Shown here: piece by piece, positions 1-64,000 of the stretch
Layout: each line of letters starts with the position of its first letter
Numbering within the stretch: the first letter of the stretch is position 1
Made by a program: the position numbers and the translations under genes
Source of the DNA: a virus
Taxonomy: Duplodnaviria > Caudoviricetes
DNA length: 64,000 nt
IMG/VR virus record: IMGVR_UViG_3300048802_000015
Location: 1 to 64,000 of that record
Reading direction: 5' to 3' (one strand)
Notes under the pieces: model-generated
Told to the model about the DNA's origin: nothing
The model's database searches: none
Seen by the model: only the letters and a program-made list of their open reading frames with translations

Positions 1-215
1 GGCGGCGCGGGTGGCGGCGCCGGTGGCGGCGTCGGTGGCGTCGAGGGTGGCGTCGAGGGTGGCGGCGCGGGTGGCGGCGCCGGTGGCGGCGAGGGTGGCG
101 GCAAGGGTGGCGGCGTCGGTGGCGTCGTCGGTGGTGGCGTCGAGGGTGGCGGCAAGGGTGGCGGCGCGGGTGGCGGCGTCGGTGGCGGCGCCGGTGGCGT
201 CGTCGGTGGCGGCGG
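1..215 (-). repeat. Degenerate 12-bp tandem repeat (GCCGCCACCNNN) encoding A-A/D-T-x
   Basis: Visible directly as GGTGGCGGC/GGTGGCGTC units on the plus strand. Confidence 0.9.
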
Positions 216-486
216 ATCTCTTGTGCTCCCGCATCCACCAAATCCACGCAGCAAACCCAGCCGCGAACGCACCAACGAATGGGGAGGGTACGAAAACGAT
301 ACGGTTGTCAGGTGGAGGATCCAAGTTCGCCGCTCGATACAGCCCCTTCACTGCATCTCGCACTATACGGCGCTCCTCGTCATCCATCGGCTTGGTCGAT
401 AGAGCGTTCGCAATCCAGCGGTCCCGCCACTCGGGGAACCTCGCTTTGTGCTCGGGTAGGAGCGTGTAGAGCTTCTTCTTTGGCAT
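1..486 (-). CDS. Partial DUF6745-like phage protein with AATx repeats (runs off the left edge; not in the ORF track)
   Basis: Manual translation from ATG at 486: MPKKKLYTLLPEHKARFPEWRDRWIANALSTKPMDDEERRIVRDAVKGLYRAANLDPPPDNRIVFVPSPFVGAFAAGFAAWIWW then AATD/AATR/AATL repeats. Open to position 1. Confidence 0.7.
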   Translation of the reverse strand, partial: MPKKKLYTLLPEHKARFPEWRDRWIANALSTKPMDDEERRIVRDAVKGLYRAANLDPPPDNRIVFVPSPFVGAFAAGFAAWIWWMREHKRSAATDDATGAATDAATRAATLAATLDATTDDATDAATLAATLAATGAATRAATLDATLDATDAATGAATRAA

Positions 487-490
487 GATC

Positions 491-518
491 CTATTATTGT
501 TCACGCCCCGCCGTTTTA
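491..518 (-). promoter_or_regulatory. Dispersed motif copy 1 (AAAAC-N8-GTGAACAA(C/T)AATAG)
   Basis: Minus strand reads taaaacggcggggcgtgaacaataatag, 4 nt before the ATG at 486. Confidence 0.7.
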
Positions 519-628
519 GGCGGCAATCGACATTGGGTACTGCCCGTCCCTCAAGGACTCCTCCATCGGACACGTCCGGTGTTGAGTATCGTCCAGGATG
601 AGAATTTGCATCTCGATGTCCGCCACGG

Positions 629-1006
629 CTACCCCCCCACATTCCGCAGGGCCTGCTCACTCTGGAGAGCTGCTACGATCCGATCGAACTCGCCCTGGTA
701 CCGGGTGACCAACTCGCCGATGGCCTGGAGCTCCCAGTCGATGAAGTGGTCCTTGTGGCGGTTACGGCGCGACCAGGCCACCTCGCGCTCCAGGGAAGTC
801 TCGTGCGCTGGCGAGTACGTGCTTCGCCAAAACTGCACGCAAGTATCGCAGACCAAGTCCTTGCTCTCTTGGTACAGCTGGACGGCTTCCTTCAACGGCA
901 CAGCGTGCCGGACCTTCGCCGCCAGTCGCCCGCACTCGGTCAGTCGGGAAGCGCGCCAGGGTAGCGGAGCTCGAAGTGCGTGGGTGACCGATTGAGGCTG
1001 GCCCAT
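629..1006 (-). CDS. Hypothetical protein, paralog of 1006-1434
   Basis: Shares H..R..(L/I)PWR...T.CGR, CxxC and ELxAIxEL motifs with its neighbour. Confidence 0.65.
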   Translation of the reverse strand: MGQPQSVTHALRAPLPWRASRLTECGRLAAKVRHAVPLKEAVQLYQESKDLVCDTCVQFWRSTYSPAHETSLEREVAWSRRNRHKDHFIDWELQAIGELVTRYQGEFDRIVAALQSEQALRNVGG

Positions 1007-1434
1007 TATCTTCCCCGCCGCCCGTATTCCGTTTGATTAGCATAGAAGGCTGCTCCAATGATGGAGCCGATCTTCCCCGACATCACCATCCCAGGCGGCT
1101 CTTGCAGCGCCGCCTCCACCGTGGTCGCCGCCAGTAGCGAGTCAAACTCAGGTCGATGCCGCTCTATCAGTTCCCGGATGGCTTCCAGCTCGTTGATGAC
1201 GTTGCCCGGTCGGCCGTTGTTGTTTCCACGTAGCAGCTCAGCCTGAACCGCATCGGTCCAGTGATGTTCGGCGCCCGCGTAGCTATTACATGAGCCGCAC
1301 TTCCGGCTCAGGCTCATGTTTCGGAACCTGTTCCAATCCACCACCTTGCAGCTTGCGCTGACCTTGCGGCCGCACATGGTCGTCCGTTCCTCTTTCCTCC
1401 ATGGGATGGACTCTCGCATTAGGTGAGCGCGCAT
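1006..1434 (-). CDS. Hypothetical protein, paralog of 629-1006
   Basis: Same motifs as 629-1006; the two ORFs abut. Confidence 0.65.
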   Translation of the reverse strand: MRAHLMRESIPWRKEERTTMCGRKVSASCKVVDWNRFRNMSLSRKCGSCNSYAGAEHHWTDAVQAELLRGNNNGRPGNVINELEAIRELIERHRPEFDSLLAATTVEAALQEPPGMVMSGKIGSIIGAAFYANQTEYGRRGR

Positions 1435-1447
1435 CAGTTCTCCTCCC

Positions 1448-1693
1448 CTACACGGGTGGACCTAGATAGTAGGCGGTGCAACGGCAGGCCTCCACCCCCA
1501 AAACAATGCCGCAGCATCCGCCTTCGTTGCCCAAGTGAAACTTCTTCGGATGCCCGCACTCTGGCCGTTCGCAACGCAACGAATAGTCAGGCGGCCCCTG
1601 CAGAATACGCTCCGCCTCCAGCGCCGCCTGCCTGATTACCCTACGGCGTCGTGCGGAGCGTTCTCGGACTGCCCGGTAGTAGACCAGCCCCAT
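1448..1693 (-). CDS. Small Cys-rich hypothetical protein
   Basis: ORF in the operon direction with CERPECGH...C.C motifs. Confidence 0.4.
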   Translation of the reverse strand: MGLVYYRAVRERSARRRRVIRQAALEAERILQGPPDYSLRCERPECGHPKKFHLGNEGGCCGIVLGVEACRCTAYYLGPPV

Positions 1694-1701
1694 CCCAACT
1701 C

Positions 1702-2490
1702 CTAGAACGCCGCTGGCTCCCCTGTCTCCGGGTCAATGGGCGGCCCCTCCTCGTCCCCCTTCTTCCCCTTGCCCCTGCCGCGCTTCTTCAGCAGCTTCTC
1801 GACTTCGGGGTGGCCTTCGCCGCCGGCCCCCGCTTGCTCGGCGTCCGCCTTGTTCTTCGCGTGCTGCGCCGCCACATCCCCGAGTGTTGCCTTCAGCGGG
1901 TCGGGCTTGACCGGTACCCTGCCAGAGCCGTTGCAGACCTCGCACTTCGCGTCCAGGGGCGGCTCGCCGATCTTGACCTTGCCGGTCCCCCAGCACTCCA
2001 CGCAGCCCATCTCCTCCACCGGCTCTTGCTTGCCCTTGCCTCCGTCCATCGGTAGCAGTTTGCCGGATGGCTTCTGCGCTTCCAAGGGGAGCTGGTATTC
2101 GGACTGCGCCATGGTCCGACGCTGAAAGACTTCACCAGTATCGAGCCGCTTCACCCGGACCTCGCCCATCCGGTAGTCGGTGGTCTCCTCGCAGTTGACT
2201 TCCCGCTCCTCGCCACCCGACTTGAGGATGCTGCGCAGCTTGATCGTGACGCCTTCGAGCAACTCCACGTCCGCCTTGATCGCATCCACCGCGGCCTTCT
2301 TTTCCGCCTCCTTGCCTTCGATCTTGCTCATGTTGGCGTCGAGCTCCACCCCGGCCTTGGCTAGCTCCTTGTCGCTCAGCTTGCAGAGCAGCAGCCGGGT
2401 GACGGTCTTCTTCGTACTCTTGGCGTCCTTCGTGTCTTTGGATTCCTTGTCCTTCTTCTTCACGGTGTTCTCCTGGGTTTTCTTGTTCAT
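1702..2490 (-). CDS. Hypothetical charged protein with a DnaJ-like CxxCxGxG zinc finger
   Basis: CVECWGTG and CEVCNGSG repeats; GC-rich third codon positions. Confidence 0.7.
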   Translation of the reverse strand: MNKKTQENTVKKKDKESKDTKDAKSTKKTVTRLLLCKLSDKELAKAGVELDANMSKIEGKEAEKKAAVDAIKADVELLEGVTIKLRSILKSGGEEREVNCEETTDYRMGEVRVKRLDTGEVFQRRTMAQSEYQLPLEAQKPSGKLLPMDGGKGKQEPVEEMGCVECWGTGKVKIGEPPLDAKCEVCNGSGRVPVKPDPLKATLGDVAAQHAKNKADAEQAGAGGEGHPEVEKLLKKRGRGKGKKGDEEGPPIDPETGEPAAF

Positions 2491-2556
2491 GGCGTCCCTT
2501 GGTACCTGCACAAAAGCTCTCCGACGGCGCCGCGTCCGTCTCCCTTACTGCTGATG

Positions 2557-2823
2557 TTACGGCGGGCGGTGATGCGCTCCTCGTCTCAGCTCTGCCGTCA
2601 CTTCCCTGGTTCGCTCGTCCAGGCGCCCGAGCGCTTCCACCGCCATCGCTTCTTCGGCCAGCGCCCTCTCGTATGCCTGGCGCGCCTTGATAGCATCTAC
2701 CGCGCAAGTGTCGGCATAGGATTGGGCCCGCTGGCGCTCAATCTGGAGACGTCCCAGGTCTGCCGTTGTGGCAGGGCGGGTGCTGGCCACTGGGTAGAGT
2801 TGGGGGGTGATTTCCATGGTCAC
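2557..2823 (-). CDS. Hypothetical protein
   Basis: ORF overlapping the upstream stop by 4 nt. Confidence 0.5.
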   Translation of the reverse strand: MTMEITPQLYPVASTRPATTADLGRLQIERQRAQSYADTCAVDAIKARQAYERALAEEAMAVEALGRLDERTREVTAELRRGAHHRPP

Positions 2824-3500
2824 CCGAGCCTCAGTAGCCCGCGCAGCTCGCTCTCCTCGTTCACCGTGAGTGTGAGCACTGCAATCGCCTCTGCCGCGCC
2901 TGGAGCGCCAAACAGCTCCCGCAACCTCGCCATGTCCCTCGCTGCCTGGGCGTTGGCCTCGGCCCTCACCGCATGCTCGTGGCTGCGCAGTTGCTCGGCC
3001 TCGAGCTGTTCGGCGGTCCTTCGGTGGGCGGCGGCCTCCTCGTCGCGCTCCCTACCCATCTTCTCGTAGGACGTTTGCCAGTTCTTTACCCGCAATACCG
3101 CGCCATCTCGCTCCGCCTCCAGCCCCGCAATCCGCTTCGAGTCCGCCTCCCTGGCCCGTGCGTGTTCGGCTGCCTGGCGGGCCAGGTTGGCGGCGTCGAG
3201 CTCGGCCCCCATTCGCTTGATTTGCTCGTGGTGCTCTTTGAGCAGTTCATGTCCGTAGTCCCTGCCTCGGGTAACCTCGGCGAGCTCCGCCCGCGCGGAT
3301 TCAAGCTCGGCCCGCAGGTCAGCATACAGTTTTCGCCCTCGCCCATCGGCGTCTAGCGCGCACGCCTTCCACGTGGCGGCGTCACGCTCTGCCCGCTCCG
3401 CGCGCTCTAGCTGCTTATCGGTCATCTTTGTTCCCTCGCTCATCTTGTCCCCCGTGCTCGAAGTGTGGTTTGTCCAGGCAATTTTGCTGTTCTCTCCCAT
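2820..3500 (-). CDS. Coiled-coil hypothetical protein; N-terminal 13 aa resemble a Gp37/Gp68 (DUF5131) start
   Basis: Begins MGENSKIAWTNHT, followed by a long Ala/Glu/Arg heptad-like region. Alternative start at 3443. Confidence 0.6.
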   Translation of the reverse strand: MGENSKIAWTNHTSSTGDKMSEGTKMTDKQLERAERAERDAATWKACALDADGRGRKLYADLRAELESARAELAEVTRGRDYGHELLKEHHEQIKRMGAELDAANLARQAAEHARAREADSKRIAGLEAERDGAVLRVKNWQTSYEKMGRERDEEAAAHRRTAEQLEAEQLRSHEHAVRAEANAQAARDMARLRELFGAPGAAEAIAVLTLTVNEESELRGLLRLG

Positions 3501-3513
3501 GGCGCCTCTCCCG

Positions 3514-3541
3514 CTATTGTTGTTCACGCGCTGCCGGTTTA
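3514..3541 (-). promoter_or_regulatory. Dispersed motif copy 2
   Basis: Minus strand reads taaaccggcagcgcgtgaacaacaatag, upstream of an RBS and the ATG at 3500. Confidence 0.65.
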
Positions 3542-3753
3542 GCCGTGGAATCGACAGGCACCCGCGCGGCTCGCCGGCTGGGGCAGCCTTGCTTCGAGCA
3601 CATGTTGCCCCTGCCCCTCTCCGTTGGCACCATCGCCTCGGTTGCGCGAAAGCCAAACTCCGAGGCGCACTCGAAGCAGTACCCTCGCTCCCTGGCGGCC
3701 TTGAATGCGGCGACGTGCACCTCGCGGGCTGAGCGCTCTTCGATTGGGGTCAC
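3514..3753 (-). CDS. Small zinc-ribbon hypothetical protein
   Basis: CFEC and CSKQGC motifs. Confidence 0.5.
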   Translation of the reverse strand: MTPIEERSAREVHVAAFKAARERGYCFECASEFGFRATEAMVPTERGRGNMCSKQGCPSRRAARVPVDSTAKPAAREQQ

Positions 3754-3777
3754 GCGCCTTTCCTTTCCGCTCCATCG

Positions 3778-3972
3778 CTATCCACGATCCACCTTCGTCC
3801 ATTCCGGATGATTCTTGACAACGTTATTGGCGGCCCAGAATGCCTCCTCGGCGCTACCATAGTTCCCGTCGTCGCGCTGACCAATTCGATAGCGCCATCC
3901 GTGATCCACTTCGTAAACCATGATCAACGTCCGCAATCGCGGGTTTTCCACATCCGTAGGTTCGCTACACAT
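3778..3972 (-). CDS. Small hypothetical protein
   Basis: ORF directly after the DnaB stop. Confidence 0.45.
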   Translation of the reverse strand: MCSEPTDVENPRLRTLIMVYEVDHGWRYRIGQRDDGNYGSAEEAFWAANNVVKNHPEWTKVDRG

Positions 3973-5389
3973 CTCGTTCCCCCATTTCATTGAAGTGCCT
4001 CGGCGGCTCTTTGGGCTGGCGATCTTCCGTATCAGTGAATTCCATCCGCTCGCGATGCCAGAGCACGGGAGCGAAGCCGCGCCGCCCGCCTGTGTTCTTG
4101 GCGATGATCCACTTTGCTTCTTCGGGCTGGAATAAGATGGGCGTGCCCGCTGGCGGCTTCAAGTGCTGCTCGCGCCACGGGAACATGATCACTTGCGCGG
4201 CGGCTTCAAGTTCGCCCGAGTCGCGAAGATCTGCCATCGTTGGCTCTCCACCGCGTTCAAGCACCTTGCGGTTGAGCTGCGCTAGCGCCATGACCGGGAT
4301 CCGCAGTTCCTTGGCCAGCGCCTTGAGCCCTTGGGCCATCTTGGCGATCTCTCGGTTTCGGTTCTCACTCTTTTCGTCGGATTGAATCAGGCCAAGATAG
4401 TCGACTACGATCAAGGCAATTGGATTCGGGTCATCTGATTTGTGTGCGCGCGCGCATTTCGCAAACCAGCGATGGGCCTCCCCGATGATCTTGTTCGTCG
4501 ACATCGGGCGGTCATCCACCCATAGCGGCCAGTCCCAAATCTGTTTGGCAGCTGCCTGCACACGATCCCAATCGTCAACGCGAACCTTCCCGGTATAGAG
4601 GTCGGTCGCTGACACGCGCGAACGCATGGACAAGATGCGCTCGATAACTTCTTGCCGATCCATTTCAAGGCTGACGACGTAGCATGGAACACGGTTCAGG
4701 GCATTGTGGGCGAGAATCCCAATGGCGCTCGCGGTTTTCCCCATGCTCGGCAACCCACCTACGACCACGAAATGCCCGCGACGAAAACCTCCTGTGATTT
4801 CGTCCACAGCCTCGATACCCGTGCGAATGACGTGTTCCTTCTTCCTGTCTGCGCGGCTTTCGATTTCATCTAGGGCAGTATCTACGAGGTCACATACGCG
4901 CATTGGCCCGGTGCTGTTCGAGCTGACCTCAAGAGCTGCAACGCCGTTGCGCACGTCCGCCAGAACATCGTCCACCTCACCCATGGAGTAGGCTCTTGAT
5001 TCCGTTTCCACACACAGGGCTATCAGCCTGCGAAGCGTTGCCATCTTGCGAACCTGTGAAGCGTAGCTGCCTATTGATTCAGGTATCACGGCCGATCTTG
5101 CCACTCCGATGAACCATTCGGTTTGGTCCTCGAATCGCCCAGCAGTTCCGCGCGCTCGTATTTCGTCCTGCACAGAAACGACGTTGACCGGAGCACCGCG
5201 CTTTTGAAGTGCTCGAATGGCCTCCCAGGCTTCGCAGTGGCACGGAAAATAGAAGTCCGCTGCCACCATGTCGGTCAGACTAGCGAGGCACTCAGGCGCA
5301 GCTACGAGCACGGTTCCAAGCACAGCCCGCTCGGCCGCTTCGCTGTGTGGTGGTTTCTTCTCGGTGTCCACGGCTACGCCTTGTTCCAA
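3965..5389 (-). CDS. dnaB: Replicative DNA helicase DnaB
   Basis: PPHSEAAERAVLG N-terminus, Walker A GLPSMGKT, SLEM, VVDYLGL, LAQLNR, DLRDSGELE and IIAKN motifs. Confidence 0.95.
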   Translation of the reverse strand: MEQGVAVDTEKKPPHSEAAERAVLGTVLVAAPECLASLTDMVAADFYFPCHCEAWEAIRALQKRGAPVNVVSVQDEIRARGTAGRFEDQTEWFIGVARSAVIPESIGSYASQVRKMATLRRLIALCVETESRAYSMGEVDDVLADVRNGVAALEVSSNSTGPMRVCDLVDTALDEIESRADRKKEHVIRTGIEAVDEITGGFRRGHFVVVGGLPSMGKTASAIGILAHNALNRVPCYVVSLEMDRQEVIERILSMRSRVSATDLYTGKVRVDDWDRVQAAAKQIWDWPLWVDDRPMSTNKIIGEAHRWFAKCARAHKSDDPNPIALIVVDYLGLIQSDEKSENRNREIAKMAQGLKALAKELRIPVMALAQLNRKVLERGGEPTMADLRDSGELEAAAQVIMFPWREQHLKPPAGTPILFQPEEAKWIIAKNTGGRRGFAPVLWHRERMEFTDTEDRQPKEPPRHFNEMGERDV

Positions 5390-6252
5390 AACACGGGTTC
5401 ATCTTGCGGTCGCTGGGTTGGCTTCGCATCAATCTTGGGTCGCTTCTCGGGCGGCAGAGCAAGACCACGGAACACGTTCGCGAAGAAGCAAAATGGCCAA
5501 CCGTCCTGCACAGTCTTCGGATCCGTTCGGCTCAAGAACTCGATGACGATCCGTTCGCGGGCCAGCCAATCGGTAGCACGCTGGTCAACTGGGAGAGAGG
5601 CAAGAAGATCGCCGAAGCTGGCGAGCGCCTTGGCATCGGCCGATCCTTGCCCATACTGGCGTCCCTTGGTCTCCCAGTATTTGGCCTTGAAGTAGGCCAT
5701 CCAGTCGTAGGCTGACTTGCAGTTGACGTTCTGCGTGCCTGGATCGCGTAGAGAGAGATCTTCTTGTTCCGGATCTTGCTCTGGTTCTTGCTCTTGATTA
5801 GGCGAAGGCATACGGCAAGCCTGAGCAAATGCTTTCTTGAACCCTTCTTTGAACCCTTCTACGAAGGCTTTAAGTGTTTGATATATTTCCCATTTAAGAG
5901 CGCACTCTGGAGTTTCATCCCAAGTAATTCTCCATGACCTAACGACGTTTGGGGACTCTGGTGAGTTGTATTTCCAAGCCTTCGGAAGCCATACCACGCG
6001 GGCCTTCCAATCAGCTTTCACGAGACCTTCACGCTTGGCTTCGGCGAAGGCTTTGCGGAAGTCTTCCAACGTCCATCCGAACTCTTCAGCTAGCGCGGCT
6101 TCACCAACGCAAAGAAGACCTGGCACAGGTGACCGGTGGCGCGATACCAGAAGGCGAATCCATAGCCCCTGACCGCAAGGCGGGATTGGGGTCATGGCCT
6201 TGACCTTGTCGTCGTCCCAAATGCGAACGTCCACTTTAGCGTATCGAGCCAT
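5374..6252 (-). CDS. Phage replication initiator (lambda O-like position)
   Basis: Lies directly upstream of dnaB; N-terminus RYAKVDVRIWDD and a QEQEPEQDPEQE linker typical of initiators. Confidence 0.7.
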   Translation of the reverse strand: MARYAKVDVRIWDDDKVKAMTPIPPCGQGLWIRLLVSRHRSPVPGLLCVGEAALAEEFGWTLEDFRKAFAEAKREGLVKADWKARVVWLPKAWKYNSPESPNVVRSWRITWDETPECALKWEIYQTLKAFVEGFKEGFKKAFAQACRMPSPNQEQEPEQDPEQEDLSLRDPGTQNVNCKSAYDWMAYFKAKYWETKGRQYGQGSADAKALASFGDLLASLPVDQRATDWLARERIVIEFLSRTDPKTVQDGWPFCFFANVFRGLALPPEKRPKIDAKPTQRPQDEPVFWNKA

Positions 6253-6255
6253 GCA

Positions 6256-6606
6256 CTATGGATCCTTCAAAAGGCTTCTCAGCTTTTCCATCTGCTCAAG
6301 CGTCCAACACCCACCATCCATCGTCGCAACGAGATAGTGGATCACCTCACGCGCAAAGCCTTCCCTCCCTATTCTGGCAAGTTCTTTCTTGCACAAGTGA
6401 GCGAGTTCGTGGCAACCCTCGCACAGGACCTCTAGTTCGTCTCGTTCGTATTCCCATGGCTTGGCACCATGGCGATAGAACCTGTGGTGGACATTTAGAG
6501 TCTTGATCTTCGAATAGCAGATACTGCACATCCACTGGGCAGCTTCCAGAGCCTCCAGTCGCTTGCGCTGCCACCGAGGGTCCCTCAGCAAATCCGCGTA
6601 GCTCAT
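6256..6606 (-). CDS. HNH endonuclease-like protein
   Basis: YADLLRDPRWQRKR, CSIC, LNVHHRFY, LEVLCEGCHE. Confidence 0.75.
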   Translation of the reverse strand: MSYADLLRDPRWQRKRLEALEAAQWMCSICYSKIKTLNVHHRFYRHGAKPWEYERDELEVLCEGCHELAHLCKKELARIGREGFAREVIHYLVATMDGGCWTLEQMEKLRSLLKDP

Positions 6607-6890
6607 GCCGCCTCCCGCTTGATCCTGGACAGCCTCGGCACCGCTACGAGAACGCGCCCGCAAGACGGGCAGGACGCGTGCCAAGCTCCGTGGGCAGCCA
6701 GACAGCCGGTACACCAGCGTGCGCCTCCCGCGTCGTTGCAGACAGCCGCAGCGGCCTTCGACATAGCCGTCAGATCAACCTCCGGGAGCGGCCGTGCACC
6801 GAATACACACTCAGCACCCGAAAGTTGCTTTAGGACCACCGGGGGTGGGGTGCGTTCTGTGCGCGGTCGCTCTCGACGGTTGATGTCCAT
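6603..6890 (-). CDS. Zinc-ribbon hypothetical protein
   Basis: CTGC and CPSCG motifs; ATGA-coupled to the next gene. Confidence 0.6.
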   Translation of the reverse strand: MDINRRERPRTERTPPPVVLKQLSGAECVFGARPLPEVDLTAMSKAAAAVCNDAGGARWCTGCLAAHGAWHASCPSCGRVLVAVPRLSRIKREAA

Positions 6891-6910
6891 GGTGATCCTA
6901 AAGCGGTGTC

Positions 6911-6939
6911 AATCTACGCTACATGGCCTGGCCTGTAAA
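6911..6939 (-). promoter_or_regulatory. Sigma70-like promoter TTTACA-N17-TAGATT
   Basis: Intergenic, canonical 17-nt spacer, ~20 nt upstream of the ATG at 6890. Confidence 0.6.
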
Positions 6940-6950
6940 GGACTTTGTCC

Positions 6951-7157
6951 CTACACCTTCAGGGCCGCTATCTGGGCCGGGCGCGCACCCTCGCCAGCCC
7001 GTACCGTGACCCGCTGGCAGCGGTAGCAGTACAGCTCCGCGGTCTGCAGGTCCTCGACGGTAGGAGCGCGGTCACGTGGCGTCAGGTCGCCAAGCTCATC
7101 CTCGCCGCACGCGGGGCAGAGCGGCCAGTCGTCGAGTCGCCAGGTGTCTGGCCTCAC
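6951..7157 (-). CDS. Small zinc-ribbon protein
   Basis: CPAC and CYRC motifs. Confidence 0.55.
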   Translation of the reverse strand: MRPDTWRLDDWPLCPACGEDELGDLTPRDRAPTVEDLQTAELYCYRCQRVTVRAGEGARPAQIAALKV

Positions 7158-7411
7158 GCTACCCTCGCCCTCGCCCAGTACGCCGCTCGTCTCCCCGCAG
7201 CCTCTTTCCGATGGCGATCCACGCTCCCCCTTGGTCGACTGGCCTTATCCGCAGCAATCAGTTGCTCTGGTGTCAGCACGTCTGCTGGAACTTCGATGCC
7301 GGCGAACTTGGCGTCGCACACCTCGCAGCCTTCGACCTTCCAGGCCAGGCGGTAGCGCGGCGTTTGGAAGCGGGGAGGGACGCCGTCCCGGTGCCAGGTG
7401 CAGGTCTTCAT
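7154..7411 (-). CDS. Hypothetical protein
   Basis: ATGA-coupled to the methyltransferase stop; CEVC motif. Confidence 0.5.
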   Translation of the reverse strand: MKTCTWHRDGVPPRFQTPRYRLAWKVEGCEVCDAKFAGIEVPADVLTPEQLIAADKASRPRGSVDRHRKEAAGRRAAYWARARVA

Positions 7412-8589
7412 GGCAGGCACCCCATCACGGCTTCGACGAAGGCTTGGGCTTGCGGCGCGCAGAGAGCGTTACCGTAACCCCGCAGTCGTCCCAGTCGCTT
7501 GGTAGCCCCTGAAGCCAGCGGCTGTGTGCCGGGTTCAACTGGCCGCGCTTTTCCGTCGGTGCAGAGGAGCCAGTCGGCGTCTCGCCAGAAACCATCAAGC
7601 GGGTCTTGCGCGAGTTGCACGAGTCGCCGGCCTCGTTGTAACTCGCTGTCGCTGGGCTCCCTGCCATTGGAGTTGGCCAGCCTGCAAGCTGCGCCACATT
7701 CCCCAGTCCCTGCACCGTCGTTCGGGCCCGGTTCCCGCCGTAGTCCTTGCCCCTGTTCGTCGAGCTGTTCGGGGCATCCGGGCAGGTGTCCGGGGTGGGC
7801 CATCCCGCTAGTAGGACAAAGTCCTGCAAGTTGCTCCCGTGCCTCGTCTCCCCCACCGCCCGTTTCGCCTGGCCGCCCCTCTCCGCATCGTGAACCGTCG
7901 CTGTCGGCCATCCCGCCAACTGCACCGCCCCCGGCAATCTGTCGTCGCCCTGGCTTGGTCCGCCCTTCGGCCCGTCCTGCGAGCATGGAGTCGGCCACCC
8001 TGCGAGCCTCGCTTGACCAAGCAGTGACAAGATCGGCGGACCGCTCACTTGGTTGTGTCTGTCCCGCCCGTTCCCATCTTGCACTGTCGGCGTGGCCCAT
8101 CCAATACAAGCGGTGTCTGAGGTGCGGCGCGCCTGCCCACGCAGCGCAGGTATCAAGCGCCCCAGCGGCGTAGCCCGCGCTTTCAAGGTCAGCAGATACA
8201 GCGTCGAACCACCCAAGCCCTTGGGGACTGGATACTTGCTCGCCAATGACAACGTCAGGGCGACACTCGCGGATGAGGCGGAAGAACTCGGGCCAGAGGT
8301 GGCGTTTGTCATCGATGCCTTCGCCTTTGCCCGCGACCGAGAACGGCTGGCAGGGGCAGGATCCGGTCCAGACATTGCGGATGTCTGACCATCCGGCGCA
8401 TCGGAGAGCGTAGGACCACACTCCAATCCCGGCGAAGAAGTGGCACTGTCGATAGCCGCGAAGGTCAGTTGCTTGGACATCTACGATGCTCCTTTGGTCC
8501 ACTTCGCCAAGCGCAATGTGCCCAGCTTCAATCAGGTTGCGCAGCCACGCAGCGGCGAATTTATCGTGCTCATTGTAATATGCTGTCAT
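7408..8589 (-). CDS. C5-cytosine DNA methyltransferase, alpha-type polypeptide
   Basis: Motif I FFAGIG, motif IV GSCPCQPFS, motif VI GEQV, motif VIII APHLRHRLY, motif X RLRGYGNA. Confidence 0.9.
   Translation of the reverse strand: MTAYYNEHDKFAAAWLRNLIEAGHIALGEVDQRSIVDVQATDLRGYRQCHFFAGIGVWSYALRCAGWSDIRNVWTGSCPCQPFSVAGKGEGIDDKRHLWPEFFRLIRECRPDVVIGEQVSSPQGLGWFDAVSADLESAGYAAGALDTCAAWAGAPHLRHRLYWMGHADSARWERAGQTQPSERSADLVTAWSSEARRVADSMLAGRAEGRTKPGRRQIAGGGAVGGMADSDGSRCGEGRPGETGGGGDEAREQLAGLCPTSGMAHPGHLPGCPEQLDEQGQGLRREPGPNDGAGTGECGAACRLANSNGREPSDSELQRGRRLVQLAQDPLDGFWRDADWLLCTDGKARPVEPGTQPLASGATKRLGRLRGYGNALCAPQAQAFVEAVMGCLP
7425..8480 (-). CDS. Nested alternative-frame polypeptide (beta-type methyltransferase subunit, WPTP repeats plus motif IX)
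   Basis: 351-aa ORF fully inside the methyltransferase gene; five GW(P/A)T(P/A) repeats; C-terminal QLNPAHSRWLQGLPSDW. Confidence 0.75.
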   Translation of the reverse strand: MSKQLTFAAIDSATSSPGLECGPTLSDAPDGQTSAMSGPDPAPASRSRSRAKAKASMTNATSGPSSSASSASVALTLSLASKYPVPKGLGGSTLYLLTLKARATPLGRLIPALRGQARRTSDTACIGWATPTVQDGNGRDRHNQVSGPPILSLLGQARLAGWPTPCSQDGPKGGPSQGDDRLPGAVQLAGWPTATVHDAERGGQAKRAVGETRHGSNLQDFVLLAGWPTPDTCPDAPNSSTNRGKDYGGNRARTTVQGLGNVAQLAGWPTPMAGSPATASYNEAGDSCNSRKTRLMVSGETPTGSSAPTEKRGQLNPAHSRWLQGLPSDWDDCGVTVTLSARRKPKPSSKP

Positions 8590-9206
8590 GCCCTACTCGC
8601 CCTTCTGCGCGCGTGGGCGACGACTAGACCAGCGGAGATTCGCGCGCGATGTTCGGCGCTTCTCGGAGGCATGCGCTTCCCGATCTTGGCCGCTGACAAC
8701 TTCGCCCTATGCTCTGCCGTGAGAGTCTTCCCGATGTGCGCCTCTCGCAATGCGCGCCTGGTCTCCGTAGACACAAGGTGGCCACGGCTCGCGGAACCTA
8801 TGAGTTCCTTTGCTCTTTCCGACTGGTGCCGTCCCCTGTTGAGATTTGCCGTCCGCTCGACGATCCATCGCGGAAGCCCGGCAACGCCGTCCCCGCCAAT
8901 CGTGAGGTTATAGCCAAGCGGCGCAAGCGTTCCGAGTTGGGCAATCAAATTCCTCTCAACATGCGCAAGATCATCTCGTCCCAACGCGCATGCACAGTGC
9001 TCAATGGTGAAGGCTTCCACTCCGTGCTTTCTCATCGCCGCGTAAAGCGCCGTCGCGACTCCGTCTCTGGCCGCTCGAACATGATCAGTCCATCTCCGGC
9101 GCAGACCACGAACCGTCACCCCGACGTACTGCTTACCGTTCACCGCATTGGTGATGACGTAGGCAATGAATCGCGAGGGCTCGTGCTCGTTGTAGTAGGC
9201 GGTCAC
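8586..9206 (-). CDS. GIY-YIG homing endonuclease with NUMOD3-like repeats
   Basis: AYVITNAVNGKQYVG, GYNLTIGGDG and repeated H(Q/T)SxE-type motifs. GTG start at 9206. Confidence 0.85.
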   Translation of the reverse strand: MTAYYNEHEPSRFIAYVITNAVNGKQYVGVTVRGLRRRWTDHVRAARDGVATALYAAMRKHGVEAFTIEHCACALGRDDLAHVERNLIAQLGTLAPLGYNLTIGGDGVAGLPRWIVERTANLNRGRHQSERAKELIGSASRGHLVSTETRRALREAHIGKTLTAEHRAKLSAAKIGKRMPPRSAEHRARISAGLVVAHARRRASRA

Positions 9207-9520
9207 GTCCCCACCTTCGGGTAGATGCCGTCCGTCCACTCTATCCCCAGCACCACGTAGTCCGGTCCCACGGCCCCCTCAAATGTGCCAGCGTCCATGA
9301 TGTAGGTGATGGTCCCCCGCACCTCCCGTCCCGAGTAGCCCTCGGCCTCGCGCTCCTTGGCAGCCTCCGGATCCCACTCGTACATCACGAGCTGGTCGCC
9401 AACGCGGTAGTCGCGGTCGTTCTTGCGAACCTCAAAGGGCTTCTTGCCGCGAGCAACGGCGTCGAAGAACTTGGGCCAACATTTTATGTAATGTATTGCC
9501 CGGTGGGATTGGTCGCTCAT
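9203..9520 (-). CDS. ASCH/PUA-like (DUF3850-type) protein
   Basis: IKCWPKFFDAVARGKKPFEVRKNDRDYRVGD motif. Confidence 0.8.
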   Translation of the reverse strand: MSDQSHRAIHYIKCWPKFFDAVARGKKPFEVRKNDRDYRVGDQLVMYEWDPEAAKEREAEGYSGREVRGTITYIMDAGTFEGAVGPDYVVLGIEWTDGIYPKVGT

Positions 9521-9525
9521 CGAAT

Positions 9526-10841
9526 ACTCCCCGGCGTGGATACTGCCTGCTTTAGCTGGCAGAGGAAACGCCGTCCGGTTGCTACGATGGTTGACTTTAC
9601 ACGCGCACAGCGTATCCTGCAAGCGTGCCGTTGCGAGGATTCAAATACCGTTTCTACCCGACCGCCGAGCAAGAGGTCTTGCTCCGCAGGACCATCGGGT
9701 GCTGTCGTCTCGTCTACAATCGCGCCCTGCACGAACGCAGCGAGGCGTGGACGTCGGGGAAGAAGTCCATCGGGTACGCGGCCCAAAGCTCCGCCCTCAC
9801 CGGCTGGAAGAAAGAGCCCGAGCTTGCGTTCCTTAACGAGGTTTCGAGCGTTCCTATCCAGCAGGCCTTGCGCCACCTGCAAACCGGCTACGCCAACTTC
9901 TTCGCCAAGCGGGCCAAGTATCCCAGCTTCAAGAAGAAGCGCTCGGGCGGTTCGGCAGAGTTCACCCGCAGTGGGTTCCGCTTCGCCGAGGGCAAGCTGA
10001 CATTGGCCAAGATGGATGCCCCACTCGACATCCGATGGAGCCGCCCACTGCCCGCCGGTGTGCAGCCATCGAGCGCCTCGGTGTCGCTGGACGCTTCCCA
10101 GCGCTGGCACGTGTCCCTGCTCTGCGAAGACCGCACCATCAAGCACCTGTCCAAGCTCAAGACCGCCGTCGGGATAGACCTCGGCATCAACGCCTTGGCC
10201 ACGCTCTCTACTGGCGAGAAGATTCCCAACCTCCAGCACGACGCCCGAGAGATGAAGCGCAAGCGTCGCCTCTCCCGCGCGATGGCCCGCAAACAGAAAG
10301 GATCCAAAAACCGAAACAAGGCTCGCATCAAGCTCGCTCGTCTGCACGCCAAGGTGGCCGACCGTCGCCGCGACCAAATGCACAAACTCTCTACTCGACT
10401 CGTTCGCGAGAACCAAGTGATCGTCGTCGAGGATTTGAACGTCGCTGGAATGGTCCGCAACCACTGCCTCGCCCGAGTTATCTCGGACGCCGCTTGGCGC
10501 ATGCTCCTGACATTCTTGGCGTACAAGTGCGCCTGGTATGGCCGGGAGTTGGTGAAAGTCGACCGCTTCTACCCCAGCAGCAAGACATGCTCCGCTTGTG
10601 GTCACGTCGTCGAGCACCTGCCCCTCGACGTGCGCAAGTGGACTTGCCCATGCTGCAATGCAGAACACGACCGAGACGAGAATGCAGCTCGCAACATTTT
10701 GGCCGCGGGACTCGCGGTTTCTGTCTCTGGATCTGGTGTTAGCCATCGTGTCCTTCGGGGTGCGGTGCAGTCAGAGTTGAAAGAGAAATACTCGGTTGTG
10801 AAGCCGGGAATCCGCCTCCTTTAGGGGGCGGAGGATGTCAA
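9526..10841 (+). mobile_element. TnpB-only IS200/IS605-family element 1
   Basis: Left-end hairpin CTGCCTGCTTTAGCTGGCAG; right-end hairpin CCGCCTCCTTTAGGGGGCGG followed by ...GATGTCAA; no tnpA. Left boundary +/-1 nt. Confidence 0.8.
9625..10824 (+). CDS. tnpB: TnpB RNA-guided nuclease 1
   Basis: FKYRFYPT HTH N-terminus, RuvC residues GIDLG / VVEDL / DRDENAA, zinc finger CSAC..CPCC. Confidence 0.92.
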   Translation: MPLRGFKYRFYPTAEQEVLLRRTIGCCRLVYNRALHERSEAWTSGKKSIGYAAQSSALTGWKKEPELAFLNEVSSVPIQQALRHLQTGYANFFAKRAKYPSFKKKRSGGSAEFTRSGFRFAEGKLTLAKMDAPLDIRWSRPLPAGVQPSSASVSLDASQRWHVSLLCEDRTIKHLSKLKTAVGIDLGINALATLSTGEKIPNLQHDAREMKRKRRLSRAMARKQKGSKNRNKARIKLARLHAKVADRRRDQMHKLSTRLVRENQVIVVEDLNVAGMVRNHCLARVISDAAWRMLLTFLAYKCAWYGRELVKVDRFYPSSKTCSACGHVVEHLPLDVRKWTCPCCNAEHDRDENAARNILAAGLAVSVSGSGVSHRVLRGAVQSELKEKYSVVKPGIRLL

Positions 10842-10845
10842 GGTC

Positions 10846-11136
10846 CTAATCTCCGCTGTCGATGGTGAAGTAGTCCTTGCAGTGCTTGCACGTGTAGCCG
10901 TGGTAGCAGTTGCTGATCTTGTGGCTCACGTACTCGTGGGTGCAGGGCGTCCCGTCGGGGCGCAATGGAACGAATCCGAGCACCGCTTGCCACTGCTTCT
11001 GACCGCCGCAGTTGTTGCACGGGAAGGTGTCAGTGTCCTTGTCGTACCCGCCCACGACGTGCTTGTAGTTCCCAGTGGCTGGGATGCGCTTGGTCCCATT
11101 GCAGACTGGGCATGTTCCTGTCTTCTCTTCGGTCAT
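10846..11136 (-). CDS. Cys-rich zinc-binding hypothetical protein
   Basis: CPVCNG, CNNCGG, CTHEY and CKHC motifs. Confidence 0.65.
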   Translation of the reverse strand: MTEEKTGTCPVCNGTKRIPATGNYKHVVGGYDKDTDTFPCNNCGGQKQWQAVLGFVPLRPDGTPCTHEYVSHKISNCYHGYTCKHCKDYFTIDSGD

Positions 11137-11146
11137 GATCTTCCCT

Positions 11147-11623
11147 TCATGCCGCCCGTGCGGCTTGCTTGTCTTTCCCGAAGGCGAGCACCCAAATGGC
11201 CTCGCCGTCCCTCTGAATATCCGCCCGCCGCTTCGCCTTCTCCAGCCCGTAGGCCACCACCGAGTGATCGCTGTACCCGAGTGCCGACGCGATTTCTGGC
11301 AGCGACATCTCGGACCGGCGCATGGCCACCATGGTCGCGTACCGGCGGCTGGTGCAGCGTTCGGTGCGCTCTCCCGAGATGAGGTGTTCGATCTTGGTGT
11401 TGTAGTGCGCGCAGGCCGCCCGAAGGATGCGCCTGGATGGGCTTTCGACTTCCAGGTGGCCCTCGGCACCGGCGGCGCGGAAGGTGGCCACGAGGGCATC
11501 CCGAATGCTTCCGCCGTCGCGAACCACCAGCAGGAGAATCTCTTCGAGCTCGGCGATGAGTGGGCTGTGTATCATGGGTGCTGGATCCATTGTTGTTCGG
11601 GATGGGTGAGGTTCATCAACCAA
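11147..11623 (-). CDS. DnaA C-terminal (domain IV)-like HTH protein
   Basis: MSLPEIASALGYSDHSVVAYG resembles the DnaA-IV signature SLxEIGxxFxRDHxTV. Confidence 0.65.
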   Translation of the reverse strand: MVDEPHPSRTTMDPAPMIHSPLIAELEEILLLVVRDGGSIRDALVATFRAAGAEGHLEVESPSRRILRAACAHYNTKIEHLISGERTERCTSRRYATMVAMRRSEMSLPEIASALGYSDHSVVAYGLEKAKRRADIQRDGEAIWVLAFGKDKQAARAA

Positions 11624-12029
11624 AATTCATGGGGTCGCGCGCATGGCGCCGCTGGTGCAGGTCGTACATTGCCTGGAAGTAGCAGACCTGCGCGGTCTGC
11701 CACGCGCGTAGCGAGTCCCGCGTCCAGTCCTTGAAGTGGCCGCAGTTGCAGTGGAAGTCGCGGTGGGCCTGCCGGCACATGGGGATGCCTCGCTCGTGGC
11801 CAGCCTTCTTCCCGTGGGCGCGATCTTGGGTGTCGTGGTGGACCTCGGCGGGGCCGCAGCCGGCGTGCTGGTGGACTGCGCACAGTTGCAAGTGCAGCCA
11901 GTCGAGCCGGTCTTGATCCTCCGGCGAGGTTGGGCGACGCTTGGGGGAACGCTGGCGCAGTGGCGTAAGCGCGCGCAATGGGGTGCGGGTGCGCAGGGGA
12001 GTCTTACGGTGGAGGCGGGTGCGTTTCAC
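11616..12029 (-). CDS. DUF968/HNH-like phage protein
   Basis: GTG start KRTRLHRKTPL; CAVH..EVHH..IPMCRQAHRDFH. Confidence 0.65.
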   Translation of the reverse strand: MKRTRLHRKTPLRTRTPLRALTPLRQRSPKRRPTSPEDQDRLDWLHLQLCAVHQHAGCGPAEVHHDTQDRAHGKKAGHERGIPMCRQAHRDFHCNCGHFKDWTRDSLRAWQTAQVCYFQAMYDLHQRRHARDPMNFG

Positions 12030-12032
12030 AAT

Positions 12033-13270
12033 ATCCTCGGCGTGGAAGCCGCCCCCTTTAGGAGGCGGAGGAAACGCCGTCCGGTTCTGGGTTGCTTTTC
12101 TTGCCTTAGAGCTGTAGTGTCTAAGCAGTGAAACTCGTAGCCGTTGCAAAGCTTCTGCCCACGCACGAGCAAGCCGCCGCTCTGCTGGCGACGCTTGAGC
12201 GTGTGAATGAGGCGTGCGCATGGCTGGCCGAGCGAGCTTTCGAGTTGAAGTCCGCAGACAAGCTCAAGCTGCAAGGGCTCTACTACCGAGACCTCCGCGA
12301 GAAATTCGGGTTGTCGTCGCAGATGGCCGTGCGAGCGATCTCCAAGGTGGTCGAGGCGTACAAGCGCGACCGCGCCCGCAAGCCCACCTTCAAGCCCCAC
12401 GGGGCCATCGCCTACGACCAGCGCATCTTGAGTTTCAAGGCGATGGACCGCGTATCGCTGCTGACCATCTCGGGCCGCATTCTCGTTCCCTACGTCGCCG
12501 GCCCCTACCACCTCGCGCGACTCGAAGGCGTGCGCGGCCAGTCCGACCTTGTGCTCCGCAAGGGAAAGTGGTTCCTCTTCGTGACCGTCGAGGTACCCGA
12601 CGGTTCCCCTATCGACCCTGAAGGCTGGCTTGGTGTCGACCTTGGAATCCGCAACCTCGCAGTCGACTCCGATGGCGAGGCCCACAGCGGCGCGGCCGTC
12701 GAGGCCACGCGCCAGCGACACCAGCGCCTGCGCAACATGCTTCAACCCGTCGGCACCAAGTCGGCAAAGCGACACCTCAAGAAACTCTCGGGCAAGGAGG
12801 CCCGCTTCCGCTCCCACACCAACCACGTGATCTCGAAGCAAATCGTCGCCAAGGCCAAAGGCACCGCGAGAGGAATAGCCGTTGAGGAATTGACGGGTAT
12901 TCGCGAGCGGGCAACGGTCAGAAAAAGCCAAAGGGCGATGCATTCGGGATGGGCGTTCTTTCAGTTGCGTGCGTTCCTCAGCTACAAGGCCGCCATCGCT
13001 GGCGTCAAGCTCGTGGCCGTGGATCCGCGCAACACCTCTCGGACTTGCCCAGCGTGCGGCTACATCGACAAGGCCAACCGCAAGAGCCAGTCCGAGTTCG
13101 CTTGCAAGTCGTGCGGGTTCGTCGACCATGCCGACCACGTCGGTGCGGTCAACATCGCACGCAGGGCTGCTGTAATGCAGCCTATCGTCTCGGACTATCG
13201 TGATGGAAAGCATTGCTTGTCCGTCTCTGTTCAGGGGCAAAGCTGCCTGCTTTAGCTGGCAGTCCATTAC
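12033..13270 (+). mobile_element. TnpB-only IS200/IS605-family element 2
   Basis: Left-end hairpin CCGCCCCCTTTAGGAGGCGG; right-end hairpin CTGCCTGCTTTAGCTGGCAG followed by TCCATTAC; no tnpA. Boundaries +/-1 nt. Confidence 0.78.
12128..13255 (+). CDS. tnpB: TnpB RNA-guided nuclease 2
   Basis: RuvC residues GVDLG / AVEEL / HADHVGA; zinc finger CPAC..CKSC. Confidence 0.9.
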   Translation: MKLVAVAKLLPTHEQAAALLATLERVNEACAWLAERAFELKSADKLKLQGLYYRDLREKFGLSSQMAVRAISKVVEAYKRDRARKPTFKPHGAIAYDQRILSFKAMDRVSLLTISGRILVPYVAGPYHLARLEGVRGQSDLVLRKGKWFLFVTVEVPDGSPIDPEGWLGVDLGIRNLAVDSDGEAHSGAAVEATRQRHQRLRNMLQPVGTKSAKRHLKKLSGKEARFRSHTNHVISKQIVAKAKGTARGIAVEELTGIRERATVRKSQRAMHSGWAFFQLRAFLSYKAAIAGVKLVAVDPRNTSRTCPACGYIDKANRKSQSEFACKSCGFVDHADHVGAVNIARRAAVMQPIVSDYRDGKHCLSVSVQGQSCLL

Positions 13271-13319
13271 TTGTACCACTCGCCCATCTTCGGCTTGCCG
13301 TCGCGGCCGACTTCTATCA

Positions 13320-13913
13320 TTACGGCCCCACAGTCACGTAGGCACCGGACACGTCAATGCAGACCATGCCCACGTTCCACCCCGCCTTGCTCCTGTCTGC
13401 CGTCGTGAGGCAGGCGATCACCATGCTCGCCCCCGCCTCTAAGCTGACAATCCCCAAGATCACGTGGCCGCTCTCCGGCCCGGCCGCGCTAGCGCGAATG
13501 TTCGCGATGTCGCCGCCCACGTAAAGCACCACGCTTCGCCCGGTAATGTCTGCGGCACTTTCGAGGCGAAACACGAGACGGTTGGCCTCCCTAGAGCTGA
13601 AGCTGGTGGCCTGCCCGAGGAGAACGTCGCCTTCACCGTCGTACATCGGACCGATGCCGCCATCGCCGGTGTAGCTCGTGCCGAAGGTGAGACTGTTCTT
13701 CCAGGTGACCGCGTCGGGTGACTGGGTGTCCTCGGTGGCACCCCAGGCGTCAGAAATGCTCGCGACGACCGTATCGGGCACAACGTCCGCGTCGATGGTT
13801 GGGCTCGCTGCCTTTGTTCCACCGTCGCGAGTGGTCAGCAAGCCTGCGCTTTGGGTAGAGCACCCGAGCGCAAGTGCCAGAAGAATCAACATCGTAGTTC
13901 GCATAGCAGTCAT
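13320..13913 (-). CDS. Putative lipoprotein
   Basis: MTAMRTTMLILLALALGC: signal peptide with lipobox. Confidence 0.6.
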   Translation of the reverse strand: MTAMRTTMLILLALALGCSTQSAGLLTTRDGGTKAASPTIDADVVPDTVVASISDAWGATEDTQSPDAVTWKNSLTFGTSYTGDGGIGPMYDGEGDVLLGQATSFSSREANRLVFRLESAADITGRSVVLYVGGDIANIRASAAGPESGHVILGIVSLEAGASMVIACLTTADRSKAGWNVGMVCIDVSGAYVTVGP

Positions 13914-14155
13914 TTTGACGACTCCCTTTCCATCAACTTCTTGTGTGGCTGGCAGATGTGGCCGGCAAGTGTCGAAGGGCTGGCGTGGTTCCCGCAGAGC
14001 TTGGCGCCGCAGCTCGCGGCCTTGCCGGCACGTAAGACCTGGTAGCCGCAGCGATGCTTGTCCGGCCACTTGCAGCCGGGGTGAGAGCAGCCGGGCTTCT
14101 CGGGCAGGGGGATGAGGGCGGTGAGATTCCCGATCCTGATTGGAATTGATGGCAT
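13910..14155 (-). CDS. Cys/His-rich zinc-finger protein
   Basis: CSHPGC, CGAKLCGNH and CQPH motifs; overlaps the next gene by ATGA. Confidence 0.55.
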   Translation of the reverse strand: MPSIPIRIGNLTALIPLPEKPGCSHPGCKWPDKHRCGYQVLRAGKAASCGAKLCGNHASPSTLAGHICQPHKKLMERESSK

Positions 14156-14157
14156 GG

Positions 14158-15834
14158 CTAGGCCGCCTTTGCGAATTGGAAACAGTCCACCACGACCATG
14201 GCGCCGTCTGAAACCAGCGTAGCGAACAACATCCATTCGCCTTCTAGGCACATCCGGACGAACTGTGGCTGCTTGGCCGGCGCGATCTGTTCGAGCCCGT
14301 CTACCGTGAGCATTTTCGCCTTGCCCGCCACACGCTTGGCCAGCGTGACCGCGAAGCTCATCTTCTCTGACCCGCAGAGCAGGGTGATGTCCTTACCGTC
14401 GAGGAGGATGGAGTCGGGCGTGACCTCCAGCCCTGCGACCAGGTCAGCCCGGCCGGCAATCTCGGCGGGCGCGACAACAGTCAAGGTTTTGACGATGGTG
14501 TCCAGCTTGATCCATGCGGCGTCGGCATCGTGCTGGGCCAGCTCGGCGGCTACCACCTGGGCCTTGGCGGCGGTCCACTTGGCGGTGGCCTCGGCGTTGA
14601 TAACCAGTGCCTTGGCAGTTGCCAGGGCGGTCTCGGCGGCAATGGTTATCTCGGCCAGGGCTGGCATGTCTTCGTCAGCGGCGAGGGCAGCTTCGAGTTG
14701 GTTGGCTTGGTTGATGGCGGTGGTTGCCTCGGTCTCCAATGCGTTGGCAGCCTTCCGGTTGGCTTCCAGCGTGTCCACGGCTGCCTTAGCGGCGTCGCAG
14801 CGCCTGCGCGCATCCTCAAGGGCAATAGTGGCCGCACGCAGCTCTCCGTCTGCCGCGTGAAAGTCCTCGGCGCTTGGCCCCACCGCATCCGGCCTGGCCA
14901 TCAGTTCCTCGGCCTTGGCCCGCAGTTCTGCCACCTTTGCGCGCGTCCCGGCCGCCGCCTGTTCGCGTTCCTGTGCCTGCTTGCGCCTATCGTTCAGCAC
15001 GGCAAGTTTACTCTCGGCTGCTGCCACATGGGTGCGCGCCGCCTCCGGTGTCATGGTCTCGGTCTTCTCGACGCGCAGTTTGTCGGACTCCTGGGCTTTG
15101 ACTGTGACCGCGGCCTTGGCCTGGTCGGCGACTTGCCCGGCCTTCGTGCGCTGGTCGAAGTACATCTGCCGAACGCGGGCTAGAACTTCCTGGCCGTGGC
15201 CCGAGGTGTTCCACTCGCGCTCCTCGCCTGTCCAGCGGGTCAGGTCTTCGACTGTCACCTGCACCGGGTTGGCAGCCAGGACGATGCGCCGCTGTTCCTT
15301 GGCGTCGGCGAGGTAGAACTTCAGCGGGTCGAGGGCGCGGCCACCGAAAAGCGCCGCGAGTTGTTCCTTGGGACGTGGCAGCGGCACGCCGTCGGCGCCG
15401 GTGAGTGACAGCGTGGTCTTGCTCTTGGTGATCGTGCGCTTGGCCTCCAGCTTCGTGCGCCTACCCTCCTCGACCTTGTCCATGTCGATGAGCAGCTCAG
15501 TCTTGTCCGCACCGATCCGGATGCACTCGGGCCCGATCCCAACGCCTTCGAGTGTAGCGGGCAGCGATTCGATCGCCGTCGTCTTGCCCTCGCCATTGGT
15601 GCCGCTGAAGATGGCCCCGCCCGGGCCGATGGGCACGTCGAGGGTGGCCAGCCCGCGGAAGTTCGTGAGGCGCATTCTGGTGACGATAATCGTGGGGTCG
15701 TTCGGCATGAGCGTGGTCTCCTCGGTGGTAAAGGCTGAAAGAATATCTGGGGATTGGTTCGCGTCGGGTGCGGATTCCAGGGCTGCAACGTCGGCTAGGG
15801 TGAGTCGCTTCCCGGTGTGGTCGATGATCTGCAT
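14158..15834 (-). CDS. SMC/Rad50/RecN-like ATPase
   Basis: RLTNFRG, Walker A GTNGEGKT, long coiled coil, signature LCGSE, Walker B VDGLEQ. Confidence 0.85.
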   Translation of the reverse strand: MQIIDHTGKRLTLADVAALESAPDANQSPDILSAFTTEETTLMPNDPTIIVTRMRLTNFRGLATLDVPIGPGGAIFSGTNGEGKTTAIESLPATLEGVGIGPECIRIGADKTELLIDMDKVEEGRRTKLEAKRTITKSKTTLSLTGADGVPLPRPKEQLAALFGGRALDPLKFYLADAKEQRRIVLAANPVQVTVEDLTRWTGEEREWNTSGHGQEVLARVRQMYFDQRTKAGQVADQAKAAVTVKAQESDKLRVEKTETMTPEAARTHVAAAESKLAVLNDRRKQAQEREQAAAGTRAKVAELRAKAEELMARPDAVGPSAEDFHAADGELRAATIALEDARRRCDAAKAAVDTLEANRKAANALETEATTAINQANQLEAALAADEDMPALAEITIAAETALATAKALVINAEATAKWTAAKAQVVAAELAQHDADAAWIKLDTIVKTLTVVAPAEIAGRADLVAGLEVTPDSILLDGKDITLLCGSEKMSFAVTLAKRVAGKAKMLTVDGLEQIAPAKQPQFVRMCLEGEWMLFATLVSDGAMVVVDCFQFAKAA

Positions 15835-15844
15835 GAGCTCACTT

Positions 15845-15872
15845 CTATTGTTGTTCACGGGCGGCGGTTTTC
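15845..15872 (-). promoter_or_regulatory. Dispersed motif copy 3
   Basis: Minus strand reads gaaaaccgccgcccgtgaacaacaatag, between the stop at 15874 and the ATG at 15834. Confidence 0.7.
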
Positions 15873-15873
15873 G

Positions 15874-16959
15874 TCAGGGTTTCGGCGGTGCCTGGTAGTA
15901 TTTGCACTTTGTCCCATCCTTGCCGTCGCGGATGAGGCGCTGCAGGCCCTCGGCCTCCAAGGTCTTGATCGTTGCCCCAGACCGCTTGCCCTTCGTCGGC
16001 TGGGGTCCATAAAGCAACTCGCCGATTCGGACCGGGCCTTGCTGCGTGACGAAGGCGTCCGCGTTCCCGCGCACCAGCTTGATGATGGCGTTGATCTTGT
16101 CGCGCATGCCCTCGGCGGCTTCGAGCCACGAGAGGGCCTTGACTGTGGTCTCGGCCGTGAGTTCGCCGCCCACAAACTCGGCGTAGGGAGCGGGCAGCCC
16201 GGCCGTGACCGCGACGGCGCCAGGCAACAGCCATTCGTCGCAATGCCCTCTTTGCCAACAGTGGTCACAGTGCGAGCCTACACTCGCCTCGGGTTGCGGA
16301 GCGTCCGGGTCCACTGGCGGGATGGCGCGGATGGTATCGATCACCTCGGACAGGCGTTGCTCGGTGATGGGCTGCGACTCCAAGGGATGAACCCGCTTGT
16401 CATCCCAGCCCGCGAGAATGATCTTGGCCGATTCGATCTTGCGGGTCTTGCTAGTCTCCATCCAGAACGCCGATGTGTAGGATAACTGCTGATCGTTCTC
16501 GTCGGGCTTCTGGACATGCCCAGCCCACATCTGTCCCATTTTTTTCAGATCTATGTCGACGAAACGTGGCTCTGTTCGATGCAGGCATATCAGGTCGGGC
16601 GTGCCCTTGGTAAGGACCTCGCCGGTCTCTGGATCGAGCAACTCCAGCGGCGGGTGCACGTGCCACTCCCACACCTCGTGTGGGTAGTTGGCCTCAATCC
16701 AGTCAAGGATGATCGGCGTCTCGGTTAGCAGCTCCTCATCGGTGGGCAGGTTGTCCATGTCCCCGGTGGCGATGCAGGACAGGACGAGGCTCACCTGGTC
16801 GTCCACCGCGGTACCGAAGCGGCTCGCATCGTGGCTCGCAGGGTGGTGCACGGACAGCCACGGGAAGCGATCGCACAGCCGGGCTAGGTGGATGGAGCTG
16901 CATCGCACGCGCTTGGACTTGGATACGACGGTCACTTGCGGGAATCCTTGCTCTGGCAT
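15874..16959 (-). CDS. PD-(D/E)xK (RecB/Cas4-like) nuclease
   Basis: GTPDL..DIDLKK, QQLSY and a C-terminal CDHCWQRGHC cluster. Confidence 0.75.
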   Translation of the reverse strand: MPEQGFPQVTVVSKSKRVRCSSIHLARLCDRFPWLSVHHPASHDASRFGTAVDDQVSLVLSCIATGDMDNLPTDEELLTETPIILDWIEANYPHEVWEWHVHPPLELLDPETGEVLTKGTPDLICLHRTEPRFVDIDLKKMGQMWAGHVQKPDENDQQLSYTSAFWMETSKTRKIESAKIILAGWDDKRVHPLESQPITEQRLSEVIDTIRAIPPVDPDAPQPEASVGSHCDHCWQRGHCDEWLLPGAVAVTAGLPAPYAEFVGGELTAETTVKALSWLEAAEGMRDKINAIIKLVRGNADAFVTQQGPVRIGELLYGPQPTKGKRSGATIKTLEAEGLQRLIRDGKDGTKCKYYQAPPKP

Positions 16960-17132
16960 TGCGTCTCCTCGAAGTTGGTGCCGGTCATTGGCCACGAGGC
17001 CGGCATCGTGATGAAGACCGAAAACTTACGAGAGCGCTTGCTTTCGGCCTGCCATTGCGCCCCGTATGGCCGGTGGCCACGCCGCCGCTGTTTCACATTT
17101 CCAATTGGAGGCTCGCGGCTCTCCTGGAATCC

Positions 17133-18152
17133 CTACCAGACCGCTGGTACCTTTCCCGCCTTCGCCGCCACAATGAGCCTGTCGATGATCTCGGGAGAAA
17201 GCTCGGACATGCCACCCACCTCGGGCAGCTCGTCATCGGCCAGCATCTGATTCACCCAGCCGAGCCGAACCTTTTTCCCCCGCTCGGAATGCTCGGTCAC
17301 AGGGACGCTGTCCGGGAACGTGGTGCCGATGGACTGCTGCTTGAGGGCCTCGTTCAGGTCGCGCACTTGGATCGCCGTGGCCTTGGGCGCTGTGCTGGCC
17401 TTGGTCTGCGTGCGCGCGTGCTGGGCGCCGGGCTGGCCGGGTTGGTCGTCTTCCGGCGGGGCGTCCTCGTCGGTGAAGATGTCGCTGGTTGCGGTAGCGT
17501 TGCGTACGCTTTTTACATATGCACGCTTCTGCGACATACTGAGGATTGTGTGATGGAGATCCCAAAGCTTGTCCGTGCTGATGGCTCCGCTTTGGTCGAG
17601 CAACTTCTTGTCCTCGGCTGCGAACTCAGCCCCACACCCACCCTTCTTGGACCAGCAAAACCAGCCAGGCTCCGTGGTGCTCGTGTCGCCTGGCCGCTTC
17701 TTCGATCTGAAGATGGTCGGCTTCCCGCACGTCGGGCACAACTTAGCGGCGGTCCTTGCTGCATATTTCTCTTCGCGCGAATTGGCCGATCCGCTCGCCT
17801 CGCCCACCAACTCGCCAGTGACGGAATTGTATAGACGACAGGTCACCTCGCGGAAAATGAAGTCGTCTCGCTCCTCGCGCGTGACCACCTCAAATTGCGG
17901 TCGAAGTCTGAAGACCTGGCACAGCACCTCGGCACCTGGCTGGAAGAGCATCTTCTTCGGGCGCTTCCCATCGACGACCTTGGACCCGGGCAAGATACCG
18001 AAGTGCTCCCCCTCGCGCAGGACCTTCGATATCACCTCCTCGACCGCCGATCGCATAGCGATCACCCGAGCAACGTCGATTCCGTAGTCCTGCTTCACCA
18101 GCGCGGTCGGCCCCGCCTGGACTATTGCTGTTTCAGTCGTCTTCTCGGTCAT
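17133..18152 (-). CDS. Putative single-strand annealing (recombination) protein
   Basis: HFGILPG..LFQPGAEVL..GSANSREEKY..TILSMSQKRAYV..SDIFTDED, with a disordered C-terminus; adjacent to the nuclease and SMC-like ATPase. Confidence 0.6.
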   Translation of the reverse strand: MTEKTTETAIVQAGPTALVKQDYGIDVARVIAMRSAVEEVISKVLREGEHFGILPGSKVVDGKRPKKMLFQPGAEVLCQVFRLRPQFEVVTREERDDFIFREVTCRLYNSVTGELVGEASGSANSREEKYAARTAAKLCPTCGKPTIFRSKKRPGDTSTTEPGWFCWSKKGGCGAEFAAEDKKLLDQSGAISTDKLWDLHHTILSMSQKRAYVKSVRNATATSDIFTDEDAPPEDDQPGQPGAQHARTQTKASTAPKATAIQVRDLNEALKQQSIGTTFPDSVPVTEHSERGKKVRLGWVNQMLADDELPEVGGMSELSPEIIDRLIVAAKAGKVPAVW

Positions 18153-18175
18153 GGTCAGTCTCCTCTGGTTGTGAT

Positions 18176-18203
18176 CTATTGTTGTTCACGGCGGGCGGTT
18201 TTC
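18176..18203 (-). promoter_or_regulatory. Dispersed motif copy 4
   Basis: 32 nt identical to copy 5 (tggcgaaaaccgcccgccgtgaacaacaatag); upstream of an RBS and the ATG at 18152. Confidence 0.75.
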
Positions 18204-18216
18204 GCCAAGAAAGTTT

Positions 18217-19830
18217 TCACCCCGTAAGCTGTAGCATCCCGGCCGTCGCAACGATGTACTTGTCGGGATCGGCTACCACCTTGGCGTAGGTCTCCTGCCC
18301 CTCGAACTCATCGACCACCGCGCGTTCGGTCGCGTCCATGTCGGCGTACTTCCGGCGACCATACGATGGCGGCAACCACTGCTTACGCTGGGCGCCGAAT
18401 CGGTTCAGGCGGTCAAGCAGATCTGTCCGCAGGAAGCGGATGTGCAGCGTTCCCTTCTTGTAGCAAGTGACCGAGAAGAAGCTTCCGGCGATGTTCGATG
18501 ACTGCCCCAGTTCTTCGGCGCGCGCCAGGGCGGTGGCGATCTTGATCTCGGGCGGCAGTCCACCGTTCAGGAACGTGAGGCACTTCTCAAGGTCCGCGAG
18601 CTCGCCCGCGCAATTGCTAAAACGCCACTTGTCCCAGATGGTGTCCCACGGGTGGCCGGGCATGATGACCTTCTCGTTGATCTTCCAGCTCTTGTTGGTG
18701 GCCCATCCGTTGAAGTAGTGGATATTCGCCGAGTCCTTGTCCCAGTGGTGCTGGCGGGACAGCCGGTCGAACTCCGCGACGATTGTTTCTTCGATACTGG
18801 CGATGGTCTGGCGGGATAGGTCGCGCTGAATCGACAGGATGTTGACCCGCGAAAACTCGAACTCGGCCAGCGCTTCCACCTTCGCCGATAGCTCGCGCTG
18901 CAGGTTGGACGTGAGTTGTCCCGTGAACTCGGGCGCCTGGAATAGTGCCTCCCAGTATTTCAGCCGGGTCAGGCGGACGTAGCCGTTGAGGGTGTCCCCG
19001 TCGCGGACCTTCCGATCGTCGATGGTCAGCGCCAGGATAGGCTTGCGGTAGTCGCCCGAAGGATCGCCACGCAGGGATTCCAGAAGATGCGGGCGGATCC
19101 TTTCGTATTCCTGGATCAGCCTCACCCCGGCGTCTATCTCGAACCGATAGCGAGCGATGATGGCCTGGACAAAGTCGCCAGAGACCAGGTCTGTCTGTTC
19201 GCCCTGCCGATCCGCCTCTGCCCGCCGCGCCTCGTGCAGGTCTTCAAGGATGATGCTGTCCGGGACGCTGTTCGGGATGGCCACGCTGATAAGGGCCACC
19301 TCGACGTCGGTAGGTCGCTCGGCTTGGGCGAACTCGCCAGCGTGAAAGGTGATCGTCGCGCCCAGTTCTGCCAGCTTCGTGGCCAGGGCCTTGCGCTCGT
19401 TGGTGTAGGGGTTGCGGATGGTCTCGGCGTTCAGGATGCAACGGACCTGCCCACCGTACCGGGCCAACTCCAGCGCCTTGAGCAAGTGCCGAGCCCCATC
19501 GGAGAAAGGCGGATTCATCACGATTAGGTCGTAGTGCTTGCGCGTCTGGTAGGTCAGGAAGTCATCGTGCACAACGCGGAATCCGGCCCCCTTGAGGGCG
19601 CAGCGCAGATCTTCAGCGATCTCGATGCAGTCGATCGCCCCCTTGCCATCGTCTTCGGCGCGCCAGCGGCTTTTTCTGGTCTCGCACTTGAGGCGGCCAG
19701 CGATCTTCAAAGCAATGTCGCCCTTGCCGGCCTCTGGTTCCAGCACTGTTACGAGCTCGCTCCAGTCGATGCCCGCGAGCATGAGAGAAATCGTCCGCGG
19801 TGCCGTGGGAAAGAATTCTTCCAGGCTCAC
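18217..19830 (-). CDS. Amino (N6/N4) DNA methyltransferase, DUF4942-like
   Basis: VLEPEAGKG and IVMNPPF motifs. The GTG start at 19830 overlaps the upstream TGA; the longer ORF-track start is probably spurious. Confidence 0.8.
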   Translation of the reverse strand: MSLEEFFPTAPRTISLMLAGIDWSELVTVLEPEAGKGDIALKIAGRLKCETRKSRWRAEDDGKGAIDCIEIAEDLRCALKGAGFRVVHDDFLTYQTRKHYDLIVMNPPFSDGARHLLKALELARYGGQVRCILNAETIRNPYTNERKALATKLAELGATITFHAGEFAQAERPTDVEVALISVAIPNSVPDSIILEDLHEARRAEADRQGEQTDLVSGDFVQAIIARYRFEIDAGVRLIQEYERIRPHLLESLRGDPSGDYRKPILALTIDDRKVRDGDTLNGYVRLTRLKYWEALFQAPEFTGQLTSNLQRELSAKVEALAEFEFSRVNILSIQRDLSRQTIASIEETIVAEFDRLSRQHHWDKDSANIHYFNGWATNKSWKINEKVIMPGHPWDTIWDKWRFSNCAGELADLEKCLTFLNGGLPPEIKIATALARAEELGQSSNIAGSFFSVTCYKKGTLHIRFLRTDLLDRLNRFGAQRKQWLPPSYGRRKYADMDATERAVVDEFEGQETYAKVVADPDKYIVATAGMLQLTG

Positions 19831-20066
19831 GTGCCCGCCAGTAGCGCCTTGGCGCCATCCGGTCCCAGGTATTCCACGAGGCTGGCCCGTATCACGTAGA
19901 CCCGCAGGCCCACGTTCGTGCTGGTGATGGCTCCCTTGGCAATCCAAAGGTTCACCGTCTGACGGTTCACGCCGGCAAGGCGTGCTGTCTCGGCGACGCT
20001 CAGGAAGCCCTGCTCCCGCATGCGGTCCTCTTGTGCGCGTTTCAATGGTTTGCTTGACTTCAACAT
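19827..20066 (-). CDS. HTH DNA-binding protein (excisionase/MerR-like)
   Basis: LSVAETARLAGVNRQTVNLWIAKG. Confidence 0.8.
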   Translation of the reverse strand: MLKSSKPLKRAQEDRMREQGFLSVAETARLAGVNRQTVNLWIAKGAITSTNVGLRVYVIRASLVEYLGPDGAKALLAGT

Positions 20067-20413
20067 GGTGCTGTTCCTCCGTGATCTTTCCAAAACTGTG
20101 TGGCCTCCGGGGTGCCGGGCCGGAAGCCGAAAACCTCTTCAATGACGTCGCCGATGTCGCGCTTGTAGAGCTTGGCCTTGTCCATCGTGGCCATTGATAG
20201 GACGACCCAGAATGAGGCGTATTGTCCCTCGATGGCGGCAATGTGCTGGCGGCCGTGGCCGGGCACGTCGCGCGAGTCCACCTTACCGCCGCAGAGACCG
20301 CACTTGATGTGGTCGTGCTCCCGCGTACACCAGCCACGATCTGGGCGCGTACCGGATTCGGTCGTCTGTGCCCATAGGCCGGTGAGGAGTAGGAGGGCGA
20401 GAGAGTCGTTCAC
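20060..20413 (-). CDS. Hypothetical protein (CxxC/His)
   Basis: GTGA-coupled; CGLC..H..QH motif. Confidence 0.5.
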   Translation of the reverse strand: MNDSLALLLLTGLWAQTTESGTRPDRGWCTREHDHIKCGLCGGKVDSRDVPGHGRQHIAAIEGQYASFWVVLSMATMDKAKLYKRDIGDVIEEVFGFRPGTPEATQFWKDHGGTAPC

Positions 20414-20850
20414 GGCGTCCAGTCTCCCGTGGTGTCGAGCCCAAAGACCTGCTTCAATGCCTCGGCGGCGCCGGCCATTGCCTCTACGCTTTTGCAGGCG
20501 GCCAGCGCATCGGCGGTGACGTAGCGGACGATGATGTTCACGTGAACCCCAGCTGGGCGCTCCCCGTCGAGCCACTGTCGAAACTGCTCAATGTTGGCCA
20601 GCACTGCGCGCTCCTTGTCGGCACCGCAGTCAACACGCAGAAAGAAGACGACATGGATGCCCGAGTCGTGGTCTGAGACCGTGCTCATGTTGGCGCCGAC
20701 CTGCTCGCACGCAACAGAGATGGAGAAAGAAGTGAGGTTCTTGCGCACATTCTCGCCCATCTTCCTCACCGCAGCGGCAAGCCCGGACATGGACTGCGCC
20801 GCGTCCTGCATTGGGACGGCTATGGAACTTCCCCAGTCGTCAGCCGTCAC
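20410..20850 (-). CDS. Hypothetical protein
   Basis: GTG start overlaps the stop of the sigma-like gene. Confidence 0.5.
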   Translation of the reverse strand: MTADDWGSSIAVPMQDAAQSMSGLAAAVRKMGENVRKNLTSFSISVACEQVGANMSTVSDHDSGIHVVFFLRVDCGADKERAVLANIEQFRQWLDGERPAGVHVNIIVRYVTADALAACKSVEAMAGAAEALKQVFGLDTTGDWTP

Positions 20851-21377
20851 CCCAGGTACTCCTCCGCATACGCGCGCAGCCGCCGGTCCCCTTGCAGTGC
20901 CCGCCGCGCTTCTCGCGTTGCCTGGTACACCTCTCGCACCGGGACGCGCCGGCTCTGTGCCACTTCGGCAGGCTTGCGCTCCCCGAGCAGCACTTCGCTC
21001 GCCAAGTCCCCGCCCGGTAGCAGCGCCAGCATGCGGGTGATGATCTTCGCGAAGCGGTACCGGTCGATGCGCTCTTCTGGCGGGGACACCTCGGTAGGAA
21101 CGGACCGCGCGTGTTCCAGCTCCACCTTCCTGCAGCCGTCGAGCTTGTCGAGGCGGTTGATGCTGGCTGTGATGGGCGCACGATTCTGGCGCGTGTAGGC
21201 CCACAGTGACCTGCGCATGACCACAGCCTGCCAGCCTTCGAGCGGTGCGCTGCCGTCCTTCCAGGTCTTAGCCGCTTCGAGTTTCGCTAGCTCGGCTTGC
21301 TGCCGCAGGTCTTGGGCTTCAAGCCAGCCGCAGAGAAATGCGTAGTTTCTGACAATGGCGTTGGTCGCGTCGATCAT
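20847..21377 (-). CDS. Sigma-factor-like protein (ECF size)
   Basis: Region-2-like LEAAKTWKDGSAPLEGWQAVVMRRSLWAY; region-4-like HTH KPAEVAQSRRVPVREVYQATREARRAL. Confidence 0.55.
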   Translation of the reverse strand: MIDATNAIVRNYAFLCGWLEAQDLRQQAELAKLEAAKTWKDGSAPLEGWQAVVMRRSLWAYTRQNRAPITASINRLDKLDGCRKVELEHARSVPTEVSPPEERIDRYRFAKIITRMLALLPGGDLASEVLLGERKPAEVAQSRRVPVREVYQATREARRALQGDRRLRAYAEEYLG

Positions 21378-21411
21378 TGTGGTAGTCCTTCGGTGGTGGT
21401 TGTGGTTGGGC

Positions 21412-22296
21412 TCACGCGGCTGCGTCCTCAGCCTGTGCCAAGATCGCCGCCTCCGCCAACCGCGACCTCAACCCCGATAGCCGCTCTTGGAGCTCGACCA
21501 GCGACGTCCCCAGCAGCGCCTCGTAGCCGGCCACCTTCGTCGCGACTCGGTCGCATTGCTTAGACTTGGTCTTGAGCGCCCGCGGCCCGGCCTCGACGTT
21601 GGTCAGGATGGCCTCGAACTCTGCGATCTCGGCGCTTGCTTCGCGCTCTACCGCGGCGAGGATGGCCTGGACGGCGCTCTCGGTACGCAGGGCCGGAATC
21701 TCGTAGCAGACGTGGGCACCCACCGACCGAATGACCTCGGCGGCAAGGCGAAACTTTTCCACCGACGCCGGGGGCAGGAAATAGAACCCGCCGCGCGCCC
21801 GGAGCGCTACCGCGTCCAGCGACTCGCAGAAGTGCACCAGCAGGCTGGAGATGTCGGAGGGAACCAGGTTGGTCAGGTGGAGCGCGTGGCTGGCTCGGAT
21901 AGAGTCCGCAAGCAGCCCGTCCGACGGCTCGATCGTGAGTACGCCGTCAGCGTCGACCGTTGCAACCACGGCCTGCTTGTAGTCCAGCTTCTCGCCGGCC
22001 GCCGTCTCCTCGACCAGGCTGTAGCCCTCGCGCCCGGCCAGGGGACGCACCAGCTTGCGCTGCTCTGCCAGGGTCTCGACCGCGCGCCGAAGGGCGGACT
22101 TGGGCGCCACCGCTTCGGGCACCAGCGCGATGTCCAGACCCTCCGCATGCCAGGCCACGCGCAGCTTCTCGACGTCTACGAGTCCGCTCAGTTCCCACCA
22201 GGTGAGAATCCCCGCCTGCGGTGTGCCGTCAGTGACGGCGAGAAAGTCTTTGCTCGTGACAATGCCTTGGGTCATTCCGGTCTTGGTCGTGGTCAT
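21412..22296 (-). CDS. DUF6744-like phage protein
   Basis: G.LTWWELSG..RGGFYFLP and a C-terminal coiled coil; strong RBS. Confidence 0.6.
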   Translation of the reverse strand: MTTTKTGMTQGIVTSKDFLAVTDGTPQAGILTWWELSGLVDVEKLRVAWHAEGLDIALVPEAVAPKSALRRAVETLAEQRKLVRPLAGREGYSLVEETAAGEKLDYKQAVVATVDADGVLTIEPSDGLLADSIRASHALHLTNLVPSDISSLLVHFCESLDAVALRARGGFYFLPPASVEKFRLAAEVIRSVGAHVCYEIPALRTESAVQAILAAVEREASAEIAEFEAILTNVEAGPRALKTKSKQCDRVATKVAGYEALLGTSLVELQERLSGLRSRLAEAAILAQAEDAAA

Positions 22297-22324
22297 TGGG
22301 TCCTCCTGGTTGTTGGTCTGTGGT

Positions 22325-22735
22325 CTAGTCGGAATTCAGATAGACAAGGAAGCCGAGGCTACCGGCGAAGGGCCGTAGATTGCGCGCCCACTCTGGAAAC
22401 TCGGGAATGTCTAGATCTGTAAGTCGCGCCTTGATTCGCACTGGCACCCACGCCTCGCCTCCGACGCCAGCGCTGGGTTCAAGAACATCATCGAGCTTCT
22501 TAGCGGCCAAAAACTTCGCGACGTGCTCGGTCTCGACGTGCCACCGATCGCGCAGTATTTCCAGGGATGCTTCCGAGAGATACGTCGGCAGCGGGAGGAA
22601 AATCCCTTCGGCTTCTGGATGCGCGCAGGCGGTCCCTCCTGCCTGATTCGTCCAGCGAACGCCCGTCTTGCATGCGATGACGATGCCCACCTGTTCGGTG
22701 TCCCAGTGATCGAGATCGAGAGCTACGGTTGGCAT
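22325..22735 (-). CDS. DUF6210-like hypothetical protein
   Basis: TGVRWTNQAGGTACAHPEAEGIFLPL motif. Confidence 0.55.
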   Translation of the reverse strand: MPTVALDLDHWDTEQVGIVIACKTGVRWTNQAGGTACAHPEAEGIFLPLPTYLSEASLEILRDRWHVETEHVAKFLAAKKLDDVLEPSAGVGGEAWVPVRIKARLTDLDIPEFPEWARNLRPFAGSLGFLVYLNSD

Positions 22736-22848
22736 CGGCGGTCCTCCTGGTTGGTCGTTTCGTGCGCCGCGTAGGTTTCACGTGAAGTATTTGATCGTCT
22801 ATTTCACGGTAACAGTAGAACTATTCTTGCACAGTCTAGCTAGTTCCG

Positions 22849-24114
22849 CTAGTCCTTTATGACGATTTGTTTGCCCCACCCGCACGGCGCCGACGAGTAC
22901 GGCCCGACGAGGATCCAGATCGTATCGAACCCGCGTGGCGCTGCCGCCGGTGCCGGCCCCTGCCCGTCGGTCACGAACACGAACAGGTCGACCTTCGGGC
23001 GCAGCTCTTCTACCGCGTGGAATATCGGGCAGAAATCCGTGCCCCCACCTCCTTTGAGCTGGTTCGCCAGCTCGGCCGCGGTTCGTACCTCCCGCGTCTC
23101 GTGCACGGCCGCGTCGCAGGCCAGGAAGGTGATGGGCGTCCCGATGGCCCGCAGGCATCCCTGCGCCTCTGATACAGCCCGCACCAGCTCGTCGTGGCCC
23201 ATACTGCCGCTGGTGTCCACCCCGAACGCTACGCGGGGCCGTGGCGCGCACAGGGCGGGCATCAATGGCGTACTGCCGCCCAAGGCGCGCGCGACCGCCC
23301 CAAACGCAGCCTGGCGTCGTGAGAAGCGCGTGCGGGTGTAGTCGACCCTGCCCGCGATGGTCGCCACCCCGGCCCGGATGGCGCGGCGTAGCTGGTCCTG
23401 CCAGCGGACCTTCGGCGGCTGGAGCTCGGACTCGGCCCAGACCAGTAGGCCGCCCGGCACACTGCCCCGGCCCTTCTGCGCGGCGTGCTGCTGGATTGCC
23501 TCGGCGACGTCTCGGCGGATGCGGTCCAGGTCGGCCGCGCTCCGGCCCTTGGCGCCGGCCGCGCCCTCCGGCTCGCCGTCCACCGTGGGGCCGCCCGAGC
23601 CAGAGCCGCAGCGCCCACGCGCGACGTCTGCCTTGCCATTGCCCGGCTTGCCTTCACCGGCCTTGCCCGAGCCGCCGGACTTGGCCTGCTGCTGCGCCTG
23701 CTTGAGTAGAGCGTCATAGTATTCCTCAGCCATCTGGCCGTTCTTCAAGCCGAACTTCTTGGGCAGGCACGGGTCAGGAAGCAAGTCTTCTCGAAGATCA
23801 TCATTCACTTCCAGATCGACGGCTACCCCGGCCACCTCCCGGTCCACCTGCGGAATGGCGTTCATCCGTTCGAGGTGCCGGCGCAGAAGGTGGAGCAGCT
23901 CGTGCGCTACGACCTCGCCCGCCTGGGGCGCCGTGATGGCCAGTAGGAACTCCGGGTCCACCAGCAAGATGCCGGTTGCTGTGATGGCCATGGTCCCGAC
24001 GGGGACGAACCGACGAACGAGCCCCGAGAAGCCCGTAGCAAAATAGGGGAACCTTTGCTCGGCCGCGATGATGGCCGCCGAGAGGCGTTGCCCGTCGGTC
24101 AGGTTCGGATCCAC
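22849..24114 (-). CDS. HExxH metallopeptidase-like domain plus VWA domain (DUF2201-like)
   Basis: AHELLHLLRRH; Gly-rich linker; MIDAS VDTSGSM, GGGGTDF and VTDG. Confidence 0.85.
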   Translation of the reverse strand: MDPNLTDGQRLSAAIIAAEQRFPYFATGFSGLVRRFVPVGTMAITATGILLVDPEFLLAITAPQAGEVVAHELLHLLRRHLERMNAIPQVDREVAGVAVDLEVNDDLREDLLPDPCLPKKFGLKNGQMAEEYYDALLKQAQQQAKSGGSGKAGEGKPGNGKADVARGRCGSGSGGPTVDGEPEGAAGAKGRSAADLDRIRRDVAEAIQQHAAQKGRGSVPGGLLVWAESELQPPKVRWQDQLRRAIRAGVATIAGRVDYTRTRFSRRQAAFGAVARALGGSTPLMPALCAPRPRVAFGVDTSGSMGHDELVRAVSEAQGCLRAIGTPITFLACDAAVHETREVRTAAELANQLKGGGGTDFCPIFHAVEELRPKVDLFVFVTDGQGPAPAAAPRGFDTIWILVGPYSSAPCGWGKQIVIKD

Positions 24115-24115
24115 G

Positions 24116-25294
24116 TTACGACCCGACCTTGATGCCAGCGGCCTGGAAGATCGGAAGGTACTTCGCGAGCACCTTCTCGGCCGCGGGAAACATCCCCTTC
24201 GGGCCACGCACCAAGCGCACCTCCTGCGAGGACAGCGTCTTCACCGCCGGGAAGATCACATCTGAGACCTCCATCAGCGGCAGCAACATCTTCCAGAGTG
24301 CCTCGGCGCGGGGCAGGCGCTTGGCGGCCGAGTGCGGTGCTACGAGGGCCGCGCATGCCGAGCAGACAACCATGGTGCGGTCCAGGCGGTCGGGGTCGTG
24401 CTTCCATTCGATCTCGCCGTCGAGTAGCCGCTCGGGGTCGGGCAGATCGACATTGACGAGCCAGGAGCGCAGCTCGCGAATCGCCGCCGGGCCGACGAAG
24501 GCGCCGACGTAGCGGTCGGTGTCCGACTCGTCCAGGTGGTGGATTTCGGAGGCCGCCAGGGCGCGCGTTGCCATCTCCCACGACCGGCGGGATGGCCAGG
24601 CCAGGGATGCCTCGGGGGAGCCGGAGACGGGCTGCGCGTGGAGCAGGCTAGGCTTGCGGCGCAGGAACGAGGTGATGATGCCGGAGGCCTTCGCGTAGGC
24701 GGATGGCCACGTCTTGAGCACGCGCTTCTCCTCGTCCTCGGCTGTGGTTGCGACCTCGACCTCGTTGCCGTTCCCGGCCTGCAGGAGCCACGAGCACCAG
24801 TCCTGGCAGGATGGGCCCGTCCAATCGGGGAGGGTGCCGAAGCGGTTGCAGAGCGGCGCCGCAATATCGTAGCCGCCAGCGGAGTCCTCTGTTGTGTTCT
24901 GGGCCGCCAGGATGCGCACGGTATCGGGCAGTACGAAATCTCCTACCACGCGATCGAGCACCACACGCATCAGCGACGCCTGGACGGCTGGGGGGCACTG
25001 CCCAATTTCGTCGAGAAACACCACGGCGTGCTTGGCCTTCGCCGCTCGCAGTGCCCACGCTGGCGGCGCGTACCCGACCGAGCCGTCTGGATGCGGGACC
25101 GGAAGGCCGAGGAAATCGGTGGGGTCGCGCAGAGACGCGATGACGACCTCGACCTCGAGTCCAGCCGCCTGGGCAACACGCTCAATCAGCGCGCTCTTGC
25201 CGGTGCCGGGGGCGCCGATGATCCGGAGAGGCTGGCCCCAATGGTGTCGCGGGCCGGGGGTGAATAGGGCGGCGTGGATGATCGTGGTGTCCAT
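24116..25294 (-). CDS. MoxR-type AAA+ ATPase
   Basis: GAPGTGKS, DFLGLP, VFLDEI, LAAQN, PLCNRF. Confidence 0.88.
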   Translation of the reverse strand: MDTTIIHAALFTPGPRHHWGQPLRIIGAPGTGKSALIERVAQAAGLEVEVVIASLRDPTDFLGLPVPHPDGSVGYAPPAWALRAAKAKHAVVFLDEIGQCPPAVQASLMRVVLDRVVGDFVLPDTVRILAAQNTTEDSAGGYDIAAPLCNRFGTLPDWTGPSCQDWCSWLLQAGNGNEVEVATTAEDEEKRVLKTWPSAYAKASGIITSFLRRKPSLLHAQPVSGSPEASLAWPSRRSWEMATRALAASEIHHLDESDTDRYVGAFVGPAAIRELRSWLVNVDLPDPERLLDGEIEWKHDPDRLDRTMVVCSACAALVAPHSAAKRLPRAEALWKMLLPLMEVSDVIFPAVKTLSSQEVRLVRGPKGMFPAAEKVLAKYLPIFQAAGIKVGS

Positions 25295-25530
25295 TAGCGC
25301 ACCACTCCCGTCGCGGTGCACAGCTCGACGATGATGGTGTTGGTGATGTGCCAGTCCCCGTCCCCGCCGAGGCGCCACTCTGAACGGATGATCGCCGATT
25401 CCGGTCCAGGGACTGGGGCCATGCGGGCGAGTTCGATGCTCTCGCAATTCGGGCCGCGGTCCGTGTGATGGTCACTCGGCGTGCCGTCGATCATGCGGGC
25501 TTTATGGTAGGTGGTCTGTACTTTGGTCAT
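25294..25530 (-). CDS. Small hypothetical early protein
   Basis: GGAGGAC RBS with an A/C-rich leader. Confidence 0.55.
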   Translation of the reverse strand: MTKVQTTYHKARMIDGTPSDHHTDRGPNCESIELARMAPVPGPESAIIRSEWRLGGDGDWHITNTIIVELCTATGVVR

Positions 25531-26059
25531 GGTCGTCCTCCTGTGTGGTCGTTGTGCTCTTTCGGAAATTCGATTTCGCGTGTAGCTCTGGATGCAGCTT
25601 GATGCATGCTTCGCGCGCAAGCGCAGCAGCTAACTCAGTATCATGATAGCCAAGATGCAGGTTCGTTCCGTCGATCATAATTCGCGCCTGCCACTTCCCT
25701 TCGCGCTTGTGCCAAGACACTCCAAGAAACCTGCTCGATGTGTTCTCTGGACGGTGGTGACGATTCCGTATGTTCTGCGCTTTTGTGACCTCCAATAGAT
25801 TCTCGCGCCTATTGTCAAGTCCATCGCCGTTGTCGTGGTCGCATTGCATCCTCTCGGCAATTGGTCGTCCAAGCTTTCGCGCCAGGACTATGACGTGCAT
25901 CTGCTCTGTCACCCATTTGTTTTCTGGACGCCGTATGGTGCGGGCTGCGTAGGTCCTGCACTCATCTCTATTGGCGTGCCACTTATGCACACATAACGCC
26001 TCGAAGTCCTCATCATCGACGATCGCTACCTTTCCTTGCGTGAGTGCGATCTCTTTCAT
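25502..26059 (-). CDS. HNH endonuclease with AP2 domain (paralog of 62401-62919)
   Basis: IALTQGKVAIVDDED; DHDNGDGLDNRRENL; GVSWHKREGKWQARI. Confidence 0.88.
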   Translation of the reverse strand: MKEIALTQGKVAIVDDEDFEALCVHKWHANRDECRTYAARTIRRPENKWVTEQMHVIVLARKLGRPIAERMQCDHDNGDGLDNRRENLLEVTKAQNIRNRHHRPENTSSRFLGVSWHKREGKWQARIMIDGTNLHLGYHDTELAAALAREACIKLHPELHAKSNFRKSTTTTQEDDHDQSTDHLP

Positions 26060-26137
26060 GATGCTTAATCCGTTGTCCTTGTTCGTTGCGAGGCCGACTC
26101 CAGGCCGCTCCGGTCGAGCGGCCCAGACCTGGCGCCG

Positions 26138-26338
26138 CTACCGAGTCCCGAGGTCGCGCAGCAGCCGCTCCAATCCCTCTAGCCGCCACTTACGCGCTGG
26201 CTTGTGCAGCGGAATAACCCGCTCGATGCGGGTCCGGTGGGAGTAGTAGCGGGCCGGGTCCGTGGCCACGAGGTCGGCCATCGTCTCAACGCTGGGGAGC
26301 GGCTGGGTTTGTGCAAGCTGGCGGCGGGACTGGGTCAT
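26138..26338 (-). CDS. Small hypothetical early protein
   Basis: GGAG RBS with an ACC-rich leader. Confidence 0.5.
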   Translation of the reverse strand: MTQSRRQLAQTQPLPSVETMADLVATDPARYYSHRTRIERVIPLHKPARKWRLEGLERLLRDLGTR

Positions 26339-26388
26339 GGTCGTAGTCTCCTCGGTGGTGGTGATAGGTTACGCGGCGGGCGGGGTGG

Positions 26389-26625
26389 CTACAGCTCGAT
26401 GATTTCGAGTCCTGCGGCAAAATCGGCCGACGATGCAGTAACCTGCTCGCCAATCCACACCTCGCGATCCTCGTCGCGATCCTCTGGAGCCATCGCGTCC
26501 CATGCCTCGACGGCCCAGCGGCGAAACGTCGGTGCCATCTCGGCCGTCAGTGCATCGATCGACTCGACGACAAACGGGCCAGTCTCTCCAAATTGCGGAT
26601 TAGGGTTGCGCACTGTGATGGTCAT
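26389..26625 (-). CDS. Small acidic hypothetical early protein
   Basis: First gene after the promoter at 26744-26772; GGAGGAC RBS. Confidence 0.6.
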   Translation of the reverse strand: MTITVRNPNPQFGETGPFVVESIDALTAEMAPTFRRWAVEAWDAMAPEDRDEDREVWIGEQVTASSADFAAGLEIIEL

Positions 26626-26743
26626 GGTGTCCTCCGTGGTGGTTGTCGTCGTGGTAGGTACTGATCCTGTCGGCGTCCGGCTCTGCTGGCCCGTCGGCCC
26701 TGGCTTACTTCCCGGCAGGTTGTTCGCTGCGTCCACATCTATA

Positions 26744-26772
26744 TATTTACGCTAGTCCTGCTATTTTGTAAA
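26744..26772 (-). promoter_or_regulatory. Sigma70-like promoter TTTACA-N17-TAAATA (candidate early promoter)
   Basis: AT-rich intergenic region with a canonical spacer. Confidence 0.6.
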
Positions 26773-26853
26773 GGGTGAAATACACTATTTTCCTGTCCAT
26801 GAAAAGCCTATAGGTTACGCGTGGTTAACAGCGCATAGGCCACCCAGATGGAC

Positions 26854-27504
26854 CTATTCTGTGGGCGTGTCGTGGCACCTGCGATACTTTTGGTAAGCAA
26901 CGGACGCACTGGCGACATCGCTGAAGTAGCCCAGGAAAATATGCTTCCTGTCTCGGTAGATACGGGCCTCCCACTTTTGATGTTCCACATTCCAACTCAC
27001 GCCGCGTGCCCCACTGATATTCGTCGTCCTTAGTTCACGCGTGTTGCGCGCCTGCTGCCTGCGCGTCGCCCATCGGCAGTTGCCGGGCTCGTAGTTCCCG
27101 TCGTTGTTCCTGCGATCGAGCGTTAGTCCTGGTGGGCGAGACCCCATGTCAGCAAAGAAGTTCTCGAACTTCAGCCAGCGCTCGCAGACGGTAATTCCAC
27201 GGCCTCCGTAGTCGGCGAAACGCCTGTCCTTTGGGTTGCTGGTGCGACAAAGCATCGCTCGCCATGAGAGATACTCGGGTGATTCTCGGCCGTGCCGAGT
27301 ATGGCCATGGACAGTGCGATCGACATTTGAAGCCACACGCAAACATCCGCACGACCTTGTTCTGCCGCTGCGCAAGCTGGAACGGAACACATCCTTGATC
27401 TTTCCACAGTCACAGAGACACGTAACATAGGGGCCGGCCCTCTCCGCGTCATCGGTTACGGTTAGCCTTCCGAATCGCTTCCGACCTAGCGCCTGTCTCC
27501 TCAT
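26854..27504 (-). CDS. HNH-like homing endonuclease with AP2 domain (paralog of 36749-37429)
   Basis: GRLTV..CLCDCG..SCGC; RGITVCERW; DRRNNDGNYEPGNC; GVSWNVEHQKWEARI. Confidence 0.82.
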   Translation of the reverse strand: MRRQALGRKRFGRLTVTDDAERAGPYVTCLCDCGKIKDVFRSSLRSGRTRSCGCLRVASNVDRTVHGHTRHGRESPEYLSWRAMLCRTSNPKDRRFADYGGRGITVCERWLKFENFFADMGSRPPGLTLDRRNNDGNYEPGNCRWATRRQQARNTRELRTTNISGARGVSWNVEHQKWEARIYRDRKHIFLGYFSDVASASVAYQKYRRCHDTPTE

Positions 27505-27884
27505 GACACTTGACCTCCCATATATCTCATCCGCAACCACCTAGCGACGGCATCCACGATGCTGGCGACGCGTGGAATCTTTGGATCTGAAGTGGTCCCA
27601 TCTGGGGCAAAGCGCAGGTTGGTCCATTTACCAACCAGCGTCTCGACGGGCACGCCACTCTGGAGGGCGAGAGATGCCGTGATCGAAAGCGCGTCCAGGA
27701 GGCCCGAGATAGTCGAGCCGGCTTTGTCGCTCTTGAGAAAAATTTCCCCTAGTCGTCCGTCGGCGTACTCACCCGTGGAAATGTACAGCTTCAACTCGGC
27801 GGGTCCGTGCTCCGTGGAGTAGCGCAGGTGGATCCTCTTCGTCCGGCCCTTGCGGGTCGGAGGCAGGCGCTCGCGGGGCATCAA
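27501..27884 (-). CDS. Stand-alone TSCPD domain (class II ribonucleotide reductase C-terminal-like)
   Basis: RERLP..RKGRT, GRLGEIF..KAGSTISGLLDA..SLALQSGVP, SIVDAVARWL. Confidence 0.8.
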   Translation of the reverse strand: MMPRERLPPTRKGRTKRIHLRYSTEHGPAELKLYISTGEYADGRLGEIFLKSDKAGSTISGLLDALSITASLALQSGVPVETLVGKWTNLRFAPDGTTSDPKIPRVASIVDAVARWLRMRYMGGQVS

Positions 27885-28156
27885 TTTGTTCCGCGGCTGG
27901 CCGCATCCCTCGTCGCTTTGTCGACCTGCTCTTTTCCGTAGACCTGGCAGGCGAGGTGGTAATTGCAGTGCTCCAGATGCACCACGAGGGCGGCCTGGCT
28001 CGCGGCGAACTCCTTCAGCTCGGCGAGTTCGGCGCAGAGAACCTCCCCAGCTTTGTCGGCCGACCGCTCCCCGCGCAGGGCCTTGCGTAGCCTCCAGGCC
28101 AGTACGATCACAGCCGCATTACCTAGGAGGTCAAAGCATAGATGCCATATCGCCAT
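27881..28156 (-). CDS. Small membrane-anchored hypothetical protein
   Basis: Hydrophobic N-terminus; directly downstream of motif copy 5. Confidence 0.5.
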   Translation of the reverse strand: MAIWHLCFDLLGNAAVIVLAWRLRKALRGERSADKAGEVLCAELAELKEFAASQAALVVHLEHCNYHLACQVYGKEQVDKATRDAASRGTN

Positions 28157-28159
28157 ACC

Positions 28160-28187
28160 CTATTGTTGTTCACGGCGGGCGGTTTTC
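28160..28187 (-). promoter_or_regulatory. Dispersed motif copy 5
   Basis: Identical to copy 4; 3 nt before the ATG at 28156. Confidence 0.75.
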
Positions 28188-28199
28188 GCCAGCGTTTCT

Positions 28200-28739
28200 C
28201 TACGCCTGCTCGGACCCAATCATCCCGCCGGTCCAGCGTGCAACGTGACCGTTAGGACGCTGGCGGATATCGACGTGACACCAGTAATACTGCCCGCTGG
28301 TCGAGTACAGCCCGAGCCCGCCGATGACATCACCGCGATCAACAAACTTCTCGATAAAGCTGGCAAAGATAGCCATGCGGGCGATATCCCGCTCGGTTCC
28401 GCGCCCGTGCCGGAGCGATTCCATGTCCACGTCGCAGCAGATATCCGCCGCCTTGCCGAGCATGTGCTGGGACTGCTGGGCACCCCCAATGGCCGCATTC
28501 AGCGCGGCCGAACGCCACCCACAGATCACCGTGATGGCCGGCGATCCACCTAGAGAGTTCGTCGCGATGAACTGCTCCCAGGCGGTCCGCAACGGCTCCA
28601 ACGCCGTCGTGACCAGCCGCTGAAGGTTATCAAGGATAGCCTGGTCCACCGGCAAGGTGCGGATACCGCCCGCATGCTGGGCGAGCTCGAGTGCGGAAAA
28701 GTGCTGACTGAGTTGATCGGTGAGTTCCACAGTCTTCAT
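28200..28739 (-). CDS. Endolysin, peptidase M15 family
   Basis: SQHFSALE, CGWRS..LN..IGGA..SQHMLGKAADI, WCHVDIR. Confidence 0.85.
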   Translation of the reverse strand: MKTVELTDQLSQHFSALELAQHAGGIRTLPVDQAILDNLQRLVTTALEPLRTAWEQFIATNSLGGSPAITVICGWRSAALNAAIGGAQQSQHMLGKAADICCDVDMESLRHGRGTERDIARMAIFASFIEKFVDRGDVIGGLGLYSTSGQYYWCHVDIRQRPNGHVARWTGGMIGSEQA

Positions 28740-28785
28740 CCCCTGCATCGGCCGTTAACTGATCGTCTGCGCTGGACTTTTCCAC

Positions 28786-29100
28786 TTACCGTTTCGGCTT
28801 CTCCGGGATAGCCACGTTCTCTCCGGTGTCCTTCAACACTCGGTTCATCGCCTCGCGCGCTTTCGCCAATTCCGGGTGCTTCTTGTGGAGAGCCGCGAGC
28901 TGCTCTTCGAGGTTCTGCGTTGTCTGCTGGCGCTCCTGGTTGACCCGCATCGCGCATCCCTGCTGCTTGGCGCACAGCTCGACTGCTAGCTTCGCTCCGT
29001 AGCGAGCGCCGAGAAGGGCGCTGGGAAAACCAACCATGGCCGCTATGCCAACCGCACCAAGAATGGCCGCCCAGACTGGTATGATGATGAGCGCGTTCAA
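28786..29100 (-). CDS. Membrane protein, lysis-cassette candidate
   Basis: N-terminal hydrophobic segment; next to the endolysin. Confidence 0.55.
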   Translation of the reverse strand: MNALIIIPVWAAILGAVGIAAMVGFPSALLGARYGAKLAVELCAKQQGCAMRVNQERQQTTQNLEEQLAALHKKHPELAKAREAMNRVLKDTGENVAIPEKPKR

Positions 29101-29597
29101 CCTCGCACCGGCCTTGGCGTCGCGCCGGTAATGTCATGTGGCCGGCTGAGTTCATCCACTCGCTCTTGTAGCCGCTGGTTTTCGATGGACTGCACCAGCT
29201 CCTTGTTGCTGGTCCGAATGGAGTTAGCCGCACCCGTGACGGACTCCTCTAATCTTTCAACCGCGTGGTCGATCGCCTGTTCGGTTTCGAGCTTGGCTTT
29301 GTCGTGCGACGCCCAGACGACGTGCTGAACCTCGGCCTTCAACTGGCCTTCCAGGTCTCTGATGGTGGCCACCGAGTCCGACCGGCACGCCTGGCAGTTC
29401 ATACCGATGGCGTTCAGCGACTTGGTCAGCGCGTCCATGAAGTCGCTGAACTTGTCCTGCTGCTTGATCGCCGAGTCGACAAGCCGCTTGAGTGCCCAAC
29501 TAAGCACGCCTATCGTCGCCGTCAGTAGGGCAAAGGCCACGGCCAAAATTGCGCCGCCTACCCCGGACCCACTTAGTGCTTTCAAGGCTGCTTCCAT
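29097..29597 (-). CDS. Holin-like membrane protein
   Basis: One TM segment (GAILAVAFALLTATIGVLSW) plus a coiled coil, between the fibre and endolysin genes. Confidence 0.5.
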   Translation of the reverse strand: MEAALKALSGSGVGGAILAVAFALLTATIGVLSWALKRLVDSAIKQQDKFSDFMDALTKSLNAIGMNCQACRSDSVATIRDLEGQLKAEVQHVVWASHDKAKLETEQAIDHAVERLEESVTGAANSIRTSNKELVQSIENQRLQERVDELSRPHDITGATPRPVRG

Positions 29598-29616
29598 TGG
29601 TACTGCTCCTGGGTTT

Positions 29617-32600
29617 CTACAGTGTTCCGTACTCAACAGCGACCAGGTTTGCCGATTGGTCGGAACCTACCTGGATCGTTCCCGCCAGAGACTGCTTGAT
29701 CTTCACCTCGAACGTGTGCGCCGCAACGGTGAGGAAGCCCGTTGTCACAACGAGAGCGAGAGAGCAGCGGGCGTTCGCCGGGTCGGCAGGCAGCGTGACC
29801 GACACCGCATCCTCCAATGAGCCGTCCACGAAAATGCCTATGGAGATGATGTTCGATACCGTGTTGTCCTGGCAGCTTACTGTTGCCTGCAGGACCCACT
29901 TGGAGCTAGCTGTGAGCGGCGTGGCGCTGATCGAAAGCACCATTTCATACGTGTCGATTGCGAAATAGCTCCCCCCCGTGGCCTCGCTCTGAAGCATCTG
30001 CAGGGCGCCGAATCTGGAAGTGACGCCGAATTCCGGCTCCCACGTCGAGTGCACAACGTCGGCGAGCGCCGCCCACAGTGATGGCTGCACTAGGCCGAGG
30101 AGCACGGGACTAGCAGGCGGTGTTCCCGTGGCAGTGCCCGGTGTCGTCTGCGATAGGTAGAGCTGGGTTCCTGGGGCCGGTATGGCTCCCGCGTCCTCCG
30201 ACAGCAGGAATCCCCCCGTGCTATCCGAGGACACCAGCGCGAAGCCTCCGGTGACGGTGCTTGTAGCGAGGAAACCAATCGGTCGCTGCGGTGGCGTGAC
30301 ATCCGCAACCCTTATTTTGCCGGGGTTGGCGACGTCCGCAGACACGATCGTCCCCTCGCGGAGCGGCGCTGGCGTCTCTACCGTTGCGAACGCCATGCCC
30401 TTGCACCGCGGGCAGGGTAGCAGATCGCCCTCGTACCCACGGCCGGTTATACGGCAGACGACCTTCTGCCCACCAACGACCTCGAACCCGGTGGTCCGCA
30501 GAGAGCCCCACGAGACTGCCGTGTAGGGCTGCGAGCCGTCGCCGGGATCGGGCGCGTACTCTACCCGAACGCCGTTGCCGGCGGTCATGGTCGTCCCGTC
30601 GCCGTGGTCGAAGACAACAACGTAGGTTCCGGATAGCAGCGTGATGCTCGGCGCGGACGGTTCCGACTCCGCGGCCGTCAACTTGTGTACGTCCTGGAAC
30701 TGTACGACGGCCGACGAAGATCCCAGTCCAGTGGAGAACTGATTCGGATTGACGACGATCGAGGGCGACCACGCGCCGACGCCGCGTAGTCGACTACACG
30801 ACACGGCCAACGTGGGACGGAGTACAAGACTGCCGTATTGCAAATCCGAAAGGGAGATCCCGCCGTCGTTACCACCTACCACGCCACCGGAACCACCGGC
30901 GACAGAGAGGGCGCGCGCGGCAGAATGCGAGAGATCTACGACGTCGGCCGTAATGAAGTTGCCTAAGAGATCCGTCAGCGAAGAGAAGTGCAGATGAACT
31001 TCTTGCGCTCTGGAGATGTTCAAACCGCCGAGCACGACTAGGCCCATAGCCGAAAACAGTGGACTGGACCCGTTCTCGGCAAGGAAATTTCCATCGGCCG
31101 TGATCGACCCAACGCCCGAACACATTCCGTCGACTACGATATCGCACACGCGGCACAGGGCGTGCTCGTCGTCCTGGCATCCAAGGGACAGCGACGTAAA
31201 CCGTAAGCCGGCGAAGTAGGACTGTGCGCCGCTGGTTGGGCACACATAGCTGGCCGCCTCCTGCGCCGAATTGAGGAACGCGGCGGGCTGTTCGATCCAG
31301 ACCGAGTCGCCTGGAGCGACGGTGCCCGGTACGAACCACAGCACGATGACGTTGGTAGCGGTGCTGTCGATGCCTCCCCAGCGGATCGCCCCGTAAAGGG
31401 TCTGCCCGCCAGCCGTATGTACGCGCGCGCGATAGCTCGCCAGAACCGTCGGGTCGGTGAAGTTGGCGCCTGTAAGCGCGACACTCACGCCCTCCGGGAT
31501 AGAGCTCACGGACTCGATCGCCCAATCGCCCGTGGGGCCCGTCCCGCGCACCTCGGGCGGAACCCAGAACGCCTGTTGGGCCATGTCGGCCGCGCTATTC
31601 GTCAGATCGCTGCCCCTCGTGTAGATCAGCTGGTAGTCGGCAAGAAGGTGACGGTCATCCTGCCCGAGACCGTCGCCACTGGTCACATCGTCATAGCCGA
31701 CGGGAGCGGGAAGAATTGGGGCAATACTCTTTGGGAAAAGGTGGAAGTCGACCTCGATGAATCCTTGTCCGTCGACGATGCCGATGTTGGCGGGGTTGTC
31801 TTGGTGTGTCCAGTGCGGGACGACCATCGAGTCGACGACGCCGATCCCGGTCCGCCCGAACCCGAACCCGGACAGAAAAATCGACATCGGGAGGTTCGCG
31901 GGCTCGACGAGCGGCAACGCATTCGAGTAAGGCGCTGTGACGGTGGCGGTGCTTTCCTTCTGTACCCACCAACCAATGAAGTCAGTGAAGATCGACGGAG
32001 GGCGAAGCAAGATAGTGCCGTCCTGGTTCGGCCGCGGGTCGGGTACGGGAAACTCAGTTATCTTAGTTACGGCGTAGGCAAGGAGACTGGCGGCATCGAT
32101 CGGAACCGTCACAAGCGCCGTATCGGCTGCCAGAACGACGGTGATCTCCAGTGTCGTCCCAGGACCCGATGCCGGTATTGTCACCGGGGGAGAGACCGGG
32201 ACGTTGACGAGGGAGCTGGAAGTGCCGATGGCGCTGACGGCTACAACCGGAACGGCCGTGTCGGTCGCGATACTGATCTGGCTTGCTGCCCCGTCGAGAC
32301 CGATGCCTCCCGACCACGCGAAAGGTATCTCTACGTCGATGCTCGTGATGGTGCCGCCGAGTAGTCCAGACACATCCCACGGGAAGCCCAGATCGCCATC
32401 CCACGAGCTCGGGATCGTGATCGTCGTATCCCCGCCGTGCCCGGAGCCATCTGCGAAGGTTATGACCTGCGAGCTGCTCAGCGCGAGAGGGCCCCACGTG
32501 CTCGCGGTCGGATGCGCCGCCACCAGGTCGAACACGAGCCGAAGCTGTTGTCCTGCCAGAATCGGATTTGGCCACGACGACCCGGAAAAAGTTGAGCTGC

Positions 32601-33804
32601 CGTCGACCAACGAATTGGCGACGAGAGGCCCGTTAGACAGGGGGGCGAGATCACTGCCGAAGAACATGGTGAAGGACGACGCACTTGGGTCGAGCGACGG
32701 AGTCGACGTGCACGGGCTTCCGAGCTGGTTGGTCAGCGTGATCCCGTTGATGAATTTTCCGACGTCCGCAGATAAGTCGTAGAAGTCGCTTAGATCGATG
32801 GTGCCGTTAGTGAGCCCGCCTTGCGCCTGCGCGTCCCCGCGTGACTTCAGCAGCGCGGAGGAAATGTCGAAGTCCGCCGACGTGGCATCCGTATAGATGA
32901 TGCTCACGTGCACGACGCCGCCGTCGGCGACATCGTCGAGTTCGACCACGTCGCCAGCCAGGTGAAATGTGAAGCGAATGCTCCCGTTCTCCAAGACGTC
33001 AAAGTTTGGGTTTCCCCGGAGGTTGATATCGAGAGTGTTTCCTTCCCCGCCGAGCAATCCCCCTAGCAGTGGCCCCGGTATTCCCGGATGACCTGCAGCG
33101 AAGCGAGGCTTGATCAGGCGCACCATCATTCGCCCTGCGCCTATGAGAGGCGTGATGGCGCGAAGGCGGGCAGTAGTCTTGATTGCCACAGCCGCGACTT
33201 CGCTCATGCGACTTGTGAAGTCCGTGCCTGGCGCAGCGTCGATATAGCCTATGTGCCGATCATCCCCATTGTCTCCATCGAGGAAGACGTAGCGCACCTT
33301 GGTAATGTCCCAGTTAGCCACCTCGACACTATGCGACTGAGTAATGCCAAGCCAGCGATTGAGCATCGTCGCGTAGCCCTGTCTGATCAGCGCGTTCGAT
33401 GTGTCCTCGTCCGTCTCCCCGGCGGCCAACTTGCGTAATGGTAAACCGTTTAGCGATAGCCCAGGGTACAAGCGGGCCATGCCGACTTTGATGATCGTCT
33501 CGGTTGGCGCACCGCCGTTCAGCGTACAGTGGACGGTATAGGTCCCGTCTCGAATCATCCCGCTGTCGTCGTCGACGTTGAAGCCGGCTGTGGCGCCGGT
33601 ACTAAGTAGAATGGGCTCCGGACCTGGACCTCCCGCCATTGAACCCTCTGGCCTTCCCACCAGCTCCCACCGGTACGAGCTGACGCCCGTCGTATCGGTG
33701 AGGCTGAGCGAGAGCACGTCCCCGATGGCGAGGTCTTGCCGCCAACCAGTGATCGGAGTGCTGCCGTTGCGGGTGCTGACGATCTGGACGTTGTTGAAGG
33801 CCAT
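29617..33804 (-). CDS. Large tail fibre / receptor-binding virion protein
   Basis: 1395 aa, Gly/Ser/Thr/Pro beta-rich; last gene of the tail operon. Confidence 0.7.
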   Translation of the reverse strand: MAFNNVQIVSTRNGSTPITGWRQDLAIGDVLSLSLTDTTGVSSYRWELVGRPEGSMAGGPGPEPILLSTGATAGFNVDDDSGMIRDGTYTVHCTLNGGAPTETIIKVGMARLYPGLSLNGLPLRKLAAGETDEDTSNALIRQGYATMLNRWLGITQSHSVEVANWDITKVRYVFLDGDNGDDRHIGYIDAAPGTDFTSRMSEVAAVAIKTTARLRAITPLIGAGRMMVRLIKPRFAAGHPGIPGPLLGGLLGGEGNTLDINLRGNPNFDVLENGSIRFTFHLAGDVVELDDVADGGVVHVSIIYTDATSADFDISSALLKSRGDAQAQGGLTNGTIDLSDFYDLSADVGKFINGITLTNQLGSPCTSTPSLDPSASSFTMFFGSDLAPLSNGPLVANSLVDGSSTFSGSSWPNPILAGQQLRLVFDLVAAHPTASTWGPLALSSSQVITFADGSGHGGDTTITIPSSWDGDLGFPWDVSGLLGGTITSIDVEIPFAWSGGIGLDGAASQISIATDTAVPVVAVSAIGTSSSLVNVPVSPPVTIPASGPGTTLEITVVLAADTALVTVPIDAASLLAYAVTKITEFPVPDPRPNQDGTILLRPPSIFTDFIGWWVQKESTATVTAPYSNALPLVEPANLPMSIFLSGFGFGRTGIGVVDSMVVPHWTHQDNPANIGIVDGQGFIEVDFHLFPKSIAPILPAPVGYDDVTSGDGLGQDDRHLLADYQLIYTRGSDLTNSAADMAQQAFWVPPEVRGTGPTGDWAIESVSSIPEGVSVALTGANFTDPTVLASYRARVHTAGGQTLYGAIRWGGIDSTATNVIVLWFVPGTVAPGDSVWIEQPAAFLNSAQEAASYVCPTSGAQSYFAGLRFTSLSLGCQDDEHALCRVCDIVVDGMCSGVGSITADGNFLAENGSSPLFSAMGLVVLGGLNISRAQEVHLHFSSLTDLLGNFITADVVDLSHSAARALSVAGGSGGVVGGNDGGISLSDLQYGSLVLRPTLAVSCSRLRGVGAWSPSIVVNPNQFSTGLGSSSAVVQFQDVHKLTAAESEPSAPSITLLSGTYVVVFDHGDGTTMTAGNGVRVEYAPDPGDGSQPYTAVSWGSLRTTGFEVVGGQKVVCRITGRGYEGDLLPCPRCKGMAFATVETPAPLREGTIVSADVANPGKIRVADVTPPQRPIGFLATSTVTGGFALVSSDSTGGFLLSEDAGAIPAPGTQLYLSQTTPGTATGTPPASPVLLGLVQPSLWAALADVVHSTWEPEFGVTSRFGALQMLQSEATGGSYFAIDTYEMVLSISATPLTASSKWVLQATVSCQDNTVSNIISIGIFVDGSLEDAVSVTLPADPANARCSLALVVTTGFLTVAAHTFEVKIKQSLAGTIQVGSDQSANLVAVEYGTL

Positions 33805-33807
33805 GGT

Positions 33808-35292
33808 CTACCTCGCTAGGCGGGGGATGAACATGTTGTAGGCCATCGGAATAGGCACCCAAGTGGTGGTCGCTGCTAGACCAAGATGCAGTAGATTCAC
33901 TGGCGCCTTGGCGCTCTCTGGTTGCATTCTGTCGGTGGCTGGAGATGCCGAGAGTGATCCTCTCAAAAACGCGCCCGTATCGCCATTTAGGACCGATACC
34001 GTTCCAGTTCCTCCCGTCACTGCGCCACCCAGAAGAACGAGAGCGCCAGGCTCTAGCGAGAATGGGCTGGAGGCTAATACGAGCGGCGCTGTGACTGCAC
34101 CAGTGATCGTGTTCTCCGTAAATCCGATCCGCACAGTTTGTACTGTTTGCGCAGAGTAGATCCAGTCGCCATCGTAGAACGCTGGCACGTTCGTCACCCC
34201 TCCCGCCGCTCTGAATCGCACCCCGACATAGCAGCAGGCAGCGCGGGGAAAGGTGACGCCAGCGTAAACCAGATCTGCCTTGGGATAGCCGAGAGAATCT
34301 GGGACCGTAGTGCTCTCCAAAAAGATGACTGGGGCGTAGTCTTTGGGACCGCCAATGAACAGAGAAGTGCGCGATCTCCAGGGCGCCGTTCTCCCGCCGC
34401 AAAGATACATGTATGTCGGAAGATCGTTGGTGGCGGGAGCAGACCCTGGCGCATGGGCGGTGTCCACCAGCATGTTGAGATTGCCACTGTTTCGCCAGGT
34501 TAGTAGCTCGCCGTCGATAACGAGCCTGTGAACGATGTCTCCCAGGAGAACGGGACTGGCATCGGTCGGCAAGTATGGTTCGCAGCCCTTGAGGATTCCG
34601 TGCTGGCTCGTGCCTGGGAATTCGATCGTCCGCCACGCCCGGCGGACAATGAAGAACGACGTCGAGTCGGCTACCGATGGCGGCACCACCACCTCGAACA
34701 GTGCTTGTGTCCCAGCGGGCACTGCGGGCGCAAGAGGCGTCGACGCTGCCGCTCCGACCACCACGCTCAATGTGGCGACTGGGTTGCTCGTCTTGTAGAC
34801 GTTCTCCGGCGATATCGCGCGGGTCACCGGGTCGAGAAGAATGTTCCGGTTCGTCGCGTCGGTGAGTGCATCGCCCGGCGTGCCCACAATCAGGCAGACC
34901 TTCGGGTTCGTTGCGTCCGGTGCCCCGCCTCCCGGCCACGAGATCGTCTGGGCGGGCCAGCGGAGAAGCTGGTAACCGGAGACGTCAGCGCTGTCTGGGG
35001 TACCGGGAAGCTCGGTTTCTCCTGCCCCGATGTCCATATCGAAGACACCGGCCTTCCCGGCAAGGCTGGCCGCCTTGGTGGCCCCGGACAACGGGATTGC
35101 TTGGGACAGCTTCCCGGCGGCTGTGAAGTCGTCGAAGGTGTTGGTCTCGGGCGTGTAGAAGTCCGCGCGCACGGCTCGCGCCATCGCATGGTCCATCAGC
35201 TCACGACCGGACAGGTGGCCCATGCGGTTGAGGTCAGACGACATGACCTGTTCGCGTGCCGATTGGTTCATTCGAGTTGGATTGCCGGGCAT
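33808..35292 (-). CDS. Tail/baseplate structural protein
   Basis: Position between baseplate and fibre genes; composition. Confidence 0.6.
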   Translation of the reverse strand: MPGNPTRMNQSAREQVMSSDLNRMGHLSGRELMDHAMARAVRADFYTPETNTFDDFTAAGKLSQAIPLSGATKAASLAGKAGVFDMDIGAGETELPGTPDSADVSGYQLLRWPAQTISWPGGGAPDATNPKVCLIVGTPGDALTDATNRNILLDPVTRAISPENVYKTSNPVATLSVVVGAAASTPLAPAVPAGTQALFEVVVPPSVADSTSFFIVRRAWRTIEFPGTSQHGILKGCEPYLPTDASPVLLGDIVHRLVIDGELLTWRNSGNLNMLVDTAHAPGSAPATNDLPTYMYLCGGRTAPWRSRTSLFIGGPKDYAPVIFLESTTVPDSLGYPKADLVYAGVTFPRAACCYVGVRFRAAGGVTNVPAFYDGDWIYSAQTVQTVRIGFTENTITGAVTAPLVLASSPFSLEPGALVLLGGAVTGGTGTVSVLNGDTGAFLRGSLSASPATDRMQPESAKAPVNLLHLGLAATTTWVPIPMAYNMFIPRLAR

Positions 35293-35316
35293 GGTGTATT
35301 CCTTTCGATCAGTCCA

Positions 35317-36756
35317 TTACAGCGTCATTTCCGTGACCCAGAAGGTTCCGACGGCTCGCAAGGTTGCCGAGACGCTGCTCTTGACCAGTACGGCGATGCC
35401 CATGACCTGGTCATGGTAGTAGCCGAGGTTCACGAGATCTTGTTTGCGCAAGGGCAGGCACTCCGTCGGGCTGACCCACGGCGTGGCTATCGACCCAGCA
35501 CCGGCCAGCGCCAGCACCACCATGAACGCATCGGTGGTCGGGTCCAGCGGTCCCGTCACGCTGACGACGCCTTCCCGAAGCATCCAGGCCTTACCGGCAA
35601 TCGGCGTCAGCGCAAATGCCACTGTTCCTCCGGGGTCTGCTACGACTTCGCCAACGCCGTCGAGCCTCGTGCCGTTCTCGATGTAGGTGTCGAACTGCAC
35701 ACCGCCGGCCTTCTTGACCCGCGCCTCCTCGCCCAGCCCTAGCAGCGCCGTCTGGAGTTGCGGGTGGAGTGCAATGTCCGGGTAGCCCCAGACCTCGTCG
35801 TCACAGAACCCATCGTCGTCGCAGTAGAGCACCGACCCGTCCGGCTCGTGCAGCTCTCCATTCACGCTGATTCGGAAGTACGCCCGAGCCTCGCGGATCC
35901 CGGTGTCCTCGACGACGTCATCGCAGAAGGCATCGTCGCCGAACTCGGAATCGAAGAACCCGAGCGAATACTGGGTCAGCAGTGCCGGGCTGGCCAGTGG
36001 GTTGAACGGCTCAAGGATCGTCACGTCCATCAGCCCGCCGTTTTGCGCCAGTCCGTGAATAGCCGTCGCAACCGCGATCGGGCTTACCGCATCCGGGAAG
36101 AGTCGGATCCTTGCCCGGTATTCCTCGGTGGCCTCGCCCGGCTGCCGCCGCTGGCTGCGCTCGTCACCGTGGGCAGAGAGCCAGTCAGCCGCCGCCTGCG
36201 TGATGGCCGTAGACGATGAGTACCGAAGCGCGTGACCATCATCCGTGGCGCCGGGACCGAGCACCGCATTGCTGGCTGAATCCAAGATCAGCGGGGCGGC
36301 GGTGGCCGTGGACATCAAGTCGCCGACGTTCAGCAGTAAATCGAACGCCGGATCGTAGGTGTTGACCAGCTCGGTCTGGCGCAAGGTCTGAAGCGGTAGA
36401 TCGAAGGTCTGAGGACTTGGCCCGGCCGGGATGAGGATCGGCTGCGCCAGAACTAGCGCAATTCCTTCGTCGGTCGCGAATGGGTATCCCTGCGGAAGAG
36501 CAATGGTACCGGCGCCGAGGTTGCGGCTCACGGTCAGCGTGCACACCCCCGGCGTCCCCCCCGGCGCGTCTGAAATCGTGCAACGATCGGCTTGGTCTTG
36601 CAGGGCCTGGCTTGTGGCGGCGGCGATAGCGGTGCGCGCGTTCAGCACAGCAGTGCCATCGGGTCCGGAAAGCTCGGCTGCCAGCCAACCTTCGTCGCTC
36701 GTTCGCTTGAGGAGCGCGAGCGCCTGGCTTTGAGTGAGTGGTCCCGAGTCAGCCAT
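35317..36756 (-). CDS. Baseplate wedge / tail protein I-like
   Basis: QRRQPGEATEEYRARI motif typical of wedge proteins; follows baseplate J. Confidence 0.6.
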   Translation of the reverse strand: MADSGPLTQSQALALLKRTSDEGWLAAELSGPDGTAVLNARTAIAAATSQALQDQADRCTISDAPGGTPGVCTLTVSRNLGAGTIALPQGYPFATDEGIALVLAQPILIPAGPSPQTFDLPLQTLRQTELVNTYDPAFDLLLNVGDLMSTATAAPLILDSASNAVLGPGATDDGHALRYSSSTAITQAAADWLSAHGDERSQRRQPGEATEEYRARIRLFPDAVSPIAVATAIHGLAQNGGLMDVTILEPFNPLASPALLTQYSLGFFDSEFGDDAFCDDVVEDTGIREARAYFRISVNGELHEPDGSVLYCDDDGFCDDEVWGYPDIALHPQLQTALLGLGEEARVKKAGGVQFDTYIENGTRLDGVGEVVADPGGTVAFALTPIAGKAWMLREGVVSVTGPLDPTTDAFMVVLALAGAGSIATPWVSPTECLPLRKQDLVNLGYYHDQVMGIAVLVKSSVSATLRAVGTFWVTEMTL

Positions 36757-37429
36757 GGCATCCGTCCCGCTTGTCTTCGGCTATCGCTCGCGCGATTTGG
36801 GCGAAGGCGATATCATCGTAGTAGCCTAGACTACATTGCTTGCCGTCAATGCGTATGCTCGCTCCCCACTTCTTGATTCTTTTGTGCCACGACACGCCTT
36901 GGCACCCACTCGTATTTGCCTTCTTCATACGTTGATTGCGTGCCTGCTGTGTTGCTGTCGCCCATTGACAGTTTCCAGGTTCGTAATTGCCGTCGTTGTC
37001 ACGGCGGTCAATCGAATGCTTCGGCGATGGACGCTGCCCCATGTCGGCTAGAAAGTTCTCGAACTTCAGCCATCGCTCACAGACCGTGATGCCACGCACG
37101 ACGTAGTTTGCATGATCTTTGCCTGTTCTTTTGTGCGTCCGCTGGATCATTGACCACCACACCACATACTCTGGAGTTGCTGGCCTATTCACTGTTCTCG
37201 CCTTGGAACATCCATGCGTTAATCGTGCCGCCGCTGCTCTTTCCTTTTGCAGACATCCACATGATTGTGTCTCGCCCTTGCGCAGAGACCGCCCTATGAC
37301 TACCTTTTCTTTCCCACAATCACACTTGCAGATAAATCTTTTTTTCTCTCCGTGTTGGCAGTCTCCAAACGGAGCCAATACGGTGAGCCGTCCATGCCTT
37401 TCCCCTACCATTTGAACGTAGCGTATCAC
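36749..37429 (-). CDS. HNH-like homing endonuclease with AP2 domain, inserted in the baseplate operon
   Basis: Same motifs as 26854-27504; AT-richer than the flanking genes. Confidence 0.82.
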   Translation of the reverse strand: MIRYVQMVGERHGRLTVLAPFGDCQHGEKKRFICKCDCGKEKVVIGRSLRKGETQSCGCLQKERAAAARLTHGCSKARTVNRPATPEYVVWWSMIQRTHKRTGKDHANYVVRGITVCERWLKFENFLADMGQRPSPKHSIDRRDNDGNYEPGNCQWATATQQARNQRMKKANTSGCQGVSWHKRIKKWGASIRIDGKQCSLGYYDDIAFAQIARAIAEDKRDGCHG

Positions 37430-38562
37430 GTGAACGTCACTCCGGTGCTGAGGACTCGAATCATGGTTGTTGGGGTTGCCGGAACTACGTCAAATGCAGG
37501 TACAACAAGAGAATCGTCGGCAATTATTACGCCAGGAACACTTCTGGCGGCGCTAATTAGACTTGATCGATATAGCGTTCCACCCTCCGGTCCTGGGCTA
37601 AGATACTGCGCAAGAGCCACGCTGACCGCGCGAATTCTCGCCACCGCCAGCGCCTCAGAAAAGCCGGTGAGGAAGGCGAGCTTCCACGTGACCGCCTGTT
37701 GCACAACCTGGCCGCCCAGCACCTGCACCGGGATTCCCGCCGCCCTGAACTCTAGCAGCGTGTCGATCACTGCCTGGATCATGACCGAGCTCGCATTTCC
37801 CGCCCTATCCCCGATCACGAGCTGAACGAACGCCGCAGGGAAGCCTGTGGTTGGATTCGCGATCTCCGTCGCAGTGGCCACGGCCACGCCATCCACCTGC
37901 AGAGCGCCGAACTGGATCGCCCCGAGCACGCCCCGGCGCAGCGTCGGGAAGAACCCGCGCACCCGGCCGATCAGTTGGATGTCGGTCTCGGTCTCTGTCC
38001 CGCCGGACGCGGTGGAAGGGTTCCCGAACGAGTCTAGGGCTGGTGCCACGGTCAGCGTCGAATCGAACGGCTGGTCGACGAATGCCAGGAGCGTGTTGCC
38101 AGGAAGGTTCCCGGCCTCGCCAGCAACCAGAGCGGTGACCGAGACGGGCAGGCTCAGGTCGGTCGTGCCGAAGACTACGTCAGCGTTCGTTCCGTATTGG
38201 GTGCCGTCCGGAGCCGTGATGCGCGAGCCAGACGAGTAGGTCCCGGTGCTGGGCCCGCTCGGACGGCTCAGTATCAGATCCCAAGTCGCGGGCGTAGCGC
38301 TGAAGCGGAGGAGACCGGTCCTGTCGAAAACCCCGCGGTCGAGCTGCGCCCCGCGGGCGCTGTCGATGAACGCTCCTCGCACGGCGTCCGCGCCTCTTTT
38401 CACAATCTCTTGCCCGAGCACGGCGCTGGTGCCTACGGCGATGTTTATGTTCGAGCCTGGGACGTCGACCACGGCAGGATTCACCCGCGTGCCAGGCGTC
38501 GTCACCACGGCGCGCCGCCCTACTTGGAAAAGTTCACTTGCAGTGGGGAACAATGACGGCAT
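37426..38562 (-). CDS. Baseplate J/gp47-like protein
   Basis: TALVAGEAGNLP, SGGTETETD..L..R, GALQVDGV motifs. Confidence 0.85.
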   Translation of the reverse strand: MPSLFPTASELFQVGRRAVVTTPGTRVNPAVVDVPGSNINIAVGTSAVLGQEIVKRGADAVRGAFIDSARGAQLDRGVFDRTGLLRFSATPATWDLILSRPSGPSTGTYSSGSRITAPDGTQYGTNADVVFGTTDLSLPVSVTALVAGEAGNLPGNTLLAFVDQPFDSTLTVAPALDSFGNPSTASGGTETETDIQLIGRVRGFFPTLRRGVLGAIQFGALQVDGVAVATATEIANPTTGFPAAFVQLVIGDRAGNASSVMIQAVIDTLLEFRAAGIPVQVLGGQVVQQAVTWKLAFLTGFSEALAVARIRAVSVALAQYLSPGPEGGTLYRSSLISAARSVPGVIIADDSLVVPAFDVVPATPTTMIRVLSTGVTFT

Positions 38563-38581
38563 CTGGCACCTAGCCTATCAC

Positions 38582-39391
38582 TTAGGTCGTTGTCCGTGTC
38601 GAGAACGTAAATACCTGGTTGGTCTTGGTTTGGACTCGCTCGTCGACGATGGCCAGCCCTCGCGCGTCGACCGTGACCTGAATCGCCGCGTCCTGCACAT
38701 CTGGCTCCTGCTTGAGCTGCTGGCGCAGGTCGGCCTGTAGCGCCCCGATGCGGTTCGTCACCATGGGCGCCTTGGGCTGGAATACGCTCCCGTAGCCGGG
38801 CAGGTGGGCGAAGGCGTTCTTCGCCGTCAGGGTCCGGCGCAGGCAGCGCATCTTCGTGCTCGGGATGCCGGTCACGTTGTCGATGTCGCCGTTCGTCGCC
38901 GTGAGGCCGTTGTCACCGCTGGCGAAGTCGATGATCCCCTGCTTGGCGCGGGTCTGGCGATTTCTGGTTGGCCTGGTGGCCCCGACGAAGGGCTGGCTGT
39001 AGGGGAAGCCCATGGTGTCGCCGTCGCCGGCAACCAGGCGCGGGGTCACGGTCAGAGAGTACGAAAGCCCCACCACCAAGGGCCGGTCGGTCTGGACATC
39101 GATCCCGACCTCGCCCGCGTTCAGGAGCCCGAAGGCCGGGAACTGAATCACGGCCGCCGTGGCGACGCAGAGTGGCTTGGTACCGGTGCCCGTGGTGAGC
39201 ACCACGTCGTAGTTGGCGCCGTTCAGTCCGTCGTTGTTCGCAGCCGAGCTCTTGGTCCTTGGAGCCTTGTTGAAGACCGCGCGCACGATCTGGCCGGCGA
39301 CTGCGATGGCCCGGACCAGGTGCAACCCGCCACCACCACCCATTGGGTCGCCGAATGCTTCACCGCCGAAACCGCCGAATGTGGTCATCAC
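38582..39391 (-). CDS. Baseplate protein with a C-terminal gp25/GpW-like domain
   Basis: CLRRTLT..FAHLPGYGS..QQLKQEPDV. Confidence 0.65.
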   Translation of the reverse strand: MMTTFGGFGGEAFGDPMGGGGGLHLVRAIAVAGQIVRAVFNKAPRTKSSAANNDGLNGANYDVVLTTGTGTKPLCVATAAVIQFPAFGLLNAGEVGIDVQTDRPLVVGLSYSLTVTPRLVAGDGDTMGFPYSQPFVGATRPTRNRQTRAKQGIIDFASGDNGLTATNGDIDNVTGIPSTKMRCLRRTLTAKNAFAHLPGYGSVFQPKAPMVTNRIGALQADLRQQLKQEPDVQDAAIQVTVDARGLAIVDERVQTKTNQVFTFSTRTTT

Positions 39392-40122
39392 ACAGTCCTT
39401 GTTTTGGGTGAAAGGTACGGCAGCTTTTTGAAAGCCGCTATCGCGGTCGCAAGACCAGAAGCCGGAGGCCCAAGCTCACTGTGCACGCCCGCCACTGCAT
39501 TCGCATAGGCTTGCATGGCGTCGGCCAGTGCATTGATAGCTGTCTGTAAATTGTCGCCCTGCGGGACCGGGTGCTGGGCATCTGCGGCCCCGAGTTGGAC
39601 CTGGTCCTGCTTTACCCAGATGCACGTCGGGCCAGCGGCGATCGATGCCTTGCCCTTTACGCAGCGCAGATCGAAGTCCGTCGTGGCCAGGTAGACCAGC
39701 CGGCGCTTGTTGTCGAAGATCGGAACCCCGGCGGCCATGGGCTGCTTGGCCGAGCGACTGTGCAGAATGTGGGTGATGACCGGGGTCATCAAATCCCCAC
39801 CGGGGCACTCGACCAGCACCTGGTCGCCGGGGCGAATCGGGCCGATGTCGCTCGATTCGGCATCACCCTTGCTCCAGAGGGCCGTGACCATCTGCTCGAG
39901 CGGTTCGAGCTTGACGTCGCACTCCACGCCCTCGGGACCGTTCCAGATTGCGTGGGGGTCGTCGGGGTGGAACTCGCCCTGGTCGTCGATGGTCCCAACC
40001 GTGCCGCGGCTGCACCAGTAGCGGGTGTCCATACCGGGCGAGGCGATGCCTTCCCGAAGAGCACTCACGTCGATGCTGCCCACGACGCGCGTGCCGAAAC
40101 GGTGGGCGGCAGAACGGCTCAA
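39388..40122 (-). CDS. Baseplate spike (gpV/gp45-like)
   Basis: OB-fold-like N-terminus, PGDQVLVECPGGD; position after the hub gene. Confidence 0.7.
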   Translation of the reverse strand: MSRSAAHRFGTRVVGSIDVSALREGIASPGMDTRYWCSRGTVGTIDDQGEFHPDDPHAIWNGPEGVECDVKLEPLEQMVTALWSKGDAESSDIGPIRPGDQVLVECPGGDLMTPVITHILHSRSAKQPMAAGVPIFDNKRRLVYLATTDFDLRCVKGKASIAAGPTCIWVKQDQVQLGAADAQHPVPQGDNLQTAINALADAMQAYANAVAGVHSELGPPASGLATAIAAFKKLPYLSPKTRTV

Positions 40123-42365
40123 GGCTGCCCCTTCTGCGCCGCCAACTGCGCCTCGTCGGTAAGCTGCTTGGTCTTCTTGTCCGCGGCCGAGACCCGAATG
40201 TTCTTCTTGCCTCGCTTGGCCGGCTTGAGCTTGCGGCGGTCGTTCATGGCCTTGTCGTCGTCGCTCATACTGGCCGGGTCGTTGTCGGGCATGTAGTTGA
40301 CCAGCTCCATCGTGGCCTTGAACCCATCCCCCTCCTCGGCCGAGCAGTGGGTCTTGATGGAGCGCACATAGAAAATGTCCGGCAGCTTGGCGGCGTCGTA
40401 GGCCCGCTGTATTCGCTGCGCCATCTGGTCGATCGCGGTCGTGTTGTTCTGCCCGTCGGTGCTGAGCCAGTTTCCCCAGCGTTCGCGCTGCTTCTCGATC
40501 AGCTCACGGATGTTGCCGCCCTTGCTGCCGTAGAAGTCCGAAAGACTGGAGATGACTAGGTTGTCGTCCTTCTGGCTGGCCACCACTACCCGCACCGGGC
40601 TCCCCGAGCAGAGGCGCATCAAGTCCGGGTCGTCGTTCTCGCACTTGACCAGCGTCTGTGTACGCAAGCTGGCGTCCGGATCCATGTAGCTCGAAAGATC
40701 GTCGGTCTCCAGCTCGATCGAAAGCTCGGCCCGCGTGAGCTGATGGTAAATGGACACGGCCGCGTCTTCGAGCTGCTGCTGGTTCCGTACCCCCTGAAGT
40801 ACGAAGGTGCGAACGATGTCGACCTTGCCCCCGCCCTTGGCCGTCTGTTTGCGCGACTTCCCCTTGGGCTTCCCGGTACCCTTGGCGGCGGCATGGATGT
40901 CCCCCTTCGTTGAGGGGAAGCGCGCCTTCATGACCCGCAAAGTGGCACTGGCGTCGGGATTGTAGGCCCTGACCTCAACCGCCGTGGGTCGCGTTCTGCC
41001 CATCTTTCGGCTGAGCTTCATCGACTTGATGTTGTGGCCCCAGACCATGAAACGAACGTCGCTGGTCCATCGCCCAGACTCGTCGCTGAACTCGCGCGTG
41101 AAGCGATCCCGAGACCCACCGGCCACGCGAATGTGCGCGTCGGTGATGTCGTCCATGAAGCACTGGGGAGGACTGAGGAGCAGATAGTTGGCAATGTCGG
41201 TCTTCGACTGCCCGAAAGTGATGATCTTCTTTCCGCCGTCCTGCGAGCCAGTCAGTGCCGTTTGGGTGCCGTCGTTGTTGAACGATGCCGACGACAGTGC
41301 CGGCTGGTAGAGCGGCATGCACCCGCACAGTTCGCAAGCCTGCGTGATGAGATCCCAGATCGACATGCCGTCTGGGGTAACGGACTTGGACGGCATTGAA
41401 GCCTGCCCGCCCTGGGCACTGTCTCCGGTGCCATTTGGATCGACCTCGGCGGCCGGCGATTCGGATTGGATCGGAGGCTCTTGCCCCGGCTGCGCTCCGT
41501 TGGCACGGTTGCGTGATTGGGCCGTCTGCAATGACCGAAGGAGATCCTTGCGTCCGAGCTTGGGTTCCTTGGCCGGGTCGGCGGCAAACCAAACCGCCTG
41601 GAAAGGATCCCCGCCAGCATCGCCTGCAGTCGGAGGGTACTGCGCCAGGATGCGGTTGATGTACGTGGTGAGGAACTCCTCGTCACCATGGATCCTGTAG
41701 GCCGGCGCGTGTGGGTTGATCTTGCCGTCGATCAGTACCGATTCATAGCTGCGGGCCTTGATGTGGATGGTCGCGACTGAATCGCTGTGCTCCATCTCGG
41801 GCATGTCCACGTAGCCATTGAAGCGGCGAATACAGGTCTTCGACGGGATAGCCTTCAGGTGCCAGTTGTCTGGCGTCCCAAAGTCGGCGGAACTGACCGT
41901 GCCGAGATAGCCCTCGACGCGGCACTCGCGAATGATCCGCGGGTCGAGCGGCATGTCGATGAACGGAAACGTCGCCGTCAGTTGGGCGGCCTCGCGAAAG
42001 CCGCGGTCTTCGATCTCCATCTCGGCCGGCACGGTCACGAACTGGACCGAGAAGTCATCCCCCGGCCCGTTCTTGTCCACGGCCGAGCCAGTGACTAGCT
42101 TGGCTTTCTGCTTTTCGAGCTTCGCGTTGGTAGCGCGCAGGGTGCCTGCCTTGCCCTTGCTGCGTGAGGTGCCCAGAACCGAGGCCACTTCCTCTTGGGC
42201 AATGGCGGTTTCGTTCGTGCTGATCTGGGCATCGATCGCCTTGGACGTGGTGTCGAAGGGGGAGTCGGTGGTCTGCGGCGTGGAGTTGTCGGCTGCTCCA
42301 AAATCTTCCAAGCGCACAAAAAGCCTAAGATACCAGCTCGGTCTATACATTCTCGATTCAGCCAT
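40119..42365 (-). CDS. Baseplate hub (gp27/late control D-like)
   Basis: 748 aa, MSIWDLI..CEL..G motif; position before the spike gene. Confidence 0.65.
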   Translation of the reverse strand: MAESRMYRPSWYLRLFVRLEDFGAADNSTPQTTDSPFDTTSKAIDAQISTNETAIAQEEVASVLGTSRSKGKAGTLRATNAKLEKQKAKLVTGSAVDKNGPGDDFSVQFVTVPAEMEIEDRGFREAAQLTATFPFIDMPLDPRIIRECRVEGYLGTVSSADFGTPDNWHLKAIPSKTCIRRFNGYVDMPEMEHSDSVATIHIKARSYESVLIDGKINPHAPAYRIHGDEEFLTTYINRILAQYPPTAGDAGGDPFQAVWFAADPAKEPKLGRKDLLRSLQTAQSRNRANGAQPGQEPPIQSESPAAEVDPNGTGDSAQGGQASMPSKSVTPDGMSIWDLITQACELCGCMPLYQPALSSASFNNDGTQTALTGSQDGGKKIITFGQSKTDIANYLLLSPPQCFMDDITDAHIRVAGGSRDRFTREFSDESGRWTSDVRFMVWGHNIKSMKLSRKMGRTRPTAVEVRAYNPDASATLRVMKARFPSTKGDIHAAAKGTGKPKGKSRKQTAKGGGKVDIVRTFVLQGVRNQQQLEDAAVSIYHQLTRAELSIELETDDLSSYMDPDASLRTQTLVKCENDDPDLMRLCSGSPVRVVVASQKDDNLVISSLSDFYGSKGGNIRELIEKQRERWGNWLSTDGQNNTTAIDQMAQRIQRAYDAAKLPDIFYVRSIKTHCSAEEGDGFKATMELVNYMPDNDPASMSDDDKAMNDRRKLKPAKRGKKNIRVSAADKKTKQLTDEAQLAAQKGQP

Positions 42366-42874
42366 GGAACACCTCGACAGAGGCAGGGCATAGCACCGTC
42401 TCCCCTCCTCCTCTCTGGGGACTCGGTAGGGTCCGCAGAAACGATAGGGATCGCGAGCGAGCTATCAGAGGCAGAGCGCGACTTCTGGCGAGCCACACTG
42501 GGGACGATGTGTGTGGGTGCTTCTCGTCTTGCTCTTCGGGTGGGATCGCAAGCGATCCGCCCTGGCTGGTGAGTCCAGGCATGCGCCCCTCATAGCGCAG
42601 GCCCCGCCTTCTTCCACGGCCGGTGTGATCCGTGGCCCTCCGGGCGTTGGGACTGATAGGGCCGTCGCCCTGGTCCGCATTTCGTCTCCCGACGTTACTG
42701 CGCGACTCCAGCCCGGCGTGAAAGCCGGAACAGCGCCCGAACCGGCGCCAGTAGCAGTCCTCTTGACGAGGACCCAGGCATGTGGGAAAGTCTTCATGTC
42801 TTGGTCGCGCTTGACAGCATAGCGCCCCGCCGGCCTCAAAGCTAGCGGGGCGTTCGGCTGTCTGGGCTACGCTA
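42366..42874 (-). ncRNA. Candidate structured RNA in the tail operon (~510 nt)
   Basis: No credible ORF; about ten short inverted repeats (see findings). Confidence 0.45.
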
Positions 42875-44176
42875 TCACCCACCCAAGCCTCCCGAGCTAT
42901 TGGTCTGCGGCGCACCCCACAACGCGCTCATTGTTGCGGCGTAAGCTGTCGCATCCGGAATCAAGATCGGCGGTGCCCCCAGGTCGCTCGGTCCAGTTGG
43001 AGTCGCCGGCACTTCCGAGCTGTCAAGATCGTTGAACTCTGCGATCAACACCCACAACTCGCTGTTCCCATCGTAGTATTTCGCCGCCAAGTCGCGCAGG
43101 TCGGAGCCCGCCGGTGGCCTCACTTCTGCAATCACGATCGGCTGGGACTGGCTGGCCAGGATGGCGGCCTGCTGGGCGACCTTCTCGGACGTGAGGTCGA
43201 CTGACTCCAAGACGTCGAACTGCTGCCCCATACCATCGAGTTGGTCGAGCGGGTCGTCGGTCGGGAACAGCGCCAGCTTTGCCTGCTTGGCCTGCCGCCT
43301 GACGAACAAGCCCGCGTCCACCCAATCCTGGCCCGTCAGCCCCTCGACTATTGGCCAGAGGCCACAGACGGCGTCGTAGGCGGCCCGCACGTTCATGCAA
43401 GACCCAACCACACGATCGCAAGCGCCCCGCACACGGTCGGCGACGTTGGCCGGTAGCTCGGCCCCGGATTGGATGACGTCGGTAGCCGTGTCGAGTACCG
43501 TCATGGCGTTGGCGAAGGCGCTCTGCGCATCGTCCAGGGCGTTGTTGACGGTCGCAAGCGCGCTGGTGCCGGCGCCGAGAATGCGGTAGGCCGACTCCTG
43601 CCAGCTCGAGATGTCCGTGGAGGTCTGCAGGAGCGAGTCGGACAGGAAACCGAATTCATCCGCCTTGGTGGCTATCGCCGAAGGTCCGGCCCCGAACGTG
43701 GGCGCCGTGGTCTGGAGGTCTTCGCCCCGCCACTCGAACTCGATGGTCCAGGGGATGATCTGCGGAATCTCAAACTTTGGATCGATGCTCTTGATGATGC
43801 CGCGGCGAACGATCGCCACGTCATTGAATCCCCCCGTCGCGCCCCCGCCCCACCTGACCTCGACCGGGAAGCCGCGATCGACCACGTACTCGATGCGCTT
43901 GACGAGCGCCCGGGCATTCCCATCACCCAGGGCGGCGTCGTACCAGACGCCCGTGATGGTGGTGTTCTCCTTCGTGGAGCCAAAGACCTGCTGGCTGCCT
44001 ACCGGGTTGCCGGGGTAGTAAGTGGTCTTGCTCCGCATCTTGGTGGGGAACGAGACGCCCCTAAAGGGCAGCATGGTGCCGATGAGGTCGATCTGGGTCG
44101 TGCGGTCGGCGTCCCCGAGGTTGCCCTCCAGGAGCGTGATGGCGAACGCCGTGGCTTGGCTATCGGGCAGCGCCAT
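42875..44176 (-). CDS. Tail tube initiator / LysM-like baseplate protein
   Basis: Follows the tape measure; C-terminal LysM-like DLRDLAAKYYDGNSELWVLIAEFN. Confidence 0.7.
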   Translation of the reverse strand: MALPDSQATAFAITLLEGNLGDADRTTQIDLIGTMLPFRGVSFPTKMRSKTTYYPGNPVGSQQVFGSTKENTTITGVWYDAALGDGNARALVKRIEYVVDRGFPVEVRWGGGATGGFNDVAIVRRGIIKSIDPKFEIPQIIPWTIEFEWRGEDLQTTAPTFGAGPSAIATKADEFGFLSDSLLQTSTDISSWQESAYRILGAGTSALATVNNALDDAQSAFANAMTVLDTATDVIQSGAELPANVADRVRGACDRVVGSCMNVRAAYDAVCGLWPIVEGLTGQDWVDAGLFVRRQAKQAKLALFPTDDPLDQLDGMGQQFDVLESVDLTSEKVAQQAAILASQSQPIVIAEVRPPAGSDLRDLAAKYYDGNSELWVLIAEFNDLDSSEVPATPTGPSDLGAPPILIPDATAYAATMSALWGAPQTNSSGGLGG

Positions 44177-46020
44177 CAGAGCCCCCCTGCCATGCCGGTC
44201 GAGAGTCGTCCCTTGCCGGGCGAGTTGGCCAGGCCGCTGATCTCGTTCGTGACCCGGTGGAAGACGCGGTCTGGGTCGGCTTCCTTGAAGTCCTGGGTGA
44301 TCGTGAGGTTCTGGATGTTGATGTCGCCGTGGCCGCGGGGGACCTTGCGGAGGTTGGGCGAGGCGCTTTCGCCGGCCGCGAACCGAGCCATAAACTCGTT
44401 CATTGCCGTGGCGATCTGTAGCCCAAACTCCTTGGGCATCATCTTGATGTCCTCGGCACGCGCGTGCTTGACCGTCTCCGGCATTAGGTAGTGGAGCTCG
44501 TTGACCATCTTGGCGGCGATATCGGATGGAAGCCCTTCGAGCATGCCCCCCACTCCTGCAGCCGTCGCCTTCTGGCCCGGCTTGAGTCCCATGGATTCAA
44601 AGGCTGATTTCATGCTGGCAACAGCGGACTGTTCGCCGGCCTTGCCCTGGTCGCGCATCGCCACGGCCGCGCGTTCGAAATTGTGAACGCTGGTCAAAAG
44701 CGAAGCGGCGCCTCGGCCTTTTCCAAGTTCTTCGGTCTGCTTTGAATCGATGTACTTGGCCAGGCTGTCGGCCGCGATGTAGAGCCCGCCCAGTGCCTCG
44801 GTGACCATGAACGCCTTGCCGGCCATGCCGGCGAACTTCCCGATGGTGTCGCTCATGCTGGGGCGCATGGCCGTCGAAAGCTCCGTCCCGAGCTTCGCCG
44901 CCACACCGGATCCGTTTACGTTCACTACCCCGGCGTTCACGGTCATCGCGCCAACGGCGCCGGCCGCAGCCCCAGCCGCTCCTTCACCATGTGCCGCCCC
45001 CTTACCGGCGAACCCACTCATGAATCCGGCCAGCTTCGAAGCCGCGTAGATAGCGATCAGGCTCTTCCAATGGTCGACGATGAACCCCGTCGCGCTCTTG
45101 ATGGTCTGGAAGGCGCCGGCGATCTTCTCGCCGTAGATCGCCATGATGCTCTTCCCGTCCTCTTTGACCGTGCGGATCTTATCGACCCATTCGGAAAGGC
45201 TCTTGGTCTGTTCTTTGAACATCGGGCCGGTGAGGTCGCGCAGCATCTCGTCGACCAGCATCTTGGCTTCCGAGAGCGAGCCGGCCATGTCCTTACCCAT
45301 CCTCTGCGCGGCCGGGACCATGGATTTGAGCGAGCTGTCCATCTTCTCAAACATCTGCTCCGACGTGAGCTTCTTCCCACCGTGCTTGCCCCCGGTGTGG
45401 TGTTCGAGGTCGAGGGCATCTCGTAGAGCAATACCAAACGGAGTGACGGCGCGAATGTGCCCGGTGATGAGCGCGCGGTTGACTGTCGACACGGCCTCCT
45501 CCGCCGAGATTCCGTAGACCTTCGAGGCCGCTGCCAGCTTCTCGGTAAGGTCGAGCACGCCCTTCTGGGACATGCCGAGGCGGCCGAACCCGATGGCGGC
45601 CACGCTGCTGTAGACCTGCCCCATCTGCTCGATAGGCTCGCGCAGGGCCATGGCTTGGCGGTGCAGCTCCTCGCCGACTTCCGCCCCCTGCTTCATCGAG
45701 TAGGTCATGCGGTCGACGGCCGAGATGCCCGGCTGCCATCCCTGCATGGCGAACTGCGTACCGGCCACGCTCTTGGTCACGCGGGCCATCTCCATGTTGG
45801 CTTCTTCGGCCTTTTCGAAGATGGCGTGGAGCCCGAACCCGAGACCTACCGAGGCCAGTGCTCCCGTGGCGGCGTGATGGGCGAACTCCCCCACCTTCTC
45901 GCGCGCATGCTCGGCCGCGTGGTGCAGGCGCTCAAACGAGGCCCCGATCTTGTCGGCCGTCGCTGAGGCTTCGTCTTTGGCAGTGAATGCGAGACCTTCA
46001 ACTTTGGTGTTCTCGCTCAT
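44176..46020 (-). CDS. Tape measure protein
   Basis: FTAKDEAS start; Ala/Gly-rich helical sequence; follows the chaperone. Confidence 0.8.
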   Translation of the reverse strand: MSENTKVEGLAFTAKDEASATADKIGASFERLHHAAEHAREKVGEFAHHAATGALASVGLGFGLHAIFEKAEEANMEMARVTKSVAGTQFAMQGWQPGISAVDRMTYSMKQGAEVGEELHRQAMALREPIEQMGQVYSSVAAIGFGRLGMSQKGVLDLTEKLAAASKVYGISAEEAVSTVNRALITGHIRAVTPFGIALRDALDLEHHTGGKHGGKKLTSEQMFEKMDSSLKSMVPAAQRMGKDMAGSLSEAKMLVDEMLRDLTGPMFKEQTKSLSEWVDKIRTVKEDGKSIMAIYGEKIAGAFQTIKSATGFIVDHWKSLIAIYAASKLAGFMSGFAGKGAAHGEGAAGAAAGAVGAMTVNAGVVNVNGSGVAAKLGTELSTAMRPSMSDTIGKFAGMAGKAFMVTEALGGLYIAADSLAKYIDSKQTEELGKGRGAASLLTSVHNFERAAVAMRDQGKAGEQSAVASMKSAFESMGLKPGQKATAAGVGGMLEGLPSDIAAKMVNELHYLMPETVKHARAEDIKMMPKEFGLQIATAMNEFMARFAAGESASPNLRKVPRGHGDINIQNLTITQDFKEADPDRVFHRVTNEISGLANSPGKGRLSTGMAGGL

Positions 46021-46214
46021 TCGGTTCTACCTGCCTTCTCTTCTGCTTCAATTCGCCGCTGTAGCGCTGCTGCGAAATCCTCCGCTTGCTCGGTGGTCAG
46101 CTTCAGTATTTCGGAAAGTGGCTGGTGTCCGTACCTCGCAATGTAGCTGATGTGATCCCAGAGATTCCGCCGATGGCGCTCTAGCCGTTTGTCACTTTCT
46201 CGCTGGCTAAAAAA
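46017..46214 (-). CDS. -1 frameshift extension of the tail assembly chaperone (gpGT-like; not in the ORF track)
   Basis: Slippery T TTT TTA at 46208-46214. The -1 frame reads FSQRESDKRLERHRRNLWDHISYIARYGHQPLSEILKLTTEQAEDFAAALQRRIEAEEKAGRTE; its stop overlaps the tape measure ATG. Confidence 0.8.
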   Translation of the reverse strand, partial: FFSQRESDKRLERHRRNLWDHISYIARYGHQPLSEILKLTTEQAEDFAAALQRRIEAEEKAGRTE

Positions 46215-46630
46215 TCGGCCGTTGCCTTCACGGTCGGTAGGGCGATCTTTGAGAACCCGCGCAGCACGAGCTCGCGGACTGCCTGGCTGAGGCCCGAGAA
46301 GAATGTCTCCTTCTCGTTGTTGGTCCAGGTGATCTCCTTGCCGTCGGCCGAGACAACAGATCGCAAGGCACCTTCGTACTGATAGGAGGTCTTGCGAGTT
46401 TCGGCCGCCTGCAGCGCCTGAAGCTCCTCGGCGTAGGTCAGTTGGCGCAGCGTGATCGTCGTCGGGTCGGTCGGGAACTCGCGCACGCCCTTGGAGACCA
46501 GCACAGAGTTGCCGTCCTTGTCCTTGTCCTTGTCGAAGACGTCGTCCGGAATCGTGAAGGTGTGCTTCGGGATCTTCCCCAGCAGCGCCTGCTCGATGCT
46601 ACCAATATTCGCAAGATTTACGTCGGCCAT
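46181..46630 (-). CDS. Tail assembly chaperone (gpG-like)
   Basis: Between tube and tape measure genes; strong RBS; ITLRQLT motif. Confidence 0.75.
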   Translation of the reverse strand: MADVNLANIGSIEQALLGKIPKHTFTIPDDVFDKDKDKDGNSVLVSKGVREFPTDPTTITLRQLTYAEELQALQAAETRKTSYQYEGALRSVVSADGKEITWTNNEKETFFSGLSQAVRELVLRGFSKIALPTVKATADFLASEKVTNG

Positions 46631-46650
46631 TGGTCCTCCTGGTTGGGCCT

Positions 46651-47091
46651 TTAGAAGGCCGGAATCCACTTATCGGTCTTCCACGAGAAGTTCATCGTGT
46701 CGAAGGCGTCGCGGCTCGGCGAATTGAAGTCGCCCAGGTTCTCGAACGTGAGGCCTGGGAACGTCACGCGGAAGAGCGCGCCGCTGGGAAACTCCAGCCG
46801 GATGCCCAGGTTGATCTGGGTATCGTTGGCGCCGGCCTGCCGTGCACGCAGGTAGACCGCGTTCTGAAGTTGGAAGGGCGTGAGGTTCTCCGGCACGATG
46901 TTGAAGCCGCCCGAGCATTCTTCAAAGACTTCCCGGTGCCGGTTCGCCTGCTCGCCGAGATAGCCTTCGGAGATGTTCTTCAGGCCTAGCTTGTAGGTGA
47001 AGTCCTTCACCGTGGTGATCTCGGACAGGAGCAGACCCCCGCTCGTGATGCGCAGGGTGGTTTCGCTACCAAGGATTCTGAAGTCGGCCAT
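46651..47091 (-). CDS. Tail tube protein
   Basis: 146 aa directly after the sheath gene; EGYLGE motif. Confidence 0.75.
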   Translation of the reverse strand: MADFRILGSETTLRITSGGLLLSEITTVKDFTYKLGLKNISEGYLGEQANRHREVFEECSGGFNIVPENLTPFQLQNAVYLRARQAGANDTQINLGIRLEFPSGALFRVTFPGLTFENLGDFNSPSRDAFDTMNFSWKTDKWIPAF

Positions 47092-47100
47092 GACAGCTCC

Positions 47101-48912
47101 TTACGCAACCTGGGTGATGACGACGTTCGGACCGATGGCGGACTTGATGACGATGGTCTTCATCGAGCCGAGCATCTGGATCGAAACCTGGAAGAAGAAG
47201 ATCCCCTGTGCGTTCAGCTTCTGGGTATTACCGGCCGCCGCGCCATCGAGAATCTGGTAGGCCACCGACCGCGGGGCGATACCGGGGCCGGGGTTGACGA
47301 GCTGGTCGCAGTAGGCCCGCATGTCCGAGACGAATGCGTCCTGCCTCTCGGTAGTGCCGGGTAGCTTGGCGTAGTTGACCGCCAGGCCCCCGATGACGTC
47401 CTGGACCTCGTCGGCGAAGCTGCGGCGGTTGTCGTCGATGCGGCTGACGAACGTGGTCGTTGGGTCGGCCATCGTGAGGCCGCTGTAGAACCACCATCCG
47501 GCCACGCGGTCTTTGACGAGCCACGAGATGCCGGCCGCCTTCGCGGTCACGAACTCGGACTCGACGAAGGGTGTGAGGGCGAACGCCGGCTCCTGGGCGT
47601 CGATGCTCTGGATGGAGTCGTTGAATGGACGCCCGACCGAGGTCAGGAACTCCGACCGTCCATCGTTGAAGAGGTTGACCTTCATGGCGGCGCGGAAGCC
47701 GCAGGAGCTGATGACGATGTCCTGGTTCAGCTCGGTCGAGAAGACCTGCTGATGCGGACCAGAAGCCCAGTAGCGATCGGCATCGGCGCCAGCGACAGAG
47801 TCACCTGAGCGCAGGCCCGTGTAGGCCGAGACCGCGGTCGACCGGTCGGTCAGGCTGGTGCTCTTGGCCGGTCCCACGGTCACGCAGGCCACGCGCCCGC
47901 GACCAACGCCGCTCGACGTCTTGGCATTGGCCCAGAGGTTCGCGCGCATACTGGCCGGCGTGATGGTAGCCATCTTCCAGTTGCGGGCCGACCAGATGGC
48001 AAGAATGTCGTTGGTCTCGTCCTTGCCAGGAACCATCGACGTGATGGCGGCGGCGTAGTTGGCGGCAATGCAGTCCGCGAGCGTGCCGGGCTGGGCCCCA
48101 CCCGCGGCCGGGGCAAAGATCGCCGTGGCGGCGGCAGAGACGTTGATCGTCGATGGCGTTCCCGAGATGACCGTACCGGCGTTCACGCCAGGAAGCGCGG
48201 TATCGATCAGGGTATCGATGCCCGCAATGGCGATCGTCTTGCCCTTCACGAAGAAGCAGGTGGCGCCCATGGTCGCGCCGCTCGCGACGTAGGTCAGAAC
48301 GCCGGTGGCAGGATCCTGGGTGAAGTTGATGCCGATCGTGAGCGTACCGGTGCACGCAGTTCCGGACGGGATTCGGATGGCCTGCGAGGTCGCGATCACG
48401 ACGGTTGCGGTCGAGAGCGCCTGGTCGGCGAACCTCGTACCCGCGGGAATGATGATGTCCTTGTTCGTTGCCGTGGTCGCGCCGTTGAGATCGGCCGCGT
48501 TCACGGTGATCGAGAACGAGACGAACGCCTTCACCTCGCTGGAATCCGCCACCACCATGTCGGTATCGACGCGGCGAATGACCAGGCCGCTGAAAGTCTT
48601 GCCCTTGAGCTCGGCCCAGCCATTGCCGTCGAATGCCACGCCCGCGCCGTTCTGGTCGTCGACCGCAGGATCGAAGCTGCCCTGACTGATCAGGGTGAAC
48701 TTCGTCGGGTCGTTCATGTACAGGTTCTCGACGTCGCCCTCGCCGCACACCTTCGGGATGAACGGGCCCTGGACGAACTCACCGACCAGGCCAGCCTGGC
48801 CAGGTTGGGTCTGCGCCGGCACTGTCGCTCCCGTACTGTCGACGATGACGATACGTTCCAGCTCCAGCAGCTTCTGAATGCTGGGCATGTCGGTTACTCG
48901 TAGAAAAAACAT
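47101..48912 (-). CDS. Tail sheath protein
   Basis: GLVGEFVQGP N-terminus; C-terminal RRSFADEV..NTQKLNAQGIFF. Confidence 0.85.
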   Translation of the reverse strand: MFFLRVTDMPSIQKLLELERIVIVDSTGATVPAQTQPGQAGLVGEFVQGPFIPKVCGEGDVENLYMNDPTKFTLISQGSFDPAVDDQNGAGVAFDGNGWAELKGKTFSGLVIRRVDTDMVVADSSEVKAFVSFSITVNAADLNGATTATNKDIIIPAGTRFADQALSTATVVIATSQAIRIPSGTACTGTLTIGINFTQDPATGVLTYVASGATMGATCFFVKGKTIAIAGIDTLIDTALPGVNAGTVISGTPSTINVSAAATAIFAPAAGGAQPGTLADCIAANYAAAITSMVPGKDETNDILAIWSARNWKMATITPASMRANLWANAKTSSGVGRGRVACVTVGPAKSTSLTDRSTAVSAYTGLRSGDSVAGADADRYWASGPHQQVFSTELNQDIVISSCGFRAAMKVNLFNDGRSEFLTSVGRPFNDSIQSIDAQEPAFALTPFVESEFVTAKAAGISWLVKDRVAGWWFYSGLTMADPTTTFVSRIDDNRRSFADEVQDVIGGLAVNYAKLPGTTERQDAFVSDMRAYCDQLVNPGPGIAPRSVAYQILDGAAAGNTQKLNAQGIFFFQVSIQMLGSMKTIVIKSAIGPNVVITQVA

Positions 48913-48923
48913 GGCATCTCCTT

Positions 48924-49586
48924 CTAGGGGGCGGTGAACGTCTCGGTCGTCGGAAGGCCAGTGCTATCCGTGAGGGTCTTGCTGATGGACAAGGCCATGG
49001 GCCACACGGGAACGACCTGCACTTTCGGCGCCGTTGCCGAAATCGTAAATGCCGCATCTCGTTTCTCGCGCATGGCCGTGTCCTCATTGTCTATCACGGA
49101 TCCACTCAGTAGGACAAACCTCCCGGTGAGTTGGTAGTATTCGGGCAGGTCGACGATGATGCCGTACCGCTGATCGGTGTCGTTTTGGAACGATTCCTCG
49201 ATGGCCCGCATGAGCACGGGGCGCTCGGCTGGCAGGTTGGTCCGCAGGACAAGCTGGAACTCGCACATCAGTTCTGCCGTCTTCAGCAGGGCCCACCCGG
49301 GCATGCCCTTGGGCTCCCAGGTGTCCTCCAGCAGACGCGGCGTCATGTGGGCGTCGCCGTACTTGAACTCGCCTGGCAGCACGCAGGCGGCCGGCAATGC
49401 CTCGGAATCGTTGAAGCTCGGCCACTCCTCGAACACCTCGGCGAACTGCTGGGCCTGGCTGCCCGCGAACGTGAGCGCCTCGATGTGCCGGCGTAAAGCC
49501 ATGGCCAAGGCGTTGCGCACATCCAGCGATGCCGTGCGGCTGAACTGCGCCAGCGGCATCTGCTGGGGGAGGTTCGGGAAGGTCAC
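48924..49586 (-). CDS. Tail terminator/completion protein
   Basis: Position before the sheath gene; LPAACV motif. Confidence 0.55.
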   Translation of the reverse strand: MTFPNLPQQMPLAQFSRTASLDVRNALAMALRRHIEALTFAGSQAQQFAEVFEEWPSFNDSEALPAACVLPGEFKYGDAHMTPRLLEDTWEPKGMPGWALLKTAELMCEFQLVLRTNLPAERPVLMRAIEESFQNDTDQRYGIIVDLPEYYQLTGRFVLLSGSVIDNEDTAMREKRDAAFTISATAPKVQVVPVWPMALSISKTLTDSTGLPTTETFTAP

Positions 49587-50173
49587 GTCTGCGGCCCCCT
49601 GGCGATCATGGCCTCAACGTCGTTACTGACCTGCATGGTCAAGATCGGCTTCGCCTGGGCCAGGATGTTCTTTGCCGGCAGACCGCGCCGCTTGATAGCT
49701 CGTGCGATCAGGAAGGCAATGGCGCGTGCTCGGCTATCCTGCGTCCAGCGAGTGCGGAAGCGAAATGCTGCCTTCTCTGCGCCCGCCGCGCGCATCTTTC
49801 TGCGGGCGCGTCGCTCGCGTGTGGACATGCCATCGCGGTCCATGCCGTGCAGGTGCACCCACCGGGCAATGGCTTCCTGACCCTCCTGCGATACACCCGT
49901 GCCGGGACGACGCCCCCTCTCGATGATTCCCGCCTGCTTGGTCGGGTTATAGAGAAAGACTCCGTCGGTGATGTTGCGTACCTTCCACCCACGCCGATAG
50001 TCGCCGGTGTTGACCGGGGGGTGCGGACGCACGCCATCGATCACGGCCTGAATGATCGCGGGACCGTAGGTCTTCACGGACACACGCATGGTGTCCACGA
50101 TCCCTGAGTGGTACTGGTGCACGACCTTCAGGGGCCACTTGCCGATGTCGGCCAGTTGGACGGTGGAGGCCAC
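49583..50173 (-). CDS. Neck protein (HK97 gp10-like)
   Basis: PVNTGDYRRGW..IIERGRRPG. Confidence 0.65.
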   Translation of the reverse strand: MASTVQLADIGKWPLKVVHQYHSGIVDTMRVSVKTYGPAIIQAVIDGVRPHPPVNTGDYRRGWKVRNITDGVFLYNPTKQAGIIERGRRPGTGVSQEGQEAIARWVHLHGMDRDGMSTRERRARRKMRAAGAEKAAFRFRTRWTQDSRARAIAFLIARAIKRRGLPAKNILAQAKPILTMQVSNDVEAMIARGPQT

Positions 50174-50784
50174 TACGCTTGCCTCCGGTCGAAGGTCTGG
50201 TTGCGGCTGCGGTCGGTGTTCTGCTTGTTGAGCGGGATCCTCCACTGGCTGCCGCCGCGCATGAGCGTTGGAACCGCCGCGTGGACGTACCGCCGGGGAA
50301 TAGTCTTGGGAAAGCCGGGACGGTTTTCTTGGACCTCCCAGAAGTATTCGCCGTTTCGCTTCCCCGTCCGGGTGATCGCCGGGTCAATCAGGTCGGGCGT
50401 CTTGCCCGTGAGGTCGTCCTCGCTGTACTTGGCGCTGATGCGGTCGACGACAATCCCACCCTCCTCGACTCGCCCAAAGGCGCTTAGGACTTCGGTGGTG
50501 GCGCTCATGTCTCGGATGCGCGGCGTGGGAAGGATCTCACGTCGGCTGACCTCGATCGGTTGGCCGTCTCCTACTTTGACGCCAGTCCAAAGTACGTGGA
50601 CAATGAAGACCCGATAGGGGCGCAGGCCAAGAGCTGTTGGAATTTGCCGAATGCTGTCAACGATGGGCGAGAGACCGCTCATCAGGCTCTGCTTGACCTC
50701 ATCCGGACGTAAAGGCCGCACCGACCCAGCGAGCTCGGGCAGCTCGGCCGCGAAGTCGTTCTGGTCAGTGCGGTCTCCGGCCAT
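50173..50784 (-). CDS. Head closure/stopper-like protein
   Basis: Position in the neck module. Confidence 0.5.
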   Translation of the reverse strand: MAGDRTDQNDFAAELPELAGSVRPLRPDEVKQSLMSGLSPIVDSIRQIPTALGLRPYRVFIVHVLWTGVKVGDGQPIEVSRREILPTPRIRDMSATTEVLSAFGRVEEGGIVVDRISAKYSEDDLTGKTPDLIDPAITRTGKRNGEYFWEVQENRPGFPKTIPRRYVHAAVPTLMRGGSQWRIPLNKQNTDRSRNQTFDRRQA

Positions 50785-50799
50785 CGAAGGCCTCCGGGG

Positions 50800-51030
50800 T
50801 TAGGTCAGGCCGCCCATGGCGTCGTGCCAGGCGCCGTCGTCTCCGGCAATATTGAAGGCCTGGTCGTCGCTATTCCATATGCGGGTTCCCGGCAGGAACG
50901 TGTTGGCGGCGGGCCTGGTGGCATCGGTGCAGACCTGGCGGGATTCGATCGCGGGCGCGCCAACGGTCTCGGTCTGGCGGAAGTTCCCGTTGCCCAGGTC
51001 CTCCGTCATGATGTTCTTTGAGTCGGCCAT
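50800..51030 (-). CDS. Small virion-module protein
   Basis: RPAANTFLPGTRIWNSD motif; RBS present. Confidence 0.55.
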   Translation of the reverse strand: MADSKNIMTEDLGNGNFRQTETVGAPAIESRQVCTDATRPAANTFLPGTRIWNSDDQAFNIAGDDGAWHDAMGGLT

Positions 51031-51066
51031 GATGAGTTCTCCTTGTGAGGCGAAGGGGACTCGCGC

Positions 51067-51918
51067 CTAGGCGAGCGTGTGGGTGTGGGCCGGCGAGGTC
51101 GGCGTCACGGTAAACGTATACCAAAAGGCGAAAGAGTGCGCGGCGTCCGCGGCGGTCGTTGGGGCGATGGTGAACGCCGTGGCGTCGACGGTTCCGACGG
51201 TCTCGTCCAGACCGTTCACCTGCTCCTTGTAGACTGCGAAGGCCGTGGCGGCCGGGCTCTTGTTCGTGGGGACGCCGAGGGCGGCACCGAGTCCGATCCC
51301 AACGGTGCCGGCGAAGCCGCTGCCACCGGTGATGGTCGCGCTCGTGAGCGTGGCGTATGCCTTGTCGGTCACGACGGTGCGGGTTCCGCCGCTGGTCGAG
51401 ATGTCGATCGCCTGAGTCGCGGCGTTTCCGTTCTGGTCGACGCCTACGAGGGTCAGCGTTCCGGCCGTGCTACCGGTAACGATACGCACCTGGAGCTTGC
51501 GGGCCACGTCGGGCTGGAGCGCCAGGGTAAGCGCCACGTTGGACGGTAGGACAGCGTTCACCACGCTAACAAGCTCGGCCAGCTTGGTGGTGGACGGGAA
51601 CTCCACCTTGCGCGCCTGCACTAACGCGCTGACGGTTGTGGTCGTGTTCTGCACCGTCACGCCGTTGACGTTCGCACCGACCGTAAGGGTGCCGACCGCG
51701 AACTCCGGAATGCCGTTGCTCCAGAAGTACGCCACGACGCCGGCCCGCTGGGTTTCGAGCGCCGTGTAGTCGCCCGCCACGAGCCCCTTGAGCTCGCTGG
51801 AGACGTTGACCGCCGGGCCGTAGGTGAGCGAACCCACCTTGGCGGGAGCCGTGACGGAGCGAGTGCCCTTCGCGAGCACGACATCGGTTCCGGTAAGATT
51901 GCAAACAAGCAGCGGCAT
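51067..51918 (-). CDS. Virion structural protein (decoration/fibre-like)
   Basis: Thr/Ala/Gly beta-rich; in the head-neck module. Confidence 0.6.
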   Translation of the reverse strand: MPLLVCNLTGTDVVLAKGTRSVTAPAKVGSLTYGPAVNVSSELKGLVAGDYTALETQRAGVVAYFWSNGIPEFAVGTLTVGANVNGVTVQNTTTTVSALVQARKVEFPSTTKLAELVSVVNAVLPSNVALTLALQPDVARKLQVRIVTGSTAGTLTLVGVDQNGNAATQAIDISTSGGTRTVVTDKAYATLTSATITGGSGFAGTVGIGLGAALGVPTNKSPAATAFAVYKEQVNGLDETVGTVDATAFTIAPTTAADAAHSFAFWYTFTVTPTSPAHTHTLA

Positions 51919-51931
51919 TGTGGGATCCTCC

Positions 51932-52345
51932 TCAGTGGAAAACGGGGATGTTCAGCGGCAGTCTGCCGCCCGATTGGAAAGCGGAAGCGTAGGCGTTAAT
52001 GGGCGCCCCGAGATTGTCGTAGAGCTTCTGGACCCAGTAGCGGTACTCGCCACGAAGCTGGTCTGCCTCGTCCGGGTTCAGGTCAATCTCATCAACGGAC
52101 TTGGCCACCATGCGGGTCTGGGACCCGAAGATGTTGGCCTCGGTAGCGTCGCACCTGGCGACCAAGGTCCGGATGATGGCGATGGCGCTCTCGGGGATGT
52201 GCTCCATCGCCGACTCCACCAGAAACGCCGGCTGCGTGGCCGCAGGTACACCAAGAATGATCGCGCTGGCGGGGAAAATCTGCAAATAGCCGCCGTGATA
52301 GCGGATCCGCGCCTTCTCCTCTTCTGTGAGAACCGCGTTCGCCAT
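51932..52345 (-). CDS. Head-tail adaptor-like protein
   Basis: LTEEEKARIRYH N-terminus; position. Confidence 0.6.
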   Translation of the reverse strand: MANAVLTEEEKARIRYHGGYLQIFPASAIILGVPAATQPAFLVESAMEHIPESAIAIIRTLVARCDATEANIFGSQTRMVAKSVDEIDLNPDEADQLRGEYRYWVQKLYDNLGAPINAYASAFQSGGRLPLNIPVFH

Positions 52346-52365
52346 CGTCTCCTAGGTCGTCGCGC

Positions 52366-52614
52366 TCAGGCGCCGACCTCCTCTAGCTTCACCCCCTGCG
52401 CTCGCAGGGCCTTGATATCGTACCCGTGGCTGGAGATCGTCTTGCCCTTGGGCAGCGTGTAGTTGGAACCACCGCGGGCAATCTGCGCCGTCTCCTGCAC
52501 GAGGAACTTCTGCTCCTTGTTCGGGTCGCGAGCTGCGGGCGCACTGTGCCCCTGCTCGTCGTTTCGCGGCTGCTGATTGTTGCCTTGGTTCCGGTTCTGC
52601 TGCTCGTTCGCCAT
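52366..52614 (-). CDS. Small hypothetical head-module protein
   Basis: AAGGAG RBS; Gln/Asn-rich N-terminus. Confidence 0.6.
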   Translation of the reverse strand: MANEQQNRNQGNNQQPRNDEQGHSAPAARDPNKEQKFLVQETAQIARGGSNYTLPKGKTISSHGYDIKALRAQGVKLEEVGA

Positions 52615-52629
52615 GACGTTCTCCTTCAT

Positions 52630-52977
52630 TCCACGATGTGGAAAAGTAGACCAAAAGGGAGTCAGAGTGGGTCAGGACCAACGACCGAAGTCGAGGTCCT
52701 TACCATAGCGCTGACGCGGCTAGGAGCGTACACCACAAGACTACCCTTTTGGCGTCGCAAACATGAGCGGGTAGGGCCGAAGCCCGCCGTCAACGTGAGC
52801 GACAATGGCAGACCGAAGTCTGCCGCAAGGTCGGAACGAGTCCGACCAGTAATCGAAGGTCCGAAGACCGACGATATCAGTCCAACCGAAGTCGGACAGA
52901 ACTTGCGCACGTGTTCCCGGCGTGAAGCGCCGAAAGCCTGGTGTCGATTGGGCGAGACCATTGTGCTGCTCTGTAGC
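52630..52977 (-). ncRNA. Candidate large structured RNA downstream of an HNH gene
   Basis: Five cUUCGg-capped hairpins plus nested long-range helices; G-U pairs indicate the minus strand; no ORF. Confidence 0.75.
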
Positions 52978-53820
52978 CTATGCCCCGCTACAGGCCGCTG
53001 TCAAGTTCGACATAGCCACCTGCTCCGAAAGCCCACGAATGGCTACCGGGTCAAATACCCAGCGCGTACTACCGATCCTCTTGGCGTACTCGGCAAACTC
53101 TTCGATGGTCCTGGACTTCTTGCTTGAGTTGCAACGTCGGCAGGCCGGGGCGAGGTTGTCTACCGTATCCACACCGCCCCGAATTTTGGGAGTAAGGTGC
53201 TCGATTTCCAGCGTAATCGCATCTCCGGCGGATCCGCAGAAGACGCACTTCGACCCATAGGCCTCGACCAGTGTAAGCCATCCTCGAACCAGTACGGGAA
53301 TCTCCTGTAATTCGCGTTCACCATAGACCCGCCGTCCCAATCGCAGCATCTCGCGGATCCGGTAGGTTACGCGCTTGCGGTCGCGACGCATGTACTCCCG
53401 ATGCCGCTTCTTGGACTTCTCCGTAGCACGCCCGCGCTTACATGCCGCTCGATACTTCTCGGTCTTCTGGTAACGGTGCTGGGACTCAAGAAGACGGTCC
53501 GGATGTTCCGCTGCATAGCGTTTCCAGTGCGCCCGTGCCATTTCCTTTGCCTTCTCTGGGTTCTCTTTGGCCCATCTATCTAAACGAGCGCGCATCTTGC
53601 GCCGTCGTTCCGGGTTGGTCGCATAGTGCTTGTGGTCGGCGGCCTTCTTTTTCTCCGGGTTTTTCTTCTGCCATTCGACAGCAGCGATCTTCGCGCAGTC
53701 TTTACAGTAGGCCGCCCATCCGTGCGCGTTCCTGCTCTTTGAACGGTAGAAGGACTCGCCGAGAACCTTTTCTATCTTGCAACGAGCGCACCGTCGTTTG
53801 TCCGTGGGCTCTAGATCCAT
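52978..53820 (-). CDS. HNH endonuclease with N-terminal zinc finger and basic helical repeats
   Basis: CARC..CKDC; W..(K/E)NPEK repeats; CVFC..EIEHLTP..GG..NLAPACRRCNSSK. Confidence 0.85.
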   Translation of the reverse strand: MDLEPTDKRRCARCKIEKVLGESFYRSKSRNAHGWAAYCKDCAKIAAVEWQKKNPEKKKAADHKHYATNPERRRKMRARLDRWAKENPEKAKEMARAHWKRYAAEHPDRLLESQHRYQKTEKYRAACKRGRATEKSKKRHREYMRRDRKRVTYRIREMLRLGRRVYGERELQEIPVLVRGWLTLVEAYGSKCVFCGSAGDAITLEIEHLTPKIRGGVDTVDNLAPACRRCNSSKKSRTIEEFAEYAKRIGSTRWVFDPVAIRGLSEQVAMSNLTAACSGA

Positions 53821-53854
53821 GTGCATACAATAGCGCCTATAGCTGCCAACGAAC

Positions 53855-53887
53855 AAGAAAAAGCCCCGCCGAAACGGGGCCTTTCTT
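53855..53887 (-). terminator. Rho-independent terminator after the major capsid gene
   Basis: GCCCCG-TTTCGG-CGGGGC stem followed by TTTTTCTT. Confidence 0.85.
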
Positions 53888-53911
53888 AATTCTTTGACGG
53901 GTTGCTATGCG

Positions 53912-55276
53912 CTATGCGCCATGGACGCACACGGAGCTTCTTTTGAAGGCCGCCGGGCTGCTCGTGGCGGTCGCATCGGTCGGGATCGCCCAGTCGCCGG
54001 ACATCGACCAAGCGGCCGAGGTCGTCTGCTGGAGGCGGTCCAGAGGGGCGCGGAGGATGAGGCGGATCCGCTCGGTCATGATCTGCATGCCGCCGTTGAC
54101 GACCGAGAACTCCCCGATCTTGCCTTGCACGCCAGCTTCCGAGATGTACTTCGACTCGTCGAGGAACTTCTCCTCGATGGCGCCCTGGCCAGTGACGATC
54201 GGGCGGTGCAGAACCACGCCCGCCGGGTTCGTGGTCTCGAACGCCGTGGTGAAGCCGTCCAGCGGGTCTTCGATCACCGTCGCGACCGTGGGGCACTCGC
54301 TGTTGCGGTAGAAGGTCGCGCCCAGCAAGAACGCGATGGCGAACTTGCGGTAGTGGATGTAGTCGGGCATCGACTGGTTGAGCCGCTGGAACTCGTTGTC
54401 ACCGAAGATCTGCGACTGCGAGATCGGGTCGAGGTGATAGTGGTACGTCCCGTCCTCGTGGGTCGGCACGTTGTCGAATTGGAGCTGGGCGAGCTGGGCC
54501 CGGATGTCGGCCATCCGGAACTGATCGGTCGAGGCCACGTCGTCGACGCGGGTGCCGCCGCCCGAGTAGAGGATCTGCGAGCGGTTGACAGCCAGCACCG
54601 CCTGCCGGTCCAGGGTCGTCACGTTCGCGGTGAGGGTCAGGGTGCCGCTGTGGATCTCGTCGCCTGCGATGTCAGAGGTGAAGCCCGTGCAGGTGTACGC
54701 CACACCGTTGACCGTGATGGCGAGCGGGTTGGAAGCGCTGACGATGGTCGGCCGCCCGTTGAACAGCTTGCGAGTGAAGCCCGCAAGGTTCTTGACCGGC
54801 ATTGCCGTTCCGGGACCGTAGGCGCCGTTGGCGACCGTGTTCCCCGCGACGTAGCAGTTGTAGAGCTTGTCGCGCACGGTGCGGTTGATCGACTGGCCCG
54901 CGTGCACGCCGAGCTGGTGCATGTTGCGCAGGTACTGCGAGGCCAGCGTCACGTAGCTGGTGGGCATGTGGGTATCGATCGCGCGGCCAAACTGCTGCGC
55001 CGTCGCTTCCCACTGTTCGATCGGGTACTGCACCGTGGGCACTTCCTTGCTCGGGTCGAGCGGCCTCGTGGAAGGTTGGATCAGCCCCGCACGGGTGAAC
55101 GTCTGGTTCGCGCCCAAGTTCACCGGCCAGAGCTCCGCCACGGCTTCGAGCCGGAAGAGCAGGCGCGGGAACAGAGGGTCGCGGAAAGTCCGTTGCAGCG
55201 TTCGGTCCTGGATGGCCGAGACGACGCCAGCGTTGAAACTGGTGTTGACGATTGAACCGTCGGGGAAGTTTGCCAT
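53912..55276 (-). CDS. Major capsid protein
   Basis: 454 aa after the scaffold; very high GC3; QLAQLQFDNVPTHEDGTYHYHLDP; strong RBS and a terminator. Confidence 0.85.
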   Translation of the reverse strand: MANFPDGSIVNTSFNAGVVSAIQDRTLQRTFRDPLFPRLLFRLEAVAELWPVNLGANQTFTRAGLIQPSTRPLDPSKEVPTVQYPIEQWEATAQQFGRAIDTHMPTSYVTLASQYLRNMHQLGVHAGQSINRTVRDKLYNCYVAGNTVANGAYGPGTAMPVKNLAGFTRKLFNGRPTIVSASNPLAITVNGVAYTCTGFTSDIAGDEIHSGTLTLTANVTTLDRQAVLAVNRSQILYSGGGTRVDDVASTDQFRMADIRAQLAQLQFDNVPTHEDGTYHYHLDPISQSQIFGDNEFQRLNQSMPDYIHYRKFAIAFLLGATFYRNSECPTVATVIEDPLDGFTTAFETTNPAGVVLHRPIVTGQGAIEEKFLDESKYISEAGVQGKIGEFSVVNGGMQIMTERIRLILRAPLDRLQQTTSAAWSMSGDWAIPTDATATSSPAAFKRSSVCVHGA

Positions 55277-55399
55277 GGGTCAACTCCTATTACGTTGGGG
55301 CGAGCGCACGATCAAAGGGATCTCACGAATCGACGCATCCGTCAACTGGACCCCTCGGCGCGCTCGTTCCAACCGGGGGATCAAATCCGAAACCTTTCG

Positions 55400-56224
55400 C
55401 TACATCCCAGGTACATAGCCGTGGCTCCTTTGCCGTGCGGCGAACTCCTGGGGACTATCTTGCTCTGCGTGCTTCTCCGCTACCGGTTCGCCAGCAGTGG
55501 CGGCCTTGGGCTTCACTTCGCCGGTAGCCTGCGACTCGGGCGGCGTCGTAGTGGGTGCTACGACTACCTTGGGCGGAGCTGGCGCCGGGGCGGCGGCAAC
55601 GAAAAGATGTGCGTGCGTTGCCTTCAGCCCGGCAAAGAACGTCTCGGGCTGCAACGTGCCGTCCTTGCCCACGGCACGCGCGAACAGCGTGATCGCGTAG
55701 TCTGGATCTGTGATGCCGGCCATCCGCGCATCGGCCCGGAGTTCTGCCTCCACGCGGGCGTCGTTGGAGTTGCGCAGCTTCTTCTCGAAGTGCTTGATCT
55801 TCTGCGCACTCTCACGTGTCATGCGCTCGTTGTTCTTCTTGAGCTTGTCATTCTCACGACGTAGCTCAGTCAGAGCTTGGGTTGCTGTGTTGGTTGCCGA
55901 TGACTGCCCGCCGCCAGCAGGAACAACGCCTTTTGACTTGATGAACTCCGTCGCTTCCTCCAGGCTCATTCCGGTCTGTTTCTTGAGCAGCCTCGCAGCT
56001 TCCATACGGACACGGTTGATGAAGGCGGCCTCCGGTATATTAACCCCTTCAACATTTGTCCATCCCTTACGTCGGCCTGACTGATGCGGTCTTGGTTTGG
56101 GTGGAGTTGCATTCGTTCCCCTCGGCCTTGGAGCCGGCGGCGCGGCGGGCGCAGCCACAACGGGAGGTGCAGCCGCTTGAGCGGAAGCATTGGGATCTGT
56201 CGTAAGGGGAAGTTGGTCAGCCAT
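55400..56224 (-). CDS. Capsid scaffolding protein
   Basis: Pro-rich ends and a central coiled coil; directly upstream of the capsid gene. Confidence 0.7.
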   Translation of the reverse strand: MADQLPLTTDPNASAQAAAPPVVAAPAAPPAPRPRGTNATPPKPRPHQSGRRKGWTNVEGVNIPEAAFINRVRMEAARLLKKQTGMSLEEATEFIKSKGVVPAGGGQSSATNTATQALTELRRENDKLKKNNERMTRESAQKIKHFEKKLRNSNDARVEAELRADARMAGITDPDYAITLFARAVGKDGTLQPETFFAGLKATHAHLFVAAAPAPAPPKVVVAPTTTPPESQATGEVKPKAATAGEPVAEKHAEQDSPQEFAARQRSHGYVPGM

Positions 56225-56317
56225 GGTGTCTCCTATACTCGCCGATATCCCGCTCGGTGGCAGCGTGCGGAGGTTCCGAATGGTTTAGATGTTTTGGAAG
56301 AATGGAAAGATGACGAA

Positions 56318-56752
56318 CTACAGCGTGGACTGACCGGAAGGAAGATCGGCCAGCAAGCTCGAAGCGAGATCGGTTGCCACCGCGTAGGTGAAGCTGGCGG
56401 TGAGCGCGAGGTCGGCGGCGGCGAAGAGAACTTTCTTGCCACCATCCCAGATGCACTCGCCAGCCGCAGGAACCAGCGCGCCCGATCCGCTGACCGGGCC
56501 CCGACGCAGCTTCTTGACACCGGTTGCCGAGCCGCCCGAGACGGTCGCCACCACGCACTGGAAGAGGCCAGCCGAGGTCGGGGGGTTTGCGAGCGTCGAG
56601 ACGTTCGACGTCACGGCAATGCCGGTCTCGGTGTAGCCCATCTTTGAAGCCGCGTAGGCGAGCAAGGTGCCGAGCCCGAGCTTCTCAGCGGCATCGCCGA
56701 GCTGGTTGATGTTGCCGGAATCGAGGACTGCTTGGATGGAAGAGGAAGACAT
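56318..56752 (-). CDS. Head-module structural protein
   Basis: Position and small-residue composition. Confidence 0.55.
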   Translation of the reverse strand: MSSSSIQAVLDSGNINQLGDAAEKLGLGTLLAYAASKMGYTETGIAVTSNVSTLANPPTSAGLFQCVVATVSGGSATGVKKLRRGPVSGSGALVPAAGECIWDGGKKVLFAAADLALTASFTYAVATDLASSLLADLPSGQSTL

Positions 56753-56768
56753 GGGGAACCTCCAGAGA

Positions 56769-57164
56769 TCAGGAAACGTCGCCAGCGATCAAAAGTTCGA
56801 TGTCCGCGGTGCCGACGAGTTTGATCGCAGTGATCTCGTCGCCCGAGTTGGGAGAATGCCAAAGCAACATCGAACTGGTCTTGAGGGCCTGGTCGGTGCC
56901 GGATGGACTGGTGAGAAGAGCCTTGATGGACGAGCCGTTGATGACCCGCATACCAATGAATCGCGCCTTGGTAACCGAGCCGAACGCCACCGAGAAAGGA
57001 ACCAAATCTGTGGCCCCAACAACGCTCAAGCGGCTGGACTGCGAGGCCGAATACGTCCCGTTGAAGGACGTGTTCATCATGTCGGACAGCGAAGGCCCAC
57101 CGGGAACGGCCAAGGGCTGGCCCGTCACGGCCCCGCTGTGCCATATGGTGACCGACTGGGCCAT
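56769..57164 (-). CDS. Head-module structural protein
   Basis: Position; TAATG-coupled to the upstream ORF. Confidence 0.6.
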   Translation of the reverse strand: MAQSVTIWHSGAVTGQPLAVPGGPSLSDMMNTSFNGTYSASQSSRLSVVGATDLVPFSVAFGSVTKARFIGMRVINGSSIKALLTSPSGTDQALKTSSMLLWHSPNSGDEITAIKLVGTADIELLIAGDVS

Positions 57165-57340
57165 TAGACGGACTTCAGGCCGCTACCGGCGAGCGGGGTC
57201 TCTCGAACAGGATTGAGCTTGGTCCCCCATGCATCAGCTTCGCTGATCTTGGGCGGGCCGTTGTCGGGCGCGCCATGCGTCCGGTCGTAGTCGTCCAGGG
57301 GATCCTTCGGTTCGCCTTTTCCAGATTCTTCGGTGGCCAT
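57164..57340 (-). CDS. 58-aa peptide (not in the ORF track)
   Basis: MATEESGKGEPKDPLDDYDRTHGAPDNGPPKISEADAWGTKLNPVRETPLAGSGLKSV; GGAGG RBS. Confidence 0.6.
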   Translation of the reverse strand: MATEESGKGEPKDPLDDYDRTHGAPDNGPPKISEADAWGTKLNPVRETPLAGSGLKSV

Positions 57341-57371
57341 GGTGCCCTCCGTTGCTGTTGATCTTGCGCCG

Positions 57372-57758
57372 CTAAACCGCTTCGGGTTCGGGCGTGTCGC
57401 CTTCGTCCTCGTCGTCTTCTTCCGCTTCGCCCGCCGCCTCTTCCAGCTCCTTCGCCAGTTCGGTCGCTTCCTGCTGGGCTACGGTCAGATCGTCGATGAG
57501 CTTCTGCACAGCATCGGCATCCTCGACTTGCCCCTTGGCCTTTTCGAGCATCTCGATGGCCTCGGTAACTTCTTGGGCGGCGTGGCTCACGCACTCGTGC
57601 GCGGGCGGAGGCGCCTCGCCCTCGACCTGGTTCTCGCCAGTGTCGTTCTCGCCCGGCTGCTGTTCGCCGCCTTGGGGCTGCGCGCCCTGGCCGGGCTTCC
57701 CAGACTTGCCGGCCTTGCGGGCGGCCCAATCACCATAGTCGTGCTGAAGGTCGGCCAT
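57372..57758 (-). CDS. Acidic hypothetical protein
   Basis: Glu/Asp-rich with high GC3. Confidence 0.65.
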   Translation of the reverse strand: MADLQHDYGDWAARKAGKSGKPGQGAQPQGGEQQPGENDTGENQVEGEAPPPAHECVSHAAQEVTEAIEMLEKAKGQVEDADAVQKLIDDLTVAQQEATELAKELEEAAGEAEEDDEDEGDTPEPEAV

Positions 57759-57761
57759 GTA

Positions 57762-57953
57762 TCACCTTTTGAGGTTGCGAGCCGGCGCAGCGGGCGTCGG
57801 CGGGTTGACGGGATTCGCGGCGTAGTCGGGCGCGGGCCGCTTGCCAGCGTCGGCAGTCGGGCAGCCGGCCTCGGCGTCGTAGCCCTGCTCACCGTCGGCA
57901 AAGAGGGAAGACTCGTTGACCTTGAGAGCAATTTCGCGGGGTGTTGGCATCAA
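57762..57953 (-). CDS. Small Pro-rich peptide
   Basis: Resembles 57164-57340. Confidence 0.55.
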   Translation of the reverse strand: MMPTPREIALKVNESSLFADGEQGYDAEAGCPTADAGKRPAPDYAANPVNPPTPAAPARNLKR

Positions 57954-58168
57954 CGGCCTCCCTTCAAATTCGCGGAGCTGTGGCGGTTCTTCACTACCGA
58001 ACCGCTATCGGTCGGGTCGTCGTCGAGCCCACCGCTGGCGATGCGCGCCTCGCGCAGGTAGTTGGCATCGCCGGGCTGGCGCACTTCGCGCTCGATTTCT
58101 GTAGGCGTCTCGGCGTTCACCGAAGGGTGAAGTCGTCCAGACTCTTTTCCGGCCACCATGGTGAACAT
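57950..58168 (-). CDS. Small hypothetical peptide
   Basis: Overlaps the next gene by 4 nt. Confidence 0.45.
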   Translation of the reverse strand: MFTMVAGKESGRLHPSVNAETPTEIEREVRQPGDANYLREARIASGGLDDDPTDSGSVVKNRHSSANLKGGR

Positions 58169-58246
58169 CCTGTCACGGGTTTGCCGGCTCCGTCAAATGC
58201 CAATTCGTCGAGCGTGCTAAGCTGCATCCCGAAAGCAGGTGCCCTC

Positions 58247-58432
58247 ATGTCGATCGTAGGTTTGGTCTTGGTGTTGATTCTCGTCGGTGTTGTCCTTGCC
58301 TACGTTCCCATGGATGGCAGGATACGGACAATCATCATCGTGGTGTTGGCCCTCGTGACCGTCGGCTGGCTGATGAACTGGTTCGGACTCTGGGGTTATC
58401 TGCAGGCCGGGCCGGGGCACCGGATTCGGTAA
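58247..58432 (+). CDS. Small two-TM membrane protein (Thivi_2564-like), antisense to the operon
   Basis: LVLVLILVGVVLAYVPMDGRIRTIIIVVLALVTVGWL. Confidence 0.65.
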   Translation: MSIVGLVLVLILVGVVLAYVPMDGRIRTIIIVVLALVTVGWLMNWFGLWGYLQAGPGHRIR

Positions 58433-58433
58433 C

Positions 58434-59342
58434 CTACAGCCCGCGCGGCATTGTCGGGTCGACCGGGCCGGGGTGCGCGGGGGCGCCGTGATAGTCTTGA
58501 CGCCATGGCACGATGCAGCTTCTGTCGTTCGGGCGATTGGGGCCGTGCATCATCTCGACTCGTTCCACCCCGTGCGCCGTCTTTTTCATCCAAACAAAGG
58601 GGGCATCCCACGCGACGGTTTGCCCCTGCAATTCCTTTGAATCTTCACCGGTGCGGGCATCCATCGTCTCGACCCACTTTTTCATCAGGCCAGGAACCTG
58701 CGGGGCAACCTCGGCGAGCGCGCGCTGGTTCGTGACTCCATAGGCCCACGCGCCTTCCGAACGGACAATCCGTTCTGCGCGCCACTTCTCGCGGTCGAAA
58801 AGCCCGCCCTTCGCGGCGATGCGATTCACGGTCTGGTCGACGCCCTCGCCTTTGATCATGGACAACGCGAGCTGGTTCCTCACCCGTTCGAGCGTGGGCA
58901 TCGGGTAGTTCGCGGTCAGCTTGTGGTAGCGGTGCAATAGCGTGGGCTCGACATCCCGGTACACCTTCGCGAACACGCCGGCCTCTTCGAGCCGCAGCAC
59001 GGGCTCGGTCCCAGCGAAGCGTTTCTCGAACGCTTTGATGGCGCCGACGACGTGCCGCTGGGCAAGGGTCGCAGTCGCCAGGCCGTTGTTGTCCAGCTCG
59101 GTGGCGAGGCCCGTCTGAAAGACCTTCAGGCCGTCGCGCACCTGCAGCAGCACCAGGCGCAGGTGGAACGCCGTGAAGGACTGGTCCTTGCCGCCTCGGC
59201 GCAGGTCTGCCAGTTCGGCTTCGAGCTCGGACCGCACGGTCTCGTAGAGGGACCGCACCTTGCGGATGCCGCCCAGCTCGATCACCCCTTGAAGTTGGGC
59301 GCGGTGCAGATTGATCACCTTTGCGACGATGGAGGACGGCAC
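58434..59342 (-). CDS. Head morphogenesis / minor capsid protein (SPP1 gp7 / Mu F-like)
   Basis: RAERIVRSE..KKWVETMDART..HGPNRPNDRSC. Confidence 0.8.
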   Translation of the reverse strand: MPSSIVAKVINLHRAQLQGVIELGGIRKVRSLYETVRSELEAELADLRRGGKDQSFTAFHLRLVLLQVRDGLKVFQTGLATELDNNGLATATLAQRHVVGAIKAFEKRFAGTEPVLRLEEAGVFAKVYRDVEPTLLHRYHKLTANYPMPTLERVRNQLALSMIKGEGVDQTVNRIAAKGGLFDREKWRAERIVRSEGAWAYGVTNQRALAEVAPQVPGLMKKWVETMDARTGEDSKELQGQTVAWDAPFVWMKKTAHGVERVEMMHGPNRPNDRSCIVPWRQDYHGAPAHPGPVDPTMPRGL

Positions 59343-59345
59343 CGG

Positions 59346-59810
59346 CTACTCGTCTTTCTTGCCGGTCCCTCGCATGGGCGGCGGCGTCTTGCCGTTCTCG
59401 ATGGCCCGCTCACGTTCGTGCACTTCGTCATGGCACGCGGCGCAGATCGCGTGAAGAGCCTTGGGATCATTGACGTGACCAAGCGCAATCCCTTGCTTCA
59501 GATCCTTCCGGTTCTTCGCCTCCGGATCCTTTGCGATCTCCTTGGGGTGCCCAGAGATGTGGTCCAACGTCAAATCCTTCTGGGGTGTCGGGCAATGTTC
59601 GTTACTGCAGCGCCAGTGATCGCGCCTGAACACGGTCAAGGCGATTCTGGGATCAACCCCACCTTTCCCATCCTTCTCCAACGTGGTTCCGTGTTCCTTG
59701 GCCTCCCGCTGTATCGTTGCCACCACGTCGGCGTCCGACATCGCCTTGCCGGCGGCGCGACGTCCTGCCTTGATCTTGCGGCGGGCCCAGCCTTCTAGTT
59801 TGCGTGCCAT
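59346..59810 (-). CDS. HNH endonuclease (head-module associated)
   Basis: VFRRDHWRC..LTLDH..LHAICAACHDEVH. Confidence 0.75.
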   Translation of the reverse strand: MARKLEGWARRKIKAGRRAAGKAMSDADVVATIQREAKEHGTTLEKDGKGGVDPRIALTVFRRDHWRCSNEHCPTPQKDLTLDHISGHPKEIAKDPEAKNRKDLKQGIALGHVNDPKALHAICAACHDEVHERERAIENGKTPPPMRGTGKKDE

Positions 59811-60349
59811 CAGCCTGCTCCCTTCAAGGGCACGGACCCGCGGGCCAGCACGGCGCCCTCAGGGAATGCCCGCATTGGCTGGCCGTCCTGGGACATCGCG
59901 AACTCGCTGGTCTGCCCGCACTCCTGCAGAGTCAGTGGATTGGGATTTCCCGCCATGGCGTCGTAGCCGCCGTTGTCCGGCACCAGGTCGGGCAGATTCG
60001 CCAGCAGTTCCGCGTATGGGTCTTTGTCCGCCGGCTTGACCAGCACGCAGGTCTCGACTCGCGCGGTGGCGTAGCCGGGCGGAAACTGGCTGGTGACCGG
60101 CTGTCCAACGAACGGCCGCAGGCCCGATGGCTGGCGCGGCGGCGGCACGAAGGCGGACTGCGCGGGAGCGGACTGCTGCCCACCGAGCGGCACGAGGATG
60201 TAGCCGCCGTTGTGCAGCCCCCACGCGTATCCGGGAGGCGGAACCGGCAAGGTCGGCGCGGCGGCCTGCTGCTGGGGCTGGCGCGGTTCTTCTGGCTGTC
60301 TCTGGCCGCGCCCTGTGCGTCGCTGCGCCCAGTTTGAAAAGTCAGCCAT
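59810..60349 (-). CDS. Pro/Gln-rich hypothetical protein
   Basis: Coupled ORF in the head operon. Confidence 0.55.
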   Translation of the reverse strand: MADFSNWAQRRTGRGQRQPEEPRQPQQQAAAPTLPVPPPGYAWGLHNGGYILVPLGGQQSAPAQSAFVPPPRQPSGLRPFVGQPVTSQFPPGYATARVETCVLVKPADKDPYAELLANLPDLVPDNGGYDAMAGNPNPLTLQECGQTSEFAMSQDGQPMRAFPEGAVLARGSVPLKGAG

Positions 60350-60737
60350 TGGTCCCTCCGAATTGCCGTTTTAAGATCGCCCAGTCGGGTGGCAGTGCCA
60401 AATCGTCGATGAAGGCATCGACAAGCGGCTTGCCCGGACTTGTCCACACATCGTCGAAAAGTTCCCAAAGCCCGACCGACTTCAGGAACGCCCGCATCTC
60501 GTCGAAGAGATCCCATTGGAACCGGGTACGGGCCGGAACCTCGCCGTATTGCCAGAAGCGCCCGGCTTCATCTTCCAGCACCGGTGCGGCGCCGTCAGGG
60601 GTGGAGCGCGCCGAGTGAAGAGTCAGGTGATGGCCTACCGCCTTGAACGCGCGCAAGGCATCGGCCGCACCAGCACGGAGGCGAAGCGGCGGGCCTTCTA
60701 CCAGCGTCTTGTCCAGATCGATCGCGATGCGCAGCAC
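60342..60737 (-). CDS. HAD-superfamily phosphatase-like protein
   Basis: IAIDLDKTL (DxDxT), HSAR, GKP..AFIDD. Confidence 0.75.
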   Translation of the reverse strand: MLRIAIDLDKTLVEGPPLRLRAGAADALRAFKAVGHHLTLHSARSTPDGAAPVLEDEAGRFWQYGEVPARTRFQWDLFDEMRAFLKSVGLWELFDDVWTSPGKPLVDAFIDDLALPPDWAILKRQFGGTNG

Positions 60738-62404
60738 TAGGGCTTCCCCCCCTGCCCGGCCGGCGGTGCCGGTGGCTCGTTCTTGTCCGCCGGTGGTGGC
60801 GCGTCCATGTTGCCGAACATCTGCGCCGACTCGTCCGCCTTCTGCTTTTCGATCTTCTCAATCATTGCCGCCGAGTCCTGCACCCCGAAGATGGGCGCCG
60901 CCTGGTTGATTGCCGTCTCGCTGTCAATCAGCTCGCTGGTCTTCGCCGAGACGATCGTCGTGACCTGCATCTGCTTGTCTGTCTCGGTGGGCGAGAAGTA
61001 GGCGCCCCACTTGAGGCGAATCCAGCCGCCCGGCCCGAGCACCCGCGGCGAGCCGTCCGACTTCTTCGGCAGGTCGAGCTCGAGTACGACCGTCTCGTCG
61101 CCGCGCTGGACTTCGGCGCCGTGGAACTTCCGCGCCATCATCTCGGCCAGGCGCAAGATCGGAATCACCCCGCAGTCGCCCCACTGGCTGCGGAACTCGT
61201 CGGCCTGTTCCAGCATGGGCGCGTAGATGTACTCCATCGCCTTCGCCGATTGGGCAGCGCCTGAGAGCTTCTCCGGGTCGGCCAGCACGCAGCGGGTGAC
61301 GTCGAGGATGTTCTGCTTGAGCCGGTCGACCAGCTTGTGGCCGGCTTCGACACCGCTGGCGATCATCTCCAAATACTTGGCGTCGCCCTGGCTGCCCACG
61401 TAGAGCGCGTTGTCGCTGCCCTTTCGCACCGAGCCGCCCATGGCCAGTAGCTCCTTCGGATCGATCTTGAGCACCAGCGTGGGGTCGAGGTTCAGCAGCA
61501 GCGCCTTATTCATCTGGCTCAACAGGCGATCGATGGTGTCGAAGGATTGCCACGCGCCCTGGCAGTCTGGGTCGCCGTCCTCTTGCTCGATGACCGGCTT
61601 GTTCTGAATCCACACGCCTGGGAAAACTCCGAGGCCGTGCTCGGCCGTCGACTCCACCTCCCAGGCGAGATTCGCCGCGGGTTCGATCTTCACCGGCTTG
61701 TAGACGGTGTCGTCCTGGTCGGTGATGATTCGCCGGTACAGGTACTCGACCACCCGGCTGGTCATCTCGCCGGTCTTCGGGTCGGTGACGAACTCCTCCT
61801 GCGGGTAGCGGTAGATGATGAGCGCCGCCAGGGGTTCGAGGGCGCGCCGATCTTTCCAGAGAATCTGCACGTGCTTCGGGTTGTGGGCCTGCATCACGAA
61901 ACGGCCGCGCTTCAGGTGCAGGGTCACCATTACCGAGCCGCAGGCCCCGCCGATCGCGCGCGCCTCACGCCACCGCGCCCAGAAGCGCATCTGCTCCATG
62001 CAGGCGTGAAGGAAGTCGTCGGTGTCCGGGTCGCCTTCGACCTCGACGTCCGGCTTGCGCGCGTCGCTGAACAGCAGGCCGGTGAAGCGGTCGACGATTG
62101 CTTTCGCGAGGTGGTAGGGAGCCGTGGGACGCTTCTGGCGGGCAAGTAGGTTCAGGGCTGGCTGGTTCCATCCGATCGGCACCTGGACGTTCGGGCTGAC
62201 GGTCTCGGCCGCATCGGCGGGCAGGCCAGACCAGTCATATGGCTGATGCAGATATTGTGTGCAGAGGTAGTGCGCCTCGTACCTGTTGATCTGGCGGAAG
62301 CGCTGCGTCTCCCCAACCACAGCCTGGTCAAAAAAGTATTGCTTGATGTCCGCTGCCAGCGGGATCCTGACCGAGACGTTCGCGGTCTGCGCCGTCGTGC
62401 TCAT
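60737..62404 (-). CDS. Portal protein
   Basis: 555 aa, IVDRFTGLLF, SGAAQSAKAME, DSETAI; start of the head module. Confidence 0.85.
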   Translation of the reverse strand: MSTTAQTANVSVRIPLAADIKQYFFDQAVVGETQRFRQINRYEAHYLCTQYLHQPYDWSGLPADAAETVSPNVQVPIGWNQPALNLLARQKRPTAPYHLAKAIVDRFTGLLFSDARKPDVEVEGDPDTDDFLHACMEQMRFWARWREARAIGGACGSVMVTLHLKRGRFVMQAHNPKHVQILWKDRRALEPLAALIIYRYPQEEFVTDPKTGEMTSRVVEYLYRRIITDQDDTVYKPVKIEPAANLAWEVESTAEHGLGVFPGVWIQNKPVIEQEDGDPDCQGAWQSFDTIDRLLSQMNKALLLNLDPTLVLKIDPKELLAMGGSVRKGSDNALYVGSQGDAKYLEMIASGVEAGHKLVDRLKQNILDVTRCVLADPEKLSGAAQSAKAMEYIYAPMLEQADEFRSQWGDCGVIPILRLAEMMARKFHGAEVQRGDETVVLELDLPKKSDGSPRVLGPGGWIRLKWGAYFSPTETDKQMQVTTIVSAKTSELIDSETAINQAAPIFGVQDSAAMIEKIEKQKADESAQMFGNMDAPPPADKNEPPAPPAGQGGKP

Positions 62405-62919
62405 GGAGTCTCTCCTGCGCTCGGGAAGTTCGACCGCGCGTTTAACTCGGGATGCGTATTGATGAATGTCTCGCGTGCCTGGGCGGCGGCCAGCTCGGTC
62501 GCGTGGATCCCAAGGTAGTGTTGTTTACCGGCGACCATGATTTGCGCTCGCCATTTCCTTTTTGCCCTATCCAAGGTGATCCCAAGATACTGGCTCGACG
62601 GGTTTTTCACGCGACGGCTGCAATTCCGAAGATTTTGAGCCGTCGTTACCTCGTCCAGGTTTTTGCGCCGATTGTCGAGCCCGTCGCCATTCCCGTGGTC
62701 CGTAAGCATAGCATCAGCAATTGGTCGCCCAAGTTTGCGCGCGAGAATTACCCGATGCATCGTCTCCTGCGTCCACCCTCCTCCGTGACGGCGTACACTC
62801 CTATGAGCATAGAAGGTATTCCTTTGTCGATGCGCGCTCCACTTGTGCGCAGCGATTGCCTCGAAGTCCTCGTCATCGACGAGGGCCACCTTGCCTTGGC
62901 TGAGCTGGATTTCCTTCAT
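62401..62919 (-). CDS. HNH endonuclease with AP2 domain (paralog of 25502-26059)
   Basis: IQLSQGKVALVDDED; DHGNGDGLDNRRKNL; YLGI..KWRAQI. Confidence 0.88.
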   Translation of the reverse strand: MKEIQLSQGKVALVDDEDFEAIAAHKWSAHRQRNTFYAHRSVRRHGGGWTQETMHRVILARKLGRPIADAMLTDHGNGDGLDNRRKNLDEVTTAQNLRNCSRRVKNPSSQYLGITLDRAKRKWRAQIMVAGKQHYLGIHATELAAAQARETFINTHPELNARSNFPSAGETP

Positions 62920-63103
62920 AGCTGCTCTCCGCCTGACATCCTATCACTGGGCGGCGTGGGGATGATAGCCGCGTGCAGCGCCTTGCCCCACAGCCTGTTC
63001 CACCAGCTCGGGCGAATCGCCGCCACATTGGCGTCCAGCTCCACCGGCACGCCGTCCATATTGGTGACGGTCGGGACCGGGAGCGTGTCGGCGAAGACCC
63101 GCG

Positions 63104-63568
63104 CTATCGTGGGACGAACGCCTGGATCTTCCGCTGGCTCTCCAGCTGGTGCTGCCGAATCCGCTCCTGATTCACCATGTCCTTGATCCATCGCCAAAAA
63201 GCCTCCGGTCCAGAGAACCAGGCAGTGACCTGCGAATCGGTCAGCGCCAGGCGCTTGGGTAGTTGCTTGTCCGCCGGTCGCCGCCACTGCCCTTCAAGGA
63301 TGGGCCGCGAGGGCTCCAGCGGGTTCGTCGACTCGCAGCCGGGCGGGATACTGTTTGCTGGCCAGTACGAAAAGCCCGCCCGTTCGAGTGCCTGCTTGAA
63401 CTGCTCGACGCGCCGGCCGTGCTGGGCGTCCGCCACTACCTCGCGATGCTGGACCGGGTCGAATACCGGGCGCAGCGGTGTATCGGCGGCAGACGTTCCT
63501 TCCTTGAGGGCCTGCATCGTGCGGGCGAATTCCTCGGGATTGAACGTCGTGCCGTCAGATAGCGCCAT
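63104..63568 (-). CDS. Hypothetical protein
   Basis: ATGA-coupled ORF. Confidence 0.55.
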   Translation of the reverse strand: MALSDGTTFNPEEFARTMQALKEGTSAADTPLRPVFDPVQHREVVADAQHGRRVEQFKQALERAGFSYWPANSIPPGCESTNPLEPSRPILEGQWRRPADKQLPKRLALTDSQVTAWFSGPEAFWRWIKDMVNQERIRQHQLESQRKIQAFVPR

Positions 63569-63717
63569 CAGGAACCCAGGGGGACGATGGGTGGCAGCGG
63601 CTGCGCCTCGACGTGCTTCGGCTCAGCCGTCTCGCCCTTGTCGAGCGGCGGGTGCGGCTCGAACTTCGGGGTATGGTCGCAGTCTCCCTCGCAGTCGTGC
63701 TTGCGTTCGGTGGGCAT
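63568..63717 (-). CDS. 49-aa hypothetical peptide (not in the ORF track)
   Basis: MPTERKHDCEGDCDHTPKFEPHPP..; GGAGG RBS. Confidence 0.5.
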   Translation of the reverse strand: MPTERKHDCEGDCDHTPKFEPHPPLDKGETAEPKHVEAQPLPPIVPLGS

Positions 63718-63752
63718 CGTGACCTCCTGGCTGAAGCCTATCACACCGTTGG

Positions 63753-64000
63753 CTAGACGGTCTTGCCGTCCACCGTGACGCCCAGCCCGGTGCCGGTGAC
63801 CACGATGGTTCGCGTAGAGGTCGGTGTGGGTGCGGGTGCGGGTGGCGGTGGGGTTGGGATCGGTACCGGCACGGGGACCGGCTGCGGTTGCAGGGCCGCG
63901 AGTAGCTTGCTCACCACCGGCGCGCCGAGGCCCGTGCAGCAGTCGTACCCGGCCTTGGCCACGTAGGTGCCGTTATTGCCCGACGTGATGTCCCGCATGG
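63753..64000 (-). CDS. C-terminal fragment of an S53 (sedolisin/kumamolisin-like) serine protease
   Basis: RDITSGNNG.Y.A..GYDCCTGLGAP matches the S53 C-terminal Ca-binding segment; cut by the window edge. Confidence 0.7.
   Translation of the reverse strand, partial: MRDITSGNNGTYVAKAGYDCCTGLGAPVVSKLLAALQPQPVPVPVPIPTPPPPAPAPTPTSTRTIVVTGTGLGVTVDGKTV

Follow-up and report, generated by a model that had tools for sequence, protein, structure and literature searches.

A GIY-YIG endonuclease gene at the start of a phage C5 methyltransferase gene: a probable intron-less homing element that resupplies the codons it displaces

To our knowledge, homing endonuclease genes have been thought to survive inside genes only by means of introns or inteins, and otherwise to reside between genes. 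The accepted model for intron-less homing of the Seg type is that the genome carrying the endonuclease is protected by sequence differences in its target, and in Aeromonas phage Aeh1 the nrdA gene is split by insertion of the endonuclease gene mobE. Collaborative homing, in which an endonuclease lies next to an intron, is mentioned in PMC10448857. The closest known analogue of the locus described here is the mobile ORF (mORF) of fungal mitochondria, an endonuclease gene joined to a foreign copy of the C-terminus of its host gene, with cases in atp6 of Allomyces macrogynus, in atp6, atp9, cox2 and nad3 of Glomus sp., in atp9 of Rhizopus and in cox2 of Mortierella (PMC3630166).

A 64,000-nt stretch of phage DNA (the window, at its full length) carries on its minus strand an endonuclease ORF that opens with codons of the methyltransferase gene lying behind it. 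From sequence comparison it appears probable that this is an intron-less homing element situated about ten codons into the methyltransferase coding sequence and restoring the gene that it interrupts. Pfam confirmed the three genes concerned, encoding a DUF3850/ASCH protein, a GIY-YIG protein with a NUMOD3-like tail, and a C5 DNA methylase. The features are as follows:

9203..9520, minus strand: upstream ASCH/DUF3850 gene (PF12961 at 1.5e-26, also PF04266; sequence)
9209..9217, minus strand: Shine-Dalgarno-like purine run, AAGGTGGGG, ending 2 nt before GTG 9206 (sequence)
9177..9206, minus strand: putative resident methyltransferase start and codons 2-10, V-T-A-Y-Y-N-E-H-E-P (match to the family N-terminus)
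8586..9206, minus strand: putative GIY-YIG/NUMOD3 homing-endonuclease ORF, 206 aa (sequence, Pfam, alignment)
8892..9167, minus strand: GIY-YIG catalytic domain, residues about 14-105 (PF01541, model secondary structure, PDB match)
8592..8870, minus strand: C-terminal helical NUMOD3-like repeats, residues about 113-205 (PF07460, five model helices)
8586..8589, minus strand: ATGA stop/start overlap from the endonuclease end to the methyltransferase (sequence)
8560..8589, minus strand: putative replacement methyltransferase start and codons 2-10, M-T-A-Y-Y-N-E-H-D-K, spelled with TAT TAC AAT .. GAT AAA (sequence)
7408..8589, minus strand: single-frame ORF of 393 aa for the C5 DNA methyltransferase (PF00145; homologue alignment)

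A prior, sequence-only reading of this DNA had reported that the two ORFs, starting with GTG and ATG, share their first eight codons and that each start overlaps the stop before it, and both observations were confirmed directly from the letters. M/V-T-A-Y-Y-N-E-H opens the GIY-YIG ORF (9206..8586) and the C5 methyltransferase ORF (8589..7408) alike; on the minus strand the former begins GTG ACC GCC TAC TAC AAC GAG CAC GA (9206..9181) and the latter ATG ACA GCA TAT TAC AAT GAG CAC GA (8589..8564), so that the copies differ at five points: their start codons, and third positions in four codons where the change is synonymous. The stop TGA of the ASCH/DUF3850 gene (9205..9203) shares letters with GTG 9206 as GTGA, and the endonuclease stop TGA (8588..8586) shares letters with ATG 8589 as ATGA. 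The GGTGG core of the purine run ends 4 nt before GTG 9206, and the run may have a role in initiation.

The window contains exactly two matches to a degenerate 23-nt pattern encoding T-A-Y-Y-N-E-H plus GA, where 100 shuffles gave an expectation of 0, and a 15-nt version occurs exactly twice across the 81.9-kb virus record. The record is a metagenome-derived virus contig, and the repeat might on that account be suspected of having arisen in assembly, for instance by chimeric joining of two methyltransferase alleles, or else of being a chance resemblance. This is scarcely credible given that zero matches are expected by chance, that every reading frame at the locus is intact and coupled, and that JGI, ENA and Logan assemblies each contain independent contigs with the same architecture.

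The methyltransferase family provides the reference for the undisturbed gene. In 80 viral loci (L004-L083), in whose flanks no endonuclease relative was detectable, the N-terminus of the methyltransferase conforms to xAYYNExDPxAAxWLRxLI. A frameshifted or split methyltransferase in the window was ruled out, as homologues of its N-terminal and C-terminal parts all align in one and the same frame, and the alignment with L004 covers the full length. The window's 9177..9206 segment, with which the endonuclease ORF now opens (ten codons), ends in E-P, which is shared with L004, the nearest endonuclease-free methyltransferase; the upstream copy probably extends to codon 10, with GAG CCC corresponding to the D/E-P of the family. 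Insertion had been placed after codon 8, and comparison with relatives moves the junction to about codon 10.

Thirteen distinct occupied loci were recognized (the window, L002, L003, L084/85, L086, L087, L167-L169 and L268-L271), and in 13/13 a related endonuclease lies directly 5' of this methyltransferase, so that a single methyltransferase family is occupied, at one fixed site in its 5' end, as against the 80 empty viral loci. Among 80 more distant GIY-YIG viral loci, only L087 adjoins such a methyltransferase. Ahead of the endonuclease, 9/13 loci retain a remnant of the methyltransferase that spans codons 1 to about 8-11 and takes several forms: it is fused in frame in the window, L002, L003, L167 and L168 (the protein sequences of P0002 and P0005 show such a fusion as well), it forms a leader ORF of 14-21 codons ending at the endonuclease ATG in L084, L086 and L271, and it overlaps the endonuclease out of frame in L169. 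At the other 4/13 (L087 and L268-L270) there is no remnant and the endonuclease, with a start codon of its own, sits between genes; capture of the remnant is therefore not obligatory for this endonuclease clade. An ATGA or GTGA overlap is likewise present in L002, L003, L084, L168 and L268-L270. In a scan of 83 loci, from which L087, L169 and L268-L271 were left out, extra 12-mers encoding YYNE occurred only before endonucleases and in a possible scar in L049/L080.

The window endonuclease scores 27.6 bits against PF01541 (cut-off 22.6) and 19.1 bits against PF07460 (NUMOD3), slightly below the cut-off of 20.4, and PF07460 is among the precomputed Pfam hits of most of its homologues. Its profile matches the I-TevI catalytic domain (1mk0, E = 2e-4), with I-TevI residue 5 onward aligning from query position 14. 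The equivalents of the I-TevI catalytic set, Y16, Y27, R38, H42, E84 and N100, are invariant across 17 aligned sequences, and by this measure the enzyme looks intact. An AlphaFold2 model gives pLDDT below 50 for residues 1-9, a first strand from residue 14, and five helices after residue 113; the C-terminal NUMOD3-like repeats are presumed to be the DNA-binding part. More distant GIY-YIG homologues begin straight at the first beta-strand and have no such peptide. The cultured-phage matches listed all start at query residues 11-16, those to Seg-like proteins are at most 37.5% identical, and none of the matches listed is a close relative or has the same arrangement. This answers the concern that unrelated GIY-YIG proteins might also begin with the peptide, which is confined to close relatives at the same methyltransferase site.

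No ATG, GTG or TTG occurs between GTG 9206 and the first beta-strand, and the window endonuclease thus depends on the captured start. The proposal that it had taken over the native start and coupling of the methyltransferase was borne out in this way, its opening peptide being the methyltransferase N-terminus, and a free-standing intergenic endonuclease was rejected for the window on the same two observations. It could be argued that the AYYNE peptide instead serves the endonuclease as an N-terminal module with a function, and that the methyltransferase has it too for some protein-level reason (a partner common to both, a tag for degradation or regulation, co-translational assembly), as its conservation in five close endonuclease relatives and its identity in the window's two proteins would allow. 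That explanation is very unlikely and already disfavoured: the model predicts disorder for the peptide and places it outside the fold, it is missing from the more distant relatives and from the cultured-phage relatives among the matches listed, and in L084, L086, L271 and L169 the remnant lies in another frame or in a separate mini-ORF. Since it is out of the endonuclease frame at these four loci, what is preserved is a remnant of DNA and not a protein domain.

The spelling of the methyltransferase 5' end was compared between endonuclease-linked copies and 66 unique endonuclease-free alleles. TAC for the first Tyr together with AAC or AGC for the Asn/Ser codon was found in 0/13 linked copies and in 51/66 empty alleles (Fisher p = 1.4e-7, this and the following tests treating alleles as independent). 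The difference held against low-GC3 empty alleles (12/21; p = 6e-4) and against the upstream remnants themselves (6/9; p = 0.001). Where the residue is Ser, it is encoded by TCN in 6/6 linked copies and by AGC in 15/15 empty alleles. M-T-A-Y-Y-N-E-H-D with TAT TAC AAT recurs in the linked copies of L167 and L168, and TAT TAC AAT at the functional start is absent from all 66 unique empty alleles. Empty alleles do not, then, carry the AT-type start, in agreement with what the sequence-only reading implied. Its further description of the downstream copy as a synonymous replacement N-terminus is correct for the window, whereas the copies in relatives are similar and not always synonymous. The contrast it drew between GC3-rich and AT-rich spelling is locally real, with GC3 over the first 40 codons at 0.78 for the endonuclease and 0.55 for the methyltransferase; the contrast is modest, and as an argument from codon bias alone it is suggestive and weak rather than decisive, because GC3 across this genome's genes, as compared among neighbouring genes, spans only 0.58 to 0.80. 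On visual inspection, an I-TevI-like CNNNG cleavage motif failed to distinguish linked alleles from empty ones. That the restored site would resist recutting is supported only by the statistical association of spelling with linkage, and this association could be due in part to common descent of the linked 5' ends, because the methyltransferase tree is poorly resolved and the alleles were treated as independent.

In that tree the window pairs with the empty L004, and the methyltransferases that bear an endonuclease do not group together but are interspersed with empty ones (8 changes for 9 occupied rows), although the starred branches are compatible with a single origin. Only one pair falls on well-supported branches, so that no valid test by phylogenetically independent contrasts could be made. 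Sliding-window identity of the window methyltransferase against all alleles revealed no clearly donor-like co-conversion mosaic. No near-identical sibling phage with a direct, empty ASCH-methyltransferase junction was found: ASCH adjoins the methyltransferase in none of the loci, and in IMG/VR even the best relatives of the ASCH protein reach only 38-43% identity. Insertion in this lineage was therefore reconstructed from comparison at the level of the family.

These results bear on a simpler account, in which a free-standing endonuclease landed between the ASCH and methyltransferase genes, the remnant is a neutral, inherited by-product of one sloppy recombination or a short tandem duplication, and the spelling came with hitch-hiking donor sequence or by drift; in a variant, spelling was selected only to stop recombination between the repeats and not for immunity to cutting. 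Residence between genes evidently works at the four loci that have no remnant upstream of the methyltransferase, P0002, L167 and L168 retain an internal Met at the ancestral endonuclease start, and the want of independent contrasts on supported branches also favours this account, as does the recurrence across loci of particular linked 5' ends (AYYSEND with TCN, MTAYYNEHD with TAT TAC AAT) that could be inherited. Against it, remnants of three different forms are spread over several endonuclease subclades, the positions at which they vary are those that vary among the empty alleles, and the window remnant has the E-P of its nearest empty methyltransferase; from these three observations, repeated capture fits better than one inherited accident. 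Additionally, the window endonuclease lacks any other start codon, and both the Ser TCN/AGC split and the 0/13 versus 51/66 difference are hard to obtain by drift alone. The by-product account is on balance unlikely, though it is much the strongest of the alternatives.

An intron- or intein-borne endonuclease was also rejected: no Rfam family, group I and II introns included, matches 7300..9700 at E up to 1, the endonuclease has its own stop, and the methyltransferase its own start. For an intron-less homing element within the methyltransferase gene, cleavage, homing and immunity are steps that we infer from sequence comparison. The element would comprise the GIY-YIG/NUMOD3 endonuclease gene and a replacement 5' end for the host gene. 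Sequence and comparison show the resident start and first ~10 codons standing before the endonuclease, in the window fused to it in frame, so that the endonuclease would be translated from the initiation site of the methyltransferase, which is coupled by GTGA to the ASCH gene; the second start and second copy of codons 1-10 behind the endonuclease keep the methyltransferase whole and coupled by ATGA. During co-infection the enzyme would cut empty alleles in or near the conserved stretch encoding AYYNExDP-AAxWLRxLI, and repair would copy the element in, with the ~30-bp remnant as left homology arm and the methyltransferase body as right arm. With these arms, homing would be independent of whichever gene lies upstream, but it may proceed poorly when the left arm measures no more than ~30 bp. 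The codon changes (TAC to TAT, AAC or AGC to AAT or TCN, and often a changed Pro codon) would protect the restored site from self-cleavage and would also reduce recombination between the two copies. Extended to the clade as a whole, the proposal is of an endonuclease that captures a start, carries a portable ~30-bp arm and supplies a cleavage-immune, codon-altered N-terminus, and so would be the first 5'-end, start-capturing counterpart of the mORF; the case for this broader claim appears evenly balanced.

In summary, the locus and its relatives point to a third route for phage homing endonucleases, inside a reading frame, with the host start taken and the lost codons resupplied. If the proposed steps hold, they would explain spread among phages that have only one conserved gene in common, as homing would need the methyltransferase gene alone and not its neighbours; they would also provide a natural example of nuclease immunity through synonymous recoding, and naturally cut and uncut target spellings for studying a new GIY-YIG specificity. 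Short duplicated gene starts before endonuclease genes would then be footprints of insertion rather than noise, of which annotators should be warned. The layout also links expression of a phage anti-restriction methyltransferase to translation of a selfish gene. No phage precedent for this layout was found in the literature searched, which does not prove that there is none.

As for the described systems, the phage locus resembles the fungal mORFs (PMC3630166) in that an endonuclease ORF resides within a protein-coding gene in the absence of intron or intein, moves together with a diverged copy of the host-gene end that it displaces, so that the gene stays whole, and leaves the native displaced piece behind as a remnant; differences between the inserted and the native copy are for the most part silent, and in-phase fusions of host gene and mORF occur. 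It differs in that the 5' end is duplicated, whereas the mORF replaces the 3' (C-terminal) end, in that the remnant is upstream and gives start codon and coupling to the endonuclease while the replacement lies downstream, and in that the host is a phage gene and not an organellar one, with a remnant of only ~30 bp. With the free-standing Seg endonucleases of T4-like phages (for example SegB, PMC2330249), it shares a phage GIY-YIG enzyme, here with putative C-terminal DNA-binding modules, the absence of an intron, and presence/absence polymorphism between related genomes; Seg and Mob genes are intergenic with starts of their own, whereas here the endonuclease lies inside a host coding sequence, uses the host start and appears to bring a replacement N-terminus. 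I-TevI, from the T4 td intron (PDB 1mk0/1ln0), has a homologous catalytic domain, with Tyr, Arg, His, Glu and Asn conserved at equivalent places, and apparently the same two-domain layout, but is carried by a group I intron, and the integrity of the host gene is kept there by RNA splicing, not by duplication of codons. Finally, mobE/nrdA and collaborative homing are other ways in which a free-standing endonuclease gene can reside at, or within, a phage gene that is essential or conserved; in those systems the host gene is in two pieces or a separate intron is present, whereas the methyltransferase described here is encoded by one full-length ORF.

In the window, part of an 81.9-kb IMG/VR virus record, three translationally coupled genes lie on the minus strand and encode an ASCH/DUF3850 protein, a GIY-YIG endonuclease and a C5 DNA methyltransferase, arranged as follows.

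9520..9203, minus strand: ASCH/DUF3850 gene
9217..9209, minus strand: purine-rich Shine-Dalgarno-like run, 5' of the GTG at 9206
GTGA overlap, minus strand: ASCH stop and the GTG at 9206
9206..8586, minus strand: endonuclease ORF, 206 aa, GIY-YIG domain and NUMOD3-like tail
ATGA overlap, minus strand: endonuclease stop and the ATG at 8589
8589..7408, minus strand: C5 DNA methyltransferase, 393 aa

Both the endonuclease and the methyltransferase ORFs open with M/V-T-A-Y-Y-N-E-H followed by GA, and the mismatches between the two 26-nt gene starts are the start codon and four synonymous third positions. This duplicated start, noticed in a sequence-only reading, is confirmed by the finding that a degenerate coding pattern for it has just these two matches, whether the window or the full record is searched, against a chance expectation of none. 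Just upstream of ASCH, on the opposite strand, are two TnpB genes (IS605 OrfB / Cas12f-like; 9625-10824 and 12128-13255, plus strand), and the region with these and the endonuclease holds three selfish nuclease genes in a small space. A frameshifted or split methyltransferase was rejected, as homologues align in one frame; those of very different length match the 393-aa frame at their N- and C-terminal parts, and the methyltransferase of locus L004 does so over its whole length. Because of these alignments, a 351-aa alternate-frame ORF inside the gene (7425-8480, minus strand), with five L-A-G-W-P-T-P-like repeats, looks like what the [LM]-A-D-[SA] repeats of the family, which lie in its variable middle, give when read in another frame. 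In some alleles (L167, L072) the region of the catalytic P-C motif is followed by Cys-rich insertions resembling zinc ribbons, and the L072 methyltransferase, with a large insert, is 652 aa.

Scanning viral contigs with the N-terminal domain of the methyltransferase gave 80 loci (L004-L083), none with a detectable endonuclease relative in the 3 kb upstream flank. Almost all begin the methyltransferase with xAYYNExDPxAAxWLRxLI, and thus by sequence comparison the peptide is the conserved N-terminus of the methyltransferase family. The same kind of peptide opens the four closest database relatives of the endonuclease (56-76% identity); more distant relatives start directly with the first beta-strand (M-I-L-Y-V-I-T-N). 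Identity to the nearest cultured-phage proteins reaches 37.5% at most, and among the matches listed the alignment begins at query residues 11-16. The peptide is therefore not general to GIY-YIG proteins. Together with an AlphaFold2 model having pLDDT below 50 at residues 1-9 and strand 1 from residue 14, and with alignment of residue 5 of the I-TevI catalytic domain to query position 14, these comparisons indicate that the peptide is an add-on to the endonuclease, outside its predicted fold.

DNA was recovered for 13 distinct loci with a member of the endonuclease clade. All 13 have the endonuclease immediately 5' of a methyltransferase of this one family, in most cases joined by an ATGA or GTGA overlap, and a methyltransferase whose N-terminus is complete. 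In nine, the endonuclease is preceded by a remnant of the methyltransferase gene, covering codons 1 to about 8-11. It is an in-frame fusion in the window, L002, L003, L167 and L168 (and in the relatives P0002 and P0005, as judged from their proteins). In L084 (of the locus L084/85), L086 and L271 it forms a mini-ORF of 14-21 codons with a stop adjacent to, or overlapping, the ATG of the endonuclease, and in L169 it overlaps the endonuclease N-terminus in another frame. Since it is often out of frame, the remnant is read as a footprint in the DNA and not as a module of the protein. Wherever sequence is available its own start overlaps the stop of an upstream gene, the identity of which varies by locus. 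In L169 (440-520) the remnant (M-R-A-Y-Y-N-D..) overlaps an endonuclease frame that opens at a GTG 4 nt downstream of the remnant's own ATG, apparently having arisen from the in-frame fusion by a frameshift. The other four loci (L087, L268-L270) lack a remnant and resemble classical free-standing insertions. Among 83 loci scanned (L087, L169 and L268-L271 left out), a second YYNE-coding 12-mer was found in front of endonucleases only, with the exception of the identical, endonuclease-free L049 and L080.

The sequence-only reading placed the insertion after methyltransferase codon 8. A position inside the 5' coding end holds, but comparison with relatives (H-D-P, I-D-P, I-N-P) indicates that the window remnant most likely extends through codon 10 (E-P). 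Takeover of the native start is borne out, as no ATG, GTG or TTG lies between the GTG at 9206 and the first catalytic-domain strand; because P0002, L167 and L168 retain a Met where the ancestral endonuclease began, the window is the plainest example of an endonuclease that relies on the start site of its host gene. When the target region is excluded from the methyltransferase tree, the window's partner is L004 (SH-aLRT 91), an empty (endonuclease-free) allele that also has E-P at codons 9-10, as do about 9% of empty alleles; this fits an upstream copy that is resident and a downstream H-D-K copy that was brought in.

Codon spelling was compared among unique empty alleles (66), downstream copies linked to an endonuclease (13) and upstream remnants (nine); alleles are not independent, which applies to every p value here. 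TAC at the first Tyr with AAC/AGC at the Asn/Ser codon occurs in 51/66 empty alleles, 6/9 remnants and 0/13 linked copies (linked against empty, Fisher p = 1.4e-7; against remnants, p = 0.001), and in 12/21 of the low-GC3 empty alleles (p = 6e-4). Ser at the Asn/Ser position is AGC in 15/15 empty alleles and TCN in 6/6 linked copies (p = 1.8e-5), and the Pro codon is CCN in 50/66 and 6/13, respectively (p = 0.046). The GC3 contrast is modest. The linked version M-T-A-Y-Y-N-E-H-D with TAT TAC AAT is common to the window, L167 and L168, whose methyltransferases are only 52-63% identical. Occupied alleles are scattered among empty ones in the poorly resolved tree (8 changes for 9 rows), and its well-supported branches carry one contrast only. 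With such a tree and non-independent alleles, the association of spelling with the endonuclease is strong and falls short of proof of selection. The window's H-D-K-F variant (Lys for the usual Pro at codon 10; codons 8-11) is also present in endonuclease-free L010, L072, L083 and L049, which could be resistant alleles or former element carriers. Upstream of their normal S-A-Y-Y-N-E-H-D-K-F, at a distance of 33 nt, L049 (2976-3040) and L080, the sole empty locus with a duplicate, have a second in-frame K-A-Y-Y-N-E (GCA TAT TAC AAT GAA). This duplication may be a scar of endonuclease loss, and the spelling of its two copies is the reverse of that predicted by immunity to recutting.

Sequence comparison establishes a nested layout, captured start, restored full-length methyltransferase, recurrence, presence/absence polymorphism and spelling contrast, and the endonuclease catalytic site is apparently intact. 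In the mechanism proposed, the endonuclease would cut empty alleles within the conserved 5' coding stretch, and double-strand-break repair would copy in the endonuclease with a replacement 5' end, with the approximately 30-bp remnant for its left arm and, for its right, the body of the methyltransferase, such that homing would no longer need the upstream genes to be syntenic. The codon changes would stop recutting of the rebuilt site and may reduce recombination between the two copies. Plausibly, the ancestor was free-standing and lay upstream of the methyltransferase, as in L087 and L268-L270, and on its move into a non-syntenic genome illegitimate recombination joined the broken resident 5' end to the endonuclease. 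The search found no sibling phage in which the ASCH-methyltransferase junction is empty, and no co-conversion mosaic is visible in the window's methyltransferase.

No intron is present at the locus, the ORF is not an intein, and no phage precedent for the arrangement was found in the literature searched. The nearest described strategy is that of fungal mitochondrial mobile ORFs, in which an endonuclease gene moves together with a foreign C-terminal piece of atp6, atp9, cox2 or nad3, the native C-terminus stays as a remnant, and the copies differ largely synonymously (PMC3630166). The phage layout mirrors this strategy, with the 5' end of the host gene in the place of the C-terminal piece, and goes further in that the phage remnant supplies the endonuclease's start.

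Follow-up and report, generated by a model that had tools for sequence, protein, structure and literature searches.

An apparently new structured RNA family at the capsid/head-completion boundary of uncultured phages, and a predicted homing endonuclease cassette beside it

The window analysed here is a 64,000-nt stretch that forms part of the 81.9-kb genome of an uncultured phage, and it was compared with related phage loci that carry L-labels (L001, L028, L188 and so on). The head module lies on the minus strand in the order scaffold, capsid gene, terminator, HNH gene, RNA-like stretch, 82-aa gene and 137-aa gene, and the module features below are all on that strand. The major capsid protein gene (53912-55276) matches PHROG 1357. 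The intrinsic terminator that the earlier note placed 3' of this gene is present (53855-53885, confirmed at 53858-53885); it is missing in close relatives without the HNH gene and belongs to the HNH cassette. The HNH gene (52978-53820, 280 aa) is confirmed by matches to Pfam HNH (E 1e-9) and phrog_1035 (E 1e-23). Its putative promoter (53827-53856; -10 hexamer at 53832-53827, 6 nt 5' of the ATG) falls below the promoter-scan threshold and has identical spacing in L028, L029, L030 and L044; the HNH mRNA is putatively leaderless, as for many genes of this phage family. Genes that appear leaderless, with a -10-like hexamer 6-8 nt before the ATG and no SD, were seen in L012, L021, L046, L169, L174 and L177 as well as at 53832-53820 of the window.

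The last codons of the HNH gene contain a predicted sigma70-type promoter (52975-53004), made up of TTGACA at 53004-52999, an 18-nt spacer and TAGGCT at 52980-52975. This layout is common to loci with an HNH gene (L028, L029, L030, L043 and L044) and without one (L008, L017, L018, L019, L040, L050 and L060). From the promoter spacing and a U-rich tract we place the ends of a structured RNA of about 325 nt at 52642-52968. The earlier note had called this stretch ORF-free, but a frame of 99 codons with an ATG start (52961-52662) spans it. The small conserved head-region gene that follows (52366-52614) encodes an 82-aa protein with a weak likeness to the lambda gpFI C-terminal / DUF7210 / L9-N-GINS-B small beta fold (score 0.82), with Z < 4 throughout the fold search; the likeness is to a conserved 45-aa beta domain, and in deep branches (L174, L177, L178, L181) the gene appears, by eye, to have an additional N-terminal HeH/Rho-N-like helix pair. 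The interval between the capsid gene and the 82-aa gene is an insertion hotspot with extra genes (L017, L018, L019, L021, L022, L040, L060, L169), among them tRNA-like genes in L040 and similar copies of an alanine-rich gene of about 120 aa in L018 (reversed), L021 and L169.

The capsids of the nearest cultured phages, Kromp and Raharianne, are merely 30-35% identical to that of the window, and the RNA is absent from both. Among GTDB genomes the sole match was a contig in a Myxococcales bin with a capsid 52% identical, which gives a weak hint of the host. Nucleotides 1-80 and the last 80 nt of the genome both lie in one GC-rich short repeat, so that circular permutation, with a break at the repeat, is probable. 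The window also contains two TnpB genes (IS200/IS605 OrfB, Cas12f-like) at 9625-10824 and 12128-13255, on the plus strand and thus opposite to most phage genes; by protein similarity, these are the OMEGA-type candidates in this genome. An Fe/Mn superoxide-dismutase C-terminal domain fused to a Peptidase_Mx-like domain is encoded at L182:9219-10703 (genome 71219-72703).

The HNH protein has an N-terminal CxxC..CxxC finger, a basic NPE(K/R)-repeat helix, which is the Lys/Arg-rich helix recognised in the earlier note, and a nuclease domain with a second CxxC pair. The residues H208, N222 and N231 and four CxxC motifs are invariant in 10 homologues, leaving an HNH/HNN active site with its zinc ligands intact, and the layout of zinc finger, long basic helix and HNH is common in phages (192 records). 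An intact HNH gene lies directly upstream of the RNA in just 6 of the approximately 32 loci that carry the RNA (the window, L028, L029, L030, L043 and L044); about 25 of the 32 have no intact adjacent HNH gene, L007 holding a truncated relic and L022 an HNH gene that is 1 kb and several genes away from the RNA. Relatives of the gene are found between other genes, with no RNA behind them, in L001, the P0006 contig, Riptide, Baka and Raharianne. Related genes or relics occupy three other sites in the head module (L001:8415-9038, L036:3701-3910, L022:4121-4438 and L007:2203-2328), among them a fragment where the 137-aa gene begins in L036 and the truncated copy in L007.

Comparison of loci with and without the HNH gene reveals the borders of the inserted block. 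The RNA core of the window is 92-95% identical to that of the HNH-free L001, but the first 56 nt of the RNA are only 55% identical; these 56 nt are 71% identical to those of the HNH-bearing L029, while the L029 core is 88-92% identical to that of the HNH-free L004. L028, with the HNH gene, and L188, without it, agree at 98 of 98 nt in the RNA core and at 80 of 85 nt in the capsid gene, but at only 14 of the final 27 capsid nucleotides; they do not share the 5' domain, and the divergence reaches RNA nucleotide ~56. Between the window and L001, identity of the capsid gene drops from 92% to 78% in the final 105 nt. These identity patterns indicate that one cassette landed on different RNA cores. 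The mobile cassette shown by these comparisons consists of the capsid-gene tail, the terminator, the HNH gene, a new promoter and a replacement for the 5' 56 nt of the RNA. Since it brings both a promoter and an RNA 5' domain, the RNA would stay transcribed after insertion. The block is intergenic, optional among close relatives and bordered like a homing co-conversion tract, which is the pattern of intronless homing (PMC2988022, PMC13565253), and the homing target probably lies close to the final ~27 nt of the capsid gene. We therefore regard the HNH gene, with high confidence, as a free-standing homing endonuclease, an assignment made by comparison in which the cutting itself is predicted.

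The earlier note had proposed instead that the HNH gene and the RNA together form a ribonucleoprotein, that is, an RNA-guided or RNA-dependent nuclease. The adjacency of the two in 6 loci, the inclusion of the first 56 nt of the RNA in the cassette and the basic helix of the protein would fit such a system, but we now consider it extremely improbable, as most RNA copies have no HNH gene beside them and RNA cores are identical with and without it. Homologous HNH genes without the RNA, which the note had named as evidence against its own proposal, were found in part, several HNH relatives being RNA-free, and the converse holds for the roughly 25 HNH-free RNAs. A RuvC-type domain was not found in the protein, for which Pfam and PHROGs give HNH families only, and PDB matches to IscB and Cas9 are limited to the HNH region (profile positions 175-245, or from 128 for two Cas9 chains). 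The 5' segment of the RNA was considered as a guide and rejected, with no guide-like match or target in the genome or the related loci. The OMEGA proteins IscB and IsrB with their omega-RNA (HEARO) likewise place an HNH domain beside a structured RNA of ~300 nt (PMC13565253), but the present locus differs in having no RuvC-like domain, in having its RNA 3' rather than 5' of the gene, and in the lack of obligate linkage or co-inheritance, of a guide and of a HEARO match. The locus is not a new programmable nuclease, and the HNH gene is an ordinary one.

The RNA itself is well supported. All five cUUCGg hairpins reported in the earlier note (plus-strand 52685, 52777, 52813, 52861 and 52886) are there, each closing at least 4 bp, and they make up 5 of the 7 minus-strand cUUCGg stems in the whole 81.9 kb. 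Folding energy compared with shuffled sequences gives z -4.2 for the minus strand and z -4.4 for the plus strand; because the plus strand folds equally, energy alone does not give the strand, and the minus-strand assignment, which stands, comes from the UUCG caps, the promoter and G-U intermediates. The proposed GGUCGGA/UCCGACC hairpin (52847-52829) was paired in 70 of 70 cells with 11 double changes among 10 homologues. The four nested long-range helices fared worse in the same 10 homologues, pairing in 28/40, 25/60, 58/70 and 49/60 cells with 0, 4, 0 and 1 double changes, and the first of them (ACAAUGG/CCAUUGU) failed a permutation test (P 0.43). A helix that had escaped the first reading, 52753-52744 with 52659-52650, pairs in 87 of 90 cells with 34 double changes (9 bp tested; 10 homologues).

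Searches with the capsid and neck genes gave about 45 distinct syntenic loci, and the RNA was found at the capsid/head-completion boundary in ~32 related phages with capsid identity down to ~52%, and its place and direction are constant. In phages that are HNH-free there, the capsid stop is followed directly by the 3' 300 nt of the stretch (94% identity in L001, 91.5% in L003 and 78% in L004). Among nine close copies, compensatory changes were seen in 41 of 86 predicted pairs. A covariance model built from 12 copies found 7 unseen divergent copies, every one at the syntenic site; a second round had 25 hits, L188 was added later, and the copies in L011, L014, L019, L020, L022 and L173 were recognised by eye from their architecture. 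In the second-round alignment, which was fitted to the model, 46 of 48 core pairs covary and 92% of cells pair, against 32-43% in slid controls. RNA-core identity tracks that of the capsid (Mantel rho 0.45, P 4e-4). The RNA is missing from at least a dozen relatives, the deepest branches included. At the same site L039 has a shorter promoter-led structured element (4440-4600) with a long closing helix and no match to the model, which may be a reduced or an unrelated RNA.

No copies were found away from the capsid boundary, and pattern scans of IMG/VR DNA for conserved motifs of the RNA, which require exact matches and could be escaped by distant copies, gave only family members or chance matches. 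Rfam had no hit in the window at E up to 10, HEARO included, and no relevant match in the window plus 8 divergent homologous loci (ROOL, GOLLD, manA and others stayed below the gathering threshold). The earlier failure to match tmRNA, RNase P or SRP was borne out by Rfam, and ARAGORN found no tRNA or tmRNA. BLAST of the RNA against annotated phages gave no match, and no description was found in the literature covered, most subscription papers lying outside that coverage. The family is new with respect to Rfam and this literature; the more than 10,000 candidate viral RNAs of PMC10690425 lie outside the sequence comparison. With covariation among homologues and no Rfam match, the suggestion of a functional, uncatalogued RNA on the minus strand holds up, and the element downstream of the HNH gene is almost certainly a structured RNA that is inherited vertically and represents a new family.

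From 5' to 3' the RNA is composed of variable UUCG-capped hairpins, a domain A, a domain B stacked directly on A, and a U-tract. In the window the variable 5' domain, defined by comparison of homologues, covers 56 nt (52906-52961) and begins at a conserved start codon. Four local hairpins with UUCG-type caps, supported by covariation, follow at 52807-52905 (52897-52880, 52875-52852, 52847-52829 and 52824-52807), and their number varies within the family. Domain A (52754-52803), a long hairpin of irregular pairing, has conserved internal loops and is capped by UUCG; in its helices 1 and 2 double changes affect 15 of 17 pairs. Domain B (52650-52753), likewise drawn from covariation, has a closing helix, a three-way junction with a pseudoknot, and a UUCG hairpin (52699-52675). 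The closing helix is GC-rich and 89% paired, and 14 of its 14 pairs covary. The small H-type pseudoknot pairs 52728-52726 with 52717-52715, with a 3-nt loop 1 and a stem at 52722-52719; its topology, in which 3-4 nt reach over a 3-nt linker to pair with the next hairpin's loop, is found in 29 of 29 rows in several different sequences (one G-U pair is needed in three rows), and 0 of 20000 permutations reached the observed pairing. Right after the closing helix comes the U-rich tract (52642-52649, 5 of 8 U). A tract of 4-8 U in 8 nt is present in 23 of the 25 model hits and is weak in the subgroup of the window, and in L019, L022 and L060 it is degenerate and an ordinary hairpin terminator is appended. 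An alternative RNA-only fold, of riboswitch or antiterminator type, is not conserved, the alternative partners changing from copy to copy, and any gate must therefore be external.

This anatomy also bears on whether the RNA could be a ribozyme or intron relic, possibly one once mobilised with the HNH gene. Its size, its pseudoknot, the adjacent homing endonuclease and the decayed HNH gene in L007 are reminiscent of such a relic, but no ribozyme or intron in Rfam matches even at E up to 10. Neither the P3/P7 topology of group I nor a domain V was found, and no gene is interrupted, the flanking genes being intact; the fold that covaries is a string of hairpins with two local domains. Invariant unpaired nucleotides are few across the family, and the core follows the capsid gene and not the HNH gene. 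We consider this origin very improbable.

In many phages a few bases, and no terminator, separate the capsid stop from the start of the RNA, and in others the RNA is preceded by a promoter of the form TTGAC-17/18-xAxxxT. It would thus be expressed in two ways, as a trailer at the 3' end of the capsid transcript or from a promoter of its own. In 9 of 12 close homologues the internal frame opens 56 nt ahead of the core, and in the others tabulated 57-59 nt ahead of it, with an ATG or, in L004, with a GTG at the same place, even though the segment from start codon to core is the least conserved part of the RNA, with only 47-71% identity between subgroups. The frame is open for 92-99 codons in 12 of 12 complete close copies and ends inside domain B; L188, a close relative of L028 and L029 that was fetched after this prediction, fits it. 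Deletions of a whole hairpin (21 nt) and of 3 nt preserve the frame, and in L030, with one compensated and one uncompensated frameshift, it is still open. Of 263 derived states none put a stop into the frame, where 5.5 were expected; the other frames acquired 4 and 3 stops (P 0.004; 0.04 after calibration).

Distant promoter-led copies have an ATG within a few bases of the inferred start, like the leaderless genes of the family, and SD-like sequences (-2.4 to -10 kcal/mol) precede the start where the RNA follows the capsid gene. In 9 of 9 ATG-led lineages the frame reaches domain B (product P about 1e-3, with the criterion chosen post hoc), and with all starts counted it does so in 11 of 14 (P 0.02); in L005, L008, L014 and L051 no first start codon opens a frame that reaches domain B. 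The ATG of promoter-led copies is near +1, and for several of them a 5' hairpin is predicted to bury the AUG. On balance we lean slightly towards the view that the frame is maintained for translation. Fusion of the frame to the 82-aa gene was rejected, since neither the stops nor the frames agree and no slippery site is present, and so was recoding of the capsid C-terminus, since a terminator and other genes often lie between the capsid stop and the RNA.

One reading of a maintained frame, a small-protein gene whose product is a peptide of 92-99 aa and whose mRNA has become structured secondarily, would explain the conserved start, SD-like sites and open frame, and gene callers mark it as a gene in L070, L075 and a further contig. 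The composition argues otherwise: GC is flat over the codon positions (GC1=GC2=GC3 about 0.6), the coding score is negative, and there is neither codon bias nor third-position bias (53/54/63%). Substitutions follow the base pairs, and both frame and stop position differ in distant members of the family. The peptide looks unselected, and there is little chance that it is the product that matters.

The role that we favour for the RNA, to which we give slightly less than an even chance, is that of a leaky transcription stop with a stable RNA end, at which read-through is promoted by a coupled ribosome. The pseudoknotted 3' domain, the GC-rich closing helix and the U's behind it would act as a large, branched intrinsic terminator of this late-gene unit, yielding a nuclease-resistant RNA end and metered read-through into the neck and tail genes. 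The internal open frame would be the gate. A ribosome that loads at the 5' start codon and trails RNA polymerase would cover the 5' strand of the closing helix and so allow read-through; with no coupled ribosome, the 3' domain would fold and the RNA would be released. The 3' end of the RNA has the arrangement of an intrinsic terminator, a GC-rich helix followed directly by a U-tract. The terminator model is favoured because most copies have this U-tract after the closing helix and those in which it is degenerate have an appended terminator. The constant position and orientation, the kept start codon and the zero derived stops support it too, and it uses most of the anatomy of the RNA. On the other side, the pseudoknot and domain A exceed the needs of a terminator, the separate terminators of L019, L022 and L060 are beyond the reach of the ORF, and at least a dozen relatives manage without the RNA. 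The starts of L005, L008, L014 and L051, the frameshift in L030, the buried AUGs and the weak U-tract in the subgroup of the window also speak against it.

A second reading is that the RNA is a stand-alone, abundant late non-coding RNA that works in trans, as a scaffold, as a decoy for a protein or the ribosome, or as a helper of the virion or of packaging. The U-tract would then only form the 3' end, the site next to the capsid gene would only give high late expression, and the frame would be incidental or protect the nascent RNA. L019, L022 and L060 have their own promoter and their own terminator; the 82-aa gene, usually the next after the RNA, is separated from it by two genes in L060 and is missing in L044; the tertiary motifs are conserved; and the RNA is dispensable in relatives. 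ROOL and GOLLD belong to this kind of abundant phage RNA (PMC12286853). For the copies with promoter and terminator of their own, and for the elaborate tertiary motifs, action in trans is a better explanation than a leaky terminator. Nevertheless, the RNA was never found off this gene boundary, no co-occurring partner gene was seen among the genes examined, and the kept start codon and open frame go unexplained, so that we rate this reading as possible and rather doubtful.

Antitermination in cis was also considered. The put RNA of phage HK022 is a cis-acting antitermination RNA that binds RNA polymerase, and the domains of the present RNA might likewise bind the polymerase and make it processive through the neck and tail operon. 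The RNA does lie upstream of ~25 kb of co-oriented virion genes, often right behind a promoter and with a U-rich site after it, but ordinary terminators stand directly behind it in three loci, it is several-fold larger than put, and it is missing from many relatives with the same operon. This role is improbable and, like the small protein, the ribozyme or intron relic and the HNH ribonucleoprotein, it is less likely than a terminator or an RNA acting in trans. The leaky terminator and the stand-alone RNA may both hold. More speculatively, and with a rather low likelihood, the locus could be a ribosome-gated RNA gene, in which the first polymerase-coupled ribosome, on a frame of ~100 codons indifferent to its peptide, chooses between read-through and a stable pseudoknotted RNA, and in which the released RNA has a further, trans-acting role in the assembly of the head or in packaging, for instance together with the gpFI-like neighbour protein.

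Among known systems, the leaky terminator has parallels in the intrinsic terminators after capsid genes, in leader-peptide attenuators and in the lambda pR'-6S-tR' unit. The RNA shares with these a GC-rich helix and U-tract at a boundary where expression must drop, a promoter-RNA-stop layout, and an upstream frame that could couple translation to termination. It differs in that its 'loop' is a pseudoknotted three-way junction of ~85 nt, and in having no regulatory codons, no conserved antiterminator fold and an ORF of ~100 codons. If the frame is functional, translation and termination would be coupled here in a form where a long frame is retained to let the ribosome pass, not to make a peptide, and where a whole folded domain is the terminator. 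The pseudoknot resembles the acceptor arm of the TYMV tRNA-like structure, a compact H-type pseudoknot, in its 3-4 bp stem, 3-nt loop 1, 4-5 bp stem and short loop 3; here, however, it is set in a three-way junction, with no CCA end and no tRNA-like arms.

ROOL and GOLLD are likewise phage-encoded, pseudoknotted and dispensable, and GOLLD, too, combines a conserved 3' part with a variable 5' part (PMC12286853). The RNA described here is about half their size or less, has one small pseudoknot and an internal open frame, has a fixed place, after the capsid gene rather than close to tRNA islands, and matches none of their Rfam models. It is a new family inside known kinds, those of complex phage RNAs and of terminator or attenuator leaders. 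As an RNA family of ~200-350 nt that is supported by covariation and has a universal pseudoknot, it joins the few complex phage RNAs listed so far. Its place is between the capsid and neck genes of a family of uncultured myoviruses, one relative having been found in a Myxococcales bin. The HNH gene, for its part, is like the free-standing phage homing endonucleases of the T4 seg/mob type (PMC2988022, PMC12724721, PMC13565253) in being intergenic and optional among close relatives, in having co-converted flanks in conserved neighbours, and in occurring at several sites and in one decayed copy. It is known here by sequence comparison, with cleavage predicted, and it differs from those enzymes in that its tract appears to end within an RNA gene and to provide this gene with a promoter and a 5' domain. 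The locus is also a clear natural example of a homing endonuclease mending its own disruption with a new promoter and 5' end for its neighbour.
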